Shown here: piece after piece, positions 1 to 64,000 of the stretch | Position numbering within the stretch: the first letter of the stretch is position 1 | Layout of the letters: each line of letters begins with the position of its first letter | Source of the DNA: a virus | Taxonomy: Duplodnaviria > Caudoviricetes | Length of the DNA: 64,000 nt | IMG/VR virus record: IMGVR_UViG_3300046526_000553 | Span: 32,001-96,000 of that record | Strand: one strand, 5' to 3' | Made by a program: the position numbers and the translations under genes | Notes under the pieces: generated by a model | Seen by the model: only the letters and a program-made list of their open reading frames with translations | Told to the model about the DNA's origin: nothing | Database searches by the model: none

Positions 1-537
1 TTAATTAGCCGAGGCGCTTGTATATCTTGGTCGCCACCCAATTTAGCTAGTAATTTTATGATGTGGTGTATAGGTTATATGGCAAAGAATACCCCATATA
101 GGTTATTTACAGCTTATGCAGACATAGAAGCTAAAGAGCTTGGGACAATTTATCAAGCCTGTAACTTTTATTATCTAGGGAAAAACGCTGGTACCTCCAC
201 TAGATATATCAATCCTTATACCGGTAAGATTGTATCTGACAGGTTCTTTAGAGTGAGGAGTGCTTATAAGAAATATGCTCAGGAATTAAAGATAACTTGG
301 CAGAAGAACTGGAGTAATGACCAACGGATGTTATGGGAGAATATACCAGATGATATCGAAAAACAATTACGGGATTTTAGTAAGATGAAACAGTTAGGGG
401 CTGAAAAGATTGTTATGCCCTCTAAGCATAAATATGCTTATGTGTTAGGGGCGAATAGGAAAGAGACTAAACTTTTGAGGGAAATGTTTCTGGAGCGGAA
501 TCGGGTTTACGAATATCCGAAGGTTCGGGGGAGTTAA
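1..537 (+). CDS. Mom-family-like (GNAT) DNA adenine-modification protein, 5'-truncated by the window
   Basis: Frame is open from base 1 (LISRGACISWSPPNLAS...). Motif AYAD-x5-LGTIYQACNFYYLG resembles Mom-like proteins. Confidence 0.6.
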   Translation, partial: LISRGACISWSPPNLASNFMMWCIGYMAKNTPYRLFTAYADIEAKELGTIYQACNFYYLGKNAGTSTRYINPYTGKIVSDRFFRVRSAYKKYAQELKITWQKNWSNDQRMLWENIPDDIEKQLRDFSKMKQLGAEKIVMPSKHKYAYVLGANRKETKLLREMFLERNRVYEYPKVRGS

Positions 538-578
538 AATCATTATATAGTTTTAATGCTCTTACCTTGGCAGGAAGA

Positions 579-821
579 TTAACGTATTGCAGTTTTATCA
601 AAACTCATTATTATCTTCCCTATGTTGATGTTTTTGGGGTCAAGCGGGTTAAATGGTCTATGAAATAATACATCCATCGATTCTTTAACTTCAAATGCAG
701 GTCTACATGGACAATTCAAAGATGTAATGTGGTCTAGACCACTACCCGCATCTGGAGGGATTAACTCAAATACATCACTTTCAATCGTTCCGTCTTCTAA
801 AATTCTAACGTTGCCTACCAT
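579..821 (-). CDS. hypothetical protein
   Basis: 80-aa ORF coupled to the upstream HNH gene, with an AGGAGA RBS. Confidence 0.5.
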   Translation of the reverse strand: MVGNVRILEDGTIESDVFELIPPDAGSGLDHITSLNCPCRPAFEVKESMDVLFHRPFNPLDPKNINIGKIIMSFDKTAIR

Positions 822-823
822 TA

Positions 824-1402
824 TTATTCTCCTCTCCTATTCTTTTCCCATTGTTCGAATTCTGGATAAGTTTCTAAAGGTTTTGTGGGACGGCCTAAAA
901 ACCAACCACGCTGTCTATTTAATTCATTATGTAGTTTGATATGTTCTGAACGGGTCATGACTTGTAGGTTACGTTCATCATTATCTGTTTTGATTTCATT
1001 TTTATGGTGAACAACCTCATCAGGATTTAATTTACGACCAATCATTTGTTCGGCAATAACTATATGTTCAGGTGTGTATTTACCATTCACCTTTATTTCT
1101 TTATAGCCTTTACTGTTCAAAAACCATCCTCTTTTGTAGACCCAAGGGGAGCCTTCTCCCTGTCTATCTATACTCTGTTGTTTATACATATGTTCACTGG
1201 AACAATATACTTTTTTATGCTTTAACCTACTGGGGATACATTCCCCCTCAATACCACAATAGGCACAGTTGAATTTAACTTTGTTTCTTTTTACTAATCC
1301 CATGCATTTAGTTGAACATGTTTTAGCGTCAAGACGATTATACCAAGGGTGGAATGGCTCATTACATCCTTCACAAATATTCCAAATCTCAGCTCGTCTC
1401 AT
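824..1402 (-). CDS. HNH endonuclease with N-terminal CxxC zinc-finger repeats
   Basis: EH-x4-E..GRKL..DEVVHHKNEIKTDN motif plus CxxC repeats. Confidence 0.85.
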   Translation of the reverse strand: MRRAEIWNICEGCNEPFHPWYNRLDAKTCSTKCMGLVKRNKVKFNCAYCGIEGECIPSRLKHKKVYCSSEHMYKQQSIDRQGEGSPWVYKRGWFLNSKGYKEIKVNGKYTPEHIVIAEQMIGRKLNPDEVVHHKNEIKTDNDERNLQVMTRSEHIKLHNELNRQRGWFLGRPTKPLETYPEFEQWEKNRRGE

Positions 1403-2316
1403 TTATCGGCTCCATTCCAGCGACCAGCTTTTTTAACATTGCCATAATGTAATTTTGTATGGTCAGCCTTACTGAGAACTATCAGATTATTGATATCGTT
1501 GTTAAGCTTATCACCATCAAGATGGTGTACTTCTTCGTTTTTAGCAAGCTTACGACCAAGATGTTGTTCCATAATATAACGATGTTCAAGGTACTTTTTC
1601 CTATCAACCGTTATAACCTTATAGCCATTACTATCAATATAACCTCCCTTATACCAGGGGGTGCCTGCACCACGGCGTTCTTCGCTGAATTTTTTATACT
1701 TACATTCATTTGAACAAAATCTAACATTATGACTTTTAGCTTCACTGGTCTTTACCTCAAACTTCTTACCACAAGTATCACAGATAAATCCTATATATGT
1801 TCTCTTGGCTACCCCAGCACATGCCACAGAACAATAGATTGCCTTTGCTTTTTTGGGAAAAAATTCTTTACCACATTCATCATTTTGGCATATATGTGGC
1901 TGTTTATGATGTATGTATTTCATCTCTGCTATCTTACGAGCCTCTACAGCTTCCTCAAGTATTTTAAAACTACCAAGCTGGATTACTTCACCATTCACCT
2001 CAATTTTAGATAAGAACCTATCATAGTTGTGGGCATGTGTAACACCAACGATACCTGTTTTATTGAGAATCGAAGGTGTATTTCTCTTCGACCGTCTTAT
2101 AGGATGTATGTTTTCCCAATTGGGGATATCATTATATCGTGGATTTTTATGATATTTTTTAGCACTATGATTCCAAGCGATAGCTGCATCTAATTCAGTA
2201 TCATATGTACCAATATTTAACTTTCTACCATTATTAATAGTCATGGATGATTCATAACCATCACTATTATGAGCTTTTCTTACGCCTTTCCACTTACTTT
2301 TGATTGCCATATACAA
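1399..2316 (-). CDS. AP2-domain / Zn-finger / HNH endonuclease
   Basis: Two AP2-like segments (LNIGTYDTELDAA, QLGSFKILEEAVEAR) and a C-terminal EEVHHLDGDKLNN HNH motif. Confidence 0.85.
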   Translation of the reverse strand: MYMAIKSKWKGVRKAHNSDGYESSMTINNGRKLNIGTYDTELDAAIAWNHSAKKYHKNPRYNDIPNWENIHPIRRSKRNTPSILNKTGIVGVTHAHNYDRFLSKIEVNGEVIQLGSFKILEEAVEARKIAEMKYIHHKQPHICQNDECGKEFFPKKAKAIYCSVACAGVAKRTYIGFICDTCGKKFEVKTSEAKSHNVRFCSNECKYKKFSEERRGAGTPWYKGGYIDSNGYKVITVDRKKYLEHRYIMEQHLGRKLAKNEEVHHLDGDKLNNDINNLIVLSKADHTKLHYGNVKKAGRWNGADK

Positions 2317-2615
2317 CCTTTTCTTATTGAGATGGTCGTATGAATGCTCTATACTTGAGATATAGAGCGCTGCTACGACCAGCGCTCTTTTAATTTACCT
2401 TTTAATTGTACATGAGTGGGGCAACAATGTCAAGTACTTATTTAAATTAAGCTATAAAAGTTGTATTTTTATCAATTCGCTCACAACACTTCTAGTGCTA
2501 GAACGGTTAATTTTTTATGACAATTTTCACTAATTTTTACATTATTTTGAGTCATTGTATAAAAAATAAGGCTCCTTATTTTGAGAAGCCTTATCTGTTA
2601 TTTCTATATTATATA

Positions 2616-3734
2616 CTAAACAGTCACTGCTGTCAACTGGGCAAACCCATCCACCGCGCTGAGCTGACCATCTAAACGTTCACCCACCTTGACAGCTGCC
2701 CTGTGTTGGGCAAACGATGTACCTTCCTGCGTTGATATCTCCGAGAAAATCTCTTCACGGTCACCAATCACATAGTAATTAAGGTCACCGAAGTAAACTT
2801 CCGAAGCAGTTCCACCAACACCAAGGTTAGTAGGAATATCATTCTGCACAAGCACTGGTACACCAAGTAAATTAGGTGTTCCACCCGGAGTACGGAATGC
2901 CATACCGTAACCATCTTGGTATAGGTATTGGTTTTGGCTATCTTTCAGCTTACGAACAATTGCCAGTGTCAGGTCATTAAACAACCACACAGGATTGCCC
3001 TGTACACGATACTGATATGGAAGTGCATGGTAAAGTGTAATCAAGTCATCACCTGTTAGGTGAGCACCTGCCTGAACATTCGTGTGTGTATAGGTATATT
3101 GTCGAAGACCTTTCGGCTGACCAGCACCAGAACCTGTCATGAATGCTGAATCTTCAACCCGTCCAATGCTCTTTGCAAACCGTTGCATAACGAGGTCTGT
3201 TAGACCGACGTTAATGGCGGAGTCAAGTAGCAACTGGCGTGACATTCTAGAAATGCCGATAAGGTTGTTCACAGCCAATACGATTTGGCTAAAGACCATA
3301 TCACTCTGTGTAATAGTGGCAAGTTCAGCTGTCCAGTTAGCAGTTACCGTAGCAGCTTCAACTGGTACTTCCATCTTATCGCTCGACATCGGAAGTACAG
3401 TACAATTCGGTCGGATGACTGGAAGCTTATATAGAAGCTCAATCAGCGTTCCAGAGAATTCTAGAGGCGTTAGGAAACCACCAGCTGAGTTTGTACCTTC
3501 ACTGAGGTCTTTAGTATATTGTGCACCTTTGCCTTCCGAAATATTAACCAAATCAGCTAAGAAGCCACCAATGACTTGTTTAGCTTGCGGGTTTGAACGG
3601 TGTGGGGCATCGGATAGGTGTTTGTCAAAAATAGCTTTGCGTTCAGCCTCATCAGCACCTGATTTTTCGGCTTCACGGGCTTCAAGAGCTGCACTAACAG
3701 CAGCCTTCTTGAGCTCTTCAAGAGTCTGTCCCAT
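2616..3734 (-). CDS. major capsid protein, HK97 family
   Basis: AGGFLTP, F(M)TGSGAGQPKG, KLKDSQNQYL, LLGVPV and YFGDL motifs. Lies downstream of the protease. Confidence 0.95.
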   Translation of the reverse strand: MGQTLEELKKAAVSAALEAREAEKSGADEAERKAIFDKHLSDAPHRSNPQAKQVIGGFLADLVNISEGKGAQYTKDLSEGTNSAGGFLTPLEFSGTLIELLYKLPVIRPNCTVLPMSSDKMEVPVEAATVTANWTAELATITQSDMVFSQIVLAVNNLIGISRMSRQLLLDSAINVGLTDLVMQRFAKSIGRVEDSAFMTGSGAGQPKGLRQYTYTHTNVQAGAHLTGDDLITLYHALPYQYRVQGNPVWLFNDLTLAIVRKLKDSQNQYLYQDGYGMAFRTPGGTPNLLGVPVLVQNDIPTNLGVGGTASEVYFGDLNYYVIGDREEIFSEISTQEGTSFAQHRAAVKVGERLDGQLSAVDGFAQLTAVTV

Positions 3735-3761
3735 TATAATTTCCTTAAAGTAGTAATTTTA

Positions 3762-6080
3762 TTATTTAGCTGAAGGTGCCAGTGCGTCATTAACGGCGCG
3801 AACAATTTCTTCAGCCTCTTCATCAGACAGATTGTCTGGGTCAACCATGGTGTCATCGGTCAGTTTAGGTTTCGATTCAGTAGTTTTTTCGTCTACAGCC
3901 TTATCAACAGTTGCCTTGCCATCTTCTGGTTTATCCTCTTCAGGATTTCCTTCGGGCGACTCTTGAGTGGTTGCATCCTTAGTTACTGTATCTTTATCAT
4001 CGCTGACCTTTTCAACTTTTTCGTCTACTGATGCTTTGCTCTGGTCTGCACCGTCAGTCGGATTTTCCTCTGACTTAACCTCGCCTTTAGCTTTCGTATC
4101 AGTAGCCTGTTCGGTTGGTTCAGGCGTATCTAATGAACTTGTTGATTCGTTGTCTGGAGATTTCTGCACGTCCAGTTGCTTACTGTCATTTTCAGAAGCG
4201 GGTTTCTTCGGTTTGCTTATACCATCATCACCAGGACCATCAGCTTTCGTAACGACATCTGAAATGGATTTAATATGTGAGTCCAGCCCTTTGGATTGCT
4301 TTGCAAGCATGTCTGCGTGAGCCTTCATGGTTTGCGCATGACCGCCCAAAGCGTCGGTGTGCATATCCAGTAGAGATTTCGTATCACTCAAATAATCTTG
4401 CACTGCTTTGAGGTGTGCCATTTGCGTTGGTGTCAATGCACCACCGCTATTACCCTCTGCTAAGTCTTTTTTCCCCATAAGTACATTGTCCTTTCGAAGC
4501 GCTTTACCTGTCAACACTTTTACCATAAACTGGGCAAATCGTAATTTTGCTTGAGGAGTATTCAAACTGCGAAGATTGGTCTGGACATATTCTCCATCCT
4601 GATTGTCTCCGTTTCCCTCATCATCGTCTTCATCATTGTATGTTCCGGCAGCCACTTTTTGTAGTAATGAAATAGTTTCAGATAATAATGAACCAAAATC
4701 ATCTGGTGATGTATCTTCGTCAAAATAGACATCACAGAATGCCCAGACAATTTCGAAGAAATCATTCATCTTACCCTGCTTCTCATCTTGGGCTGCATCT
4801 TCAGCTAATTCTTCTGCCACGCTACCTTTGGTATTGGATTCGTCTTTGACCTTAGATTCTGTCTTCACTTCGCTCTCCATTTCTTCAATGGCTTTTAGCT
4901 CAATTTCTAAATCTTCAACAGATTTCAACGGAGGAGCTGTTTCACCAAATTTCTTATAATATTTCTTCACCTGCGTATATACAGCTTGGCGGTCAGTACC
5001 TTGGACACCACCACGAGCCCCATTCAAAACACCCATAATAGCTTTGACAGCATTCCAGACAGCCACTAGCTTGTCATCACTGACAGTTGCAAACGGTAAT
5101 TTATAATCCCCCTGCTTGTCACCAGCACCATCGGCAACCCACATGAAAGCTTTCTTATACTTGCCAAAATCTATCTCACCATCTGCATTACTTGCCCATT
5201 TTTTTACTGCCGAAACAGCTGCGCCCTTATCCCAGGCAGTACCTTTATCTGCTAACGGCAGGCTAGATGAAATAGCGCCTTTGATTTCTTTATCGGTAGT
5301 GTCTTCTTTCTTATTCATAGCTTTCTCTACCGCTCCTTCAATCAGGTCATTTAACATATCTAATGATTGCTGAGTTGATGTAACTTTTTCAGGAGCTTTT
5401 GAAGCCACCTCAGCTACGACATCTTCGCCTCCTTCTACTGATTTATTCATATCCATGATTTCTTCTAGATTAGCAATCGTTTTCTGGAGCTTATGTTTTA
5501 ATTGTTTAGCATGACGGATATCCATATCGCCCATCTTATATGCCAACATCAAAGCTTGCGGATTAGCCGGTACGACAACAGCAGAAATCTCTAGTAATTC
5601 ACATTCTTTGAATGTATTGTTATCTATTTCAGCAGGCAAAAACCCCACTGAGAATGCAAACATGTATTGATTGCGGTAAAAATTCCAGATTAAATCTGCA
5701 AATTCGTACATACCTTGAGGGGGTGCTTGGTAAGTAAACTTCAGCACCCCATCTATTACACCTATCTCTACAGCTCTACCGACTGGTGGTTGGTAATAAT
5801 CATGTGCCCATGGGATAACCGGATTATTCTTGAAATTATTTAAATCCCATGTAGCCTGGTCAACTACCTCGCCCGCCCTATCTACAATCGCTGTTGAAGC
5901 AATTGCTGTGAAAGTACGGTTCTTATCATCAAAACTACCAAGATTGAAATTGATAGTCTGCATGATTTTACCGTGTGTATTCGGCACAGCTACCGGAGAA
6001 TCAACAGTTTTTTCCCACCAATTGCCAGCATCTTGCTGACGTGGCTTCACTACTGTTGATTCTAATACGGCTTTCGACAT
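3762..6080 (-). CDS. HK97-family prohead protease fused to an extra domain and an acidic scaffold-like tail
   Basis: ASTAIVDRAGEVV, NPVIPWAH, AFSVGF and ELLEISAVVVPANPQA motifs. Confidence 0.92.
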   Translation of the reverse strand: MSKAVLESTVVKPRQQDAGNWWEKTVDSPVAVPNTHGKIMQTINFNLGSFDDKNRTFTAIASTAIVDRAGEVVDQATWDLNNFKNNPVIPWAHDYYQPPVGRAVEIGVIDGVLKFTYQAPPQGMYEFADLIWNFYRNQYMFAFSVGFLPAEIDNNTFKECELLEISAVVVPANPQALMLAYKMGDMDIRHAKQLKHKLQKTIANLEEIMDMNKSVEGGEDVVAEVASKAPEKVTSTQQSLDMLNDLIEGAVEKAMNKKEDTTDKEIKGAISSSLPLADKGTAWDKGAAVSAVKKWASNADGEIDFGKYKKAFMWVADGAGDKQGDYKLPFATVSDDKLVAVWNAVKAIMGVLNGARGGVQGTDRQAVYTQVKKYYKKFGETAPPLKSVEDLEIELKAIEEMESEVKTESKVKDESNTKGSVAEELAEDAAQDEKQGKMNDFFEIVWAFCDVYFDEDTSPDDFGSLLSETISLLQKVAAGTYNDEDDDEGNGDNQDGEYVQTNLRSLNTPQAKLRFAQFMVKVLTGKALRKDNVLMGKKDLAEGNSGGALTPTQMAHLKAVQDYLSDTKSLLDMHTDALGGHAQTMKAHADMLAKQSKGLDSHIKSISDVVTKADGPGDDGISKPKKPASENDSKQLDVQKSPDNESTSSLDTPEPTEQATDTKAKGEVKSEENPTDGADQSKASVDEKVEKVSDDKDTVTKDATTQESPEGNPEEDKPEDGKATVDKAVDEKTTESKPKLTDDTMVDPDNLSDEEAEEIVRAVNDALAPSAK

Positions 6081-6107
6081 AGAAATAATACTCTTCCCAA
6101 ATCCCGA

Positions 6108-6488
6108 TTAGCTTACGACACTAACAAGGTTCCAACGAGTACCATCACTAACAAATGAAGCTTGGCTCCATCGACTAGCAAGTGAATATCCTACACCTAT
6201 ATTCAAAGTACCTGATACAGTAACAGTACCGTTACCCGTGTCAACTTTTTCAACCCGTACCATTTGACCAACATTCCCAGTTTGACCAGCTGTACTTTGG
6301 TCAGGACGCATAGTTGAAGCGTTAAAGCTTCCTGCCGCTACCGGCGCTGGAAGTGTTACGACAATAACACTCGTACCTGTAGTTACTTGTACCAACTGGT
6401 CTTGTGGTGTCACAGTATAATTCGCAGAAATTGCTGTCACATTTAAATACTCTTCGCCATTCACAGCGCTTGACGCAATATTAGCCAT
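6108..6488 (-). CDS. small virion structural protein (head decoration/fibre-like)
   Basis: Likely start MANIASS at 6488 after an AGGAGA RBS. The VTLPA...FVSDGTRW motif is shared with the C-terminus of 19043..21589. Confidence 0.55.
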   Translation of the reverse strand: MANIASSAVNGEEYLNVTAISANYTVTPQDQLVQVTTGTSVIVVTLPAPVAAGSFNASTMRPDQSTAGQTGNVGQMVRVEKVDTGNGTVTVSGTLNIGVGYSLASRWSQASFVSDGTRWNLVSVVS

Positions 6489-6651
6489 AATATATCTCCT
6501 AAAAATTACTTGTTGTTCTATTTTAAGATTATCCGATGTAAATAACATCTGACAATAGAGATTGCAAAAAACAAGTAAAATATGTATACTATGCTTCAGA
6601 GGTATCAAAAAAGATACCCCTTGAGTGACTAAGCTACAAAGGAGTATCTAT

Positions 6652-7140
6652 ATGGATAGTGTAACACAAATATGTTCTATGGATGGGTGTGAAAATCTCA
6701 GTGGAAGCTCTGATATTAAAAAATATGAATTACACGGTAGCAGAAATAGTTCTGAATATAAAATCTGGTGTAATATAAAACAGCGTTGTTATAATTCAAA
6801 CAGTACAAGATATAAAGATTACGGCGGTAGAAGTATTGTTATGTCTGATGCGTGGCATGATTCATTCATTGCATTCTATAAAGATATGGGCAAAAGACCA
6901 TCTAATAAACATTCAATTGAAAGAAAAGATAATGATAAGGGCTATACGCCGGAAAATTGTATTTGGGCTACGGATAAAGAACAAAGTACAAATAAGCGCA
7001 CTAATGTATGGATTACTTATGCTGATTTGACCATGACAATATCTCAATGGGCGCAATATAGAGGCATAAACCATAGTACTTTAAGAATGCGCCTTCATCG
7101 TAATAAATGGTCGATTGGTAAAATCCTTGGCTATTATTAA
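6652..7140 (+). CDS. free-standing HNH-type endonuclease, antisense within the head operon
   Basis: SEYKIWCNIKQRCYN...YGGR...SIERKDNDKGYTPENCIWAT motif. AAGGAG RBS precedes ATG 6652. Confidence 0.85.
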   Translation: MDSVTQICSMDGCENLSGSSDIKKYELHGSRNSSEYKIWCNIKQRCYNSNSTRYKDYGGRSIVMSDAWHDSFIAFYKDMGKRPSNKHSIERKDNDKGYTPENCIWATDKEQSTNKRTNVWITYADLTMTISQWAQYRGINHSTLRMRLHRNKWSIGKILGYY

Positions 7141-7244
7141 CTAAATATCCCATGCCACATATAATATTTTCGTAGGGTAAATAACCATAATTATAGTGTC
7201 ATCTATCGAAGAAGATGAATATTGATTCATGGCGTACTCCCATC

Positions 7245-7796
7245 TCAGCTAACCCTTTGAGTCATGGCTGGGTATACAATAACCTCACCGTACCTAATCG
7301 ATACCAACTTATTATTAGTATCAACCAGCCGTAAATCATAGAAAAATGAACCCGGCTCTATATTGCTATATGAATTCGGTATACTAACGACAGTTAAACC
7401 TTGGAGTGGCTGTATATGGCTAGTAATGGGTGGCAATGCTATCAAAGCTTCTGTATCAGGCACTACTTCCAAATCTTCTTTCACCGTAAAATACAAAGTA
7501 TACCCAGTAATATTAACGACAGCAAAATATTGTATTGGTCTCGTATCGGTTGTTGTCGCCGGAGTAGCTAGTATTAAATGGTTATAATCTGTAACTGAAA
7601 CAATCGTGTTCATAATCCCAGTTGGGAATGTTATATTGCATCCAGCCATCGATACATCCCAGAAGGTATTACTACCCACCAAAATTGTGCTACCATTAGT
7701 TCTAGTGGCATAACCGGATTGAGTAATTGTAACTGTATAAACTAAATCATCTCCCTGTACGAACGATATCGTTGGTGCTAGTGGTAATGTCGCCAT
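7245..7796 (-). CDS. virion structural protein (BppU-N-like adaptor)
   Basis: QGDD...YTVT start and FTVK...GSFFYDLRL...G.VIVYP.MT pattern. Confidence 0.5.
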   Translation of the reverse strand: MATLPLAPTISFVQGDDLVYTVTITQSGYATRTNGSTILVGSNTFWDVSMAGCNITFPTGIMNTIVSVTDYNHLILATPATTTDTRPIQYFAVVNITGYTLYFTVKEDLEVVPDTEALIALPPITSHIQPLQGLTVVSIPNSYSNIEPGSFFYDLRLVDTNNKLVSIRYGEVIVYPAMTQRVS

Positions 7797-7849
7797 TTGC
7801 TTCCTTTTCTCTTATAAGTGTATATAATCTGTTAAGCCTCGGGCAATTT

Positions 7850-10800
7850 TTACTTTGGACGCCTTTTGATAAAGATGACGATATTATCAATGGATGCCCG
7901 AATCATGGATATATTGATATGGCGTGGCGGAAATCTGAACCGTATCAATGATTTGAAGAAATTGGTGCTGAAAGTCAGTTGAGCACCAAAATTTCCAAAC
8001 TTTGGATGACCGCCTGCTACTGCACCGGCAAAACTCAATACAGCACTAACTAACCTATGAGTGATAGCACGAGTTGTACGTCCTGAGAAACTTAAGCCAG
8101 CTTGGAAAGCGTTGGTCAAGCGTCTAATTAATGATGTGGTAAAGCTTAAGGTCGCTGCGAATAGTCTAATCGCACTTTTTCTGAATACCCCCGTGAAGGA
8201 TAATGTACTTGTTAATGATGCCAATAATTGACCACCACCGATAAATGTACCAGCAAAACTCAATGCAGCCGTCATGGCTGATTTTCGAATTGCCCGCAGG
8301 AACGAACCTGCAAATGTTAATGCAGCACTCAGCGGATATTGTATCGATTTTACAAATGTACCAGTAAACGATAATACTGCTGCCAACGGTTTTCCAATCT
8401 GATGTACAAAACTGGCTATTGTTAGGTTAAGTGTGGCTGCAAATGTTTTTTTAGCAGTCTTAGTAAACATACCTGCAAAACTTAACACTGCTACAGGCAG
8501 TGCCCGAACTGTTTTCTTTGCCGTTGTTCCAGCAAATGTCAGGCTACCCGTTAACGAAACGAACATAGAATGGAATGAAGATATAACAAGTGTTCCGACC
8601 GGTGATAGTGCAGCTGTAAATCTATGAACAATAGCTCTGACTTGTTTGCCAGTAAAGCTCAAAGTCCCTGTTAATGTTTGCAATAATTGTCCACCTCCCA
8701 AAAATACTCCCGTAAAGCTAAGCGTGGCAGTCAAGGCTTTGGGCATAGCAGTTTTTATAAAGATTCCGACGAAATTTAATGCAGCCGTGAAACCATGTAC
8801 CATACTACGTAATGATGCTGTTGTAAAGTTCAACGTAGCTGCGAATATCTTTATACTCGATTTGACGAATACTCCCGTAAAGCTAAGCGTGGCAGCAAAG
8901 ATTGCCCGAATGGTAGTTTTCAATAATATACCGACAAATGATAGTGTAGCCGTGAAATGGTGGGTTAGATTTCGAACAAACGAACCGGAGAAAGAAAGCA
9001 TGGACAACAAACCTCGAACTAGGAAACGGGTGATAGAGCCTGAGAAACTTAACGTAGCTGTCAAAAACGGACGCGCTCTTTTTGTGAAGGAGCCACTGAA
9101 ACTCAGTGTTCCCGTCAAAATATGTGTCGTTGGCACGGAAATAATTATTGCACCAACGAAACTTAATGCTCCTGTTAATGCACGAGCAATATTCCTAGAT
9201 AGCAACGCTCCGACAAAACTCAAGGTAGCAATAAATTTATGTGTGATAATTTTTATCAATGAACCCGACATATTGACGGTAGCTGTAAATTTCCGATTAG
9301 TCTGTTTAAGCAAATCATCGATTGTTCCAACCCCAAACTGGTTTCCACCACTACCGAACATACCACTACCGAAAGTATAATTTATGAAATTAAGTGTAGC
9401 AGTTAGCGCTGTTGTAATCGGTCTGATAAATATAATTGTAAAGTTAAGAACGGCTGTAAAAGCACGACTGAAATTTCTGCCAAAAACACCATGGAAGCTT
9501 AAGGCTGCAGTCAGGTTAGAAAAACTTGTACCTGGGTGTGTAGCCAAACCACTAAATGACAGTGATGATAACATGCCATGTATCCATTTCTTTGGTAAAC
9601 TTCCCGCAAACGATACAGCCCCAGTGAAAGCTCGGGTAATATTCCTTGTGATTGCTCCTGAGAATGAAAGCGCAGCCGTGAAGAATTTCTGATTTATCCG
9701 ACTGATTAAAGCTCCAACAAAAGAAACGGCAGCAGTAATCCTATGATTGGTTGACTTCTTAAATGAAACTGCGGAAGGTGCAGCCTGAAAAGCAGCGACC
9801 AACGAACCGGCTGAATTCGAACCTGTCCAGTTGGCTGTATCCGTAAAATTAGTCAATGTCGTTGTAGATAGATACTCACCGCAGAAAAAGTTCCTATTAA
9901 AGCCATTGATATTTGTACCGATTAAAGTGTTTGTAGCCCAGCTTGGAGCACTTAAACCGCCAGCACTCATAAGACTGAATACTAGGTCATTAGTATATGA
10001 GGTTGTGATAAGAGGTGTCGTATATATTGTGACGGAACTGGCAGTATTTTGGGCGGCTGCCGTTCCGTCTAATAGGATAGGGTTACCGTTTCCCGTATAT
10101 TCAAAGATATCTAAAACACTAATACCACCATTTGTATTAGTGCCGGTGATATTTGTTTCCGAACCAGTCGCTATCTTGTAATGGATGGAGATGTCCCCAT
10201 TCACGCCCGTAGCCGTTCCTTCGATTAACTTTGTCCAACCAGTGATAGAATTATTCAGTACATTAGAATTTGTAAGAAAGGCAGCAATCAAAAGGTTTCC
10301 GGGTGTTGTTGCGCCAGGATAGGCAACAGTAACTGAGGTTGAGCCTGCATTACCGGTAGCATCTTGAGAAGTTATTCTTGAGATACTACCAGGATGAGTT
10401 GTAGCCGTCACATTTAATACTCCTGAAAAACTATGAATAAACTTTTTAAATGTGCTACCAACAAAGGATAACGTAGCAGCTAGCGCATGAGTTAATGCTC
10501 GTATATTGGAGCCCACGAATGATAATATAGCAACAATCTTATGGTTGGTTGCTTTTATAAAGCCAGTTGTACCAGCTCCGGCCTTAAACGCCACTATAGC
10601 GGAAGATACGGTTTGACCGCCCCCTGTCCAGCTTGCAGTATCGTTATAATTCGTCTGAGTAGTACTAGCAATGAGTTGACCACAGATTGTTTCCATAAAA
10701 CTTGTACCAGTGTAACCAAAGACTGTCGCCCCACTACTCCAAGTTATTACGCCGGGCGAAGCTGTGCCCTTACCGATGAAATAGAATATTAAATCATTTG

Positions 10801-13800
10801 CATTTGTGGTTGTTATATTCGGAGTTATTTTTGTAGTAACCAGAGAACCATTGCTGGTGTTAACTGCTGCTGTGCCATCCGTTATCGAAGTAGTGACATT
10901 GCCAGTATATTCAAAGATACTAATGCCAATAGCATTTACAGCACCGCCCACACTTGCGTTTACTGTGGTTTCAGTACCATCAGCTATTTTGTAATACAAA
11001 GCTACCTGATTATTAGCGCCTATACTTGCGCCACCGGCTATAGCTAAGTTCCAGCCAGCCGTTGTGACGGTTGGGACCTGACCTGTATTGCCCAATGATG
11101 ATACTGCAGCAATCAACAAATTATTAGTTGTAGTTGCTCCAGGATAAGATACACTTGTTGAGCTAGCAGATGCACCGTTGCTTGCATCTTGACCAGTAAT
11201 TCTAGAAATTGATGCTGTTTTATCAACTATGAAGCTCAATATTCCAACCAATGCCTTCAAATATGCACGACCGGTAGAAATTGCCCCGGCAAATGACAGA
11301 CTCGCAGCCACCAAACCCTTAACTAGTCTTTTCACTAAACTACCAACGAAGGCTAAAGTACCGGTAATATTGTGACTAGTTTGTTTTATAAAACCATTAG
11401 CACCAGAGGCTGGCGTAGTAAATGTTGCAACAGCTACAACAGAAGTACCGGTCAAACTACTTATACCAAACGTGGCTGTTTGTGCACCAATAGAGCTGAC
11501 GATATTATCCTCCATGGCAACTTGCTGGCTACCCGTTTCACTATCACGTTTCGTGACGATATTGCCATATCCAGCTCCAGCACTGACAGTGACGGAAGAA
11601 GTTGCGGTTGCAAAACCAATCATACCGACTACTAACTCGGAGGCTTGAGATGTTGTGGCTGTAGCATTAGAAGTAGGTGAAGTTGTCGTGCCATTATCGT
11701 TTATCTGTTTTACGTCTAATGGAGCACTAGATAAACCTGCATATTCTCTTACGATGATGGCAGCTACTACACCAAAGCTAAAACTGACAGTTATCGTATT
11801 GGTCGTTCCGCCTGTTACATTAGGTGCATATGCAAAATCAACGACAATATTAGATGTGGCATGTTTATGGTCTTTATAAATAAAACTGTATGTATTACCG
11901 CCTTCAGTATCAGATGCAGAACTGACGGCCGCTGAACTTTGCAAGTAATATACGACAATAACATATAAACTACCAGATGTTGTATTAGATGCAAATGTAG
12001 CTGAAACAGAACTCGAACCTGCTCCATTATTGCCAGAAGCTGTCTGTAATAGAGTCGGGGAAGGTGTACCGGTCGATACACTTAAATTTAGGATACCTGT
12101 TAAGCTTTTTAGCCTGCGGTATATAGACGCAAGATTACCAACAAAGGATAACGTAGCAGAAGCCAGTTTCTTTGCTAATGATTTTATAAATGTGCTCGTG
12201 AAAGATAAGGTAGCTGCAGCCAATCCTTTTGTAAGTGTTCTGACGTTCAAGCCAACAAAAGATAATATTGCAGCCAATATATGAACTATAGCTCTGGAGA
12301 TTATAGAACCAACAAAAGATAATACACCTGAAAGTAATTTTCTATCAGCTTTAGCATTTGCACCTGCAAATGATAATGCGCCTGCGTTTGAACCCGTGAA
12401 ACCAGTCCCCAAAATCCAGTTGCCAGTATTGGATACTAGAGTAGAATTATGTCCAGCAAACCAGGTTTTGGTAGCATTTGGCAGTGAATCCTTAAGAGAC
12501 AAGTAGTCACAATTAATAAGACCAGTGCCAGTAAATGACAGAGTGGCTCCGGTTCCAGGAGTATTAGAATCGATAGTAACCGTATACCCTGATGTGCCAC
12601 TCGGAAAATTACCTGTAAAAATATAAGTTGCAGGTGCATTAAACCGAATAAAGGCTGCTGCAGTAGCATTTAATGTATGTATCGTACTCGTAGAGGCAGT
12701 TGTAAAGGACACAATTCCCGTACCGCCTGATACAGTGACATCGTATAATGGCTGGTTTGTCGCACGACCGATACTCTTTGCAGAAGATGAAGTGTCTGTA
12801 ATAGCTAGGATACTTGTACCGACATTAAGTGTCAGATTAGTTCCTGTAGTAGTAGACCAAACTACTCCCGTTCCTGTAAGCGTCCAGGTACCTGCCCCCA
12901 TATTTATGGTACGAGTTAACGAAGAATTGGACGTAAAAGTTGAAGCAGTAAAATTAAACCCATTAGCATCAAAAGTACCAATGTTGTTTGTATTTGATGT
13001 TGAACCCATAAGAGTTGAGAAATTACATGCAGCAGTTGTTGTCAAATTACTCGCTAATTTTAATGATGAACTCGACTTATCTATTAAGCCCACAGCACTG
13101 GTAATTGAAACACCATTCGTATTTATAGACTGGTCAACTGAATCATTAAGGAAAGCTAATGATGTTGTGCCCGAGGCTGTCATACCTGACTTTAAGATTA
13201 AATCACCAAAAAATACATTAAATCCATTAGTATTTGTGAAGGCAACTGTTGGATTATTAAGAACATTTGAAAAATCTAATGTGGGGACACCCTGCCAACC
13301 TATGGTCATTGTTTTACTGCTTGATGTAATAGAGCCTGAATCAATAATGATTGTATCTTGAGGCATAGGAGGATTATTACCAGTAGCACCACTTGAACTA
13401 ATTAAGCTCCAAGTTGATGTACTAGCATACGTCGTAGAGTTGTTAACCCAATAAAGTGTGCGTGGGCTCGATAATGTCATGCCTGAATTATTACCACCAT
13501 CACCCGTAAAGGTTGTGGCGTATGGTGTGCCAGAACCCGATATAGCTATATCTTTTAAAATAACATTCCCTATAGTTGGCGTATTTGATACAGTTAAAGT
13601 TCTTTGCGTGCCACTTGTTATACTGGCACAAATCGGAACATTAATAGATGGGGTTGCGACTGAGCTACTGCCTATGGTCAATAATCCAGTCACTATAAAA
13701 CTATCACCCATCATTAAGCGGGCTTGGTTACCACCTGAGAGCGTTAAGTTATTGAACGATGAACCTGTCCCTGATATCGTACTCGAACCATTACTATAAA

Positions 13801-15289
13801 TTACGTTAACATTATAGTATGTATTATTATTTCCAAAAGCCAAGCCGGAATTACCATTGTTTATATTTATGTTTGAGGTACCAGCATTTAATGTAAAATT
13901 TGCAGTATTGCTAAATTGAACACCACTGTTACCATTAAAGTTAAAAGTAAGCGTTGATGAGCCTAGTGACAAATTACAGACAGCACTACCACTCGAAAAT
14001 ATACCGACTGCTATCAGATTAAAGTTACCAGTTGATAAACTGCCAGCTGTAAGCGTTAACTTTGATGAAACCATCGATATATTATCACCAAAAATCCAGG
14101 AGCCACCGACACCATTAAACGTCAATGTTGGCATTACGAGGCTACCTGAAGTTACTGTTTGCTGGGTTGCAGATGTTGAAACAAAATTGAATATTGATGT
14201 AGTCGTGCTTCCTATAGAAAATACCATGCCATGAGTATTATCTCCTTGAAAAGCAACATTATTATTTCCTGCGGTCGAGCTACCTATCGATAGTGTTATG
14301 CTAGATGGGAGAGTTAGTGTATTTCTGAATCCAAAACAATTCAAGCTATTGCATGGTGTATTCGTATCAATTGTCAAATTTCCGTAACTGTTCCAATCTA
14401 AGAAAACATCATCAGTGCTAACCGGCACACTTGCTCCAGGCGTTCCTCCAGAGGTGGTAGCCCACGATGATGTGCTGCTCCAGTTGCTACTTCCCGCCCC
14501 GACAAAATACCTACCGGGAGCCGTAGAAGTAGGGACAATAGGTGTAGCAGGAGTATATGGGTGATGTTCGGCTTTGGCAAAACGTCTTATCCAGGTTTTG
14601 CCGGGATTCATAATCCCAAATCCAGTGATTGGAGCTGCTATTGATGCTGGCGCAAAAGATGCCACAGATTGCGATATTTGGTTATTTACACTACCAGATG
14701 TTGTCCAGCCCATAGTTTGGTTTCCCGCAGGAGATACGGCAGCGTTTGTATCTTCCAGACCACCGATACCGGTTATTGATAATGTTACCAATCCTCTTTG
14801 TGTTTCATCGGCAGCCATGCTCCCAGCACCAGATAACGTAGCTGCAGATACCACCCAGCAATTGTCACTTACGGTATTCAAAGAAAGAGTTTGGTCTGCA
14901 TTACCACTACCAGTACCACCTGTTACTGCGTCAGCAGTATCGGATTGCTGAGCGCCAGTATACGAGACACTATTACCACATGCAGTTGGTGAAATACCAT
15001 TGAAAGTACAGTTTACACTGACTTGATTTGTGCCAGTTGCGGGAGCGTGTAAAAACCATATGCTCGTTTCTGATACATGAGAGCCCGTACTATTAGCATC
15101 AGAGCGAACCTTATTCATGCTGACACCGTTATATGTCACAGAGTCAGCAGTCGGAGGTGTTAAACCAGCATTTGTTAAATGAACCGAAACTATTAATAAT
15201 ACATTAGAGCCAGTGCATGTATGGTTCCATGTTATTGGGCTAGAGGTTTGGCTGGTGGATGATGCGGTGGCGTCAAGAGAGATAGCCAT
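7850..15289 (-). CDS. giant (2479 aa) fibre/surface protein with ~17-18-aa TLSFVG repeats and inserted Ser/Thr-rich beta domains
   Basis: Long ORF with dozens of (A/G)TL(S/N)F(V/T/A)G repeats and repeated YPGATT..NLLIA modules. Confidence 0.75.
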   Translation of the reverse strand: MAISLDATASSTSQTSSPITWNHTCTGSNVLLIVSVHLTNAGLTPPTADSVTYNGVSMNKVRSDANSTGSHVSETSIWFLHAPATGTNQVSVNCTFNGISPTACGNSVSYTGAQQSDTADAVTGGTGSGNADQTLSLNTVSDNCWVVSAATLSGAGSMAADETQRGLVTLSITGIGGLEDTNAAVSPAGNQTMGWTTSGSVNNQISQSVASFAPASIAAPITGFGIMNPGKTWIRRFAKAEHHPYTPATPIVPTSTAPGRYFVGAGSSNWSSTSSWATTSGGTPGASVPVSTDDVFLDWNSYGNLTIDTNTPCNSLNCFGFRNTLTLPSSITLSIGSSTAGNNNVAFQGDNTHGMVFSIGSTTTSIFNFVSTSATQQTVTSGSLVMPTLTFNGVGGSWIFGDNISMVSSKLTLTAGSLSTGNFNLIAVGIFSSGSAVCNLSLGSSTLTFNFNGNSGVQFSNTANFTLNAGTSNININNGNSGLAFGNNNTYYNVNVIYSNGSSTISGTGSSFNNLTLSGGNQARLMMGDSFIVTGLLTIGSSSVATPSINVPICASITSGTQRTLTVSNTPTIGNVILKDIAISGSGTPYATTFTGDGGNNSGMTLSSPRTLYWVNNSTTYASTSTWSLISSSGATGNNPPMPQDTIIIDSGSITSSSKTMTIGWQGVPTLDFSNVLNNPTVAFTNTNGFNVFFGDLILKSGMTASGTTSLAFLNDSVDQSINTNGVSITSAVGLIDKSSSSLKLASNLTTTAACNFSTLMGSTSNTNNIGTFDANGFNFTASTFTSNSSLTRTINMGAGTWTLTGTGVVWSTTTGTNLTLNVGTSILAITDTSSSAKSIGRATNQPLYDVTVSGGTGIVSFTTASTSTIHTLNATAAAFIRFNAPATYIFTGNFPSGTSGYTVTIDSNTPGTGATLSFTGTGLINCDYLSLKDSLPNATKTWFAGHNSTLVSNTGNWILGTGFTGSNAGALSFAGANAKADRKLLSGVLSFVGSIISRAIVHILAAILSFVGLNVRTLTKGLAAATLSFTSTFIKSLAKKLASATLSFVGNLASIYRRLKSLTGILNLSVSTGTPSPTLLQTASGNNGAGSSSVSATFASNTTSGSLYVIVVYYLQSSAAVSSASDTEGGNTYSFIYKDHKHATSNIVVDFAYAPNVTGGTTNTITVSFSFGVVAAIIVREYAGLSSAPLDVKQINDNGTTTSPTSNATATTSQASELVVGMIGFATATSSVTVSAGAGYGNIVTKRDSETGSQQVAMEDNIVSSIGAQTATFGISSLTGTSVVAVATFTTPASGANGFIKQTSHNITGTLAFVGSLVKRLVKGLVAASLSFAGAISTGRAYLKALVGILSFIVDKTASISRITGQDASNGASASSTSVSYPGATTTNNLLIAAVSSLGNTGQVPTVTTAGWNLAIAGGASIGANNQVALYYKIADGTETTVNASVGGAVNAIGISIFEYTGNVTTSITDGTAAVNTSNGSLVTTKITPNITTTNANDLIFYFIGKGTASPGVITWSSGATVFGYTGTSFMETICGQLIASTTQTNYNDTASWTGGGQTVSSAIVAFKAGAGTTGFIKATNHKIVAILSFVGSNIRALTHALAATLSFVGSTFKKFIHSFSGVLNVTATTHPGSISRITSQDATGNAGSTSVTVAYPGATTPGNLLIAAFLTNSNVLNNSITGWTKLIEGTATGVNGDISIHYKIATGSETNITGTNTNGGISVLDIFEYTGNGNPILLDGTAAAQNTASSVTIYTTPLITTSYTNDLVFSLMSAGGLSAPSWATNTLIGTNINGFNRNFFCGEYLSTTTLTNFTDTANWTGSNSAGSLVAAFQAAPSAVSFKKSTNHRITAAVSFVGALISRINQKFFTAALSFSGAITRNITRAFTGAVSFAGSLPKKWIHGMLSSLSFSGLATHPGTSFSNLTAALSFHGVFGRNFSRAFTAVLNFTIIFIRPITTALTATLNFINYTFGSGMFGSGGNQFGVGTIDDLLKQTNRKFTATVNMSGSLIKIITHKFIATLSFVGALLSRNIARALTGALSFVGAIIISVPTTHILTGTLSFSGSFTKRARPFLTATLSFSGSITRFLVRGLLSMLSFSGSFVRNLTHHFTATLSFVGILLKTTIRAIFAATLSFTGVFVKSSIKIFAATLNFTTASLRSMVHGFTAALNFVGIFIKTAMPKALTATLSFTGVFLGGGQLLQTLTGTLSFTGKQVRAIVHRFTAALSPVGTLVISSFHSMFVSLTGSLTFAGTTAKKTVRALPVAVLSFAGMFTKTAKKTFAATLNLTIASFVHQIGKPLAAVLSFTGTFVKSIQYPLSAALTFAGSFLRAIRKSAMTAALSFAGTFIGGGQLLASLTSTLSFTGVFRKSAIRLFAATLSFTTSLIRRLTNAFQAGLSFSGRTTRAITHRLVSAVLSFAGAVAGGHPKFGNFGAQLTFSTNFFKSLIRFRFPPRHINISMIRASIDNIVIFIKRRPK

Positions 15290-15388
15290 GAGGAATTATC
15301 TCCCTCCGGCTACTTCATACCGTAGCTAGTTAAATGGCTAGTATAACTTTGGAAAAGCTCGAATATCTTAGGGAATATGCTTATCATT

Positions 15389-15967
15389 TTAATTTTCACC
15401 ATACAACTTGATAGTTTCCATCTGGATAAGATTAGCACCATTAGATGTTCCACAAGCTACGCTTACAAATAAGTAATATGTGACAGAATTATCTACTGTA
15501 GTTACCGTGAAAGCCGTGTTGTCTGTAGGAATTGTGCCCGCGAATGGAGATGCCAATGCAGTAGGTCCACTAACTTTCCCCAAACAAGCGACCGTGCTAG
15601 CCCCACCAATAGATAATGTCTTTAGGGTTATTTCGGCATCCATCTCCCAAACAGCTAATGTTTTAGTTGTACCACCTGTTAGAGCTGCCGTAGAGCCCAA
15701 TAGGATACCCGCAGCTGACCAAGTTGTGGAGGTAAGAAGCCTAATCGACCACGTGAATGTCGGGGCACTCGTCGTACCTAATCTTCCCTGGGCATGTAAT
15801 CGTAGAGCTTTAAATTGTTGACTTGGATTTAAGAAAAAACCAGCTGGAATAATTACCGGTGGATAGGTTTTCTGTAAATTATCTTCAGTGGTAAATGTAT
15901 TTAACTGTGTGCTGGTGGCTACATAGTCATATATTATTTCTGATTGGGTTCCCGTCAAGAAGGACAC
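15389..15967 (-). CDS. putative virion structural protein
   Basis: Thr/Gly-rich beta protein in the structural operon. Confidence 0.55.
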   Translation of the reverse strand: MSFLTGTQSEIIYDYVATSTQLNTFTTEDNLQKTYPPVIIPAGFFLNPSQQFKALRLHAQGRLGTTSAPTFTWSIRLLTSTTWSAAGILLGSTAALTGGTTKTLAVWEMDAEITLKTLSIGGASTVACLGKVSGPTALASPFAGTIPTDNTAFTVTTVDNSVTYYLFVSVACGTSNGANLIQMETIKLYGEN

Positions 15968-16028
15968 TGGTAAACTCTCCTATTATGTTTTCATTGTTAC
16001 AGATAAGAACTGTACCTGACAATAAGTA

Positions 16029-17258
16029 TCATCTAATAAGCTGAAAAAAATCTCCAGTGGTAGGACTTGAAACTGGAATATATTGCAAGACCCCCATATG
16101 AACACCGTTAGTATCAGGAGCCGGAGTACCAGTCTCAGACGATTGTAGACTTATTAAACTTGTTTGTCCTAGCCCGACAGTTTGACCCGTTATATTTCCC
16201 GTAACTGCTGCACCAGTGAACGAAACATTAAGGTCAGAATTAACTCCATTCCTACGGATATTAAATGTTCTGGTAGTCACACCGCCTGGAGCAGTACCAA
16301 GCAATACGTAAAATGATTTCAACATACATGCACCAGGGATGACTTGACGACTAGCTTCTGATGTATAGCTGCCGCCTCCATTGCCCAGAGGAAACTCATA
16401 AACAGTGGAAGTAGTTGACGGTGCAGTAGATGTCCCAAACCCAAAGAAAGTCTCACCAACATTAGTTGGTGTAAATTGTAATGCCCATGAAATATTCCTA
16501 CTAGTTGGCGTACCAGTTGGTGTGGCAGCCATAGATAAAGTGTCTCCAGCAGCTACGGTAATAGAATGAGTAATATCGTTGGCAGTCGTTGCTGAAGCGC
16601 CAGATATTGAAGCTGATAAGGCAGTGACAGTACCATTTTGTGTCAACCCCATTGCCCAAGTATTATTAGTGCCAGCTACCCCATTAGCCTTAACGTATAA
16701 ATTATTTAGGGTTCCTGCGCAAGGGCAAACCATTGTTACTAAAGCTTCGGCTGTGTTAAACTGTGTCCCTGTGGATGAGCCTGTCAATTGTGCATACGTT
16801 ACCGAAGCTGTTGAGAGCCCAGTACTTGAATGATTTCCCCCCACTATTGGAGAGAAATGAGTTCCGCCAGAATTGCATTGTAAATTCCAACTTGTAAGTG
16901 TTGGTGCGGTCGGTGTTCCTGTTGGCGTAATGCCTATAGTAATTAGGTCCCCAGCTGCGAAACTTATTCCCGCACCGTTATATGTACCACTTGTGGCTGT
17001 TTCAAAGATTGTTATGGTAGCAGCCGTATCTACTTGATTCTTGCGTATAGTAAAAACATACTGTTTACCCGAGCTGGCAGCCCCTGGTGCAGTGTTAACT
17101 GTTACATAAAAATTACTGACCGTAAAAGCCGCTGGTAATAGTTGAAATCTAGAAGTTTCGGTAGCAGTCGGGGTGTCATTAACAGAAAGTACTGGAATAT
17201 AATTCACGGCTGATGTTGATGGTAAGCCACTGGTTGAACCGAATAAATTTGCGAGCAT
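16029..17258 (-). CDS. putative virion structural protein with three repeated beta-sandwich modules
   Basis: Internal repeats (NFYVTVNTAPG / NLYVKANGVAG / SFYVLLGTAPG). Confidence 0.6.
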   Translation of the reverse strand: MLANLFGSTSGLPSTSAVNYIPVLSVNDTPTATETSRFQLLPAAFTVSNFYVTVNTAPGAASSGKQYVFTIRKNQVDTAATITIFETATSGTYNGAGISFAAGDLITIGITPTGTPTAPTLTSWNLQCNSGGTHFSPIVGGNHSSTGLSTASVTYAQLTGSSTGTQFNTAEALVTMVCPCAGTLNNLYVKANGVAGTNNTWAMGLTQNGTVTALSASISGASATTANDITHSITVAAGDTLSMAATPTGTPTSRNISWALQFTPTNVGETFFGFGTSTAPSTTSTVYEFPLGNGGGSYTSEASRQVIPGACMLKSFYVLLGTAPGGVTTRTFNIRRNGVNSDLNVSFTGAAVTGNITGQTVGLGQTSLISLQSSETGTPAPDTNGVHMGVLQYIPVSSPTTGDFFQLIR

Positions 17259-19025
17259 TCAGATTACCGCTACACAGCGCCAAGCATTAGAGACCGTGTT
17301 CCATGCGAAACCAACATCAAGACGGCTTGTACCAGATGTTGTGGTAGGTAAAGTTGCAGTGCTGCTTTCAAAACTCGCTCCCCAGGTAATCGCTCGTGAG
17401 GCAGTTCCAGTAATGGCTATCCACAATGGTTGGTTTTCAGTCGGGGTACCAGTCAAATTGGTCGTGAAAGATGTTACATCGACTGCTTGAGCCGTTAATG
17501 AATAGAAATCAACATTATCTGTATTTATCGTTGGTGTAGCACTTGATGTTGTCGTGCCTGTACGTTTGGTAACTCGTTTATTGGTTAATTTTTGAGTATC
17601 ATTAATGCCAACATAAGTGCTGGTCGGTGAATCATAGCCAATATTGCCATTGCTATTTTGGATAGTACCGCTATTTGGCAAAGAAACCGACCCATAGCTA
17701 CCAGTTGAAACGACAATATAGTTATCTTTAAGTGACTGGACTTGAGCAGCACTTATACGCACAGCCCCAGAAGTACCTGCAGTCGTATTATCTCCAACAT
17801 AATTATTCTCTATATAGATATTCTTTATGGCGGTCGGTTCAGTAGTATCTCCGAAGAAACCTATAGCACCTTCAATAGACCCTATCCATGAATAAATCGC
17901 ATTATCACGGACAAAAATATATTGGATATCCAAAGTAACGCCAGATGATGTATTTGGACCGATTCTGATAGGAGCTTTCAGGCAATTGTAGAACTTATTA
18001 TTTGAAATGGTTATATATTTGAAGTTCATATTAACACTTGTTGAAGTAATACTTTTTATGCCATAAAACACATTTGTGAATGTATTACCTGAAAAATCCA
18101 AATTATATGAATTGGGATGTAGCAGGGTATGACCGTCTCGACCAACATTATCATCTTGAAAATCTATGCCATCACCTTGCCCCGTATCATAAAGGGTTAT
18201 ATTGTTGTTGCAAACCTTTGAATTAATTGTATTCCTAATATCAAGCGCAGTAGCATTTGGAATAGTGGTGCTGGTAAAAGTGTTATTCATTATATCTATC
18301 TGGTCGCAGTTTGCGGTATGTACTGCACCCTGACTCCAATTGAGATGAATATTTTCACTGTACCGGCAATTTACATTAAAACTATAGAATGAGACTTCAC
18401 GAGTACTTGAGGTGGCGTTGTTTTCAAACTTATTATGATGGAAAAAACTATCTCGCACATTTGGTAGTAATATTACCTCAAAAGTACCGCAGGATAAATT
18501 ATAAAATAAATTATTGTAAACATGGCAATTATACGAAGCTGACCCAGGAAGGTCTGCATCAACGACATTACCGAAACGCAACGCCCAATGAGAATGAGAA
18601 TTATCGCATCCCATATTTAGAAACTCGCAGTCGTGGATTTCTATTTCTTGAACAGTAGTAGCACAGTTAATCAAACCCTTCATTGCCGATTGTGCATCAA
18701 GAGTGACATGACATACTTCAAAGTTAAGAAGTGTGCCACTACCGGAAGTAATCATATTTGATGCAGCGGGTGTGGTAGTGAAATTAAATAAAGTTTTTTG
18801 TTTGCCCGCACCAACCAAAGAAACATAGCTTTTAGGTGTAATTGTATTATTGAGTATATATGTGCCTTCCCTAAATTGGACGATTCCACCACCACCAGCA
18901 TTCACGGCTGTTACTGCGGCATTGATTTCTACATCATCATTTGTGCCATCACAGATATAGTCAGCTTCTTGCCCCGTTACTCCAACCGTTAGTTTCACAT
19001 TTCGACTTTTAGTTTTATATGACAT
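17259..19025 (-). CDS. right-handed beta-helix (pectate-lyase-like) fibre/spike protein
   Basis: ADYICDGTNDDVEINAA..GGGIVQFREGTY motif and Asn-ladder repeats. Confidence 0.8.
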   Translation of the reverse strand: MSYKTKSRNVKLTVGVTGQEADYICDGTNDDVEINAAVTAVNAGGGGIVQFREGTYILNNTITPKSYVSLVGAGKQKTLFNFTTTPAASNMITSGSGTLLNFEVCHVTLDAQSAMKGLINCATTVQEIEIHDCEFLNMGCDNSHSHWALRFGNVVDADLPGSASYNCHVYNNLFYNLSCGTFEVILLPNVRDSFFHHNKFENNATSSTREVSFYSFNVNCRYSENIHLNWSQGAVHTANCDQIDIMNNTFTSTTIPNATALDIRNTINSKVCNNNITLYDTGQGDGIDFQDDNVGRDGHTLLHPNSYNLDFSGNTFTNVFYGIKSITSTSVNMNFKYITISNNKFYNCLKAPIRIGPNTSSGVTLDIQYIFVRDNAIYSWIGSIEGAIGFFGDTTEPTAIKNIYIENNYVGDNTTAGTSGAVRISAAQVQSLKDNYIVVSTGSYGSVSLPNSGTIQNSNGNIGYDSPTSTYVGINDTQKLTNKRVTKRTGTTTSSATPTINTDNVDFYSLTAQAVDVTSFTTNLTGTPTENQPLWIAITGTASRAITWGASFESSTATLPTTTSGTSRLDVGFAWNTVSNAWRCVAVI

Positions 19026-19042
19026 TATACTTCATCACCTCT

Positions 19043-21589
19043 CTAAACTATTTTCCAGTTAGCATTATCACTGATGACAGTTATGCTGTCGTATTGCACC
19101 CCCATCACCTGCGTAGTAGCTCCGTCAATTGTCTGAGAGGATGTCGTTGCTACCGTGATAGTGCCCGTTCCCGAATTCTTAATTGTGTATTGTCTTCCAG
19201 TTATCCCAATTGCCGTAGGCAGTGTAACGGTGAAGGTTCCTGACGTGCAGTCTATTATTGAATCACCGAGGGCAACAGAATATGTAGTAGTAACAGCTGT
19301 GTAAGCTGTCGCTATCGAGCCACCGAATATCGTCGGGTTATCTACCGGGGTTCCACTGGTCTGGAAGTTATTGGTGACAACGTCTGTCAATGCTAAAGGA
19401 GTTGTAGACACAGTGCCATTATTAAGACTGTTCTGAATGATGGGCTCTAATATACCGGTATTACCCGAAATGATATGCTGATATCTTGAATCTAAATAAA
19501 AGGTAGCTACGCTAGGTCCGGAACCCATAATCGTATTATTCTTAAATACATTAGGAACTAGCGAGTAACCACCCGCCCCCAGTTCGTCAAAGATATATGA
19601 TAAGCCATTATTTGTATTATTCGTTGTCGGGGCAACTATACCTAGCCCTGAATCAGCCAAATTATCTGTATATGTGGTTGAACTATTGTTCCTAATAGTA
19701 AATATATATGCCTGTGTTCCGTTTACACCTCCGGCAGCAGTTCTGTAGACATTTCTAAAAACTGTGCCAGCTGGCCCTAATGGGATATTGGTCAGATTAA
19801 CCTGTTGATTCACGGGTGATACCGAATTTGATGCAGAACTGGCAGCCGTTTCATTACCCATCGGTGTTACAAATGTAATCTTATATGTATACGCTCCATT
19901 CAAATTGCCTGCGGTTGCATTAATTGCAGCCGTCGGAGCTGAAGCCGGATTTGTTAATGGGTTATCGTTATATATAAAATTATCTTGATAAACATTACCG
20001 CCATCCTCTATCTGAAAAATTGCAAGCTCACCGGCAGATGAAGCTAATCTTGGATTCATGCCACAGTTGATAAATGAATTTCCTATATATGATGAAGCCA
20101 CGTGCCAACCATAGCCACCCATGAAAGTGCCATGGTCGAAGTTGAAGAATAAGTTGTTGGAATATATACCTGCAGTATGACCGTCAGGGTCTGAAAAACG
20201 GTGGCAATTCATGGCACTATTATTCGAGAATATCCAGCCACGAGATTCTGCGCTTGACGGGTCTTTTGGTGTGCCAGTATTAGATAGCCCAGGTGCTATT
20301 ACAGTACAACTATATTTGAATGTACAACTATCAACAATAAACCCATCTGAATGATATACTGTCATGTTATAATATTGACCAATCGCATTGTTGGCTTGTA
20401 ACGGCCAGCTTGTCGGTAATGATTCAAAATTACAATTAGTAATCTTTAAGCCATCCCATCCAGCAGCTACACTATCACTAATGTCCGCCAATGAGCTTCC
20501 GAAATAATTATTAGCATATGTACCAACTGTATTATAAAAATCACAATTATCGATTACCCAATCACGCCTTAGACGAGCTGGAGTACCACCTACAGTTTGG
20601 ATGGTATTTCCAAATGTATTTTTAAATGTACAGCTTAATATTCGTACATTACTAATATTGTAGGAAGTAAATAGTATTGAATTAGCCGTTACATTACTAG
20701 AATTTGTGCTTACAGCATCCCTGAAAATACAATTGCTAATTCTAAGGTCACTCAAAGCCCCAGATACACCTGAATACTGTCCATTAATTCTGAGCGAGCC
20801 TGTTGAGCCTGTGTTATCTGGCCCCCTGTTATAAAATTCACACTTCTCAACTACTAAATTTGTAGCGGTATTTGCAGCAGACGTAGGCGCTTGCCAGTGG
20901 ATTCCGATTGTACCCATGTAATTATGGTTTATGGATAAGTTGCTTACACTAATATTGCTCACAGGAGTCGTACCGTCAGGAGAACGGAAAGATAAGATTC
21001 CAAAATTTGTATTTTCCCCACCAGGCGAACCATCATAACAACTTACCATTACGCTACTTTGTATGCCCGCACCAGTTACATTGACCTTGCTATAGTTAGC
21101 TAAGATATGGGCACCAATACCATAGAAACCGGGAGGTAAGTAAACTTGACCACCCTGTGCTTGACCTGCAGCAATAATAGCATTTGTTATAGCCGTTTTA
21201 TCATTTGTTGCTACGAATACTTGGGCACCCGAAACGGTATTGGCGGCAGTTGCAGCTAAAGTCGCTGATGTACCTGAGCCAACAGAAGATATTGTTGTTA
21301 ATAACATATTAGATGTGCCCACGGCACCAGCTCCAAATACGGTCACTAGTTTACCCACATCACCGCTCGTAAATGCAGCAGTAGAACTTGTTAGTGTAGC
21401 TGATGCACTCGTCATAGCTCCATCATTTACGGTTCTGCCATCTGCCTTGGCACCATAATCCATGACGTTATAAACAACCGGTAAGCTTGCATTTATTAGC
21501 TTTCTTCCAGCTATATCTAAAGTGGATGACCCTGTTGGGCTGGAAACTTTATCTGCCTTGATTTCACTGTCGCCAAAGTATAATGCCAT
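19043..21589 (-). CDS. pectate-lyase-like beta-helix spike protein
   Basis: YNVMDYGAKADG and GGQVYLPPGFY motifs, parallel beta-helix repeats. Confidence 0.8.
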   Translation of the reverse strand: MALYFGDSEIKADKVSSPTGSSTLDIAGRKLINASLPVVYNVMDYGAKADGRTVNDGAMTSASATLTSSTAAFTSGDVGKLVTVFGAGAVGTSNMLLTTISSVGSGTSATLAATAANTVSGAQVFVATNDKTAITNAIIAAGQAQGGQVYLPPGFYGIGAHILANYSKVNVTGAGIQSSVMVSCYDGSPGGENTNFGILSFRSPDGTTPVSNISVSNLSINHNYMGTIGIHWQAPTSAANTATNLVVEKCEFYNRGPDNTGSTGSLRINGQYSGVSGALSDLRISNCIFRDAVSTNSSNVTANSILFTSYNISNVRILSCTFKNTFGNTIQTVGGTPARLRRDWVIDNCDFYNTVGTYANNYFGSSLADISDSVAAGWDGLKITNCNFESLPTSWPLQANNAIGQYYNMTVYHSDGFIVDSCTFKYSCTVIAPGLSNTGTPKDPSSAESRGWIFSNNSAMNCHRFSDPDGHTAGIYSNNLFFNFDHGTFMGGYGWHVASSYIGNSFINCGMNPRLASSAGELAIFQIEDGGNVYQDNFIYNDNPLTNPASAPTAAINATAGNLNGAYTYKITFVTPMGNETAASSASNSVSPVNQQVNLTNIPLGPAGTVFRNVYRTAAGGVNGTQAYIFTIRNNSSTTYTDNLADSGLGIVAPTTNNTNNGLSYIFDELGAGGYSLVPNVFKNNTIMGSGPSVATFYLDSRYQHIISGNTGILEPIIQNSLNNGTVSTTPLALTDVVTNNFQTSGTPVDNPTIFGGSIATAYTAVTTTYSVALGDSIIDCTSGTFTVTLPTAIGITGRQYTIKNSGTGTITVATTSSQTIDGATTQVMGVQYDSITVISDNANWKIV

Positions 21590-24492
21590 TATGCTAACCC
21601 CATTAATCTAAATCGTTCTAGCCAATTCACACCGTCCCATTGACATCTGATTGTATCAATCGTGTTTGCGCCTGTGGATAAAGTTAATGTACCACCGGCT
21701 TTCTTGAAGTTTGCCGGCCACGTTACGGTTCTTGAACCTGTACTATCCTGTGTTAAAGTCAAGGTCATCTCCTGCCCGACATAATCACCTGCCCCGAATG
21801 TAACTGTTATATTACCTGTTAAGGTCGCACTTATTGTTTCTCCGTTGACAATATCGAAGGTCGTAGCTCCTGTAACACTTCCCTGATTGTAGGGAATCTT
21901 CTCTATAATACTCGTGGTACTGTTACTTATAGCAGTCGGAGTACCGAATACCAGTGATGCTCCGCTCACAGTTGTCCCGGCATTCGTGTTTAGTGTTACC
22001 TGTGTTGCTGAGGTAAATGAACTTATAAGACCATAATAGAGTCCACCAGATGCTGCTGCTCCTATGATATAAACAGACTTACCTACGTCGCCCGAAACAA
22101 ATCCAGCAGTTGAGGACGTTAGGATAGCAGCACCACTAGTTATGGCTGCATCAGTAGTACGTTTATATACAGAAAAATGCCCATTTGATAAATTATTCCG
22201 GTTTATTCTTGCATAACTTGAATTATATAAAACCGGCACTGGAATGCCATAGAATTTATTATTCTCAAATATGTTAGGTATTCCAGCCGATAAACCGCCC
22301 GAAGTTTCATAGAACCCGTATACTGCTATACTGTGAGTTGTATTAATCGTCGGTAGAGCAGCCCCCGCCACTAGTGTCGAAGCTGGCTGCGTCCACACCA
22401 TAGCACCGTTAGTCAAAGGATAGCCGGAAGATTCTTGTTCATTCTGCCATGAGGTATTCATGAAGTCTTGTAAGGTTTCAGTATTGGTGGTCGTGCTTAT
22501 GTATATATTCACCTTTTTTGCACCGGATGGAGGAACTTGAGCGCTTCCTAGCCAGTCCGAATATGTAGGGTGTGTGACTTTTAATAATTGTAAATCAGTC
22601 AATGCTAAACTAGCTTCGCTTGATGGTGCAGTTTCCCCAGAATCATTAACCCATGTATATTTAACAAAATAAGTTCTGGCTCCCAAGCCTGTAGATGCCG
22701 ATGATACAGCCGTTAATGATGGTGCTGTAGTTGGTGTTGGTAAAGCCCTATCATCAATAAAGGTATTGTTATTGATTTCAATACCGCCGGGGGTAAACTG
22801 TAATGCTGCTACATTTATATCTGCATTATTCGGAGAAGTGGGAGCTGTTGGACAGTTATATACCGTATTATTTGTCCACTTAGACGGCCATTGCCTTGAA
22901 TATGCCCCTAATCCACCAGCAATCTGAAGCTCCCATAATATATTATGGTCAAAATTACCAAATATTGAAGCATCATGGTCAGCTATATTGAAGCATTTAT
23001 AGACCAAATTATAGCTGAAATCATAGAACATGCTCGGGGCTAAACCTAAGCTAGTATTGTGCTGACCAATAGATAGGATTGTTTTAAATTTCCAGAATAT
23101 ATTGTGATGTAATTTTACGCCCCATGATTCATGGATATTTATGAAATAATGTTCAGAGGTTGAGACGGCTCCATCCACAAAACAATGGTCAATCTCTAAG
23201 CCACGCAGACCATTTTTCGATACATCCTGTATCATTCCTATAGTTGAATTTAATGTGAGCATATTATTGTTAAAATAACAATGAGATAGCTGCCAATCCT
23301 CGTTTGAACGGATGCTAGTATTAAGGCTCGCCGAAGATTCACCTGTTGTATTCCATGCAATACAACCTCCCTGCGAGTTAATAAATCGACAATAACTCCA
23401 TTTCACACTACTGCAGTTTTGACCATTCACATAGAAATGATATTTCACGCTGCCATCAAATATACAATTAGTCATGGTAATATCTGATACCGGTCCTCTA
23501 TCCGTTGAGCCTCGACCAGAATATATTTGTACTAATCCCTGGTCTGGTACCCCCAAATTAGCTAGATATACTTTGCTTATATCAATAGTTTTAACATAAT
23601 CACCATTAGAGAATGTACCACCCTTAATGACTATTGCACCCTGATTACCATTTTGGTTAGCACAATCAATCTTCAAATCTCTAAAGGAAATATTCTCGAT
23701 GCCTTTGGTGCTGGTTGCATCAATGTTAAATGGAGAAATAGTATTTGTCGCAGCGATTACCTGCGATTTTTTATAACCCAATCCTGTAACAATTACATTC
23801 GAGCTATTCAAATTAATGTTCGCAGTGACTAAAGATACTCCTGGTATGAATAATGTACCGCCTCCAGCGCTGTTTAAGGCGGTTACACAGTTATTTATAG
23901 CCGATTGGTCACCGGAACCATATACATAAATTCCATTACTTATTGCCCAGTCAGCAGCTACGGACAAAGTTATATTGTGAGCATCAACGAATGTTATCGT
24001 TCCATTCAGTGGTATGCCACCTATCGTTAAGGTTGCAGAGCTAACTGTAGTACTTGCATTTACCGCTATTATTACATGCGTGCTGTCCGTGTATGAGGTA
24101 ATAGTGGTAGTAAGATTAGCTCCCGCTACTCCAGCTCCATTTATTGTTATTGGGTTACCTACATCATAGTTTTGGAAGTTTGAACCTGTTAAAGTGTTCG
24201 TACCTGATGTTATTGCACCAGCTGCTGATGTTGTTCTATGCAAGCCATCCTGTAATATGAATCTTTTACCTGTATCGGCAGATGTAAATGTAGCTGATGT
24301 TGACTGTAGATTAGTTCCGCCTGCGCTTACAACTGCATCAGTAAGTGTAATGCCATCACATTTAGCGCCATAGTCCATTACATTATAAATGGATAAATTA
24401 TTTATGACAGTGTTAGTAGAATTATGCGCTGATGCATGGTTTGTAAGCATGACCGTATTATCGGCATAATTCGTAGGCAGAGGATATGTCAT
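21589..24492 (-). CDS. pectate-lyase-like beta-helix spike protein
   Basis: YNVMDYGAKCDG and GGGTLFIPG motifs, C-terminal LTQDSTGSRTVTWP. Paralogous to 19043..21589. Confidence 0.8.
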   Translation of the reverse strand: MTYPLPTNYADNTVMLTNHASAHNSTNTVINNLSIYNVMDYGAKCDGITLTDAVVSAGGTNLQSTSATFTSADTGKRFILQDGLHRTTSAAGAITSGTNTLTGSNFQNYDVGNPITINGAGVAGANLTTTITSYTDSTHVIIAVNASTTVSSATLTIGGIPLNGTITFVDAHNITLSVAADWAISNGIYVYGSGDQSAINNCVTALNSAGGGTLFIPGVSLVTANINLNSSNVIVTGLGYKKSQVIAATNTISPFNIDATSTKGIENISFRDLKIDCANQNGNQGAIVIKGGTFSNGDYVKTIDISKVYLANLGVPDQGLVQIYSGRGSTDRGPVSDITMTNCIFDGSVKYHFYVNGQNCSSVKWSYCRFINSQGGCIAWNTTGESSASLNTSIRSNEDWQLSHCYFNNNMLTLNSTIGMIQDVSKNGLRGLEIDHCFVDGAVSTSEHYFINIHESWGVKLHHNIFWKFKTILSIGQHNTSLGLAPSMFYDFSYNLVYKCFNIADHDASIFGNFDHNILWELQIAGGLGAYSRQWPSKWTNNTVYNCPTAPTSPNNADINVAALQFTPGGIEINNNTFIDDRALPTPTTAPSLTAVSSASTGLGARTYFVKYTWVNDSGETAPSSEASLALTDLQLLKVTHPTYSDWLGSAQVPPSGAKKVNIYISTTTNTETLQDFMNTSWQNEQESSGYPLTNGAMVWTQPASTLVAGAALPTINTTHSIAVYGFYETSGGLSAGIPNIFENNKFYGIPVPVLYNSSYARINRNNLSNGHFSVYKRTTDAAITSGAAILTSSTAGFVSGDVGKSVYIIGAAASGGLYYGLISSFTSATQVTLNTNAGTTVSGASLVFGTPTAISNSTTSIIEKIPYNQGSVTGATTFDIVNGETISATLTGNITVTFGAGDYVGQEMTLTLTQDSTGSRTVTWPANFKKAGGTLTLSTGANTIDTIRCQWDGVNWLERFRLMGLA

Positions 24493-24538
24493 TCTACTCT
24501 AATTGTAAGAAGTGAAGCTTGGGTTTGGCAATGTTGGG

Positions 24539-25246
24539 CTAAATACTGTCGGCTATTATATTATGTGAACCACAGTCAGCGCATTTGAAAACTGCTCCTT
24601 TACCGTGCTTACCAGAGCGTAACTGTAGATTACTTATATCATTATTCTGCTTATTACCATCTTTATGATGAACCGTCTCATGAGTTTCAAGCTTACGTCC
24701 TAAAAATTCTGACATGACTGCTCGGTGTTCCATCATCTGCCCAGATTGTCGGTCGGAATATTCAGGTCTATAAATTATTATATAACCACCGTTATCCACT
24801 CTTTTCTGCCTATTCTTATCATGGTGTTCGATATAACACGACCGAGTACAAAAACGTTGCGTTTTATTTTTCTTTGGATGAAAACTATTGCCACAATTAA
24901 CACAATCTCTATCTGCATACGTTCGTGGCTTACCTGGCACACATTCGGAGCTACAGTATTTAGAAGATTTTCGCCAAGGGGCAAACATCTTACCGCAAGT
25001 TGAGCATGCTCGTTCAGGCATTCTAGGTCGATGTTCACCTGCGCATTTTCGTGTACAAAACATTGTATCTTTATTCCTAGGATGAAACATAATGCCACAA
25101 CCAGGGCATCTCTTATCTTCTAGCTTCCTTGGTTTGCCACCAGGCCAGCATTCACGACTACAGTACCTAGCAAATTTATTAGGTGGTCTAAATAATTCGT
25201 CACATGTCTCACATTTCTTATCTTCTAATGTTCTCGGTCTAGCCAT
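24539..25246 (-). CDS. HNH endonuclease with four CxxC..F.P..CSxxC repeats
   Basis: MEHRAVM..LGRKL..ETVHHKDGNKQNN motif. Confidence 0.85.
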   Translation of the reverse strand: MARPRTLEDKKCETCDELFRPPNKFARYCSRECWPGGKPRKLEDKRCPGCGIMFHPRNKDTMFCTRKCAGEHRPRMPERACSTCGKMFAPWRKSSKYCSSECVPGKPRTYADRDCVNCGNSFHPKKNKTQRFCTRSCYIEHHDKNRQKRVDNGGYIIIYRPEYSDRQSGQMMEHRAVMSEFLGRKLETHETVHHKDGNKQNNDISNLQLRSGKHGKGAVFKCADCGSHNIIADSI

Positions 25247-25436
25247 TCAATATTCTCCTTCAACTTTATCATTTACATTGAAGAGTATATCAAATTATAT
25301 TTAATAAGTCAATACCCAAATGACTGTAAACTCTGTACCTCACACGCATTGACGTTTATAGCAAAAAGAAAAAGGAACCTTTCGGCTCCTTCATCTTACC
25401 CTTATCAGTTATATACTTTACAATATATTTGACAAT

Positions 25437-26312
25437 TTACCCATTTGAGTTTATCGTGAGTGAGTAAGTAAACTGAATGCTATCACTTGCGTTGACATTG
25501 ATGGCCGAGAATACTTTGTGGTCCCACATAATAGGACGTATAGTATAAGCCTCGGTAGTACCAGGTGTTGCCCCAGCCGTACCATCGGCATCTTTATACC
25601 AAGCCACAATAGTAAATACTGAGGTAGTATTCGATGTGACAAATCCCCATACAGTTGTAGTACCGGCTTCAACAATGTGTTGTTGCTGTCCTTGCACGGT
25701 TGTAGAACTTGCTGTCAAAGGCGTACCTGTTACAGTCCCCGAAGTAGCGCTTGTAGCAGTAAACGGAGTACCTGTAGTTGCTGAAACTGTTGACTGTGTA
25801 ATCAGACACCATTCAGTAACCGCTTCAGAACCCGTATAGCTGATTGTTGCAACTGTCTGATACTTCTGTAGTACTGCACCAGATACAAGGCTTTGTGTTC
25901 CTGCTATAGGAGTCTGGCCGCCTTGTGCGGAAATTGTATTAACCTTGTAATCAAATTGCGTAGCTGCTGTTGCGCTTGTTCCTGTAAAATGCCAGTTAGC
26001 TAGTTTCAATGTATTAATAGCTGCAGCTGAAGGAGAAGCTAGGTTCCAGTCATTAGCTAATGCCAATACTCCCACGTTGGTTACAACACCAGGTCCTAGG
26101 TCAATTTCAGTATCTTTACCAATACGATAATTGTCCAGCCAGTTCAAGCTCATCACCTTAGTAGCAGGTATTGCCTCACCGTTACGAATGACCTTAGCTT
26201 TAAGGTTTGTCTCAAAGAAACTACCTGCGCTGAATCCACGTCCAGCTGAACCGAACCGTGAAGTTGCTACACCAAGCTGACCTAAGAAAGGCAGATTGAA
26301 TATTTTACCCAT
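25437..26312 (-). CDS. putative virion structural protein
   Basis: C-terminal FSAINVNASDSIQFTYSLTI is typical of phage fibre-associated proteins. Confidence 0.55.
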   Translation of the reverse strand: MGKIFNLPFLGQLGVATSRFGSAGRGFSAGSFFETNLKAKVIRNGEAIPATKVMSLNWLDNYRIGKDTEIDLGPGVVTNVGVLALANDWNLASPSAAAINTLKLANWHFTGTSATAATQFDYKVNTISAQGGQTPIAGTQSLVSGAVLQKYQTVATISYTGSEAVTEWCLITQSTVSATTGTPFTATSATSGTVTGTPLTASSTTVQGQQQHIVEAGTTTVWGFVTSNTTSVFTIVAWYKDADGTAGATPGTTEAYTIRPIMWDHKVFSAINVNASDSIQFTYSLTINSNG

Positions 26313-26544
26313 TATTTTCCTCCTCTGCTACTGCAGCTACTTCTTCAGGAGCAGTTGGCTCTTCTGCCGGAACTTCACCCCCAGACTCATCAGTTACTTC
26401 GACCAAGCCAGGGTAATTTGCAAGAACAACAGGCGGATGATAATCCGTTGTTACACTTAGCTGTTCACCTGGTTTTACGTCACCAATCCCAACAATCGAT
26501 AGTGCTTTTGAACCCGTATTTTTATAAATCCTTGTGGTTGCCAT
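26305..26544 (-). CDS. hypothetical protein
   Basis: 79-aa ORF coupled to 25437..26312. Confidence 0.6.
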   Translation of the reverse strand: MATTRIYKNTGSKALSIVGIGDVKPGEQLSVTTDYHPPVVLANYPGLVEVTDESGGEVPAEEPTAPEEVAAVAEEENNG

Positions 26545-26710
26545 AAATTACCCTCAAAATTATCTATGCTTCTATTAAAAGAGTACATAAGGAGTGTAAT
26601 ATCTGACAATAGATAAAATGCGGAAATGTGTTCGAGGAGTTGATTTTTGGATGGTGTTGGTGTATAATTAGTTTACTGCTTTCAGAAGTGAAGTTTAGGC
26701 TTCCATGCGA

Positions 26711-26785
26711 GGAATAGCAGGCGCGTCAAGTCGCGTCCAGACGTGTTGCGTTGAGGCGAGTCATGTCTTGCCCCGGCAAGTCAAC
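26711..26785 (+). repeat. solo pentamer-periodic unit (AGCAGGC + 12 x NNG(T)Y) with its own promoter
   Basis: gcgtc aagtc gcgtc cagac gtgtt gcgtt gaggc gagtc atgtc ttgcc ccggc aagtc. TTGATT-17-TATAAT at 26640-26668. Confidence 0.7.
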
Positions 26786-26827
26786 CAACTTATACAGGGA
26801 ATCGTGAGAAATTGCGGTTCTCTATAA

Positions 26828-29368
26828 TTATCCAACGACTTCAGATAAATCCTTAAGCTTAAATGGGATAACAGCGCATCGACCGTGCGGATGCTCTTCT
26901 GGAAAATCACCCGGAGATTGACGAACCATGTCAGCATAAGGAATACATTTCGGACAAGGGTCGCTAGCTGTTTTCCATATATAACTATCTACCATACCAC
27001 TATCTTGCCATACGGCAAAATTACTGTATTGTAATGCCCTATTAGCTTCGGTTATTGCTATTCTTTCAGCTCTATATCCAATGGCAGCTCCATAAACATT
27101 CTCTACTCTATCAGCCAATTCTTGTGTTGTTTCAGAAGCATTAATACCTTCATTCAGGGAAGCACGCAGTTGTTTCGTTGTTTCTGAATCAACGCCTTCA
27201 AAGACAATATCCGTGTGCTGCTGGAAATATTTATCAACCTTACCGGTTACATCTCTATAATCCACAGGTTCTGCTGGGGCAGGAGCATTATAACCATATC
27301 CTTCCGGGTCATTTATGAGTTTTGCCCCCAGACTGCCTCCACTAGTGGTAGTGCCTTTATAAATTGGAACCATATCCTTTTTCCAAGCAGCTAAACTTGC
27401 AACAGGGTCAAATAAATCATTTAATTTATTCTTATTTTCTTTCTTAGTTGCCTTCTGTAAGGCTTTTGTGCCGAACATAAATCTGGCAGACACATTATTC
27501 AGAACTTCACCTTTTTGTTGTTCAAATCTTAGCTTCGAAGCTCGCATAAATCTAACTTCGAACACATCTGCAGTATGTTGACGTTCTTTTAGATAGTTTT
27601 CAGTAACAAATTGTTTGGTAAATAATAATGTATATTTTGGCTTGGGTTTATTGGCTTGAGCCTTTTCTGGCTCAGTGACTAAAAAATCGCTATCGCCTCG
27701 ACTTTCTACCTGTGCTATCGGTTTAGGAAAAGCAGGTAATGAATCAACTTTGACTTTTTCAACTGGTTTTGATATGCTCCGAACTGCACTTGTGGCATCA
27801 GATGCGGCTGAACCACTGTCTGGCACGCCTGTAGATAAGCCTGTACTCGTCGTACTCCCAGCCGTATCTTGCGCATCTGGTGTATCTCCCCCTTCATCAG
27901 ACTCTTCCATTTCATTGCTGGTTTCTCTTGCCTCCGAAGGGTCTTCCTGCACATCTGCAGGTCTTCCTGATGGTACTGGCTGGGCTGAGACAGCTCCTAA
28001 AGGCAACAAATTAGCTGGTACGAATATCTGATTTCCTCCCGCAACAGGGAGGTCACCTCGTCGAGCTCTGATTTCGTTTATGGTTGCAAAACCAGGATTA
28101 TTTGTCGTCCCCAGAGAAGAAACATTGTCTTTCAATACTTGAGCCGTATCCTGTGGCACTGGGTCAGTAAAGCTAACCAATAGATTTTCACCATTTTCAT
28201 AGTCTGGAGCCAAATCCATCGTAATTCTATTGACAAGTCGCTGCATTCGTATTCTAATTCTCTTGCTGAAAATATATTCGGCCGTGTCTGCGTTGGCTCT
28301 GCTCATGCTTTCATCAAATCCAGCCAATGACTTAGGCACGCCGAACAAAGATAGAATCATATCCCTGTTGAAATTACGTCCTTTCAGGAACTCCATATCC
28401 CGCTGATTAATCTGAAGATTTTTAAACTGCAGACCTCCAGATAGAATAGCTGTACGATGTGAATTAACAGCCCCACCATAAGTATTCATCCACTCATCTT
28501 TCAACCTTTTGAAAACTTTCTCATCAATCTGTTCATCAGTCGTTAAGAACCCATCAGGCATTGCCGTGTTATAAAAGAATCTTTGATTGAAAATGGCTGC
28601 ATGGGTGTCTCCATCAATGGTGGTAGAGCCTGCCATAACCGCACTGTAGCCATGCCTGAAGTCCATAGGATTACCGTATTTGTGGTGAACAACATCTTCA
28701 GGATTTAAAGGGATTTGCTTGCCATTTGTAGTATAAACATAACCAACTATAAAGTGCTTTTGGTCAGGCACCACAGCTACCAGGTTTGGTAGTAACGGCC
28801 ATAATTCAATTGGTTTCTTTTTCTTATCTCTGACCACGAACCAATAGGCATTACCCGTTAATTCCAGATGCAAAAAACATATTTCTAGGAACTCGTTTTT
28901 GCTCATACTGGCATTTGGATTATTTAGCAAATCCAAAAGCGGATGATTATCTAGTTCTTCAAGTGCCGTCACGCCTTTCTGAATCTTAATCTGTCCACCT
29001 TTAGTTTCAAGGTAAGTCACCTTTTTATTAGCATAGAGAGCAGCTTCCTTGGGAAATTCAATTAATTTCTGGCTTAAAGCCATATTATTTAATTTGCCTC
29101 GATTCAAAAATAACCGTAGGTCTATAGCTGCCGATTGGTCAGCCACCATCTTGGCAGCAATATATACCCAATCCCGATAAGCCATTAATTGCTGTCGTTC
29201 ATTATTAAAACTGGAGAAAGCTGGATTCCATGAATTAGCCCCCATAATGGAGCTTGCTGCATCACTCGGGGTCGTATAATCCTTGTTTTGAAGATTGGGA
29301 AGCGTTGTTGATTTGTGGTCTACTCGTTCATAACCGAAATTTGTGAGTGCTTTATCGAAAAATCCCAT
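26828..29368 (-). CDS. portal protein (HK97-like) fused to a C-terminal MuF/gp7-like head morphogenesis domain
   Basis: HPLLDLLNNPN, LELTGNAYW, FGVP and TINEIRARRG motifs. C-terminal RAERIAITE...CPKC...HPHGRC. Confidence 0.92.
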   Translation of the reverse strand: MGFFDKALTNFGYERVDHKSTTLPNLQNKDYTTPSDAASSIMGANSWNPAFSSFNNERQQLMAYRDWVYIAAKMVADQSAAIDLRLFLNRGKLNNMALSQKLIEFPKEAALYANKKVTYLETKGGQIKIQKGVTALEELDNHPLLDLLNNPNASMSKNEFLEICFLHLELTGNAYWFVVRDKKKKPIELWPLLPNLVAVVPDQKHFIVGYVYTTNGKQIPLNPEDVVHHKYGNPMDFRHGYSAVMAGSTTIDGDTHAAIFNQRFFYNTAMPDGFLTTDEQIDEKVFKRLKDEWMNTYGGAVNSHRTAILSGGLQFKNLQINQRDMEFLKGRNFNRDMILSLFGVPKSLAGFDESMSRANADTAEYIFSKRIRIRMQRLVNRITMDLAPDYENGENLLVSFTDPVPQDTAQVLKDNVSSLGTTNNPGFATINEIRARRGDLPVAGGNQIFVPANLLPLGAVSAQPVPSGRPADVQEDPSEARETSNEMEESDEGGDTPDAQDTAGSTTSTGLSTGVPDSGSAASDATSAVRSISKPVEKVKVDSLPAFPKPIAQVESRGDSDFLVTEPEKAQANKPKPKYTLLFTKQFVTENYLKERQHTADVFEVRFMRASKLRFEQQKGEVLNNVSARFMFGTKALQKATKKENKNKLNDLFDPVASLAAWKKDMVPIYKGTTTSGGSLGAKLINDPEGYGYNAPAPAEPVDYRDVTGKVDKYFQQHTDIVFEGVDSETTKQLRASLNEGINASETTQELADRVENVYGAAIGYRAERIAITEANRALQYSNFAVWQDSGMVDSYIWKTASDPCPKCIPYADMVRQSPGDFPEEHPHGRCAVIPFKLKDLSEVVG

Positions 29369-29507
29369 TATGCCCCTATTTGTCCTTCTAGTATATCTGC
29401 ATTTATAATAGCTTACTCCTTACACTGTTGTCCAAAATTCGAGTTGCAATTTGAATAAATTAATGTTTCAATGGGAAAACAGTATATTTTTTAACAAGAG
29501 GGAAGGT

Positions 29508-29783
29508 ATGAGAATTCCTATTACACCATTGAAAGACCAGGTTCTAACCAAGGCAAAAGAAAAACAAACAAAAACCGCCAGCGGTTTGTATATCCCTGAC
29601 AGCGCTGCAAAAGATTCTTCAACAGCTGAAGTTTTAGCTGTGGGTGAAGATGTGAAAGGCATTGAAGTTGGTGATTATGTTATTTACACCAAAGAATATG
29701 ATACTACTGAAATTGAGATTGAGACCGAAAAATACAAACTCATAAAAGCCGAAAATATAATAGCAAAGGTTGAGGGGAATTAA
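29508..29783 (+). CDS. groES: co-chaperonin GroES
   Basis: PLKDQVL..KTASGLYIPDSA..VLAVG motif. Start at ATG 29508. Confidence 0.95.
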   Translation: MRIPITPLKDQVLTKAKEKQTKTASGLYIPDSAAKDSSTAEVLAVGEDVKGIEVGDYVIYTKEYDTTEIEIETEKYKLIKAENIIAKVEGN

Positions 29784-29787
29784 ATAC

Positions 29788-31407
29788 ATGAGCGGTAAAA
29801 AGATTTTCTATGGCGATGATGCACGCCAACGAGTACTTGCAGGAGCCAAAATCGTCCACGATACAATAGCAGGAACATTGGGTCCCCGTGGGCAGAATGT
29901 CTTACTCGGAAAACATGGTAGCGCACCCATAATTACTAAGGATGGCATAAATGCAGTTAAGTCTATCACTATCGATGACATTGACGATGAAACCCTTGGG
30001 TATAACGTCGGTATTGAACTAGTTAAAAGTGCTTCAGGGTCAATGGACAAGGTTGGTGATGGCTCAACGACTGTTGCCATCTTAACCTACCACATACTGA
30101 ACGAAGCTAATAAATTAATCGCAGCAGGCTATAATCCAGTCGAACTTCGTAAGGGAATTGAAAAGATTTCTGAATCCCTAATAAAAAGATTGGATAAATA
30201 TAGCGAAGATATCAGTGATAACTCAGAGAAAGTAGCCCAGATTGCCACTATTTCATCAGGTGACGCCGAGGTAGGTAAGCTTATCGCTAATGTCATTAAA
30301 AGCATTGGTGCTGATGGTACAGTCACTGTCGAACCCGGCCAAGGCTTTGGCATGGAACATGAGATAACTGAAGGCTACACCTTTAACAAAGGTTATGCCA
30401 GCCCATTTATGGCTACTAATCAAACCACGATGGAAGCTTCCTATAAAAATGTTCCTGTTTTGGTAACTGATGCAAAGATAACTTCAGCTCAAGATATTAT
30501 TCCTCTACTTGAGTCCATGAATTCCGAAGGCAAACATGACCTCGTTATTATTGCTGAAGATATTTCTGGAGACGCCCTTGGAATGCTGATTTTTAATAAA
30601 GCTAAGGGAGCCTTTAACACGGTTGTTATCAAAGCGCCTTCATTTGGAGACCGTCGCCAACAACTACTCGATGATATAGCTATCATTACGGGTGCCACCT
30701 TCATCTCATCCGAACGTGGTCAATTGCTATCTAAGGCTGAAATATCTGATTTGGGTACCGCCAAGCAGGTTATTGTATCAGCAGATAAAACGACTATCAT
30801 TGATGGTCAGGGTGCGCCAGAAGACATTCAGAACAGAAGCGATGAGCTCGATGCTCTTGTCAAAAAAGCAGGCAGTGACTATGATAAAGAATTCCATGAA
30901 CACCGTCGTTCCTCATTACATGGTAAAGTAGCTATCATCAGGGTTGGCGGTACCACCGAAACAGAGATTGAAGAGAAGAAATTCCGAGTTGACGATGCTG
31001 TTGCAGCAGCTAAAGCAGCAGTGAAAGGCGGTATTGTACCCGGAGGAGCCATCACGCTTGTCAATGTTGCCTCAGATTATGTTGATACAAGCATAAATGA
31101 AACTACTGAAGACCGTATCGTGCTAAATGCAGTTGAGCAACCATTCCGTATCCTACTGCAGAATGCAGGATTTAATCCAGATATTTGGCTACAACAAGTC
31201 AAAGAAAAACGTGGCTGGGGTGTAGACGTTAGGGATTTAGGCGTTTTAGTAAACATGAAATCCGCAGGGATTATAGACCCAACCGATGTAACTCGTAATG
31301 CACTACAATTTGCAACTTCAATAGCAGCCACCGCTATCACCACAGGTAGTATGATTGTGGATATCCCTGAAAAAGAAGAGCTTAACCCACAAGCTCAACT
31401 GGCTTAA
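29788..31407 (+). CDS. groEL: chaperonin GroEL
   Basis: TLGPRGQNV, ITKDG, GDGSTT, KAPSFGDRR, GGIVPGG and GIIDP motifs. Confidence 0.96.
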   Translation: MSGKKIFYGDDARQRVLAGAKIVHDTIAGTLGPRGQNVLLGKHGSAPIITKDGINAVKSITIDDIDDETLGYNVGIELVKSASGSMDKVGDGSTTVAILTYHILNEANKLIAAGYNPVELRKGIEKISESLIKRLDKYSEDISDNSEKVAQIATISSGDAEVGKLIANVIKSIGADGTVTVEPGQGFGMEHEITEGYTFNKGYASPFMATNQTTMEASYKNVPVLVTDAKITSAQDIIPLLESMNSEGKHDLVIIAEDISGDALGMLIFNKAKGAFNTVVIKAPSFGDRRQQLLDDIAIITGATFISSERGQLLSKAEISDLGTAKQVIVSADKTTIIDGQGAPEDIQNRSDELDALVKKAGSDYDKEFHEHRRSSLHGKVAIIRVGGTTETEIEEKKFRVDDAVAAAKAAVKGGIVPGGAITLVNVASDYVDTSINETTEDRIVLNAVEQPFRILLQNAGFNPDIWLQQVKEKRGWGVDVRDLGVLVNMKSAGIIDPTDVTRNALQFATSIAATAITTGSMIVDIPEKEELNPQAQLA

Positions 31408-31414
31408 TAGATAA

Positions 31415-31615
31415 TTATTTGATATTTTTTAGGACAGGCATCCCGGTCCTGGCCGTTTGGTACACTTCCTTACCATCCGGTAAATCACATGATGTATCAG
31501 GCCTCAAATCCCTAGAGAAATAATATATAACAGAAGTTTTCCCGTTCTTAAGTTGAATCTGTTTAGAGTTGAGGTGGTATTCTACACCTTTTGTATTCGT
31601 GTAAGTGTAAGCCAT
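31415..31615 (-). CDS. small conserved hypothetical protein
   Basis: AAGGAG RBS. MAYTYTNTKG..YYFS..LP.G..V....TGMPVLK resembles a small family I associate with CPR bacteria. Confidence 0.65.
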   Translation of the reverse strand: MAYTYTNTKGVEYHLNSKQIQLKNGKTSVIYYFSRDLRPDTSCDLPDGKEVYQTARTGMPVLKNIK

Positions 31616-32008
31616 GTTTTTCTCCTTATTAACTGATTATTCCTATAGCCTACCAATAAACATGGGATAATGCAAGTATCTCCCTTGCAAAATAGCCAAT
31701 GATGGTGTATACTCAAACAATGACATATAAATATGGTGAACGATATATACAGCGGTGGACACTATTCTCCAACCCCTATGCATACAATAAAATGCACAGT
31801 AGAATAAAGAATAAACTGAATAGCTACTCAGGGTTATTCACTCAAATAGGTATTTTTATTTTGGGTATATACCTATTCTTTGCCTTTCTATTCATGCCCA
31901 TGATTGCGCTTGCATACACGGTCAGCACTCCCATATGCGGAGAACATTGCCAAGTTCATAAAGCCAGTTCATTCATCATGAATTGAAGCAAGCTATAAGG
32001 AGAATCGA

Positions 32009-32146
32009 ATGACGAGTGAACTGAAGAAGAATAAATATAAAGCCCACCCCTTGAAGATTCAAGCTAATAAAGTCCGACGAATAAGTAGGCATATTAAATC
32101 ACATCCCAAAGACAAACAATCAATCAAAGTATTAGAAAAACTTTAA
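32009..32146 (+). CDS. small basic protein (45 aa), not in the ORF track
   Basis: AAGGAGA RBS, then MTSELKKNKYKAHPLKIQANKVRRISRHIKSHPKDKQSIKVLEKL. Confidence 0.55.
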   Translation: MTSELKKNKYKAHPLKIQANKVRRISRHIKSHPKDKQSIKVLEKL

Positions 32147-32152
32147 AAAACC

Positions 32153-32181
32153 TTGACATAGAGTTTTTGTTGGTGTAGTAT
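32153..32181 (+). promoter_or_regulatory. sigma70-type promoter for the large ncRNA
   Basis: TTGACA-17 nt-TAGTAT. Confidence 0.7.
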
Positions 32182-32194
32182 AAAACTTAGTTAG

Positions 32195-32594
32195 TTCTTT
32201 AAAACCTGCAATGGTCACCTAATCAGTTGCTAACACACGGCTAAGGTCATCAAATCGATTGGAAACAATTATCAATGTCAGCCCCCTTCTCGTGAGGGAA
32301 GGGTCAATAATCAAAGGCGGGTGTTGAGGGTCGAAAGACTGAGGAGATGTGCAAACCCTATCCCTTCGGGGATATTCTTAACAACGAATTGGATTGGGCG
32401 GCTCCATCTGTTCATAACTAAAGTTGTGACCAGTTAGCCGCCCACGCTTTAAGCGTAGTGTGTGAGGGTTTGTGATGCTGAAGTAGATTACTTTGTTTGC
32501 TAGACCATCTAAGCGAATCTGGGGAAACTCGGTGAAGCCTCTGGTAGGAACGGCGGCAGGATAATGGTTTCAGCCCATTGCAGGTTTTAGGGAA
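32195..32594 (+). ncRNA. ~400-nt structured ncRNA, family unassigned
   Basis: 20-bp closing helix (ttctttaaaacctgcaatgg / ccattgcaggttttagggaa), GUGA, GAAA and UUCG tetraloop hairpins, no ORF. Confidence 0.7.
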
Positions 32595-32758
32595 TTATGA
32601 AGCAGAGCTTTGTTCGCTGTTTAATATAGTAAAAACAGGAACAAAGCTGCACACAACGGTAATCGCACTACATAAATAAACGCAAGATTTTCACCGTCTA
32701 AAGATGAATAAAACCAATGCCACTATAGCTAGTACTATAAGAATTGTTAAAAGCACTA

Positions 32759-32941
32759 TTAACCTCTTTTGCGCCAATCAACGCTCCACCAGCTTGGAAC
32801 GAATAATTCTATAAGAAGAATTACAACACCTATCACTACTGACAGGATACCTAAATTATGAGCACTCACTGTTATCCAAGTTGCCCAGACAGCCCCGATA
32901 AAGATGGCCCAGAGGGCAAGAATCACCACGGATACTCTCAT
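32759..32941 (-). CDS. small two-TM membrane protein
   Basis: Two hydrophobic stretches and an AAGGAG RBS. Confidence 0.6.
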   Translation of the reverse strand: MRVSVVILALWAIFIGAVWATWITVSAHNLGILSVVIGVVILLIELFVPSWWSVDWRKRG

Positions 32942-33263
32942 TTGATAATCTCCTTTAATTTATAATTTACTATCACATTATAACACCACTATAATTTGTT
33001 TGTGTATAGTATTGCACACGGTTTAGCCATGTGCTACAATCGGGTTAATGTTCAGAAGCAGGAAGGACTGAGCGTTGACCATTAACAAATTATAAAACAA
33101 ACTCGGACGGCAGGGCGGTTGTCCGAGGATAAACAAAGCCCCGCAGAGCGGTTGGCATTAGCCAGAGCTGAGAAACGGGGAAGGATTCCGTTTATGATGG
33201 AATACTCGCCACGGGTAAGATAAGCGATTCAATAACAACGAATAAGAGAAGGAGAAACCTTTC

Positions 33264-34106
33264 ATGGGTAAGATAAGCAAACTTGCTTTGCAAGTAGGTA
33301 CTTCCGTATTTGCAGTTGCAGCTATCACAACAGGTGCAGTTGCTGCTACAGCACCGTCACAAGGATGGCAGTTCAATAATAGTAAACAAGATAACTATAA
33401 GAGTGATAATCACAGTAGCGATAATCATAATAAAGATAATAATCGCAACGACAATAACAATGGTCGTAACGATAACAAAGACTATAATAAGGATGAGCAT
33501 AAATCTAACAAGGTTTATACCTCAAGCTACACGTATAAAAACGACAATCATAGTAGTAGTTATGACAAACATAGCTATAAAGTAACTAGCTATCACAAGA
33601 GCAAACATGATAGTAACTGTGGTTGCAGCACCAATGATAGCCACGGGTATAATAAATTTGGCTTTGACAAATATGGGTTCAATCGTCAAGGTTACGACAA
33701 GCATGGCTTCAACCGCTATGGGTTCGATTGCTACGGGTTTAATCGTCAGGGTTTTGATAAAAACGGATATAATAAGAGTGGTTACGATAAAGACGGATAT
33801 AGCCACCAAGGCTTTGACAAATATGGGTTCAATAAAGATGGCTATGATTGCAATGGTTACGGCCGCGATGGGTATAATAAGCAAGGCTACAATAAAAATG
33901 GCTGCGACAAATACGGTCGGTCAAAATACAACCACCGCAGTGAACACTTCAAAGAAGTTTCATACACGCACAAAGATGACAACCACAAACCTTGCCACCG
34001 GAATGATGGTGAAAAAAGCAAGAACTGGGATTCCCACAAATCTTACAACAAAGATTCTCAGTACAGTGATAACAACCAACAGGACAACTACAACAAAGTT
34101 GACTAG
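33264..34106 (+). CDS. secreted low-complexity protein with G(Y/F)(D/N)xx pentapeptide repeats
   Basis: Signal-peptide-like N-terminus and about 18 GYxx/GFxx repeats. Terminator hairpin follows at ~34121-34152. Confidence 0.75.
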   Translation: MGKISKLALQVGTSVFAVAAITTGAVAATAPSQGWQFNNSKQDNYKSDNHSSDNHNKDNNRNDNNNGRNDNKDYNKDEHKSNKVYTSSYTYKNDNHSSSYDKHSYKVTSYHKSKHDSNCGCSTNDSHGYNKFGFDKYGFNRQGYDKHGFNRYGFDCYGFNRQGFDKNGYNKSGYDKDGYSHQGFDKYGFNKDGYDCNGYGRDGYNKQGYNKNGCDKYGRSKYNHRSEHFKEVSYTHKDDNHKPCHRNDGEKSKNWDSHKSYNKDSQYSDNNQQDNYNKVD

Positions 34107-34154
34107 TTGAGACAAAACTTAAAACACCCACGGGTAATATCGTGGGTGTTTTCT

Positions 34155-34501
34155 TTATTTCCTTTTTGTACGATGATAATATTCACTTTGATATTTTGAC
34201 CAAGCTTCTGCGCATTCTTCACACCGACAACTATATTTAGTGTAGCCAGTAATTGTCCCGTGTTTAAGGTGCCAGCCCCTATCCTCTTTGGTCTTTTTCC
34301 AATGACAGTCATGGCATAATACCTGACATTTGGCTAATTCAACATCCCGTTTAGACTCAGACCAACACCACACATTATTGGACACTTTAAGTTTAGGGTC
34401 AATATGGTCAAGTTCGAGATTCTCAGTGCTACCACACCTTATACATGATTTATCAACAAACCATTCAGCTCTCTTCTTTTCTCAATGTCCTTATAAGGCA
34501 T
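34155..34501 (-). pseudogene. frameshifted HNH endonuclease
   Basis: ATG 34501 MPYKDIEK, then a -1 shift into KRAEWFVDKSCIRCGSTENLELDHIDP...CQVLCHDCH. Confidence 0.65.
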
Positions 34502-34557
34502 CCGGTTAGTATATCATACATTATGACTAATTATTAAAATAAAAAGATATATTCATA

Positions 34558-34636
34558 TGGGTCACGGGACAGGCTTCGAACCTGTAAAAATTCCACATTC
34601 AAAGTGTGGTGACTTTCCCAGTTTGTCTACCCGTGA
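34558..34636 (-). tRNA. tRNA-Gln(UUG)
   Basis: Cloverleaf, loop CTTTGAA, CCA end. Confidence 0.85.
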
Positions 34637-34639
34637 TTA

Positions 34640-34713
34640 TGGCTGGGTGAGAACGGCTCGAACGCTCATCTACTGGCTCAGAACCAGTTATTCTACCTTT
34701 AAACTATCTCCCA
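34640..34713 (-). tRNA. tRNA-Gln(CUG)
   Basis: Loop TTCTGAG, CCA end. Confidence 0.85.
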
Positions 34714-34718
34714 TTATC

Positions 34719-34804
34719 TGGTGCCAGCAGAACGATTTGCACATTCGTAGTCCTAAGACGGCTGATTTACAGTCAGCTGGGTTTGTCTGCTTCCCTATAC
34801 TGGC
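34719..34804 (-). tRNA. tRNA-Tyr(GUA)
   Basis: Loop CTGTAAA, long variable arm, CCA end. Confidence 0.85.
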
Positions 34805-34809
34805 ATAAA

Positions 34810-34886
34810 TGGCCTCTCCCCTCCGAGTTGCACGGAGACCTTCTGGGCTTCAACCAGATGTGCAGATACTGCTACACCAGAAAGAG
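34810..34886 (-). tRNA. tRNA-Phe(GAA)
   Basis: Loop TTGAAGC, CCA end. Confidence 0.8.
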
Positions 34887-34890
34887 TTGA

Positions 34891-34967
34891 TGGAGGTACC
34901 ATGACGAAATCGAACGCCACTCTCCTGGTTACAAATCAGGTGCATCGCCACTAAATGCTTTGGTACC
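34891..34967 (-). tRNA. tRNA-Thr(UGU)
   Basis: Loop TTTGTAA, CCA end. Confidence 0.85.
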
Positions 34968-34976
34968 AAGTAAACG

Positions 34977-35003
34977 AAAAAAGCTTCCTATGGAGGAAGC
35001 TTT
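34977..35003 (-). terminator. attenuator terminator of tRNA operon 1
   Basis: AAAGCTTCCT-ccat-AGGAAGCTTT followed by a U tract. Confidence 0.8.
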
Positions 35004-35032
35004 CTCGTAGAACTCATGTGAGAGTAAATACG

Positions 35033-35098
35033 TTAGCAGCTACCTCCACCAAACGGTGTGGTATATCGCTGTTGGGTAAACGTAAAATCTTTACTCAT
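35033..35098 (-). CDS. leader peptide 1, MSKDFTFTQQRYTTPFGGGSC
   Basis: ATG lies 6 nt after TTGACT-17-TACACT (35105-35133). Rich in F/T/Q/Y codons. Confidence 0.8.
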   Translation of the reverse strand: MSKDFTFTQQRYTTPFGGGSC

Positions 35099-35135
35099 AT
35101 TGATAGTGTATAGAAAATTAATTAAAAAGTCAAGT

Positions 35136-35621
35136 TCAAAAATTCGGTCTCATGATATAAGTGAGCTCAGGACTAAAATAAATGATATGACCACCGGCTA
35201 TTATTCTTTCAACCACATGTAAATCTTCATGCTTTTCGTTTTGAAATGGATATTCTAAAATAACCGAACGCCTAACACTAAACCCCACTCCAATACACCC
35301 CCATTTAACTACCTGTAATGCTGGGAATAATTGTCCCGTATGAGTAAAATATTGTTTAAAATGAACTATATCTGCAGTGGGGTGTCGTTCAATTTCATGC
35401 TTCAGGGCAGCGACATAATTCGGTAATATGATATCATCATCGTCAAGAAAACTAACCCATTCCGTGGTTACCTGGGCTATTAATTGGTTTTTAATTAAAC
35501 TCTGTCCAATATGGTCATCATCAAAACCAACAAGATACGGGTTGTCCCCGATAGAATCAATAGCTCTCTGTAATGTATCACGCCTTACTGAAGGGATAAT
35601 AAACGTGGTTATTGGTTTCAT
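35136..35621 (-). CDS. glycosyltransferase family 2 (GT-A) protein
   Basis: FIIPS..TLQRAIDSI and TEWVSFLDDDD motifs. Confidence 0.8.
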   Translation of the reverse strand: MKPITTFIIPSVRRDTLQRAIDSIGDNPYLVGFDDDHIGQSLIKNQLIAQVTTEWVSFLDDDDIILPNYVAALKHEIERHPTADIVHFKQYFTHTGQLFPALQVVKWGCIGVGFSVRRSVILEYPFQNEKHEDLHVVERIIAGGHIIYFSPELTYIMRPNF

Positions 35622-35663
35622 GTATGTTGTGAGCAAGTATACCACGGTCTATAATTATATTAA

Positions 35664-35921
35664 ATGCATTTGGTTTATGACCCTAATGAACATGATTTCT
35701 TTATTGGCGAAGTACCTTTAAAAGATTTCTATATACAAGCCAGAAAAGAATCAGGGATATCGATAAATAAACTAGAACAAATAACAACATTGGCACATCC
35801 AACTTTGAGTAATATTGAGCGTGGAAATGGTAAAAAAAGTAACAGCACAAGAGCCATGCTAGCTACATTGCCCTATTTGGGTTATAACATACTAATTATA
35901 AAACGTAACAAACCAGACTAA
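35664..35921 (+). CDS. XRE-type HTH protein
   Basis: ARKESGISINKLEQ..LAHPTLSNIERG. Confidence 0.75.
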   Translation: MHLVYDPNEHDFFIGEVPLKDFYIQARKESGISINKLEQITTLAHPTLSNIERGNGKKSNSTRAMLATLPYLGYNILIIKRNKPD

Positions 35922-36190
35922 GTTTTTATACTATTGTCTTCCAAATTAACACTAAGGTATCTTTCTTTTCCACAGTTCGCACATTTATCCACATAATATT
36001 TATGGGTACCGAATTCCCATTTTAATGCTCTCTGATAATTATGCAATTTGCCAACTTTGCCCTTACACCACTTGCGGGTATCTTTGCTATTATGAAAATG
36101 ACCACGGGTCGGTTGACTATGGTCATGCTTGAAATCCCTTTTTATAATACCGCTCGCTCTCCACGAGCTTGAATCTTTTTTAAGTCTCAT
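35918..36190 (-). CDS. basic hypothetical protein (KDTRKWCKGKVG, CxxC)
   Basis: AAGGAG RBS, coupled to the upstream small ORF. Confidence 0.6.
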   Translation of the reverse strand: MRLKKDSSSWRASGIIKRDFKHDHSQPTRGHFHNSKDTRKWCKGKVGKLHNYQRALKWEFGTHKYYVDKCANCGKERYLSVNLEDNSIKT

Positions 36191-36308
36191 ATAACTCCTT
36201 TGTTAAACGATACTTAGGCTTGATTGCAACTTTACTGTTACCTGATTTTTTATATGGTTTGCAAAGCCCGCATCCATGATAGCCAGGCTTTTTCTTATGA
36301 TGCGCCAT
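36180..36308 (-). CDS. small basic protein (42 aa, CGLCKP), not in the ORF track
   Basis: GGAGG RBS, then MAHHKKKPGYHGCGLCKPYKKSGNSKVAIKPKYRLTKELYET. Confidence 0.55.
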   Translation of the reverse strand: MAHHKKKPGYHGCGLCKPYKKSGNSKVAIKPKYRLTKELYET

Positions 36309-36383
36309 TTCACCTGCCTCCTCTCATTTAATGATATTTGGTCGAAGCTTCTGCTGCCTGAGCTGGTGAGGCTGCAGGACTTT

Positions 36384-36621
36384 TGGTGGGGAGGAGATGA
36401 ATTCCTGGTTGTCACATCTCATGACCTAGTTTTATGCGACTCTTTGGGTCTTAGGGCGTCGCACCTTGATTAGAGGCTAGCCCCCTTTAACGTCTACTTT
36501 ACCTATGTGTTATTGCTAACTAAATGGTTATGTTAACCTACGAAAATCATTTCCGGCGATTTAAACGTACCACAACCAACCACGTCGCTGCTGAGCAGCC
36601 CAGCCTTTTCCGTCACTCCCC
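36384..36621 (-). ncRNA. 238-nt RNA with tRNA-like ends (tmRNA-like candidate)
   Basis: 5' GGGGAG pairs with 3' CTCCCC-ACCA and stacks on a GAGATG/CATCTC arm. Own promoter (TTGAAA..TGGTG-TATAAT) lies just upstream. Confidence 0.55.
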
Positions 36622-36659
36622 ATTAGCATTATACACCATCGTAAATATATTTCAAGATA

Positions 36660-36733
36660 TGGAGCCGCCGACAGGAATTGAACCTGCTTTATCAGTTTTG
36701 CAAACTGTTCGCTTGCCATCTGCGTCCAGCGGC
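36660..36733 (-). tRNA. tRNA-Cys(GCA)
   Basis: Loop TTGCAAA, U73, CCA end. Confidence 0.85.
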
Positions 36734-36736
36734 TTA

Positions 36737-36822
36737 TGGCGGTAGATTGACATCCCGACTGTCATACCTTTCGGCACCATCCGTTTAGCAAACGGAGCCA
36801 GCTCCCAGCTGGTTAATCTACC
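36737..36822 (-). tRNA. tRNA-Ser(GCU)
   Basis: Loop TTGCTAA, long variable arm, atypical T loop. Confidence 0.8.
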
Positions 36823-36825
36823 CTG

Positions 36826-36911
36826 TGGAGGAGAGCCAGAGACTCGCACTCTGAAGCCTGTCACAGCCATTTGTTTTCAAAACAAATTCCTCATCTAGCC
36901 GGATACTCTCC
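36826..36911 (-). tRNA. tRNA-Ser(UGA)
   Basis: Loop TTTGAAA, long variable arm, CCA end. Confidence 0.8.
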
Positions 36912-36914
36912 ATA

Positions 36915-37166
36915 TTATTCATGTTTTTTCCTTCTACCTGTACGCCAGCGCCATTCATTTGTAATATCGGCATTTGCCCTTCTACACAAATCGCATCGGC
37001 ACTTATAGTAATCATATCCTTGTTTTGTACCATGCTTAAGCCCATAACCCATATCTCGTCTGGTTTTTTCAGCGTGGCATTCATGGCAAAGAATCTGACA
37101 TTTAGCAAGTTCAGCTTCCTTCCGTTCCTTCCCCCATGTCCAGATGTTATGGCTGACTTTCAGTTT
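36915..37166 (-). pseudogene. 3' remnant of an HNH gene (paralog of 34155..34501)
   Basis: KLKVSHNIWTWGKERKEAELAKCQILCHECHAEKT...LKHGT..Y.CRCDLC, with no start codon. Confidence 0.75.
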
Positions 37167-37200
37167 GGAGACAGATAGTTTACTATTAGCCTAAACCCCT
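37164..37200 (-). pseudogene. 5' half of tRNA-Trp(CCA)
   Basis: AGGGGTT-TA-GGCTAATAGTAAACT-A-TCTGT-CTCCAAA, then runs directly into the HNH remnant. Confidence 0.7.
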
Positions 37201-37207
37201 ATAAAGC

Positions 37208-37236
37208 AAAAACCGCCATTTCGGGTCGGGCGGTTT
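37208..37236 (-). terminator. attenuator terminator of tRNA operon 2
   Basis: AAACCGCC-11 nt-GGCGGTTTTT. Confidence 0.75.
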
Positions 37237-37278
37237 CGCATATGTTTTGATAGTTGTGTCAGGTACGTGAAAACATAT

Positions 37279-37341
37279 TTAGCCAACCGCTCCTTTACAG
37301 AGCCACAAACTCGATAATGATTGACTTATAACTTTTTCCAT
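37279..37341 (-). CDS. leader peptide 2, MEKVISQSLSSLWLCKGAVG
   Basis: ATG lies 6 nt after TTGACT-17-TACTAT (37348-37376). Rich in S/L/W/C codons. Confidence 0.8.
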   Translation of the reverse strand: MEKVISQSLSSLWLCKGAVG

Positions 37342-37398
37342 ATAAAAATAGTATCAAACTATACACCAGAAGTCAAGGTGCACAGCTTATTGTACAAA

Positions 37399-37755
37399 CT
37401 ATAAATCGGGCATATCCTCAACTTGTTCAATGAATTCGCCCATAAATCTCCTACTGGCATCGATTCCTTTATCAAATAAATCCATTGGAGAGGGTACGGC
37501 ATTAATCAAATGTATGCCCGTATAAATTAAACCGGCAGATAGAACGTAGCGTCCGACTTTATGCTCCATGCCACGAGTAAAGGCAGCACCCAACGTTTCC
37601 TTACCAAACACATCACAAGCCACTACATACGCTCCAAGACCGCCCCAGAATAAAGTACCTTGGTGCTCATTAGTTAGGGTATTTACCTTTTCCTTGAAGC
37701 TCATACTTATAGTATACAGCCTAAACTGGGCACCGGGGAAAGCTACATCTTCCAT
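37399..37755 (-). CDS. hypothetical membrane-associated protein
   Basis: ORF with hydrophobic stretches. True start may be MSFKEK. Confidence 0.5.
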   Translation of the reverse strand: MEDVAFPGAQFRLYTISMSFKEKVNTLTNEHQGTLFWGGLGAYVVACDVFGKETLGAAFTRGMEHKVGRYVLSAGLIYTGIHLINAVPSPMDLFDKGIDASRRFMGEFIEQVEDMPDL

Positions 37756-37822
37756 GGTGCCCTACTACAACAAAAAGAGAGACCGAATACACAGCCTCTC
37801 TTCAGGGAGTACCTAGTCTTAA

Positions 37823-38170
37823 CTAAGTTGCAGAAACGTCTCCAGCCTGGGGAGTTTCAGCTGGAGGAGTCTCTTCGGGCGGAGTTGGCTCTACTGGAGG
37901 TGTCGTGTCAGCCGGAGGAGTTGTTTCCGGTGCTGTGACAGTAAAGCCTGCAGCTGTAAGGGCATCGACAAGTGGTTGTTGACCAAATACTTCGACAAGT
38001 CCCTTAGTCTGGATAGCTTGGACGACCGCTGTTGTTACGGGGTCTTCTACTGGTGGTGGTGTCGGGACAAGATTTGCAACAGCAGTTGCTAGTGCCTGTA
38101 CATCCGCATCAACTTTGACTTCTTCTGCAAGTAAGTCTTGGACTGCTTGCTGGAACTGAGTTAAATCCAT
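37823..38170 (-). CDS. hypothetical acidic Pro-rich protein
   Basis: AGGAGA RBS, coiled N-terminus and PxET repeats. Confidence 0.65.
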   Translation of the reverse strand: MDLTQFQQAVQDLLAEEVKVDADVQALATAVANLVPTPPPVEDPVTTAVVQAIQTKGLVEVFGQQPLVDALTAAGFTVTAPETTPPADTTPPVEPTPPEETPPAETPQAGDVSAT

Positions 38171-38235
38171 TATATTTCTCCTATCTTTAAATTTCTATTT
38201 TTATTGTAACAGGGGTTTAGTATGTCTGTCAAAGA

Positions 38236-38309
38236 TGGTGAAGGCAATGGAATTCGAATCCATATTACCGGAGTGAAAATCCAGCTTCCTGCCGTTAGAA
38301 GATGCCTCC
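38236..38309 (-). tRNA. tRNA-Glu(UUC)
   Basis: Loop TTTTCAC, CCA end. Confidence 0.8.
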
Positions 38310-38312
38310 ATA

Positions 38313-38387
38313 TGGGGCGCATAAGGAGAATTGAACTCCTATTATATGATTGAGATTCATATTTCCTGTCCGTTAGAAGATATGCGC
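38313..38387 (-). tRNA. tRNA-Glu(CUC)
   Basis: Loop ATCTCAA, CCA end. Confidence 0.75.
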
Positions 38388-38391
38388 TTAT

Positions 38392-38464
38392 TGGTACCCG
38401 ATTCCGGCTCGAACGGAATCCTCTTCATGTAAAAAAGTCGCTCTGCCAATTGAGCTAATCGGGC
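38392..38464 (-). tRNA. tRNA-Val(UAC), slightly irregular
   Basis: Loop TTTACAT, canonical D arm, CCA end. Confidence 0.65.
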
Positions 38465-38468
38465 TTGA

Positions 38469-38543
38469 TGGTTAGGCATATCTGGGTCGAACAGATGACT
38501 TCACTATATAAGAGTGACATTTTGGCCGTTAAACTAATGCCTA
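38469..38543 (-). tRNA. tRNA-Ile(UAU)
   Basis: TCACT-CTTATAT-AGTGA anticodon arm, CCA end. Confidence 0.75.
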
Positions 38544-38551
38544 TTATCTTA

Positions 38552-38750
38552 GTGAGCGAGTAATGCACTTTTCCGATATTTTCCCGATTCTCTTTTTCTG
38601 GCGTCCCAGAAAGTATTACGGTCTCTTTAGGGGCATATAGGGAAGACTGTGTTGATTTCCCTTTACCCTCGACGGGTTCTTGGATTGGCTCACTACACCA
38701 ATCTTCAGCATTACACTAACCAGCGATGGAGCTAAGGGTGTTTCGCTCAC
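38552..38750 (-). ncRNA. ~200-nt structured non-tRNA RNA inside tRNA operon 3
   Basis: Closing stem GTGAGCGA/TCGCTCAC, inner GTAATGC/GCATTAC helix and several hairpins. Confidence 0.6.
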
Positions 38751-38752
38751 CT

Positions 38753-38826
38753 TGGTTGAACTGCGTGGTAATGCTCCACGGTTGGCATCTTATCAGAATG
38801 CTGTCCTACTTTTGAACGACAGTTCA
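38753..38826 (-). tRNA. tRNA-Ile(GAU)
   Basis: Loop CTGATAA, CCA end. Confidence 0.8.
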
Positions 38827-38830
38827 TTAT

Positions 38831-38907
38831 TGGAGGGTCTGGGGGTACTCGAAACCCCTTTAGCTGGCTTAAAAGGCCAGGGCCTCGTCCATTTCGGCAT
38901 CAGACCC
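38831..38907 (-). tRNA. tRNA-Lys(UUU)
   Basis: Loop CTTTTAA, CCA end. Confidence 0.85.
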
Positions 38908-38914
38908 ATAGGTA

Positions 38915-38990
38915 TGGTACTCTCGGCAAGATTCGAACTTGCAAAAAAGCTGTTTCGAAGACAGGTTATCACTCCGATGATTGCGAGAGC
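38915..38990 (-). tRNA. tRNA-Arg(UCG)
   Basis: Loop CTTCGAA, CCA end. Confidence 0.75.
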
Positions 38991-38991
38991 T

Positions 38992-39064
38992 TGGTTCCGC
39001 TGTTTGGACTTTAACCAAAACCTTTAAGCTTAGAACACTTTTATGCTTATTACACCACAGCGGC
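38992..39064 (-). tRNA. tRNA-Arg(UCU), divergent
   Basis: Register gives AAAGT-GTTCTAA-GCTTA. Weak anticodon stem and a 1:72 mismatch. Confidence 0.55.
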
Positions 39065-39068
39065 AAAT

Positions 39069-39143
39069 TGGAGGGCTTGGAGGGACTCGAACCCACTTAA
39101 GCTTATTTAAGAGATAAGTACCTAACCGTTCGGCATCAAGCCC
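39069..39143 (-). tRNA. tRNA-Lys(CUU)
   Basis: Loop CTCTTAA, CCA end. Confidence 0.85.
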
Positions 39144-39149
39144 GTTACA

Positions 39150-39608
39150 TTAAATATGTTTCCATGTATCTCGATTTAAGACATGCGTTATCGTTTTACC
39201 ATTTAAGCCGTATTCTCTAGAGAGCCTACGCCATCCTATACCAGTTTCTTTATGGCGTCTCCTTATTTCTAATACTTGTTCTGTGGTAAGCTTACTTGCA
39301 TGATGCTTCTCCCCAAAGCTACGTTCAAGGGGGATAAACTTACGCCCTTTTTGTAAAGCATCTACAAGATTATCACTGTAAGTCCCCAGCCACAAATGTT
39401 CAGGATTAACGCATAATCGGACATCACAGGTATGGCAGACTAACATTCCTTTTGGTATTTCACCATAAGTAAGCATAAATGCTACACGATGTGAATCTAT
39501 AACTTTATCTCCAAGTCTAAAACGACCATAACCATTGCTATTTTTAGCAGCGACCCATAGAATGCATCCGCTACCAGCTATCTCAGCTTTACTCCAAAAA
39601 CGTTGCAT
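39150..39608 (-). CDS. HNH endonuclease inserted in tRNA operon 3
   Basis: CILW..NGYG..HRVAF..VCHTCDVRLCVNPEHLWLGT..N motif. Confidence 0.9.
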   Translation of the reverse strand: MQRFWSKAEIAGSGCILWVAAKNSNGYGRFRLGDKVIDSHRVAFMLTYGEIPKGMLVCHTCDVRLCVNPEHLWLGTYSDNLVDALQKGRKFIPLERSFGEKHHASKLTTEQVLEIRRRHKETGIGWRRLSREYGLNGKTITHVLNRDTWKHI

Positions 39609-39650
39609 CGGTTTAGTATACCATGCACACACTTTGATTGTCAAGATACA

Positions 39651-39724
39651 TGGCTGGCACGGCCAGATTCAAACTGGCATTTTTCGGGTAACAACCGAGA
39701 GTCCTATCATTGGACGACACGCCA
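39651..39724 (-). tRNA. tRNA-Asn(GUU)
   Basis: Loop TTGTTAC, CCA end. Confidence 0.8.
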
Positions 39725-39742
39725 ATATTGTTAAAGTGCTTA

Positions 39743-39816
39743 TGGTACGGGTAGTCGGATTCAAACCGACGAGTCCAACTTGGAAGGATGGCAGTTTATC
39801 ACTAGCTTATACCCGT
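39743..39816 (-). tRNA. tRNA-Gly(UCC)
   Basis: Loop CTTCCAA, CCA end. Confidence 0.85.
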
Positions 39817-39821
39817 GTATT

Positions 39822-39897
39822 TGGTCGCGATAGACGGCAATTGCAGCCGTTCCTTAGACTTCACAGGTCTATGTGCTCCTACTTACACCACTACGCG
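39822..39897 (-). tRNA. tRNA-His(GUG)
   Basis: TAGAC-CTGTGAA-GTCTA anticodon arm, CCA end. Confidence 0.75.
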
Positions 39898-39904
39898 TGT
39901 ATTT

Positions 39905-39978
39905 TGGTGGAGAATAACGGTTATGCTCCGTTGTCTACTGCTTGCAAAGCAATTAGTCTACTATTGACCTAATTCCCC
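39905..39978 (-). tRNA. tRNA-Ala(UGC)
   Basis: Loop TTTGCAA, G3-U70, CCA end. Confidence 0.85.
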
Positions 39979-39981
39979 TTG

Positions 39982-40058
39982 TGGTGCCAGGTTTGAGTAT
40001 TGCACTCAACTTATACTAGTTTATGAGGCTAGCAAGAACTCTATGCCTTCCACCTGGT
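39982..40058 (-). tRNA. tRNA-Met(CAU)
   Basis: Loop CTCATAA, 1:72 mismatch, CCA end. Confidence 0.7.
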
Positions 40059-40062
40059 ATAT

Positions 40063-40137
40063 TGGCGTCCATAAGGAATTTTGAAATCCTGACCTTCCGC
40101 CTGACAAACGGGTGCTCTGCCTCTGAGCTATATGGAC
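40063..40137 (-). tRNA. tRNA-Asp(GUC)
   Basis: Loop TTGTCAG, G73, CCA end. Confidence 0.8.
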
Positions 40138-40140
40138 ATA

Positions 40141-40215
40141 TGGTCTGGAACGAGAATTTCGCAATCTCGGCCTCCGGTTCCCAAAACCGGCGCTCTGCTT
40201 CTGAGCTAGTCCCAG
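40141..40215 (-). tRNA. tRNA-Pro(UGG)
   Basis: Loop TTTGGGA, C1-G72, CCA end. Confidence 0.85.
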
Positions 40216-40221
40216 TTATGT

Positions 40222-40252
40222 AAAAAGCCCGCTTCTTTTGGTTGCAGGCTTT
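40222..40252 (-). terminator. attenuator terminator of tRNA operon 3
   Basis: AAAGCCTGC-11 nt-GCGGGCTTTTT. Confidence 0.75.
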
Positions 40253-40278
40253 GATTTGTCTATGTGCTTGAGCTATTC

Positions 40279-40359
40279 TTATACGCCTGCAATCAACCCT
40301 TTATCGCCATGATTGGCTTCGGGCTTATTAATGGTATTCGGGCGTATGAATTTACTCAT
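40279..40359 (-). CDS. leader peptide 3, MSKFIRPNTINKPEANHGDKGLIAGV
   Basis: ATG lies 6 nt after TTGCAT-17-TACACT (40366-40394). Confidence 0.8.
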   Translation of the reverse strand: MSKFIRPNTINKPEANHGDKGLIAGV

Positions 40360-40398
40360 ATTGCTAGTGTAGCATACTGATTTTAGAAATGCAAGTTT

Positions 40399-40566
40399 TT
40401 ATTTACTGTTCCTTATCAGTTGTCGAATAATTTTACGTACCCACCCCGATGCGGTCATGCCTTCATCGTGCAAGATATCTATGAATTCGTCATAGGTATC
40501 CATGTCAACGTATACGACGATGCGTCTTTGCTGTTTTTGTTTTATCCTTGGGCTTAGTTGACTCAT
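40399..40566 (-). CDS. ribbon-helix-helix-like protein (55 aa) overlapping the 3' end of the Ro gene; not in the ORF track
   Basis: MSQLSPRIKQKQQRRIVVYVDMDTYDEFIDILHDEGMTASGWVRKIIRQLIRNSK. Confidence 0.55.
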   Translation of the reverse strand: MSQLSPRIKQKQQRRIVVYVDMDTYDEFIDILHDEGMTASGWVRKIIRQLIRNSK

Positions 40567-42046
40567 ATAAATCAATCTTCTCTATCTTATTTACTAATGC
40601 GTTCTTATCGGTATTTAACAACTTTAACACGTCGAAAATTTTGTCTGAAAATCCAGCAATCTGATAGACCTGATTTTCAGGAAACTGCATCGTACCATAG
40701 CCACTTAAGTCAAAAGCGTAGATATATGGATTAGCACCTGTGCGCTTTTTATAATCCTCAAACTGAGCTTTTGGTGTGTAGTAACCTATCCATGCCTGCA
40801 TATCACTGAATATGAAGATGTGGTCATAGGCACGGCTAGCGGTTTCAAAGATAGCGTGAAAGTTAGTGCCATGACCTACAGAAGTGGGGGTGTTAGAACC
40901 ATAGCCATCGTTGCAGTCAGCTAACCAACGCAACTGACCTAGCACACTATCCTGTGTCACATTGTAATACTTGGCAGTATCACCAAAATACATGAAATCA
41001 GCATTGCTTTTCTTTGCCATTGCTACACCGAATAAAGCACCAATTTCGAAATTAGTAGCCTTGCTGCGTTCGCTCATAGAGCTATCCATGCTGCCACTGT
41101 GGTCAACGACCACTAAGGCATTATCGAAAGCAGGCATGTTATTGATTGAAATATCTAGTGCATTGCCAATAGCAGCCAGTGTTTTACGGGCTTCTGGACC
41201 TGCACCCCCATCAATTTCAGCAATTTCCTTATAGGCACTGAAATAACGGAACGGTAGAATCAATGATTTCTTGATAGCCTGCTCATTCTGCAATTGCTTC
41301 AAGGCAATATCAAGCACTTCAGGAGCCTGTTCAATAATATTTCTGAGGTTCCGTAGTAATGCAAACGCTGGAAGTTTGTCTTCCTTCAAAAGCTTAATCC
41401 ATGTATCGGCCTTAAGCTTATCCTTTTCAGCTTCGGTCTTTGCTTTCTGACCAGCCTGGACTAAGCCAGTCTCCCATGTATCAGAGGCACGTAAGGTACC
41501 TTTAATAAGCTGTTGAACAGCTTCGGTGTGAACCGGGTGAACTAGATTAGCTACATCAACAAGACTAACGTCCTTACCTTCGCCACGATATTTAGCTAAA
41601 TTGTAAGCGTTAAAATGTCCAAATGCCTGTGCAAAACCACGCTTAAGTGCATTAGGCTCTGTCTGATGACCAAGTGAATAATAATATGATAGAATTTCTG
41701 TCATATCATCTGGACGACGAATAACATTCTCGAAGAAATACTTTGTCCATGCTTCGCCCTTTACTCGATTAGCAATTTCACCAGCAACCACGTGGCTGAC
41801 ACTACGCATACCGAATTCATTACGAGCGTACACAGCAGCTTTGGCTGCAAACATAGGGTCTACGCTATTAAGTAATTCCTTGAGTTTATCAATGCCATCA
41901 TCAGAACTTCTATAATATTGATTCTGTACAAAACTTGTTAATAGGATTGATACAAACTCCAGCTTAGGGTTTTGCTGGAAAGCTTGACCACCAGCATTAT
42001 TAATAACCATAGTTGGTGAAGTTGTAGCGTTGAATCTACTGCTCAT
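40505..42046 (-). CDS. rsr: Ro60/Rsr-like TROVE + vWA RNA-binding protein
   Basis: NNAGGQAF, YARNEFGMRSVS, LAKYR, TWET, ALLRNLRN, LPFRY, VVDHSGSM (MIDAS), GTNF and FSDMQ motifs. Confidence 0.9.
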   Translation of the reverse strand: MSSRFNATTSPTMVINNAGGQAFQQNPKLEFVSILLTSFVQNQYYRSSDDGIDKLKELLNSVDPMFAAKAAVYARNEFGMRSVSHVVAGEIANRVKGEAWTKYFFENVIRRPDDMTEILSYYYSLGHQTEPNALKRGFAQAFGHFNAYNLAKYRGEGKDVSLVDVANLVHPVHTEAVQQLIKGTLRASDTWETGLVQAGQKAKTEAEKDKLKADTWIKLLKEDKLPAFALLRNLRNIIEQAPEVLDIALKQLQNEQAIKKSLILPFRYFSAYKEIAEIDGGAGPEARKTLAAIGNALDISINNMPAFDNALVVVDHSGSMDSSMSERSKATNFEIGALFGVAMAKKSNADFMYFGDTAKYYNVTQDSVLGQLRWLADCNDGYGSNTPTSVGHGTNFHAIFETASRAYDHIFIFSDMQAWIGYYTPKAQFEDYKKRTGANPYIYAFDLSGYGTMQFPENQVYQIAGFSDKIFDVLKLLNTDKNALVNKIEKIDLYESTKPKDKTKTAKTHRRIR

Positions 42047-42061
42047 CTCATTCTCCTTGTA

Positions 42062-42125
42062 GGCGAGTAAAGTGCGGTTTGTGGGTTTTCAATTCCATTT
42101 GAAGTAACAAACCGCTCGCTGCGCC
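42062..42125 (-). ncRNA. short Y-RNA-like RNA
   Basis: Shares the GCGAGCGGTTTG-TACTTC...TTTACTCG frame with its two neighbours. Lies directly upstream of rsr. Confidence 0.65.
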
Positions 42126-42146
42126 CTAGTTGATAAAGTACCTTTA

Positions 42147-42276
42147 TGTGCGAGTAAATCATGGTTGGCGTTTCCCTTTCGGGATTCAGTTGGAGTTGAA
42201 CCAACAATCTTTACAATTGAAATGTAACGCTTAAACCAAATAAGCTATGAAGTAGCCAGACCATTCGCTACGCACA
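42147..42276 (-). ncRNA. YrlA-like Y RNA with a tRNA-like domain
   Basis: Closing stem, GCGAATGG..CTACTTC motif, D-like arm and GTTGG-TTCAACT-CCAAC T arm. Confidence 0.75.
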
Positions 42277-42291
42277 GTGTAAAAGTTCTAA

Positions 42292-42424
42292 TGTACGGGT
42301 AAATTGTGGTTTGCAGATGATGACTTTCGTCATCGTTTCCAGCTTTCGCCGTTTTAGGGTTTGAACCTAATATTACATTTGTGGATGTAAATTATCCGAA
42401 GTAGCAAACCGCTCGCCTCGTACA
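42292..42424 (-). ncRNA. YrlA-like Y RNA
   Basis: Closing TGTACG/CGTACA and TTAGG-TTCAAAC-CCTAA T arm. Promoter TTGACT-17-TATTAT lies upstream. Confidence 0.7.
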
Positions 42425-42518
42425 CATCCTATAATAGGGCATAATTGTGCACAAGTCAACACCTTTTTTATAAATTAAAAAGCCACCTGATAAAGATGGC
42501 TTCCTAATCTACCCGTTT

Positions 42519-43265
42519 TTATCTTTGAAAGGCTTTTCTACTTCTTAGGTAGATAAATCTTCCGGCATAACCGAGCGCACTAACGCCTAGAAATGCTGGA
42601 ACGATAGAATTGCCTGCTCCAGTATTTGGCAATGTGGTCGGTTGATTTTGCGCAGTTGGCGTGAATGTCTTTGCTGGCTCACCTGCTCCCTTGCCTGTGT
42701 ACAATGGCGGTGGTACCGATGGAGGTGTTCCAGTAGGTGATGGCGGAGGAGTTACTGGTGCTGGAGGAGTAATCGGCGGGGGTACTGGAGGGGGTGTAGT
42801 TTTATCGCAAGGGCATGGTTTATTAACATGCCTCAGGTGATGTATATACACCTTTTTATCACAAGGTTTCTTGTGCTCATAATTTTTCTGATAAGATGTT
42901 TTAGTATCAACTTTCGTGTATGTCTCTTCGTGTGATACTTCTTTTTTCTTCTTATCACAGGGCTTCTTTTCATGTTCATTTACAATCCGTGGATGAGACT
43001 GTGGGATGACATCAGAATCTGATAAATACGGTTTCTGATATTCAGGCTGTTGTTGATTATCTTTCATATTCTGATTATTGCAATCACTATGATGGCTTTG
43101 TTTATCCTGATTATCCCAATTAGTATCTTTTGTATAGTGTGAATTATCCTGCTGACCACCGCTACAATCGATTGTTGCTAAGGCTGGTGCTGTACTAAGA
43201 GCAAAAACCCCAACCACAATAGTCGGAATGCTCCATACATATTGCCTATATTTATGTTTAATCAT
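42519..43265 (-). CDS. secreted Pro-rich protein with an LPNTG sortase-type anchor
   Basis: Signal peptide, Pro-rich linker, then LPNTG + TM helix + basic tail. Confidence 0.8.
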   Translation of the reverse strand: MIKHKYRQYVWSIPTIVVGVFALSTAPALATIDCSGGQQDNSHYTKDTNWDNQDKQSHHSDCNNQNMKDNQQQPEYQKPYLSDSDVIPQSHPRIVNEHEKKPCDKKKKEVSHEETYTKVDTKTSYQKNYEHKKPCDKKVYIHHLRHVNKPCPCDKTTPPPVPPPITPPAPVTPPPSPTGTPPSVPPPLYTGKGAGEPAKTFTPTAQNQPTTLPNTGAGNSIVPAFLGVSALGYAGRFIYLRSRKAFQR

Positions 43266-43333
43266 TTTAATGACCTCCTTTAATGATATTATCCCTTATT
43301 ATACACCATCATTTCGTTTTGTGCACCACCAAA

Positions 43334-43561
43334 TTACTTTTTAATGCTGGACAAGTGATAATAGCCACAATTATCACAGAAATAATAATCTATATCTTCA
43401 TCTGAATGAGTACTAGCAAAAGCAGCTGCACTGTTCGCTTCATTCGGTGTATGATATGTTGTTTTTTGTTCGCAGCTATGTTTTACATAATATGGGACAT
43501 TGTCAAAATTATGTCTACTAAACCGCTGAGATATATTTCGAATACGTGATGCTTTGCCCAT
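43334..43561 (-). CDS. small Zn-ribbon protein
   Basis: C..K..Y.T..EA...YFCDNCGYYHLSS. Confidence 0.65.
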   Translation of the reverse strand: MGKASRIRNISQRFSRHNFDNVPYYVKHSCEQKTTYHTPNEANSAAAFASTHSDEDIDYYFCDNCGYYHLSSIKK

Positions 43562-43837
43562 GATTTTATTATACGCCTATTTTAGCTTGATGTTCGGGAT
43601 AGTAGATTCCCTTGCAACATAGACCTTGAATTCATCAAATAATATATTTCTTAAGAATTTATCGCATTGTTCGCACAAACCGAGTGACCACGAATCAAAA
43701 TTATAAACATGGTGGATTTTTATACCATCGGATTCAATGTGTTCGCAGTTTCTAAAGATAGGGTTAGGTAGGTTGGCTGCTTTGGTCATATAGTTATTAT
43801 ACCACCTGCAGCCAACCTGTGTTAGGAGAAGAGTAAA

Positions 43838-44408
43838 GCCATGCCTTGCCTGCCTTTCCGTACCAACAAGCGCTACCTCGACCGGACACAACTCAACTCG
43901 TCTTGAGGCGACCGGACTCGTGGCGACTCGCCTGCCATGGCTGGACGCTTCGAGACTCGCGATGACCGGACCGGACATCCACGACTCGCTCAGACCTAGC
44001 GCTCCCAGTCACATCTGGACTCGCCGGGACGTGGCTTGACTCACCTGCACTACCTTGATTATGCGGAAACCGGTCATGACAAAACCTATCTCGAAACGTC
44101 TCGTCTCAACACAACATGCCTGCCTTGAGGAGACTTGACGCACCTGGACCTAACTCGACTCGGCTCAACTCGTCGTGAGGAGACTTGACCGGACACTCCT
44201 AGCCTGCCATGAATTGACTCACCTTGACCCGTCAGGAGATGACTTGACCGGACGCACCTCGTCTTGCCTGCCCTGCCTGGACAACCCCAACTTGCCACGA
44301 AAAGAGGTGTCTGAACTTATTGCGACTTTCCCAGCCTGCTATTCCACTCCATGTCATGCCTAGACAATCGCACCGGGACATGACGTGACGAAACGTGACT
44401 CGCCTGCC
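43838..44408 (-). repeat. array of about 7 units, each GGCAGGC followed by 5-nt-periodic NN-GTC pentamers
   Basis: GCCTGCC-like delimiters on + at ~43848, 43930, 44043, 44118, 44202, 44266, 44334 and 44402. Confidence 0.8.
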
Positions 44409-44426
44409 CTGTCTAAGTTATTAGAC

Positions 44427-44996
44427 CTAGACCGGAACAGCTACAAATCCATTAGTCGTACTAATATCTTCGTTTTTACTGTTCTTATCAGCTCCCTTAA
44501 TCCGAGCACGATTTGAAGTTTTCTTCGCCGGTTTAGATATAGCCACATCTTCTTTCTCTTTGGCTTCATCGACCGCTTGCCACACTTTAGCTAATTCAAC
44601 AATATGCTTGTATTTATTCTCAACATTAGTTAATTCAACTAAAGCAGTTTTTAAAAACTGTTCCCGTAAGTCTGGACGTTCCAAAACATCTGTCGTCCAT
44701 CGAAAGCCTCCACCTGCGTCTCTGTCAATATCCAGAGAGGTTAGAACTCTAACTTCGGTATCTAATTGTTCAGAATAAACAGTAAAGCTTTTGATAAGCT
44801 GCCTAGCTTCTTCCAGATTCCAACGATTAGCAGCTTCATCTTTATCCCAAGTGAAAAATTTATGAAGTGGGCTTGATGGCTTTCTAGCTGATTCAACAAG
44901 TGCTTCTTCTTTTAACAAACCATTAGCATCGATGTTCATTAACCTGCTAAATTCAGACTGAACTTCTGCCGTTAGTTTTTTCGGAAAACTATTCAT
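44427..44996 (-). CDS. conserved phage protein paired with the RAMP-like gene
   Basis: LVESARKPSSPLHKFFTWDKDEAANRWNLEEARQLI. Flanked by repeat units on both sides. Confidence 0.7.
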   Translation of the reverse strand: MNSFPKKLTAEVQSEFSRLMNIDANGLLKEEALVESARKPSSPLHKFFTWDKDEAANRWNLEEARQLIKSFTVYSEQLDTEVRVLTSLDIDRDAGGGFRWTTDVLERPDLREQFLKTALVELTNVENKYKHIVELAKVWQAVDEAKEKEDVAISKPAKKTSNRARIKGADKNSKNEDISTTNGFVAVPV

Positions 44997-45080
44997 GTCT
45001 TCTCCTTATATTATTAATATTATTATTGAAAGGCTGGCGCTGCTGGAGTATAAACCATATTGATTTATTAATCAAGCTTT

Positions 45081-45151
45081 GCCAGCCTTGCCGTGACGAA
45101 CCACGACTGGTCTTGTGGCATCTGGACTCAACAAGACTCGACTCGCCTGCC
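45081..45151 (-). repeat. single pentamer-periodic unit between the two genes
   Basis: GGCAGGC gagtc gagtc ttgtt gagtc cagat gccac aagac cagtc gtggt tcgtc acggc aaggc. Confidence 0.75.
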
Positions 45152-45188
45152 AAACATTGCCTTGACTTATAAGAAATAGTAAATTAAA

Positions 45189-45884
45189 CTACTTCTTAAC
45201 TTTGCTTACCTTTTTAGCAGGTTCCTTACCATCACTAGGGCTTGGGCTCTCGACATCAAATGTGCCAAAACCCAAACCAGCTGATGCTCGTGAATCAGGT
45301 CTTCCTTCACCTAGACCAACTTGCAGACCAACTCGACGGAGCAAATTTAACATATCTTCCAATGAAAATTGGTCTTCGTCAAATTTTATGACTGGCAAAG
45401 CATACCATTCACGCCACAAAGGACGAACACGAATGTCAAAAACACCTGTTGCATTTCTTACAGCAGCTTCGTTTCTTTCAGGTTCCCCGTAGATGCGTAC
45501 TAAAGGTTGCCCATCAACTTTGTCGAAACCTTGAGCTTTAACAAAGATGGAAAGCTTTGCGCGAGTCATTGTGAACCCAGTCAAACGACATGCACTGATG
45601 GCTGCAGCTCGAATAGATGAAGCTGGAATCCCAATCCAACCCTCAATGCTCTTATGCATTGCTTGGTGGTAATCATCATCGAAGTTACGGGCTTCCCGTA
45701 CTTTCTTGGCTCCTTGCTTAGTTGAGCCATCCATTTTGCTCATCATCGCTTGCATAGCTTTTTGGCTAAAGCGAGATTGCATATACGGTGCATTACCTTT
45801 CAATTTAACCTGCACCGCTTTTATACGAGGCGCTGAAATTGCAACAGCGACCTCTTTTTTAGTAGATTTTTTTGGACTTGGCAT
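45189..45884 (-). CDS. RAMP/Cas7-like protein
   Basis: N-terminal beta strand + KGNAPY, IPASSIRAA helix, and C-terminal Gly-rich loop VGLGEGRP..GLGFGTFDV. Confidence 0.65.
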   Translation of the reverse strand: MPSPKKSTKKEVAVAISAPRIKAVQVKLKGNAPYMQSRFSQKAMQAMMSKMDGSTKQGAKKVREARNFDDDYHQAMHKSIEGWIGIPASSIRAAAISACRLTGFTMTRAKLSIFVKAQGFDKVDGQPLVRIYGEPERNEAAVRNATGVFDIRVRPLWREWYALPVIKFDEDQFSLEDMLNLLRRVGLQVGLGEGRPDSRASAGLGFGTFDVESPSPSDGKEPAKKVSKVKK

Positions 45885-46230
45885 ATAACTCTTCTCCTTT
45901 ATTGTTAAGTTTATGCTTTATCCACTATACACCAACGTAACAATTATGTCAAGTCATTTTTTTGTCTACATTTTAGTTCAATACTTGGACATGAACCACA
46001 TATTTCAGTTCATTATTTATTGAATTATTAATATACAAAATTGACAACAGGACAATAATTAATACGAATAACCCTAAAATAATAAGCTCCCGCAAATCCT
46101 TCTTCACCAACATCCTTTGATGATATTGTACAGCTTTTTGTTTCATTTTAATTTATAAATGTGGTTAAATTATTCCCATGAGTAGAGACAAGCCAAAACG
46201 AGAAAAAAAGAAGCCTAAGAAACCAAAGAG

Positions 46231-47559
46231 TCAGTAATACATACCGCCCAAAGTATCATCAACGAACAAGAACACTGTCCACATGACAGAACTTATTACT
46301 ATGCCGAAGAAAACTATCCAGAATCGCTGCCATCCACTGATGGCTATATCACCTATGAGATAACCGTAGCCTTTGTTTTTGTTCTGAATGCACTCCATAC
46401 ACGGACGTTTGAATTTGTGAATTCCATAAACTGTATTAGTTAAAATACCACTATTATTTTTATGCGGAATACCTATCACAACATCAGGGTCGAAATCTAC
46501 CCCTGTTAAGTTGTTCTGAATGTCCAAAAATAGAGCTTCATTTCCGGTTGGAAGACCACCAGAAGCTCGTGCCCAAGCAATTTTATTACTGCTATCATCA
46601 ACACCAACCACCACCACAACCGCATTCTTGGATAATGCATACTTATGGAAGTATAGTGGAGACTTCCAATAAGCAAAGAGAGCTTGACTATAATCGTCTG
46701 GGTTAGGGACGACAGACTTATCCACAGCTACCATGTGGATATCCCCCTGTAACTCCTTACCAAGATAGCCATTTAGTCTGTTGAGAGACTCATTCCAGGC
46801 TTTAGTATTAGCGCTAAACTTCACTGTGCTAAATTTATCTGCCATATACTCGTTGTATATGGGGTCTGAATAGTTTTTGGTTACTGGAGGCAATAGTCCT
46901 TTCTTCAAATATTGGCTGATATCATCACTGTAAGCATGTAGAATGGTCTGGTCACTAGCTAAAAAGAAGTTTTTGTAGTTATGGAGCTTCGTAACGCCTC
47001 CAGGCTTGCCTGAGTCTATCCTATTCTTAGCTTGCGACCATAAAGATGGCGGTCCTGTGGGGATACTACCTGATATATTTTCGCCACTTCGCCAAGCTTT
47101 CTTAACTTTGCCTGCATAAGCTCCACCAATTGGATAATCACCTAATGTGGTAGCAACGATATAGTGATATTCTTCAGTCAAATAGGGGCAATGATGATAT
47201 TCAGTCGTGTAATAGGTGTGTTCATGCCCTTTGCTGTCTTCGTAATGGTGAACGACAATATATGGGTCACAGCTGTAGGTATAATCACAATCGCCATCTC
47301 TTTCACACATCACCACTTTCGTGTTAGTGGCTGTTTCATAACCGTTAAAATATTCTTTGTAACTTTCCCTGTTGTTAATAATTATGTGTTCAGTCAAAGG
47401 GGCAAATAACAGTAGAAATAGGGTGCTGATAATCAACCCCAATATAAATTCCCTCTTACTGACTTTAATCGTGCCAGTGGGGATATTGGAATTAGTAACT
47501 ATATATGCAACACCGCCTATTATTGCACTGAGAATAATGGCGATTATTGCCGATAGCAT
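46231..47559 (-). CDS. membrane protein with a large extracytoplasmic domain
   Basis: Two N-terminal TM helices, one C-terminal TM helix and a Cys/His-rich segment. Confidence 0.7.
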   Translation of the reverse strand: MLSAIIAIILSAIIGGVAYIVTNSNIPTGTIKVSKREFILGLIISTLFLLLFAPLTEHIIINNRESYKEYFNGYETATNTKVVMCERDGDCDYTYSCDPYIVVHHYEDSKGHEHTYYTTEYHHCPYLTEEYHYIVATTLGDYPIGGAYAGKVKKAWRSGENISGSIPTGPPSLWSQAKNRIDSGKPGGVTKLHNYKNFFLASDQTILHAYSDDISQYLKKGLLPPVTKNYSDPIYNEYMADKFSTVKFSANTKAWNESLNRLNGYLGKELQGDIHMVAVDKSVVPNPDDYSQALFAYWKSPLYFHKYALSKNAVVVVVGVDDSSNKIAWARASGGLPTGNEALFLDIQNNLTGVDFDPDVVIGIPHKNNSGILTNTVYGIHKFKRPCMECIQNKNKGYGYLIGDIAISGWQRFWIVFFGIVISSVMWTVFLFVDDTLGGMYY

Positions 47560-47561
47560 AA

Positions 47562-47774
47562 TTATGATTCTTCTGCAGGCTTATACTCACCTTGGTATAG
47601 ACCCATTTGTTCACCATCAAAATCAATATCGATTATATTTAATTTGCAATTCTCACAATATACTTGCAAGCCTTCTTTTGTCCAACCAACTGCTAATTGA
47701 CCCGACATACATTTTTTGCAATGAAAATATATATCAATGCGTGGTTCAATTTCATTATCCATTTTAATTACCAA
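47562..47774 (-). CDS. small Zn-finger protein
   Basis: HCKKC...LAVGWT..GLQVYCENC. Confidence 0.6.
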   Translation of the reverse strand: MVIKMDNEIEPRIDIYFHCKKCMSGQLAVGWTKEGLQVYCENCKLNIIDIDFDGEQMGLYQGEYKPAEES

Positions 47775-48453
47775 AGAATTTCTGGGGCTCTAAATCACCG
47801 CTTTTGAAAGCATTGGAGGTAGTTCCTGAAACTATGACATGCGTCATGATTACATAGGCTGTCTGTCCTGTTTGCTGCCCATTACCATTATTTACCACCA
47901 AATTAGTGGTAGGAGCTCCAGTAATATGAGCAACGACCCAAGAACGGATAATCCCAGATTTACGCCATTGGTCATATTCCCGTAATTCATCCTGTAGTTT
48001 CTGTTGATTATTGCTAAAAGCGGTTCTACCGCTGGAAATAGTATCTAAAATACGGCTGTATGAACTATTCAGTGTATCAAGATTTGGATAAGCTTCATGT
48101 ATAGCTGAGAATAATGACCCACCAGTTGGGTTTATGCTAGTAGGAGCGCCAGTTTTACCCTGATACCTCCCTGAAACAGCATCTAACATTATTTTATCGA
48201 AACTAGCACTTTGAGCCTGTGTCACTCCAGCCTGTTCACGGGCTGTGGATAAAAAAGCGTCCAATCCAGCTTTCAAGCTCTCATATTGCCGTGACAATTG
48301 TACCTCTCGCTGCACATCAGCCTTCTGGAGACCGTTTACATACGAGAACATAGAGATTATCAGGATTAGTATTAAAAGTATCACAGAGATGCTTATAATA
48401 AGCCTCTTGGATAATTTAAATGTTGGCCTCGGTTCACTTTGCTCGTTTGGCAT
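47764..48453 (-). CDS. single-TM coiled-coil (LemA-like) protein
   Basis: N-terminal TM, EAYPNL...I.SGR..F..Q..L. Confidence 0.55.
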   Translation of the reverse strand: MPNEQSEPRPTFKLSKRLIISISVILLILILIISMFSYVNGLQKADVQREVQLSRQYESLKAGLDAFLSTAREQAGVTQAQSASFDKIMLDAVSGRYQGKTGAPTSINPTGGSLFSAIHEAYPNLDTLNSSYSRILDTISSGRTAFSNNQQKLQDELREYDQWRKSGIIRSWVVAHITGAPTTNLVVNNGNGQQTGQTAYVIMTHVIVSGTTSNAFKSGDLEPQKFFGN

Positions 48454-50137
48454 TAGTTCCCTTTCAGTTGTTATGTTAATAACTGGGAGTATACACGAAC
48501 ACAATCAATAAAGCAAGCCTAGGATTTATTTATCTATTTTTCGGCGGGGGTCATGACCAATGTTCTATTCCCTAAGATAGCGATACCACTTTACTGGATG
48601 TCGCACTATGTACCAAGTAAAGTGCAGCTCTAATAAACTCTTACTACCATTCCTGCGTTCAATTTCAAATTTCATACCGCTGGTAATTCTTCTTTGGTAT
48701 CAGGTAGGTTATCATATACCACCCTGTATCTCTTATCTCCACAGAAAGAACATCCTAAAGGTTTTCCATCTGAACCAACCATTTGTGCAGGAGTAATTCT
48801 TCGTTTCGGATTAGTTATATCAACAACCACACTTATTATTGCTCCACAGCCTAAACATTCGTAATGTTTTTGTAATTCATTCACAATTTAATTGTACAAT
48901 GAGGCTTAGCTATACACAATCTAGGTATTGCATATTTAATTATGTTGGTGTATAGTGCTAGGCATGAACAAGAAGCAATACGAAGAATCCCGAGCATTAA
49001 TTGATGAAGCAGATTCTATCTATGGAGACTTACCGGATGGTGCTTACTGGGCAGCATGTGAAGAATTCGGCGCGGATATGTATTTACAGATTGAGGTGGA
49101 TGAATATGAGACAGCTCATCATTTGGGTGTGCACAATAAGGATAAGGAGAAAACGGAATGAGTAAAGAGATAAGTATACCTTATAAAATGGGTAGAGATG
49201 ATTTTAAACGGGTAGCAGATAGAAAGACAGTTACACAGGTTTACAACGCTAGAATATATCTAGCAATAAAACGATCTAATGTTTTAGCGAAAAGGCTGCG
49301 TAATGACTAACCCACACGAACCAACAGAAGAACCGATACATACAATAACAATAGACGGCAAGCAATTTGAACTAGTAAGTAATCTGAATGATGAAGTCGT
49401 AATCCTCAAACCCCTACCCAAACAACCCGAAGAAGAAAAGAAGCAATCATATTGGACATACATTGAATCGTATGCGGGTAATGTTTTACGAGTAGAATCT
49501 GCATGGACTCCAAGTCAAGCCCAACTAGCCGCTGATGCTGTACGGGAATTGCTGAAATATATACAGGGCGACGAAAAACATTGGGATAAGGCTCATGCAG
49601 TAGTAATTAAAGCCCGTGACGCCCTAAAGGATTCAGAATGAGCAAATACAGCATTATCCGTGAACAAGATGACCCATTAGCATTGCGGTTGTCTATCGGT
49701 AGCCCGCATGGATTCGATACTAAAACCAATGGTTACATCGTCTACAGGGGCGATACTAAAGCTTGTATCGATTTGCTTGAGAATGCACTGGAAAAATTCA
49801 AACAATACTATGAAGAACAAGGAGAATAATATGAGCAAATTTAAACATACTTTCGATGACAGCACTCAAGAATCCTTCGAGGCTAATGGAGTAAGTGGCT
49901 GGCGACCTGCAATTGCAATGCCATACTTTGTCGGCTTCGGTCTAAAAAAGAGTAAGTGCAGATGTGGTCGAGTATTTAAAACTGAGGAAGATTTTAAAGC
50001 TCATTACATTTATAGGGCAGTTTGGGAAAATGAAAGCGGATGGATTCCTAAAATACTTGCAGATGCCCAAAGAGCTGGTCGATTAGCTAATGAGCTTGAA
50101 TCTTACGCCATCACCAATGAAGAAAAGGGGGAAAATC

Positions 50138-50545
50138 GTGCGTGATATTAAATTTAGAGCGTGGCATGTCAGTACTGGGAAAATGGAATATAACCCACTT
50201 ACGATTCCCGGTTTACATGAAAGTGACGAGCGAATCAATAATTTCTTTACATCGACAGCCAATAGATTCCAACACCTCATGCAATACACCGGCCGCAAAA
50301 CCATTGACGATAAAGAAGTATACGACGGTGACATCCTTTGCTTTTTTGATAATCACGATACGAAATATATTGTTAAATGGGACGAAGATGAAGGTGCTTG
50401 GGGCATATTTTACCGAGAAAATGTTAATGCCTTCAAAATTGGTATGAGTAGGTCCATGGAAGTTGCAGGTAATATTTACGATGACCCAGAGCTTGTTTCA
50501 CCCCCCGACACCAACCAAGCCAATGAAGAAAAGGGGGAAGTATGA
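50138..50545 (+). CDS. YopX family protein
   Basis: MRDIKFRAW...LMQYTG..D.KEVYDGDIL...EVAGNIYDDPEL. GTG start at 50138. Confidence 0.88.
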   Translation: MRDIKFRAWHVSTGKMEYNPLTIPGLHESDERINNFFTSTANRFQHLMQYTGRKTIDDKEVYDGDILCFFDNHDTKYIVKWDEDEGAWGIFYRENVNAFKIGMSRSMEVAGNIYDDPELVSPPDTNQANEEKGEV

Positions 50546-52061
50546 ATAATTTAGAACTAGACAAAAAATTAGATATTATTCTTACGACAGTGCATAGCCT
50601 TGTGAATACTGAAAGTTTGAAGCAGGACTTAAAATGGCTGGTAAAGACTGAACGTATTGACGAAAATCTAGCTTGTCAACAAATCATGGCTACAAACTGG
50701 AAAACAAGCGAAATGATTGAAGCTGCTAGTAAACGTCAAAAAGAACTTGAAGCCGTTTCACCCCCCGACACCATACGAGGTACACATGAGTAAAGAAGTT
50801 ACACAAAAACTGCCAGTAGCCGTAACCGTCAAGCCAGTACTTAGCATGGTTCGAGCGCACATAGAAGATAGACCTCTCGAATTCAAAAAGTATGCGATTG
50901 AAGTTGCTAGAGAGCTTGAACTGAACGGCGAACAAGAGCTGGCAGACTATATCTACGCTCAATATCATATGATACGAACATTTGAGGTAACAGATTGATG
51001 AAAGGTATGCGCTTACGACTGACCTATAATGAGCGAATATACCTGCTTCGACTAATAGGCGAAGATACTAAATTACAACAGGCATTAGTCTCAAAATCAA
51101 TTCTCAATCTTATCAGTAAATTAACCGAGGATAACAAGTCATGACCAATCCCATCCCCCAATCCGACCAAGAATTACGAAGAAAACTGGAAAAGATGCAG
51201 TTCGCTCGCCGTGTTATTGATACGAAGTTAAACTCCAAAGGCGACGTTGTATCTGCTGACCGAGTTGAATATATACCCATGTCTGATGAATTACTCGACC
51301 AAATCCTACAGCTCATCCACTCCGCCATCACAGAAGCCAAGCGGGAGATGGTGGAACGTTTCGATAGGATTATCGGGGAATATGACCCTTCAAGTACTGG
51401 CGACTCTGACCAAGATTATGCTAACTATATCGGTAATAGATTTAGACAACAGCAGCGCCAAGCCCTAACCAAACTAACCAACGAAATTGAGCAGTCATGA
51501 ATGACCAGGATTTACGGGAAAAACTCGCAGCTTTTGAACATGAGCGGTGGGCTAAATGGCAGAACTATTTACATTCATTCCTTGTCTGGAATAACGATAT
51601 TGAAGCATGGGTACTGTCACACGAAAAGAAAGACCATTGGCAAGGCTTAACCAGAACACCATTCAACATGCTCTCTGAAGAACAGAAACAATCTGACAGA
51701 AAAGAAGTTGACCAATACTGGCCATTGATTGAAAAATACATCGAAGCCGCCATCACAGAAGCCGAGCTGAAAGCACGAATTAATGAGTTGCTTTATCTGA
51801 CAAATCATGCTGACCCCTTGATTATGGATTTAGTATGGGTACAAAATCGTATCAAAGCCCTAACCAAACTAACCAATGAGGTTGCCGGAGAAAAGGAGTC
51901 GGGGAAATGAACAAACCGTTCCCAAAATATGAAAGCAGTTGTCACGGCGCGCCGGTACGATTCGTGCCGAATCAAAAGGTAAAATATTACTGCTCAGAGT
52001 GCGGTGAACCGTGTATTGCAGTACAGAAAAAGTCTGGTGATTCGGGGAGGGATGGGGCGGA

Positions 52062-52331
52062 ATGACAGAGGAATTTAATTGGCCGAAAATGATAAAAATT
52101 GCGCGAGAAAGGTTAGGTGAAACGCAAACTAAATTCGCTCAACGGTTCGCCGTAACGCCTAATACGGTAAGCCGGTGGGAAACCGGCACATATAGCTTGT
52201 CTGTAGAAGCTATAGAATGGCTGCTTAGATATTCCAAACAAGAATTTTGTAAAGTATGTCCGAGATGCAATGGAATCGGTCTTATAAGTGAAAGCAATTC
52301 ACCAGATAATTATGAAAGGAGTGTGTTGTGA
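52062..52331 (+). CDS. XRE HTH regulator with a C-terminal CxxCxG motif
   Basis: ARERLGETQTKFAQRFAVTPNTVSRWETG. Confidence 0.85.
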   Translation: MTEEFNWPKMIKIARERLGETQTKFAQRFAVTPNTVSRWETGTYSLSVEAIEWLLRYSKQEFCKVCPRCNGIGLISESNSPDNYERSVL

Positions 52332-54128
52332 TTCATAGATTTATAGGACGGATTTTCTGCCACTTTCTAGGACATGTCTGGTGGGTTATAGGAACTAATG
52401 GAGTTGAACGTGAATTTTGTAAAAGATGTGAGAAAGGTTATGGAAGGAGTGTGTGATGAAAGCCTATACACCTGAAGAAATCAGTCTTATCAAAAAACAG
52501 CTAAATTTAGATAATATGCCCACTTGGATTGTATGGGCATTCATGGACGAAAAGGGCATAAGCAGTGAACAAGTATTAGAAAAGGCAAAGTTATGAACCA
52601 GCCTGACACCCCCAAAACGCCAGAAGATGAACTGACCGAGATATTATTAGAATTTTTACCGGTGAAAGTCGTAGGGGTTGAAGACCAAGACGGCAAGACA
52701 TGGCAGAAAGATGCCAATAAATTAAAACGTCAGCAACTATTTTTCAAACTGAAAGCCAGAGAGCAGCGGATTGCTACTGCTGCTAGGATTGATGAGCTTA
52801 ATAGATTACGTCGTAATGCTACGATAATACTTAAAACTGAAATATACAGATGAAACGATATGACCGCAAATGATAAACGCATAAAACACCTACAGGCTGC
52901 CCTGCAAGCCGTTGAAGCTTGGCGTGACAGCTTATTTGAAACTGATGCTGATGGAGACAGCTATTGCACAGACATAAAGACTGAACGTAAGTTACGGAGC
53001 ATCAGGGATAGATTGAAGGCTATGTTATGACTCCCCAATCCGACCAAGGAGAAATAAGCGCACAAATTGACGAGATGCTAGACGAATGGGGTTTCAGCAG
53101 TAAACCTGGCAGTCAAAAAGGACGTATGTATAGTTCCCGGTTTTATCATGTTGAATTGAAGAAACAAATCCTCCAGCTATTCCAAATAGCCATCACAGAA
53201 GCCAAGCGGGAGATGGTGCCAAAAAGATATTTAGAAATACTTAATACTCCCGACCTAAAATTTGCTCAAGGCTGGAACGCTTGTCGTAAAGATGTGCTAA
53301 CCAAACTAACCAACGAAATTGCCAGAGAAAAGGAATCATGAAAAAGACTTGGCAGCAATGGAGCGCTTTAGAAGCCTTTATAGTCTATATGACTTGTTTA
53401 GGTTGTATGTTTGTATTTAAGAGCTATAACGTGGTTTTCTTTAGCCTATTAGGTATTCAGATATTATCAGTATTATGGATTTGGGTGTTATATTGTAAGT
53501 GGCCCAAAGGCGGTCAGCACATTGAGGAAGGGGAACCAAGGAGAATCAGATGGCAACAAAAGTAACTAGCGAGGACGCAGACCAGTTATCCGGCGAGATT
53601 GATAACGAAGGTTTTGGGTATTGGATTCAGCACTACGGTACAGGAAGTTTGAATCCTTATCCTGAACTTGTAAAACTTGCCGATAAAGCCTGCACAGCCA
53701 TGAATAAACTTGAAGAAGCATTGATTGATGCTGGTGTACCGCTGAATGAGTAAACAAGCTATTAACCTTGCAAAAGGCGATTTCATTTGTGTTACTAACC
53801 TATACTACCGCTCGGCTGAAGCGGTGGCAGTTGATGTTAATAATTTAAATGAACTGATTGATGCTGGTCGCTTAGCTGAATTGCCGATTGATGAATTTGT
53901 CACATGGCAAAAAGAGCATGAGTTTTACGCCATTGCATATTTAGGAAGTGGAAAATGAAGGCAAAATAACATGACTCCAAATGTAGTTAGTTTAAGATTA
54001 TCGAAGCAGTTGTATGAACTTAGTAAGTGGAGTGATACCTATTTCTGGCATGCTAAGCTTTCAACTGGGGAATATAAAATGGTACCTATATACTTTATCA
54101 ACCCAAAGATTGAGTGATGTAGGCGCTA

Positions 54129-54428
54129 ATGATTTGGGATAAGCTACACCAGCGCTATAATAAGCGCGTGAAAGTATATACCTTTGCTGAGCTGGCTCCT
54201 CAGATTCAAACCGCATTAAACGCCAAAGTGATGCAAGGGCTACTTGGTCGCGATACTGGGCTAACATTGATTGAAGGTTTTGTGTCTACACCGATTCAGG
54301 CAAACGTTGGTGGGAGTTACCAAATAGGTGGGCCTGCGGTGCCCATGGTAGCGGCAGTTGGTAATATAACAAACCAAGTGTATTATTTCCCCATCAAATT
54401 GCTTGTTCCATCGGTCGAATTACAATGA
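54129..54428 (+). CDS. IS passenger, hypothetical protein
   Basis: ORF inside the TIRs. Confidence 0.6.
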   Translation: MIWDKLHQRYNKRVKVYTFAELAPQIQTALNAKVMQGLLGRDTGLTLIEGFVSTPIQANVGGSYQIGGPAVPMVAAVGNITNQVYYFPIKLLVPSVELQ

Positions 54429-54964
54429 GAGACTTTCTGAGAAGGTTGTTAACTACTGAACATAAGGTTGCGGAAGTTAAGCCAAGCGACATTGCTCATG
54501 CACCTTCTGGTGTGGCACCTTTGTCGTCGCCATCACCAAACAATCTTCCGACAGGTGCTTCGCCCAATTCAGCAAGTCCTAGCAGCGTAACATTGGGTGG
54601 TCAAAGCTTTACTGAAGGTAATGTCAAAATGGAAGATGTTAGAGATGTCGTTGATGAAGCCAAGAAGGATTTTATCACGATTTTTGGAGTATTTGCGGCC
54701 TTACTAATATTCCTATCAATTGAAATCCAGGTATTCCAGCAAGCAAAGAGGTTTTCCTACATAATGGGCGTGAGCTTCTTCTTATTGTCAGCAATCCTAA
54801 TGTTCGCACTAGCTATCCATTCGATGTTTAACAGTGATAAAAGGTACGGCTACTACTTACTGTTGTTGGGTCTTATCGTCATGCTCTTTCTTGCTTCGGC
54901 TGCCTGTTTCTTGTGGGGCGTTGAACATACGCTCGCATTCTGGAAGTTATTTAAGAAGAACTAG
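54425..54964 (+). CDS. IS passenger, three-TM membrane protein
   Basis: DFITIFGVFAA..FLSIEIQ and three TM helices. Confidence 0.7.
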   Translation: MRDFLRRLLTTEHKVAEVKPSDIAHAPSGVAPLSSPSPNNLPTGASPNSASPSSVTLGGQSFTEGNVKMEDVRDVVDEAKKDFITIFGVFAALLIFLSIEIQVFQQAKRFSYIMGVSFFLLSAILMFALAIHSMFNSDKRYGYYLLLLGLIVMLFLASAACFLWGVEHTLAFWKLFKKN

Positions 54965-55200
54965 ATTTCTTCCGTTTCACAATTTCTTCATTGCTAATCG
55001 GTGGAGTGTTAGCAAGAGCTTTGATAGCTTGTGCAAATTTGGGGTCTGATTTGGTAGATTTCTTGTTGACCATAGCTAAAACTCCGCAAAGTTATGAATC
55101 TTTAAGTAATGAGGCTATCGCTACGGCTTGCATAATAGTTTCCATACTATCTAAGCCAAGAGAAACTGCTTCATCGTCCATTAATTCATTTACCATACTA

Positions 55201-55818
55201 CTATTGTACCAAACTGACCTTTACCCCGTTTGAAGCCGCATTATCATGTAACATCGCGTACGACGGCGTAACTCCTTTTGGTACGTCAAACGCCACGGCA
55301 CAATCCACCGATACGCCTGGATTTATAGTAGGTAGCTGTGCACACTGGCTGCTGCTCGGATTCGCTGCCGTGGAGCCATCGTTATCCGCACTGTATTGTG
55401 TTCCATCCGCTGCATATACATATTGCGAAGAATCATCATAATCCTGTGATACGGTGCCAATATCCTTGATGGTCATCTTCATCACGCAAAATTGACCGTG
55501 GGCTGTAGCAGTTTCAAATTCATTGTCATTCTCAAGCTGCGTTTGCCCGCATTTGAAAGCGGTGATTGTAAAAGAAAACTTGCCATCGTTGGCCGCTTGC
55601 CCGATTTTCGGAGTGCTGCTGGGTGCGGGCGCAGGAGTGCTGCTGTTTGAACTTGGGCTCTTACTGTCACTCGATTTGCTGCTGGCTACTGTGCTGCTTG
55701 GTGTATCGCTGCTGCTGGCAGCCGAGCCGATAATCCCGATTATCACGAACGCAATAACAACTGTTAAAATTTTGTGTCTTGCGAACCAGTTTTTATGCTT
55801 ATCACCATGGTCTGGCAT
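55201..55818 (-). CDS. IS passenger, DUF4352-like membrane-anchored protein
   Basis: KNWFARHKILT-TM, KIGQ..DGKFSFT, INPG....VAFDVP. Confidence 0.8.
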   Translation of the reverse strand: MPDHGDKHKNWFARHKILTVVIAFVIIGIIGSAASSSDTPSSTVASSKSSDSKSPSSNSSTPAPAPSSTPKIGQAANDGKFSFTITAFKCGQTQLENDNEFETATAHGQFCVMKMTIKDIGTVSQDYDDSSQYVYAADGTQYSADNDGSTAANPSSSQCAQLPTINPGVSVDCAVAFDVPKGVTPSYAMLHDNAASNGVKVSLVQ

Positions 55819-56351
55819 GGGGCGTCTCCTTTACCTTAGTTACTGCGAGGAGTTGCCCCTATTTAAAAAGCGACAACCCTCTAGATTGTCTAGACCAGCA
55901 GCAGATTCGCATCTACCGTTTTCGAGAGTTGCCGCATTTTGATGCGAATCTCTCTCGAAAGAGATAAAAAACCGCTGCTAATCTAGACCCCTAAATCATA
56001 CACTACCGAAGGAGATTTTTACATAAGTTCTTGTCAGACGAACCTTGCTTGTGTAACAGTGGTAACAGGAGCTTCGTGCTTCTTGGCTTTGCGAAGGCCA
56101 ATGTAGATACATCAATGACATCCGTGTTTCGGGTGGCGTAGTTATTCTTCGCAAAAGATGTATCTACTACTGCGCCTCCCAAGCCACGGATGTTTTTTAA
56201 TTGGGGAAAGGAGGGAGCCTATTATGGAGCGTCCTAAAATACCCTACACGCCAAAACGTGTAGGGTTGTAGTCGAAAGGGAGCCGAGCCATCAGAAAGTT
56301 TAGCTCCCCTCTACTTTTATTCTAATGAAACGATGCAAGGTCTGGCGATAA

Positions 56352-57389
56352 CTAAAAAGGCGCTTCGCCATCACTCGGTAATGAGTTGCTCGGTTGTGCC
56401 GCAAATCCTGAAGCGAGCGCCAGCAGCAATGTTCCTTGTGATGGATTTAGCATCTGCTTCGGTCGCTTGGTGCCAGCGATGAGGTTTTTATACAGTAAAC
56501 GTCCGTTGCAATGGCTGAACCAATCGTTAAACTTTGCGCTGTCATCCATGCCACGGCGATTGAAACGGTAACAGAACTCCGCACAATATTTCTGCAAATG
56601 CTTTTTACTGACACCGACGTATATGGCTTGGATGCTTAATTTCAAATGCGCCCATGTACCTTCAAGCGAATTGATATGCGCTTCACCGCGTACGTATTCA
56701 TGTTCTCCGTGATTTACGCGCATACCGATGTAGCCGAGCTTGTGTAGGGTGCGATACGGTCGGTATTCGTCTGTCATCACTGTCGCACCCTTGGCGACAT
56801 GAGACTGTATGAGCTGGTGCACAGTTGTGGCGGATGTGTCGGAAGTCGCCATCAACCGCAGATTGCCTTTACGCTCCAGTATTCCGACGACCGGCGCTTT
56901 GCTATATTGGCTCCCACGCCCTTGAGCGCCTTTGACGCGTTTGTTGTAGTGTTTGTTTGATTCTCGGCCCCCGATGTAAGATTCATCAATCTCAACGATA
57001 TTGCCAAGCAGGTCTTTGTTACCTGAATTTTCAAATCCGTAACGGATTCTTTGCAGCATAAACCAACAACTTTTTTGCGTAATCTTAAGCTCTTTGGCGA
57101 GCTGTACGCTAGACACACCCTTTTTGAAGTTCATATTATAGCGAGCGGCGTAAAACCATTTGAGTAACGGTATGTGGCTGCCTTCAAATATGGTGCCGAC
57201 AGTCACCGTGAATTGTTTGCGGCAGTCGGCGCATTTGTACAGATTGCCATTTTGGAACTTGTAGCTTCGCAGGCTACCACAGTGAGGGCAGAAGCGATTC
57301 TTGCTATTCTCACCCCAGCGCTGTGATTCCAAAAACGCCACACATGATGCTTCGTCGGGAAATTGTTGTTGGAACTCGAATAAACTCAT
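56352..57389 (-). CDS. IS1595-family DDE transposase
   Basis: Zn ribbon CPHCG..YKCADCRKQFTVTVGTIF, plus VEIDESY, MTDEY, VNH, HINSLEGTW and YRFNRR motifs. Confidence 0.95.
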   Translation of the reverse strand: MSLFEFQQQFPDEASCVAFLESQRWGENSKNRFCPHCGSLRSYKFQNGNLYKCADCRKQFTVTVGTIFEGSHIPLLKWFYAARYNMNFKKGVSSVQLAKELKITQKSCWFMLQRIRYGFENSGNKDLLGNIVEIDESYIGGRESNKHYNKRVKGAQGRGSQYSKAPVVGILERKGNLRLMATSDTSATTVHQLIQSHVAKGATVMTDEYRPYRTLHKLGYIGMRVNHGEHEYVRGEAHINSLEGTWAHLKLSIQAIYVGVSKKHLQKYCAEFCYRFNRRGMDDSAKFNDWFSHCNGRLLYKNLIAGTKRPKQMLNPSQGTLLLALASGFAAQPSNSLPSDGEAPF

Positions 57390-57581
57390 ACATTACAGTG
57401 TACTCTCTGTTGTTGGGTTTGTCAAGTATATAGGTACCCCATAATAATTCCTTGTAGGCTTGGTCATCCATATTGTATTTAAGAAGCAGCCCGATAGCTT
57501 TCTTATCATTCCATGGGTTGTAGATGTCTTTATTACTTGCCACAGGATAGATGGTAACATATGGTATGATTATACACAAGC

Positions 57582-57989
57582 TTAAACCAGAACTTCTCTT
57601 CTAGCACCGGTCAGGGAATTGATATAGGCACTTTCATTACCTTCCCATGTCCAATGTTTGCATGGTTTCTCTTTTTGGCAACAAGAATAGCCTGTTTTTG
57701 GGTCTGGAGGTCTCGGGGTGAAAGGCTGTTCTGGGGTTGTGGATAAAGTTGGGGATAATTTAGATGGAATTGATGCAGTATTTTGTGGAAGTTTTAATCT
57801 TTCGGATAATTCTTTGAAAAAATATTCATTTTTAAGTAATTCATCTATCACGGCTTTTACTATTGGCTTGGTTTGTTGCATCTGCAGGTCTTGTTTTACT
57901 AATTCTTCTATATAACGGGACTTATTCGCCTTATTTTTGATGTAAACCCACATCTTTTCATCTAGTGTTATGCTCATTACCTTCTTCAC
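57582..57989 (-). CDS. RHH/CopG-like protein with a C-terminal Cys cluster
   Basis: SITLD..W..I..NKSRYIEELV. Confidence 0.55.
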   Translation of the reverse strand: MKKVMSITLDEKMWVYIKNKANKSRYIEELVKQDLQMQQTKPIVKAVIDELLKNEYFFKELSERLKLPQNTASIPSKLSPTLSTTPEQPFTPRPPDPKTGYSCCQKEKPCKHWTWEGNESAYINSLTGARREVLV

Positions 57990-59099
57990 TTGGCTATTAT
58001 CCTTTCTTATCTGTTAATAATAGTAATTATAATAGTGAATTTGTTGGCTTGCAAGATATTGATGGAAAAACTTGGGAATTTTGATTACGATACTTCGAGA
58101 CATCTAACTCGTTCAAAAACCCGACTTCATTGTAGCGAACACACCCCCTTGCTTATACGTCAACTATATGTTTTATCATGTATACTATACAACTGTTATG
58201 ATAGTACGCAATATATGACATAACATGGCACATTATAAGGCGTTGTAAGCTGTTTTATTTTTGACAATGGTATAGGTATACATCTATATACAATAGTATA
58301 CAGTCGCACAAGCTACAGTGTACGACGTTGTATAATAATCTATAACAGAGGTGATACATTATTGCTACTACATTATATACCACTGATGATATACTTGTTG
58401 GTGTATAGAACTTGGGGTGTATAGCAATAAACTATAGTATATAATGCATTGCAAAATGTGCTTAATATGCTAATGCTTGTCTTGCGTTCCTGCATCAACA
58501 TGTTAACAACCAACCCCAACTATACAACATAAAGCATTGATACTACAGATTGTATAGTATAGGGGGTGTACTGCCATGCTGTAACACGCCATGACATAGA
58601 GTACAATCAATCTAAGCTAACAATCAGACAAGCACAACAATGATACAATCAAGCGTGTAAATAAATGGTACTGACATGTAATGTATACAAAGTACTCTAT
58701 TCAATGACGGTATATAGATTATAACAATGCTACCATGATACAGCATCAATCAACAGCACAACCTATAGCAACGGCGCTACGCGCCGAATAAGCCACTATG
58801 TATTATTGTTAGCTTGCTATCATTACAATCACTCATGCTAGTGCTACACATAACTACTATGCTTACATAATCAACAAATAATAAAGCTATTGTTATACAG
58901 TTCTATATATCAGTATCACTATTATGAGCGTAACATATCAACCATAGTACTTATGCATATTTAGTGATGATTGTTTGTGCTATCAGGTATGCAATACACT
59001 AGCGTATATTGTGCGACTCCCCATTTTTTATATACACATGAGATATAACCCATGCCAATTAAAAAAGCACTAGCTTTTATACTCTAGTGCTTTTCTTTT

Positions 59100-59378
59100 C
59101 TATTTGCTATTACTGTATCTTTTAGCTAGTGTTCGTTCCCTATCTGCTTTTTTAAATTCTTTATTGCCCTGTACCAATTTCCAGAATGCCCGCATCTGCT
59201 GTTTATCAAATTGATATAGGTTATTCAAGCTTGCGTATTCACCCGAGTGTCTATATTCATCTGATACCAGCCCATAAACGCCCTTATGTGGTGCACAACC
59301 TTTATTCAAGTTTTTGCTTGAGCGGTCTAAGCGTTCGCTTAAGCCATCTTTTAGTTTAAACAATTCTGCTATTGTCAT
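59100..59378 (-). CDS. hypothetical protein (stand-alone cassette)
   Basis: Own promoter-like motif and a terminator at ~59061-59094. Confidence 0.65.
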   Translation of the reverse strand: MTIAELFKLKDGLSERLDRSSKNLNKGCAPHKGVYGLVSDEYRHSGEYASLNNLYQFDKQQMRAFWKLVQGNKEFKKADRERTLAKRYSNSK

Positions 59379-59542
59379 GTTTGCCCCTATCTTTTTACCC
59401 TTTAAATTGTTAAGTTACCTTAATAATTATATGATAACGCTAGTGTATATACAAGGTTTAATTTACAACTTGTGTATGTGCATAACCCATAACCAAAAAA
59501 GCGCCTTTCGGCGCTTGATTGCTTATTGTACCTTGCTTTTAA

Positions 59543-59803
59543 TCAGTCTTCCCAAACTGCGATATAAGTCATGTTATACGGCTCAATATATGCGCTAGTC
59601 GCGCCCACTTCGATTGTGCAACCGCTAAACATTCGCATAATCTGGTTAAAATCATCTACATCCCCATCAACTTGCAACGCTACCCCGTTTACAAAATAAC
59701 CATCGAATTTACTTTTTGGCACTTGGCAAGCGATCACTACCTCGCGCCCGATTGTGTTATTAATCTTTTCTGCTACCCGATTTGTTAACATTGTTGCGTT
59801 CAT
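59543..59803 (-). CDS. hypothetical protein (stand-alone cassette)
   Basis: Promoter TTGCTT..GCTGGTG-TATAAT and terminator AAGCGCC-GAAA-GGCGCTT. Confidence 0.65.
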   Translation of the reverse strand: MNATMLTNRVAEKINNTIGREVVIACQVPKSKFDGYFVNGVALQVDGDVDDFNQIMRMFSGCTIEVGATSAYIEPYNMTYIAVWED

Positions 59804-59937
59804 AATTTTTTACCCTATCTTTTAATTGATGTTACAATAGTAATTATACACCAGCGTTATATATAAGCAAGGTTATTTTTACAATATACTTGTGCATAAA
59901 AAAAGCACTGTTTTTATTCCAGTGCTTTCTTAGTTTG

Positions 59938-60390
59938 CTAACTTACCCGCCAATAACCGTAAACACATCGCGTACCATATCTGCTACAATCATACGTGTC
60001 AAGCAACACCCCATCAATCACAGTTGCAACATGCTTTGATAATTTACAAATGATTATCCCGTTTGGTAGTTCGTCACTTCGTAAATGCGTTGTGCACCCT
60101 GTACCACGTGACATGAGCGGAACCCATGTAAACCCTAGTGCTTGCATGATGGCTTTTGTATCCTTTTTTTGTACACCTGTTCGCGCATTTGTGGTATGTC
60201 CACTAATGCCATAGTTACCCTTATTTTTAGCAAATCCGTTTACTAGCTCGTAAACTTCTTTATATGGTTTACCCGTTGCAATTGCAATTGCTCGTGTAAC
60301 ACAATCGCCAGTCGTGCCCTTGTATCCGGCTTGCTCGCGTCCCCCGTCGTTGTAACGGTGTTGTATACCTATGTTTACAAATTCTTGCAT
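59938..60390 (-). CDS. conserved phage protein, possible Cys-His hydrolase fold
   Basis: YNDGGR..GDCVTRAIAIATG..Y...H...VIDG. Confidence 0.65.
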   Translation of the reverse strand: MQEFVNIGIQHRYNDGGREQAGYKGTTGDCVTRAIAIATGKPYKEVYELVNGFAKNKGNYGISGHTTNARTGVQKKDTKAIMQALGFTWVPLMSRGTGCTTHLRSDELPNGIIICKLSKHVATVIDGVLLDTYDCSRYGTRCVYGYWRVS

Positions 60391-60451
60391 CCATACCCCT
60401 TTTTTATATGCACTTAGTTGTCAATCCTAGCGGTGTTATTATGTAGTCAAG

Positions 60452-60763
60452 CTACTTATTAATCTTAGTTACCGACAGGCTTTTATAAGTGTTAACGTAC
60501 TTGCCATTTTGCCAATTCATGAAACGCCAATTTTGTGGACTTGTCCCGCAAGCCTCTATAAATTTGTGTTCATCAAACTTGTGATATCGTTGCAAGCTAT
60601 TACGCATCCCCAAGGTTAACCCCCAAAGCGTGTCAAGCTCTTTTGCTAAGTCTGCCCGCTCCTGATTATCGTATGATGCTTTGTGCATCCTATACACTGC
60701 TAATGTTGCTCGCGCTTCGCGTTCTATCACACCTGCAATTAATTCAAAGTCTTTTTTTGTCAT
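60452..60763 (-). CDS. hypothetical protein (MTKKDFELIA family)
   Basis: MTKKDFELIA...FDEHKFIEAC. Confidence 0.65.
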   Translation of the reverse strand: MTKKDFELIAGVIEREARATLAVYRMHKASYDNQERADLAKELDTLWGLTLGMRNSLQRYHKFDEHKFIEACGTSPQNWRFMNWQNGKYVNTYKSLSVTKINK

Positions 60764-63001
60764 GTCTTTTGCTCCGTTCTGCTAAGACTGACAACTAAGT
60801 GCATATATTATTTTATTTAAATTGTTAAGTTTCATACTAGCGTTTTATGCTAGTATCTATAGGATACACCAGCATTAAAATTAACGCAAAGTTTAAATTA
60901 CATCATGCTTGTGTATAACTCTGTATCTGTTAAGCATACATTTTACGACGTGCCATTTATTTATAATAACGCTCGTGTATACATCTTTTTAATTTAAAAC
61001 GCTTATATATGCCCTTTAATGCTAATTAAAGCATTTATCCCTAACATCTTATAGCGTGCTATTTTGAGCAATAAAAAACGGGGCATTTCTGCCCCGCTCC
61101 TTAGTATCTGTTACTTTGCTTGTAATGATGTTCCCTTTTCCGTAGCTTCTTTTCAAGCGCGTGCAATTCGCTTAATATCTGCTTGAGCTTGTCCAAGTCG
61201 CTCACGCTCGCATATGTACCGTTTTTAGCTGCATACTGCATATATGCGATATGGTTCGCCATTTCCTGCCCACTCACTTGATAGACACCCGTATATCACC
61301 CAGGTAACCATTTACTGTTTTTGTGCTCAAGTATTTTTTAATATCAATCATTTGATTATTACCTTATCACCACCGTTAATTGATATTTGCGCTTGCCCCT
61401 TGCGGTTTAATGCTTTTCCAATTGACTCATATACAATTGATTCCGGCATTTTATACCCCTTTTATTTATTAGTTTGATAAACCCTTAAGTATCATTAAAC
61501 CCATTTAATAATGATACCCTTTCGACGCTCATACAAGCGCCGTAAGCATACCGCTAGTTAAATACCCCGATGTATCCAAGTATGATAAACGCGACTATTG
61601 CCCCGCCGATTAGCTCATACATGGATATTAGCTGTTTTTGTTTTTGCATTGTTTACATTCCCCGTTTATATGTTTTTTAAATATCCTTGCTAGTGCTATA
61701 GCATAAGCAATACCGATACTATACACCACAAGTAAGAAAATAACCATAGCAATATACATTTTGTTTACCCTTTCATTTTTTACCGATATATATGTTTATA
61801 GCCAGCAATATAATTTGCTTTTTGCCATTACAGCAAGTGGCACATAATTTTATCTCCTTATTATCTTATGCACTTGATACGCTCATACTTGACTAACGGT
61901 ATTACTTTATTTGACGGTTATGTATTTTATTTCTGGTCTTTAAATGAATGCATCCACTCACTAAGTATTGTTCTAGCCTCGTACTTGTCCAATCCAAATT
62001 CATCCATAAGATACGGACTAGCGCCGAACATATTTGTTACACCGCTTTCCCGTAATTCATTTAAATAGTCAAAGTATTCTTGTTTTGTATCATTTGGCAT
62101 GTTGACCTCAATTTCTTGTTAGTCAAGTATTAGCGCATAAGTTACATTTCAAATTGTTAAGTTTCGTATACAAGTATTCAACCTGTATTAATAACGACTA
62201 TACACCAGCACAAATATAAAGCAAGCACTATTTTTATGACTTTTCCACAGGCCGTAAAAAGTGGGTCGTAAAATAATATCACCCCAGTTAAAAACACGAT
62301 ATTTTGCGACGTTCAATAATTCTTACGCTTGTGTATGTGTATTCAACTTTCAATTTTAAACCTCTTACGCTTGAGCCGACCCCTGTTAAATTTGTCATGT
62401 TATAATATACTTTTTATACCATATTACTATATATACAATAATGCTAGTATATGCAAAATGCATTGTATACATGGCTTTTTTATTTTAGTAACTATACATT
62501 TTAATTATTAAAGCTTTTTGCATTTTTTATGTTTTACCATAATAATCGCATATCATTAAATTATGATATATCATGTTTTTTAGTTTGCAGGTTCAATAAT
62601 TGAGTCATTAAATAGTTTAATACATAAAGCTTATGCTTTTTCATGGTATGCCATAACTTGCCCATATGCATAATCAAGTATATAAAAATACCGGCTTGAT
62701 TTGCCGGTATTTTATGTCTTTTAATACTTTTTATTTTTAAACTAATTTCTTAACTCGTATCACTTTTTTTGCACTCGTTAACGCAAGCATTAATTTTTTG
62801 GCTTCTTTTGCGCTCCCGCATTGCACCAGTTGCGCGGGCTGATGTGAGTTTACTATTACTTCATATAGGTGTTGCATCGTTTATTATTCCTTATTACTTA
62901 TTGTCGGATATATAGCGTGTACTATTTGCTTATGCTTAATATACCATTTAACAGTTTTATAGCCCTTTTTACAGTCCAAACAGTTGTAATAGCTCATATT
63001 C

Positions 63002-63292
63002 TTACTTTACCTCTAGCCAACAATGTGCATCGATATTGTCATTACTACATAAAAATTCACTGCTTGTCAGATTTTCCATATTATAGCACTTATCCCATGC
63101 TTTACTAGCTTTTGCTATCCAATCCCCAGTATTAGCAGTTTTATTATTATGCGCTTGCATGCATGCTTGATATGTAGCCCTATAATCTGATTGTGTAATA
63201 GCTTGAGCTTTTGGCGCTTCGTGCGCTATCAACCCCGCCGTTGCTAGTAATAACAAATAGCTACCACTTAATAACATTGTTGATATTTTCAT
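63002..63292 (-). CDS. small secreted protein
   Basis: Signal peptide and an AAGGGG RBS. Confidence 0.6.
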   Translation of the reverse strand: MKISTMLLSGSYLLLLATAGLIAHEAPKAQAITQSDYRATYQACMQAHNNKTANTGDWIAKASKAWDKCYNMENLTSSEFLCSNDNIDAHCWLEVK

Positions 63293-63677
63293 TTTTACCC
63301 CTTATTTTTAAATTGCTTTAGTATTATTTTTAATACCTGAGTATATCATAAGCCATTGCTAGTGTATAAGCAAGGGTTTTTTAAGCCATTTTAAGCCTGT
63401 TTAAGCGTAGTTTACTTACTACCCTGTGAATGTATCAAGTATACAAAAACGCCCCTTACGGGGCGCTTGTGGTAGTGGCTAGCTGTTAATCTTATCAAGC
63501 GGTTTTAGTACCCTGTTGATAAGTGTCAGATTATTATGCTTACACTTTACAGTAACAATGTACTATCATCATTACTGTACTTACTATTATACGCTAGTCT
63601 GTACAAAATGTCAAGTATATTTTTAATAATCTTAAACAAAATACGAACAAAAATAAACCACCTATTATAGTGGTTTA

Positions 63678-63733
63678 TTGCCTTGACCTGATGCGACTAG
63701 CCTGGACGTGCCCCAAGGCGTCACGATAAGCCA
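63678..63733 (-). repeat. solo pentamer-periodic unit followed by a terminator
   Basis: ggc ttatc gtgac gcctt ggggc acgtc caggc tagtc gcatc aggtc aaggc. Confidence 0.5.
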
Positions 63734-63745
63734 TTATACTAGTTT

Positions 63746-64000
63746 TTATTGATTAATCAAGTGTAACTTAATGCTTGAGTTATACCATGCTCGATAACCT
63801 GAATTTTGAAATATCTGGTATGCATACTTTGCATTATAATCAGGATTAAGCAACAGTTTTGCACTGGGGCGCGAATAAGCAAGTTTGCCGTATCGGTTCA
63901 CTTGAAAACATGACCAACTATCATCATGTGTTATGTCACTGTATAGATGCGCGTTAGGGTTACCACCACTTTCAAGCATCATAATATGTATTGCGTTTGT
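63746..64000 (-). CDS. lytic transglycosylase (SLT-like), 5'-truncated
   Basis: ESGGNPNA..DSWSCFQVN..LLNPDYNAKYAY..GYRAW. Confidence 0.75.
   Translation of the reverse strand, partial: TNAIHIMMLESGGNPNAHLYSDITHDDSWSCFQVNRYGKLAYSRPSAKLLLNPDYNAKYAYQIFQNSGYRAWYNSSIKLHLINQ

Follow-up and report, generated by a model that had tools for sequence, protein, structure and literature searches.

The interval 26640–26823 on the plus strand of the phage sequence analyzed here is very probably a self-contained gene for a single vrRNA of approximately 150 nt, which belongs to the phage's own VIPR system. The window, that is, the whole stretch of 64,000 nucleotides under study, corresponds to bases 32001–96000 of a single-contig virus record of 143,778 bp, and carries 17 tRNA genes and a head module encoded on the minus strand. 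Unless the genome is named, positions refer to the window. The initial annotation had proposed a stand-alone RNA gene belonging to the same system as a distant RAMP-like gene. This proposal is supported by the pentamer scaffold with its GCAGGC start, by the promoter class, by a strand-specific hairpin, and by the RAMP-like gene product, which is the sole Vipr homologue in the genome. We infer from these features that the unit is transcribed and that its RNA is loaded by Vipr.

The VIPR/vrRNA system itself is already known: this CRISPR-related, RNA-guided DNA silencer was first described in preprints of 2026 (bioRxiv 10.64898/2026.04.26.720920, 10.64898/2026.04.26.720927). It consists of Vipr, vap, and vrRNA, and the characterized type II systems are those of the Escherichia phage SUSP1 and of a Pseudomonas fulva prophage (10.64898/2026.04.26.720920, 10.64898/2026.04.26.720927). 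The published vrRNAs contain 9–16 GGY/NN repeats (bioRxiv 10.64898/2026.04.26.720920). According to the VIPR literature, one Vipr protomer covers each repeat and sequesters the GGY triplet, while the NN bases pair with double-stranded DNA, one base being skipped between the dinucleotides; this binding silences transcription. Three features are new here: a guide located away from vipr in a VIPR-positive phage, its bounded build, in which promoter, tract, and hairpin follow one another, and a scaffold relaxed to G-U-Y.

Setting and anatomy of the probable guide unit

The unit is located in a 283-bp gap between the portal gene (26828–29368, minus strand; PHROG portal match with E = 5.6e-81) and a 79-aa ORF (26305–26544, minus strand), and is orientated antisense to the surrounding head genes. 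The promoter (26640–26668, plus strand) is composed of TTGATT (26640–26645), a 17-nt spacer, and TATAAT (26663–26668), includes the phage-specific extended −10 block GTTGGTGTATAAT, and precedes the 12-mer GGAATAGCAGGC as initially annotated. The 5′ leader (26675–26717, plus strand) extends from the transcription start, predicted from the position of the −10 box, to the first scaffold triplet. A hairpin can be folded in this leader, but its stability does not exceed that of shuffled sequence (z = −0.8).

The 12-mer GGAATAGCAGGC (26711–26722, plus strand) ends in the GCAGGC junction motif. Its identity to positions 44334–44345 on the minus strand, claimed beforehand, was confirmed, and these two sites are the only exact copies in the window. 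The minus-strand copy belongs to a unit junction of the guide array beside vipr (43875–45150, minus strand). The identity of 12 nucleotides alone is not significant (BLAST E ~2); the 12-mer counts because both copies sit directly before a pentamer tract.

The guide tract (26718–26782, plus strand) comprises 13 in-phase pentamers of the form NNG(T/G/A/C)Y. The 12 pentamers noted initially, with G at position 3 and a pyrimidine at position 5, were found after the 12-mer, and the count rises to 13 if CAGGC is included; all of them carry G at position 3 and C or T at position 5. The decoded variable dinucleotides of the guide are GC AA GC CA GT GC GA GA AT TT CC AA (AA).

The hairpin that had been described behind the pentamers is located at 26796–26823 (plus strand). 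It consists of 12 bp, four of them G-U pairs, with a GAAA tetraloop, and ends 5 nt short of the portal stop codon. Its folding energy of −13.7 kcal/mol (z = −4.7) was reached by none of 200 shuffled sequences. Owing to the four G-U pairs, the minus-strand RNA of the same segment reaches only −4.9 kcal/mol, and this asymmetry argues for the plus strand as the functional one. As a U-tract is absent 3′ of the hairpin, the 3′ end of the unit is uncertain. The coding potential of the plus strand at the unit is limited to a 40-aa ORF crossing the tract. Beyond the hairpin, the plus strand holds nothing other than portal antisense sequence, so RNA is the only plausible product. No Rfam family matched at the unit.

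The distance of 17 kb originally given between the unit and the RAMP-like gene holds approximately for the closest array edge; the gene itself is 18.4 kb away. Two further observations concern the neighborhood of the unit. A gene similar to HNH homing endonucleases (24539–25246, minus strand; PHROG E = 1.7e-23) is located 1.4 kb from the unit in the head/tail module. GroES/GroEL-like genes (29451–31407, plus strand) diverge from the portal gene, a layout that is kept in relatives with 60–73% portal identity over the queried region.

Promoter class, guide arrays, and the Vipr protein

The promoter of the unit fully matches a phage-specific class with the sequence TTGAyxTTT-N8-GTTGGTGTATAnT, a 17-nt spacer, and approximately 22–30 copies. 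If up to one mismatch is allowed, 30 occurrences of the 13-nt core of this class are found (roughly 2–3 expected), and a proper −35 box at a distance of 17 nt is present in most of the copies. The promoter of the vipr operon, CTTGACATAATTGTTAC GTTGGTGTATAGT (45924–45953, minus strand), belongs to the class; 39 nt separate it from the 231-aa ORF downstream. Both promoters of a distant guide array (genome positions 124,920 and 125,700) are also members. Further copies were located in the window at 43298 (minus strand), 48488 (minus strand), and 48944 (plus strand), and in the genome at 106126, 108276, 109803, 112076, 114324, 115201, 123297, and 124412. Members of the class precede vipr, each of the three guide loci, and numerous genes at 106–125 kb. 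Since vipr, the distant array, and the unit are under promoters of a single class, synthesis of the RNA is expected to accompany that of the protein.

A genome-wide scan for five-base periodicity, as suggested in the initial annotation, singled out the unit and two array loci, at which the period-5 spectral power lies above the 99.9th percentile; one additional site (33672–33733) is barely above it. In a sliding scan of the shuffled genome, the power stayed below the values of these sites. The run of 13 pentamers at 26718–26782 is the longest unbroken one in the 143,778-bp genome, for which approximately 2.5e-8 runs of such length are expected from base composition.

One of the array loci is that beside vipr (see above); the distant array lies outside the window (genome 124,984–125,870, plus strand). 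Both are split into units of 53–84 nt, each opening with GCA-GGC and continuing with NNG(D)Y pentamers. In the array by vipr, one unit (45050–45188, minus strand) is located between vipr and a 189-aa partner gene and is followed by a small hairpin (TTGATT-AATA-AATCAA); about eight units are found downstream. The arrays of this phage are punctuated by GGCAGGC, and these GGC-A-GGC junctions fit the description of "staggered" arrays in the VIPR paper, in which the units overlap by 1 nt. Across the 161 pentamers of the phage, position 3 is G and position 5 is C or T in 100% of the cases, position 4 is T in 50%, G in 31%, and A in 15%, and positions 1–2 are near random.

The guide unit and the array units have the 5′ GCAGGC junction and the pentamer scaffold in common, and the 12-mer is shared with one array unit. 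A conserved 3′ tail was seen neither in the unit nor in the arrays of the phage, and the sequence of the 3′ hairpin is unique. Terminal units in this phage may usually end in a guide tract with a hairpin behind it. None of the array units, many of which are out of phase, is as regular as the guide unit, and the regularity of the latter argues against decay.

The presumed partner protein is encoded by vipr (45189–45884, minus strand), a lone Cas7-like RAMP of 231 amino acids. No match to the protein was found in Pfam, and its best sequence match in the PDB was the SUSP1 Vipr protein (36pp_D, E = 0.0028) over the G-loop GxGxxRP. A structure model (AlphaFold2, built with 34 homologues) reached a mean pLDDT of 81.6, and its top Foldseek matches were Csm3/Cas7 subunits with a probability of 1.0. 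In total, 2445 homologues of the 231-aa ORF were collected. In the VIPR literature, W178 of SUSP1 Vipr is described as stacking on the second scaffold G. This position aligns with a glycine that is invariant in the clade of our phage. The glycine alone does not account for the relaxed second base, because relatives with a GGC scaffold also have it.

By extension of the published VIPR mechanism to this unit, Vipr protomers, one per pentamer, would sequester each G-D-Y triplet, and the resulting filament would present 12–13 variable dinucleotides. These would pair with double-stranded DNA having the same dinucleotides with one skipped base between them, and the bound filament would block transcription of the target.

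Relatives, target searches, and alternative explanations

Close relatives of the phage were found neither in the GenBank phage collection nor in IMG/VR, either by DNA or by portal protein. In 80 related vipr loci from IMG/VR, GGC-NN arrays punctuated by GGCAGGC are present on the strand of vipr, and owing to this conservation the GGCAGGC junction is regarded as a feature of the clade. The second scaffold base in these relatives is G, with T in only 78 of 5784 cases, versus 50% T in this phage; mixed GGY/GAY/GTY triplets also occur in the relatives with the closest Vipr proteins, which are 74–81% identical. Downstream of the portal gene, the unit is absent in four relatives with 60–73% portal identity (residues 250–480). 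An insertion boundary cannot be drawn, because the genes downstream of the portal gene in these four relatives are not homologous to those of this phage.

A distal unit of similar build was identified in IMGVR_UViG_3300046812_000216, a complete related phage of 67.7 kb with terminal repeats. It consists of 11 GGY-NN pentamers and a 6-bp hairpin (bases 5518–5572, minus strand) and lies approximately 20 kb from the vipr gene of that phage, within a gap that separates virion structural genes and in antisense orientation. No self-target of at least 19/22 was found for this unit, nor a match in the neighboring genes like that between our unit and the portal gene. In six further related records, four of which are rated complete, long units are found only beside vipr or not at all. 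Since one related phage has a distal unit and these six records do not, distal units are occasional in the clade.

Potential targets of the guide were scored according to the published one-base-skip rule over 26 NN positions with a threshold of 80%. No significant target was detected in the phage's own genome, IMG/VR, JGI metagenomes, GTDB genomes, 401 Patescibacteria genomes, and the 80 related vipr loci. The scans of IMG/VR, GTDB, and JGI used exact seed windows, so that targets with scattered mismatches could be missed. The best matches reached 21/26 in IMG/VR, 23/26 in GTDB genomes, and 22/26 in JGI metagenomes. The numbers of seed matches equal the chance expectation, and a binomial estimate gives hundreds of 22/26 sites per terabase, with approximately 25/26 needed to beat chance in collections of terabase size. 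In the 401 Patescibacteria genomes, no match of at least 23/26 was found. Within the 0.95 Mb of the 80 related vipr loci, no match exceeded 18/26, a score below the maximum of the shuffled guides; neither the vipr genes nor the guide arrays of these relatives therefore appear to be what the guide is directed against. In the phage's own genome, the best match was 19/26 at a skip of one base, and shuffled guides usually peak at 18–19.

Two groups of matches were rejected as targets. The seed matches in IMG/VR fell into unrelated genes (small terminase, minor tail protein, baseplate hub). Five metagenome matches at 22/26 correspond to the catalytic-Asn motif YGNMSSATCAVA of FabH-like (KAS III) genes on the opposite strand. 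They were attributed to chance, as these genes are chromosomal in DPANN archaea (Pacearchaeota, Woesearchaeota), the seed matches occur at chance number, and the phage has no such gene. The DPANN FabH-like genes have the motif YGNMSSATCAVALDEA in common, and their DNA differs at third codon positions only (five contigs). The other guides of the phage gave no outliers against the collected loci at skips of 0–3, so that the skip rule cannot be calibrated for this clade. The target of the unit is most likely a competing mobile element outside the collections searched.

The best match in the genome (28260–28297, minus strand) is weak and possibly due to chance. Its position is in frame within the portal gene and coincides with the conserved motif ANADTAEYIFSK, which raises an unlikely explanation: the portal gene of rival phages could be what the guide attacks, the guide being maintained next to the phage's own portal allele, which is mismatched and therefore immune. 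If so, the attacking guide and the resistant allele would pass on as a linked pair, in a manner comparable to homing endonucleases, which exclude the markers of a rival. The match is the best of the whole 144-kb genome, on the coding strand, and falls on the most conserved motif of the portal protein (SRANADTAEYIFSK). The same motif was the best match in most of the top-scoring sequences among 170 portal homologues, with an upper bound of 21/26, and in a motif-guided scan some IMG/VR portals (RANAEVADYIFAKR) reached 21/26 (81%), above the self score. Compared with shuffled guides at in-frame portal positions, p was 0.005, a post hoc value that becomes approximately 0.02 after about four hypotheses. 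Apart from the post hoc nature of this test, the ceiling speaks against a portal target, since no match above 21/26 was found among the 170 homologues or the pattern-scan matches. Furthermore, three guide codons (CA, GA, and CC) clash with near-invariant portal residues, and the distal unit of the related phage lacks a match to its neighbors. That the unit is instead a dead copy, a stray array unit moved by recombination and out of use, is very unlikely. Its absence from the same gap in relatives, the lack of a target in the searches, and the junction 12-mer common to the leader and one array unit, which fits copying, would be in line with such an origin. However, decay should cost the phase, as it has in many array units, whereas this unit, with 13 uninterrupted pentamers, is the most regular in the genome and retains an intact, full-consensus promoter of the phage class and the strand-specific hairpin (z = −4.7).

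Two regulatory functions were also considered, and each has only a slim chance of being correct. An antisense or convergent transcript might tune the portal operon, either through transcriptional collision or because it pairs with the polycistronic mRNA of the head genes, the pentamers being secondary. The promoter does point at the portal stop codon, antisense read-through into the portal gene is possible at a hairpin lacking a U-tract, and the head mRNA crosses the tract because the gap contains no minus-strand terminator. Such a function leaves the 13 phased G-D-Y units and the array-type GCAGGC start unexplained, and the distal unit of the related phage has the same build of pentamers plus hairpin in an unrelated gap. 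Alternatively, the RNA might serve the phage as a decoy for its Vipr or as a regulator of it, either titrating the protein or diverting it to a site that is harmless or repeated. SUSP1 is affected in this manner by published solo vrRNAs of satellites, and the failure to find a competitor target is compatible with it; however, no repeated target was detected (19/26 at best in the own genome, no match of at least 23/26 in the Patescibacteria genomes), and there is no evident reason for a phage to blunt its own system from a vipr-type promoter. A binding site for a TRAP-type ring protein, unrelated to the RAMP gene, would be suggested by the spacing, since triplets are separated by two bases. TRAP-binding RNAs carry (G/U)AG triplets with spacers of 2–3 nt, 11 of them in the trp leader, and the 12–13 triplets at 5-nt spacing resemble this arrangement. 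This was rejected as extremely improbable: a TRAP-family gene (PF02081) is absent from the genome, with a Bacillus control genome being positive, the triplets are GUC, GGC, and GAC rather than GAG or UAG, and similar tracts fill the arrays beside a Vipr gene, to which they belong. A vrRNA gene of the phage's own system thus remains the preferred interpretation of the unit.

Significance and comparison with known systems

As this phage shows, guide genes can be scattered across the genome of a VIPR-positive phage instead of all being placed beside vipr; each of its three loci is provided with a promoter of one class. Surveys confined to the flanks of vipr will consequently undercount guides. 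The unit represents a clean natural guide that is bounded by a promoter and a hairpin, not by neighboring units, and it could help to establish what marks the 5′ start (GCAGGC) of units in the "staggered" class, which has been little studied. The mechanism of VIPR as published is left unchanged by these observations.

Like the published vrRNAs, the unit consists of tandem 5-nt repeats with a purine-G…pyrimidine scaffold and two variable bases, and its 13 repeats exceed the minimum of 4 required of a vrRNA and fall inside the published, typical range of 9–16. A vrRNA is expected to be expressed as a small RNA of about 100 nt that copurifies with Vipr; the promoter class and the strand-specific hairpin lend indirect support to such expression of the unit. 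As in published VIPR systems, the guide is phage-borne and a lone Cas7-like protein is encoded in the same genome. Natural VIPR guides have no self-target with an NN match of at least 80% (VIPR paper), and neither has the unit, for which the maximum in its own genome is 19/26 (73%). The units of this phage open with GCAGGC, as do the "staggered arrays" of the VIPR paper. The scaffold G-(U>G>A)-Y differs from the published GGY in that the second base is mostly U and not G, and the YNNGN form of this phage is not among the published alternatives (NNNGG, YNNNG, NNNNG). Type II vrRNAs are defined by a conserved pseudoknot tail, whereas the unit lacks a conserved 3′ tail. Also unlike the published VIPR vrRNAs, it is separated from vipr by 18 kb and is preceded by a promoter of its own.

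With the crRNAs of class 1 CRISPR systems, VIPR shares the principle of a RAMP filament on a periodic guide whose bases are flipped out at a fixed step. This step is 5 nt with three sequestered bases in VIPR, compared with 6 nt and one base in class 1 crRNAs. In contrast to class 1 CRISPR, there is no repeat-spacer array and no Cas6, Cas1, or Cas2, and the target is read with a gap.

Further published counterparts are the solo vrRNAs of F5 satellites and of VIPR-null phages of the SUSP1 family (Lopez et al. 2026, bioRxiv 10.64898/2026.10.15.759431). Both they and the unit are single guides away from any vipr-vap operon with expression signals of their own. However, solo vrRNAs sit on elements without vipr and borrow the protein of another element, whereas vipr and the 189-aa partner gene are both present in the genome studied here. 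Solo vrRNAs have a 40-nt tail in common with their cognate arrays, while the unit and the arrays of this phage share only the 5′ junction motif. Predicted targets of solo vrRNAs include REP elements, vipr, other vrRNAs, and satellites; none was found for the unit in the collections searched. The unit is accordingly a distal unit of a VIPR-positive phage and not a solo vrRNA in the strict sense of Lopez et al. (2026).

What the first reader, a model, noticed from the sequence alone, without database searches (positions are those of the whole stretch)
43838..45955. RAMP/Cas7-like gene with arrays of 5-nt-periodic RNAs: candidate non-CRISPR RNA-guided system
Seen: the operon runs promoter (TTGACA..TATAGT ~45925-45953), a 231-aa protein with a RAMP-like Gly-rich loop, one repeat unit, a 189-aa partner gene, then a ~570-bp array. 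Units start with GGCAGGC and continue as pentamers with a semi-fixed triplet and a variable dinucleotide, e.g. ta-gga gt-gtc cg-gtc aa-gtc tc-ctc ac-gac ga-gtt ga-gcc ga-gtc ga-gtt ag-gtc ca-ggt gc-gtc aa-gtc. There is no cas1/cas3 and no classical repeat-spacer array. Established: Cas7/RAMP proteins polymerise on guide RNA with fixed periodicity. Inference: each subunit binds one pentamer and the variable positions encode a gapped target. From memory this resembles recently reported viral RAMP + GGY/NN repeat systems (VIPR), but the scaffold triplet here is mainly GTC, so it may be a distinct variant.
Basis: partly seen in the sequence, partly recalled or inferred. Interest (0 to 1): 0.9.

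Follow-up and report, generated by a model that had tools for sequence, protein, structure and literature searches.

The report
Phage VIPR guide-RNA system, GUC variant
This is a phage copy of the VIPR system, a CRISPR-related RNA-guided DNA silencer first described in 2026; it spells the fixed part of its five-base guide repeats GUC instead of GGC, and at least three of its guides match integrase genes of mobile elements in Saccharibacteria.

Summary
The minus strand carries a strong promoter, a 231-aa gene, one pentamer-repeat unit, a 189-aa gene and a ~560-bp array of about nine more units. Same-base frequency at lag 5 is 0.42 against ~0.21 at other lags.

The protein has a Cas7/Csm3 fold (Z ~10) and is a remote homologue of the solved SUSP1 Vipr protein. 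More than 100 related loci carry the same protein, usually the same partner gene, and pentamer arrays with the same GGCAGGC punctuation. It is therefore a VIPR system, known from two 2026 bioRxiv preprints, and not a new kind of system.

What is new:
- The middle base of the fixed triplet is U in 52-57% of repeats and G in 18-26%. In all ~110 relatives it is G in 52-100% and T in at most 29%.
- Under the published rule (two bases read, one skipped), three of four guides tested match large serine recombinase genes in Saccharimonadales genomes: 27/30, 27/30 and up to 25/26. Reversed-pattern controls gave none, and a control class gave 0 of 391.
- The phage has two further guide loci, about 23 guides in all.

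RNA expression and repression were not tested. This scan had already noted this phage's VIPR system on other stretches.

The parts
45924..45952 (-). Promoter of the operon (TTGACA, 17 nt, TATAGT), of the phage's recurrent class with TGGTGTATA before the -10 box
   Evidence: 11 of 12 matches, the best in the region; 17 sites of this class in the genome, including the sites in front of the orphan guide and of array B.
45189..45884 (-). vipr: 231-aa Vipr protein with a Cas7-like RAMP fold
   Evidence: AF2 model pLDDT 82. Foldseek and VIA top hits are all Cas7-family chains, led by Csm3 (Z 10.2, rmsd 3.6, 154 residues). Profile against PDB 36pp 'SUSP1 Vipr protein' E 1.6e-5. hhalign against the Felixounavirus Alf5 Vipr, probability 96%, E 3.8e-9. 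PHROG phrog_4652 E 5e-16.
45073..45151 (-). Guide unit A0 (vrRNA between vipr and vap): GGCAGGC, 12 pentamers, then GGCTGGCA
   Evidence: Relatives such as Cy-LDV1 also carry guides in this gap.
45030..45089 (-). Long hairpin overlapping the 3' end of unit A0 (9-bp outer stem AAGGCTGGC/GCCAGCCTT); possible 3' cap, terminator or attenuator before vap
   Evidence: inverted repeat I2; fold of 45010-45155, -45.6 kcal/mol, z -3.98, 0 of 200 shuffles as good. Its function is inferred.
44427..44996 (-). vap: 189-aa accessory protein with an N-terminal alpha/beta domain (SPLH..F.WD..A....R..QAR motif), a long helix (residues 108-171) and a basic tail
   Evidence: tblastn finds a homologue in about two dozen of the 44 related loci then held; in the loci checked it lies next to vipr. 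29% identity to Cy-LDV1 g33, E 7e-10. Alignment A2. No Pfam or NCBIfam family. AF2 pLDDT 72. Only weak forkhead/MarR-like fold hits, E 0.6-2. Not homologous to the SUSP1-clade vap1.
43850..44408 (-). Array A: about nine staggered guide units separated by GGCAGGC. Unit spans: 44408-44343, 44342-44273 (degenerate), 44272-44209, 44208-44125, 44124-44049, 44048-43977, 43976-43937, 43936-43855, and a short end unit from 43854
44130..44204 (-). Guide A.4: its variable bases spell Y-V-R-K-S-T-[DE]x4-R-Q-A-K-S under the one-base-skip rule
   Evidence: 27/30 matches in 2 of 401 Saccharimonadales genomes, at the N-terminal catalytic-serine motif of large serine recombinases. Skips of 0, 2 or 3 give only 16-19/30.
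44046..44120 (-). Guide A.5a: spells I-V-D-E-V-D-R-F-M-R-S-I
   Evidence: 27/30 in 2 of 401 genomes, at the D-R-x-x-R motif (residue 81) of large serine recombinases whose 3' ends overlap tRNA-Lys genes.
43868..43932 (-). Guide A.7: spells E-A-E-R-A-K-D-E-V-R-D
   Evidence: 47 places in 43 of 401 Saccharimonadales genomes with 1-3 mismatches of 26, reversed-pattern control 0. All six fetched sites lie at residue ~150-163 of large serine recombinases. 0 of 391 genomes in a control class.
26720..26784 (+). Orphan guide unit (13 pentamers, same GTC style) with its own promoter at 26640-26668; it belongs to the same system but lies outside the finding's coordinates

Best explanation
The locus is a phage-encoded VIPR system.

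Shown here or read from the sequence:
- One promoter fronts vipr, guide A0, vap and array A, all on one strand.
- The guides are runs of 7-16 pentamers, each a fixed triplet (G, mostly U, pyrimidine) followed by two free bases.
- Neighbouring guides are set apart by GGCAGGC, where two triplets lie four bases apart instead of five.
- Guides A.4, A.5a and A.7 copy codon positions 1-2 of three conserved catalytic-domain motifs of large serine recombinases. These are the serine nucleophile motif, the D-R-x-x-R motif and a conserved stretch about 70 residues further on (from memory this resembles the E-helix region; I did not check it). The genes lie in Saccharimonadales genomes, in three different lineages of the family, and three of them overlap tRNA genes at their 3' ends, as integrated elements' integrases often do.
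- The guides have the sense of the mRNA, so they cannot pair with it. They can pair only with the template DNA strand.

Taken from the SUSP1 work (10.64898/2026.04.26.720920 and .720927), not tested here:
- One Vipr protomer binds each pentamer, hides the triplet and presents the two free bases.
- The filament pairs those bases with double-stranded DNA, skipping every third target base.
- The bound filament represses transcription.

My inferences:
- The -1 break stops a Vipr filament from running on into the next guide, so it marks guide ends without a structured tail.
- The phage silences the integrases of resident integrated elements or satellites of its Saccharibacteria host, so that they cannot excise or integrate at its expense.
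- Reading only codon positions 1-2 of conserved motifs lets one guide cover many diverged alleles.
- vap has no nuclease-like features, so it more likely helps DNA binding than cutting.
- The G-to-U shift at triplet position 2 reflects a loosened or re-tuned pocket in this sub-clade.
For: Protein:
- RAMP fold, Z ~10 to Csm3 over residues 18-215.
- The only significant PDB sequence match is the SUSP1 Vipr.
- hhalign aligns the thumb end and G-loop: SUSP1 R138 = R154, D177 = E193, R179 = R195.

Family context:
- 2445 homologues in the protein database and at least 564 in IMG/VR.
- Nearly all of the ~110 fetched loci with enough flanking DNA to score have pentamer arrays on the gene strand; the delimiter was seen in every array printed.
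- About two dozen of the first 44 related loci encode a vap homologue.

Strand: GGC/NN in relatives is strand-specific and matches the gene strand. The promoters in front of all three guide loci point the same way as the reading.

Targets:
- A.4 27/30 in 2 of 401 genomes, A.5a 27/30 in 2 of 401, A.7 up to 25/26 in 43 of 401. Reversed-pattern controls were 0.
- On ten recombinase loci, 0 of 100 order-shuffled guides reach the observed scores.
- Only a one-base skip works for A.4.
- The hits are Resolvase-domain proteins.
- tRNA genes overlap the 3' ends of three of the genes.
- A.7 gave 0 of 391 genomes in the class of Nocardioides flavus.

Other:
- The pooled variable dinucleotides fit sense codon positions 1-2 best, about 36 bits over background in total (0.136 bit each x 267, my arithmetic), and 14 of 23 guides prefer that model.
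- No self-targets above shuffled controls, as the paper also reports.
- No Cas1 in the genome.
Against: - No RNA, binding or repression data exist for this locus.
- No perfect target was found. Exact scans of IMG/VR with two parts of A.4 gave nothing. Guide A0 gave 0 of 391 genomes, where the control gave one chance hit.
- The other guides sit at background on the recombinase loci, except B.11, which is borderline at 16/20.
- The matched genes are therefore relatives of the true targets, found because the motifs are conserved, and no guide was matched to an identified satellite or prophage. The element beside one target shows no clear phage genes.
- The defining GGY motif is not kept at its second base.
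- SUSP1's W178, which stacks on that base, is glycine in all 75 aligned members of this clade, so the structural details may not transfer.
- The host assignment rests on these matches and on an earlier unchecked note.
Confidence: 0.85

Rival explanations
1. It is a VIPR system, but the GUC spelling has no functional meaning. In this clade the second triplet base is weakly read, and in an AT-rich phage it drifted away from G without any change in the protein.
For: Position 2 is the loosest triplet position across relatives, with G ranging from 52 to 100%. The window's Vipr has no unique residue at any conserved column. The phage is AT-rich, 38-41% GC. W178 of SUSP1 is absent from the whole clade.
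Against: Drift in an AT-rich genome should give A about as often as T, but T is 52% and A 16%. Equally AT-rich relatives keep G: L012/L013 (41% GC) 85-91%, L245 (42% GC) 83%, L246 (43% GC) 98%. Delimiter triplets stay GGC, so the change is confined to inner repeats (19 of 23 units start with GGC). The window's sub-clade differs from the GGC-type relatives at helix-1 positions 90-95 and at the G-loop aromatic residue 206.
Confidence: 0.35
2. The array is a decaying, no longer functional remnant of a GGC-type VIPR array.
For: One unit (44342-44273) is badly degenerate. Two delimiters are decayed: AGCAGGC near 44340 and GTGCAGGT near 44050. Position 2 departs from the family norm.
Against: G at position 1 (90%), pyrimidine at position 3 (94%) and the pentamer register are kept across 267 pentamers in three loci. 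The vipr and vap genes are intact, and promoters precede all three loci. Three guides still match real genes at 90-96%, which random decay would have erased.
Confidence: 0.05
3. The complex targets RNA, as the structurally closest CRISPR proteins (Csm3, Cmr4, Cas7-11) do, rather than DNA.
For: The best structural matches are RNA-targeting type III, III-E and VII backbones.
Against: All three matched guides carry the same sense as the coding strand, so they cannot pair with those mRNAs. The pooled dinucleotides fit sense codon positions far better than antisense ones, by about 63 bits (0.236 bit each x 267, my arithmetic). The characterised VIPR binds double-stranded DNA (10.64898/2026.04.26.720920).
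Confidence: 0.04

Closest known systems
VIPR systems (Vipr protein plus vrRNA), bioRxiv 10.64898/2026.04.26.720920 and 10.64898/2026.04.26.720927; characterised type II example Escherichia phage SUSP1 (PDB 36pp)
   Same: A phage-borne two-gene locus (vipr plus an accessory gene) without cas genes or a CRISPR array. A small RAMP protein homologous in its thumb and G-loop region. Guides flank the genes, with one guide locus on the far side of vipr from the downstream array. Each guide is a run of pentamers with a fixed triplet and two free bases. Targets follow the one-base-skip rule, with the skipped base at codon wobble positions. Targets lie in rival mobile elements. No self-targets.
   Different: The triplet is G-U-Y rather than G-G-Y. 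The text of the paper lists YNNGG and the variants NNNGG, YNNNG and NNNNG, and none of these equals YNNGN. The array units have no ~40-nt pseudoknot tail and instead abut through a GGCAGGC -1 break, which fits the 'staggered arrays with 1-nt overlap' of that paper's fig. S18. The vap is not homologous to SUSP1-clade vap1. SUSP1's W178 is glycine here and the G-loop carries an 8-residue insert. Guides sit in three separate loci. The likely host is a Saccharibacterium. I could not assign a VIPR type because the paper's figures and tables are not held.
Locus g34-g33 of Cyanophage Cy-LDV1 (BK059895.1), both genes annotated as hypothetical proteins
   Same: The closest deposited phage record. Its Vipr is 60.6% identical and its vap is homologous. 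It has guides between and after the two genes and the same GGCAGGC delimiter.
   Different: Its arrays are canonical GGC/NN, with G at position 2 in 83%. It is a 47-kb, GC-rich temperate-looking phage with the locus next to cI, excisionase and recombination genes.
Cas7-family backbone subunits of class 1 CRISPR effectors (Csm3, Cmr4, type VII Cas7, Cas7-11 domains)
   Same: The same RAMP fold over residues 18-215 (Z 8-10). By analogy they polymerise along a guide RNA at a fixed period, and a thumb flips out bases at regular intervals.
   Different: About 10-15% sequence identity. CRISPR subunits have a six-base period with one base flipped, and they read contiguous spacers between repeats, with adaptation genes present. 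Here the period is five bases with three hidden, there is no repeat-spacer array, and there is no Cas1.

Membership tests
VIPR system | Vipr protein: a minimal RAMP with RRM core, glycine-rich loop and thumb, homologous to known Viprs | tested here: met
   Z 10.2 to Csm3. Profile against PDB 36pp SUSP1 Vipr, E 1.6e-5. hhalign against Alf5 Vipr, probability 96%. Invariant G190, E193, G194, R195 with near-invariant G192, P196 in the G-loop, and invariant R154, P155 at the end of the thumb.
VIPR system | vrRNAs built of tandem pentamers, each a conserved triplet alternating with two hypervariable bases, 9-16 repeats per RNA | tested here: met
   Lag-5 same-base frequency 0.42 against 0.21. Units of 7-16 pentamers. 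G at position 1 in 90% and pyrimidine at position 3 in 94%, with diverse variable bases.
VIPR system | The conserved triplet is GGY (or one of the listed variants NNNGG, YNNNG, NNNNG) | tested here: not met
   Position 2 is T 52%, G 26%, A 16%, C 6%. The consensus is G-U-Y, that is YNNGN, which is not among the spellings named in the paper's text (for the paper's list). Only the delimiter triplets are GGC. I treat this as a variant of one feature, not as grounds for exclusion, because the protein, the locus architecture and the targeting rule all agree.
VIPR system | A minimal locus of vipr plus one accessory gene, long non-coding flanks, and no cas genes or CRISPR array | tested here: met
   The vap is conserved in related loci.
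VIPR system | Mainly carried by phages or proviruses | tested here: met
   The window lies in a 143,778-bp IMG/VR virus record estimated 94% complete. PHROG hits flank the locus.
VIPR system | Targets follow the one-base-skip rule (NNx), usually in coding sequence with the skip at the wobble base, in rival mobile elements, with no self-targets | tested here: met
   A.4, A.5a and A.7 match serine recombinase genes at 27/30, 27/30 and up to 25/26. Other skip lengths fail for A.4. No self-targets. No perfect match was found, and one guide (A0) had no hit.
VIPR system | vrRNAs are expressed, co-purify with Vipr, and the complex represses transcription at double-stranded DNA targets | not testable with these tools
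   This needs small-RNA sequencing, pull-down and reporter assays.
VIPR type II (SUSP1 / P. fulva clade) | The vap1 accessory protein and a conserved ~40-nt 3' tail (a pseudoknot in the SUSP1 clade) on each vrRNA | tested here: not met
   hhalign of the vap family against Alf5 vap1 gives probability 0.2%. Array units abut directly through GGCAGGC with no room for a 40-nt tail. Only unit A0 is followed by a hairpin.
CRISPR-Cas class 1 | A repeat-spacer array and adaptation genes (cas1/cas2) | tested here: not met
   No Cas1 in the 144-kb genome. The repeats found are pentamer runs, not 25-40-nt repeats with spacers.

The most novel reading that the evidence does not exclude
The G-U-Y scaffold is an adaptive re-coding. 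This Vipr sub-clade (helix-1 S90/I91/A93/A95 and G-loop F206) has a re-tuned pocket for the second triplet base, which makes its guides orthogonal to the GGY-reading Viprs of competing elements. Rivals then could not load or hijack its roughly 23 guides. If so, the scaffold triplet would be a second, evolvable specificity layer in VIPR, matching guide to protein, and would offer a natural pair of orthogonal VIPR systems.
Probability: 0.2. Interest if true: 0.6.

Novelty: new variant of a known kind. Interest (0 to 1): 0.45.

Why it matters
VIPR was described only in 2026 and characterised in E. coli and Pseudomonas phages, so natural variation is informative. This locus adds four things:
- A natural system in which the supposedly fixed GGY motif has shifted to GUY while the delimiter stays GGC. 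That is a ready-made test of how strictly the second guanine is read, and of whether scaffold and protein co-evolve.
- Computational support for the one-base-skip code in a distant clade and a different host phylum.
- A coherent target set: conserved catalytic motifs of integrases. This suggests the code is used to hit protein-level conserved sites regardless of synonymous variation.
- A second line of evidence, beside an earlier unchecked note of this scan, linking an uncultured 144-kb soil phage to Saccharibacteria hosts.

It does not open a new category.

Tried and rejected
- Exact NNx scans of IMG/VR with two parts of guide A.4 (22 and 20 specified bases) found nothing.
- A Pfam scan of the decoded 16-residue peptide padded with X gave nothing, because it is too short for HMMER.
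I therefore could not fetch the DNA of the closest Vipr relatives (70-81% identical, P0002-P0020), and could not test whether the GUC spelling is a trait of that sub-clade.
- The genome contigs protein scan found no relative.
- Fold searches for vap gave no significant match. The wide VIA search was dominated by the long helix and Foldseek gave only weak forkhead/MarR hits, so 'winged-helix-like' remains a guess.
- I looked for window-specific substitutions at conserved Vipr columns and found none.
- Guide A0 had no match in 391 genomes. The other guides had no match in the four elements that carry the A.4 and A.5a targets.
- A link to the Ro60/TROVE gene 2 kb away (a Y-RNA-like array) was considered and dropped: there is no Rfam hit, and the array style is that of Vipr relatives that lack Ro60.
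- The ORFs listed inside the array (133 aa at 43577-43978, 70 aa at 44086-44298) are by-products of the GC-rich repeats. The signal has period 5, not 3.
Full report
**What is there.** On the minus strand the region reads: promoter TTGACA-17-TATAGT (45952-45924, 11/12), a 231-aa ORF (45189-45884), a GC-rich repeat unit (45151 to about 45073), a 189-aa ORF (44427-44996), and a 560-bp GC-rich tract (44408 to about 43850). The tract has a strict five-base period. Same-base frequency is 0.42, 0.39, 0.38 and 0.36 at lags 5, 10, 15 and 20 against about 0.21 elsewhere, and the neighbouring coding sequence shows nothing of the kind. Printed in fives, whole units stay in register.

A register-tracking parse resolves units of 7-16 pentamers, each a triplet plus two free bases. 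Units are separated by GGCAGGC, which is two triplets four bases apart, a -1 register break. Over all 267 pentamers of the phage, triplet position 1 is G in 90% and position 3 is a pyrimidine in 94%. Position 2 is T 52%, G 26%, A 16%, C 6%. The first triplet of a unit is GGC in 19 of 23.

**The protein.** Pfam finds nothing. PHROGs gives phrog_4652, function unknown. An AlphaFold model built on 75 homologues (pLDDT 82) matches only Cas7-family RAMPs: Csm3 at Z 10.2 (rmsd 3.6, 154 residues), then Cmr4, type VII Cas7 and Cas7-11 domains. By sequence, the only significant match in the PDB is entry 36pp, 'SUSP1 Vipr protein' (phmmer E 0.0028; family profile E 1.6e-5).

hhalign against the Vipr of Felixounavirus Alf5, which matched the 46-residue SUSP1 fragment at 100%, gives probability 96% and E 3.8e-9. 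It aligns the end of the thumb and the G-loop. SUSP1 R138 corresponds to R154, D177 to E193 and R179 to R195. SUSP1 W178 corresponds to G194, and an 8-residue insert follows.

**What is known.** Two 2026 bioRxiv preprints (10.64898/2026.04.26.720920 and 10.64898/2026.04.26.720927) describe VIPR:
- A phage-borne Vipr RAMP with an accessory vap gene.
- vrRNAs of 9-16 YNNGG repeats.
- One protomer per repeat, hiding GGY and presenting NN.
- Recognition of double-stranded DNA in which every third target base is skipped.
- Transcriptional repression of competing mobile elements.
- Seven types, with variant consensus spellings and variant array forms. One form is 'staggered arrays' in which neighbouring vrRNAs overlap by one base.

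The GGCAGGC break seen here is what a one-base overlap of two pentamers looks like.

**Relatives.** The family is large: 2445 proteins in the protein database and at least 564 loci in IMG/VR. I fetched about 110 loci at 47-65% identity. Nearly all of those with enough flanking DNA to score have five-base-periodic tracts on the gene strand next to vipr, and every array I printed shows the same GGCAGGC delimiter. tblastn finds a homologue of the 189-aa protein in about two dozen of the 44 related loci held at that point.

The closest deposited phage, Cyanophage Cy-LDV1, has the same gene order, with both genes annotated as hypothetical. In relatives the repeat is GGC/NN, which is strand-specific, so the guides are read on the gene strand. 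The promoters in front of all three guide loci of this phage agree. The vap is not related to the SUSP1-clade vap1 and has no assignable family or fold. The array units also have no room for the 40-nt tail of type II. This is a VIPR system of another type than the characterised one. Which of the seven types I cannot say, because the figures and tables are not held.

**The GUC spelling.** In every relative, triplet position 2 is G in 52-100% of repeats and T in at most 29%. Here T is 52-57% and G 18-26%. AT pressure alone does not explain it. Relatives with 41-43% GC keep G at 83-98%, and A would be expected as often as T. The delimiter triplets remain GGC.

The window's Vipr has no unique residue at a conserved column. 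Together with its closest protein relatives it does differ from all the GGC-type loci I could score, at helix-1 positions 90, 91, 93 and 95 and at the G-loop aromatic position 206. The locus nearest in this signature (L190) has a relaxed G2 of 64%. [quoted passage not shown] Whether the shift is adaptive or drift is open.

**Targets.** I read each guide as NNx and searched with it.
- The phage's own genome has no match above order-shuffled controls, as the paper found for its systems.
- The pooled dinucleotides (G-rich first base, A-rich second) fit sense codon positions 1-2 better than any other frame, strand or the background.
I tested both.
- Exact scans of IMG/VR found nothing.
- Using handles obtained through a 16S probe, I searched about 400 Saccharimonadales genomes per guide with up to three mismatches.

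| Guide | Result in Saccharimonadales genomes | Motif matched |
|---|---|---|
| A.4 | 27/30 in 2 of 401 | Y-x-R-K-S-[ST]-E-x-[ED]-[ED]-R-Q, the catalytic-serine motif at the N-terminus |
| A.5a | 27/30 in 2 of 401 | I-V-D-E-V-D-R-F-M-R-S-I, the D-R-x-x-R motif |
| A.7 | 47 places in 43 of 401, best 25/26 | E-A-E-R-[AS]-K-D-E-x-R-D-I, about residue 155 |
| A0 | no hit in 391; the reversed control gave one chance hit | none |

All the hits lie in large serine recombinase genes, from three different lineages. Reversed-pattern controls were zero for the three matching guides. Only a skip of one base works for A.4. On ten recombinase loci, 0 of 100 shuffles reach the observed scores. A.7 has no hit in 391 genomes of the class of Nocardioides flavus, which hold several times more DNA. 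Three of the recombinase genes end inside tRNA genes, as integrases of integrated elements often do.

The matched genes are probably relatives of the true targets. No perfect match was found, the other guides do not hit the same elements, and the one neighbourhood I examined is not recognisably a prophage.

**How it most likely works.** The gene order, the fold, the homology, the guide anatomy, the strand, and the near-matches to integrase genes under the one-base-skip rule are shown here. One protomer per pentamer, binding of double-stranded DNA and repression are taken from the SUSP1 work.

Four steps are my inference:
- The -1 break ends a filament and so defines guides.
- The phage silences integrases of resident elements or satellites in a Saccharibacteria host.
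- Aiming at codon positions 1-2 of catalytic motifs gives breadth across alleles.
- vap aids DNA engagement rather than cutting.

Because all three matched guides have mRNA sense, RNA targeting is unlikely.

**Beyond the window.** The phage has an orphan guide with its own promoter at window 26720-26784 (+). It also has a second array of about 14 guides at genome 124,956-125,830 (+), 49 kb away and outside the window. Both use the GTC style. This scan had already followed up that second array and reached the same VIPR reading.

**Verdict.** This is a real, well-formed VIPR system. It is known in kind, and it is a variant in the spelling of its scaffold triplet. Its target set, host integrase genes, is plausible and partly demonstrated.

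Noticed in passing
window 26640-26790 (+): An orphan single guide unit (13 pentamers, GTC style, preceded by AGCAGGC) with its own promoter of the TGGTGTATAAT class, 17 kb from the vipr gene.
   Followed up: partly
genome 124,920-125,860 (+), outside the window (would be window 92,920-93,860): A second array of about 14 guide units with a promoter in front and an internal promoter at 125,700. One guide (B.12) decodes to [KN][DE]PYG[DE]R[DE][FL]G, and B.11 matches a recombinase gene at 16/20 (borderline).
   Followed up: partly
window 40505-42046 (-): A 513-aa Ro60/TROVE-like RNA-binding protein with a vWA domain (Pfam TROVE E 1.9e-17; phrog_850 E 2.5e-48), lying between tRNA genes (40066-40215 and 42185-42251). 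No Y-RNA-like Rfam hit nearby.
   Followed up: no
window 42519-43265 (-): A 248-aa proline-rich protein with an N-terminal signal-like segment and a C-terminal LPNTG motif, hydrophobic stretch and basic tail. This is a sortase-type cell-wall anchor signal, encoded by a phage.
   Followed up: no
whole genome; in the window e.g. 31685, 36655, 45952, 48928, 59870, 62224: A recurrent promoter class, TTGAC/TTGCx, then 11-14 nt, then TGGTGTATA(A/G)T. There are 17 sites in the genome, and a fixed-spacing version gives 7 matches in the window against 1.4 expected.
   Followed up: partly
window 43770-43818: A perfect 11-bp inverted repeat (AGGTTGGCTGC / GCAGCCAACCT, 27-nt loop) that encloses the TATAAT box and the start codon of the small gene after array A. 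It may be a terminator for the array or a regulator of that gene.
   Followed up: no
L170, L171, L169 (Saccharimonadales genomes G029, G102, G248): Large serine recombinase genes whose 3' ends overlap tRNA-Lys(UUU) or tRNA-Pro(UGG) genes. One lineage (the A.7 target) is present in 43 of 401 genomes sampled, in up to three copies, often about 2 kb from contig ends.
   Followed up: partly
L248 (IMGVR_UViG_3300036861_001052, 138,414 bp): Another large (138-kb) viral contig encodes a Vipr 51% identical to this one, with a canonical GGC array. This shows VIPR in a second large phage genome.
   Followed up: no
L196 and L193 (IMG/VR, 47% GC, Vipr 61% identical): Intermediate arrays in which GTC is the second commonest triplet (for example GGC 22, GTC 14; T at position 2 in 23-29%). 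These are the nearest approach to the window's spelling among the relatives scored.
   Followed up: no
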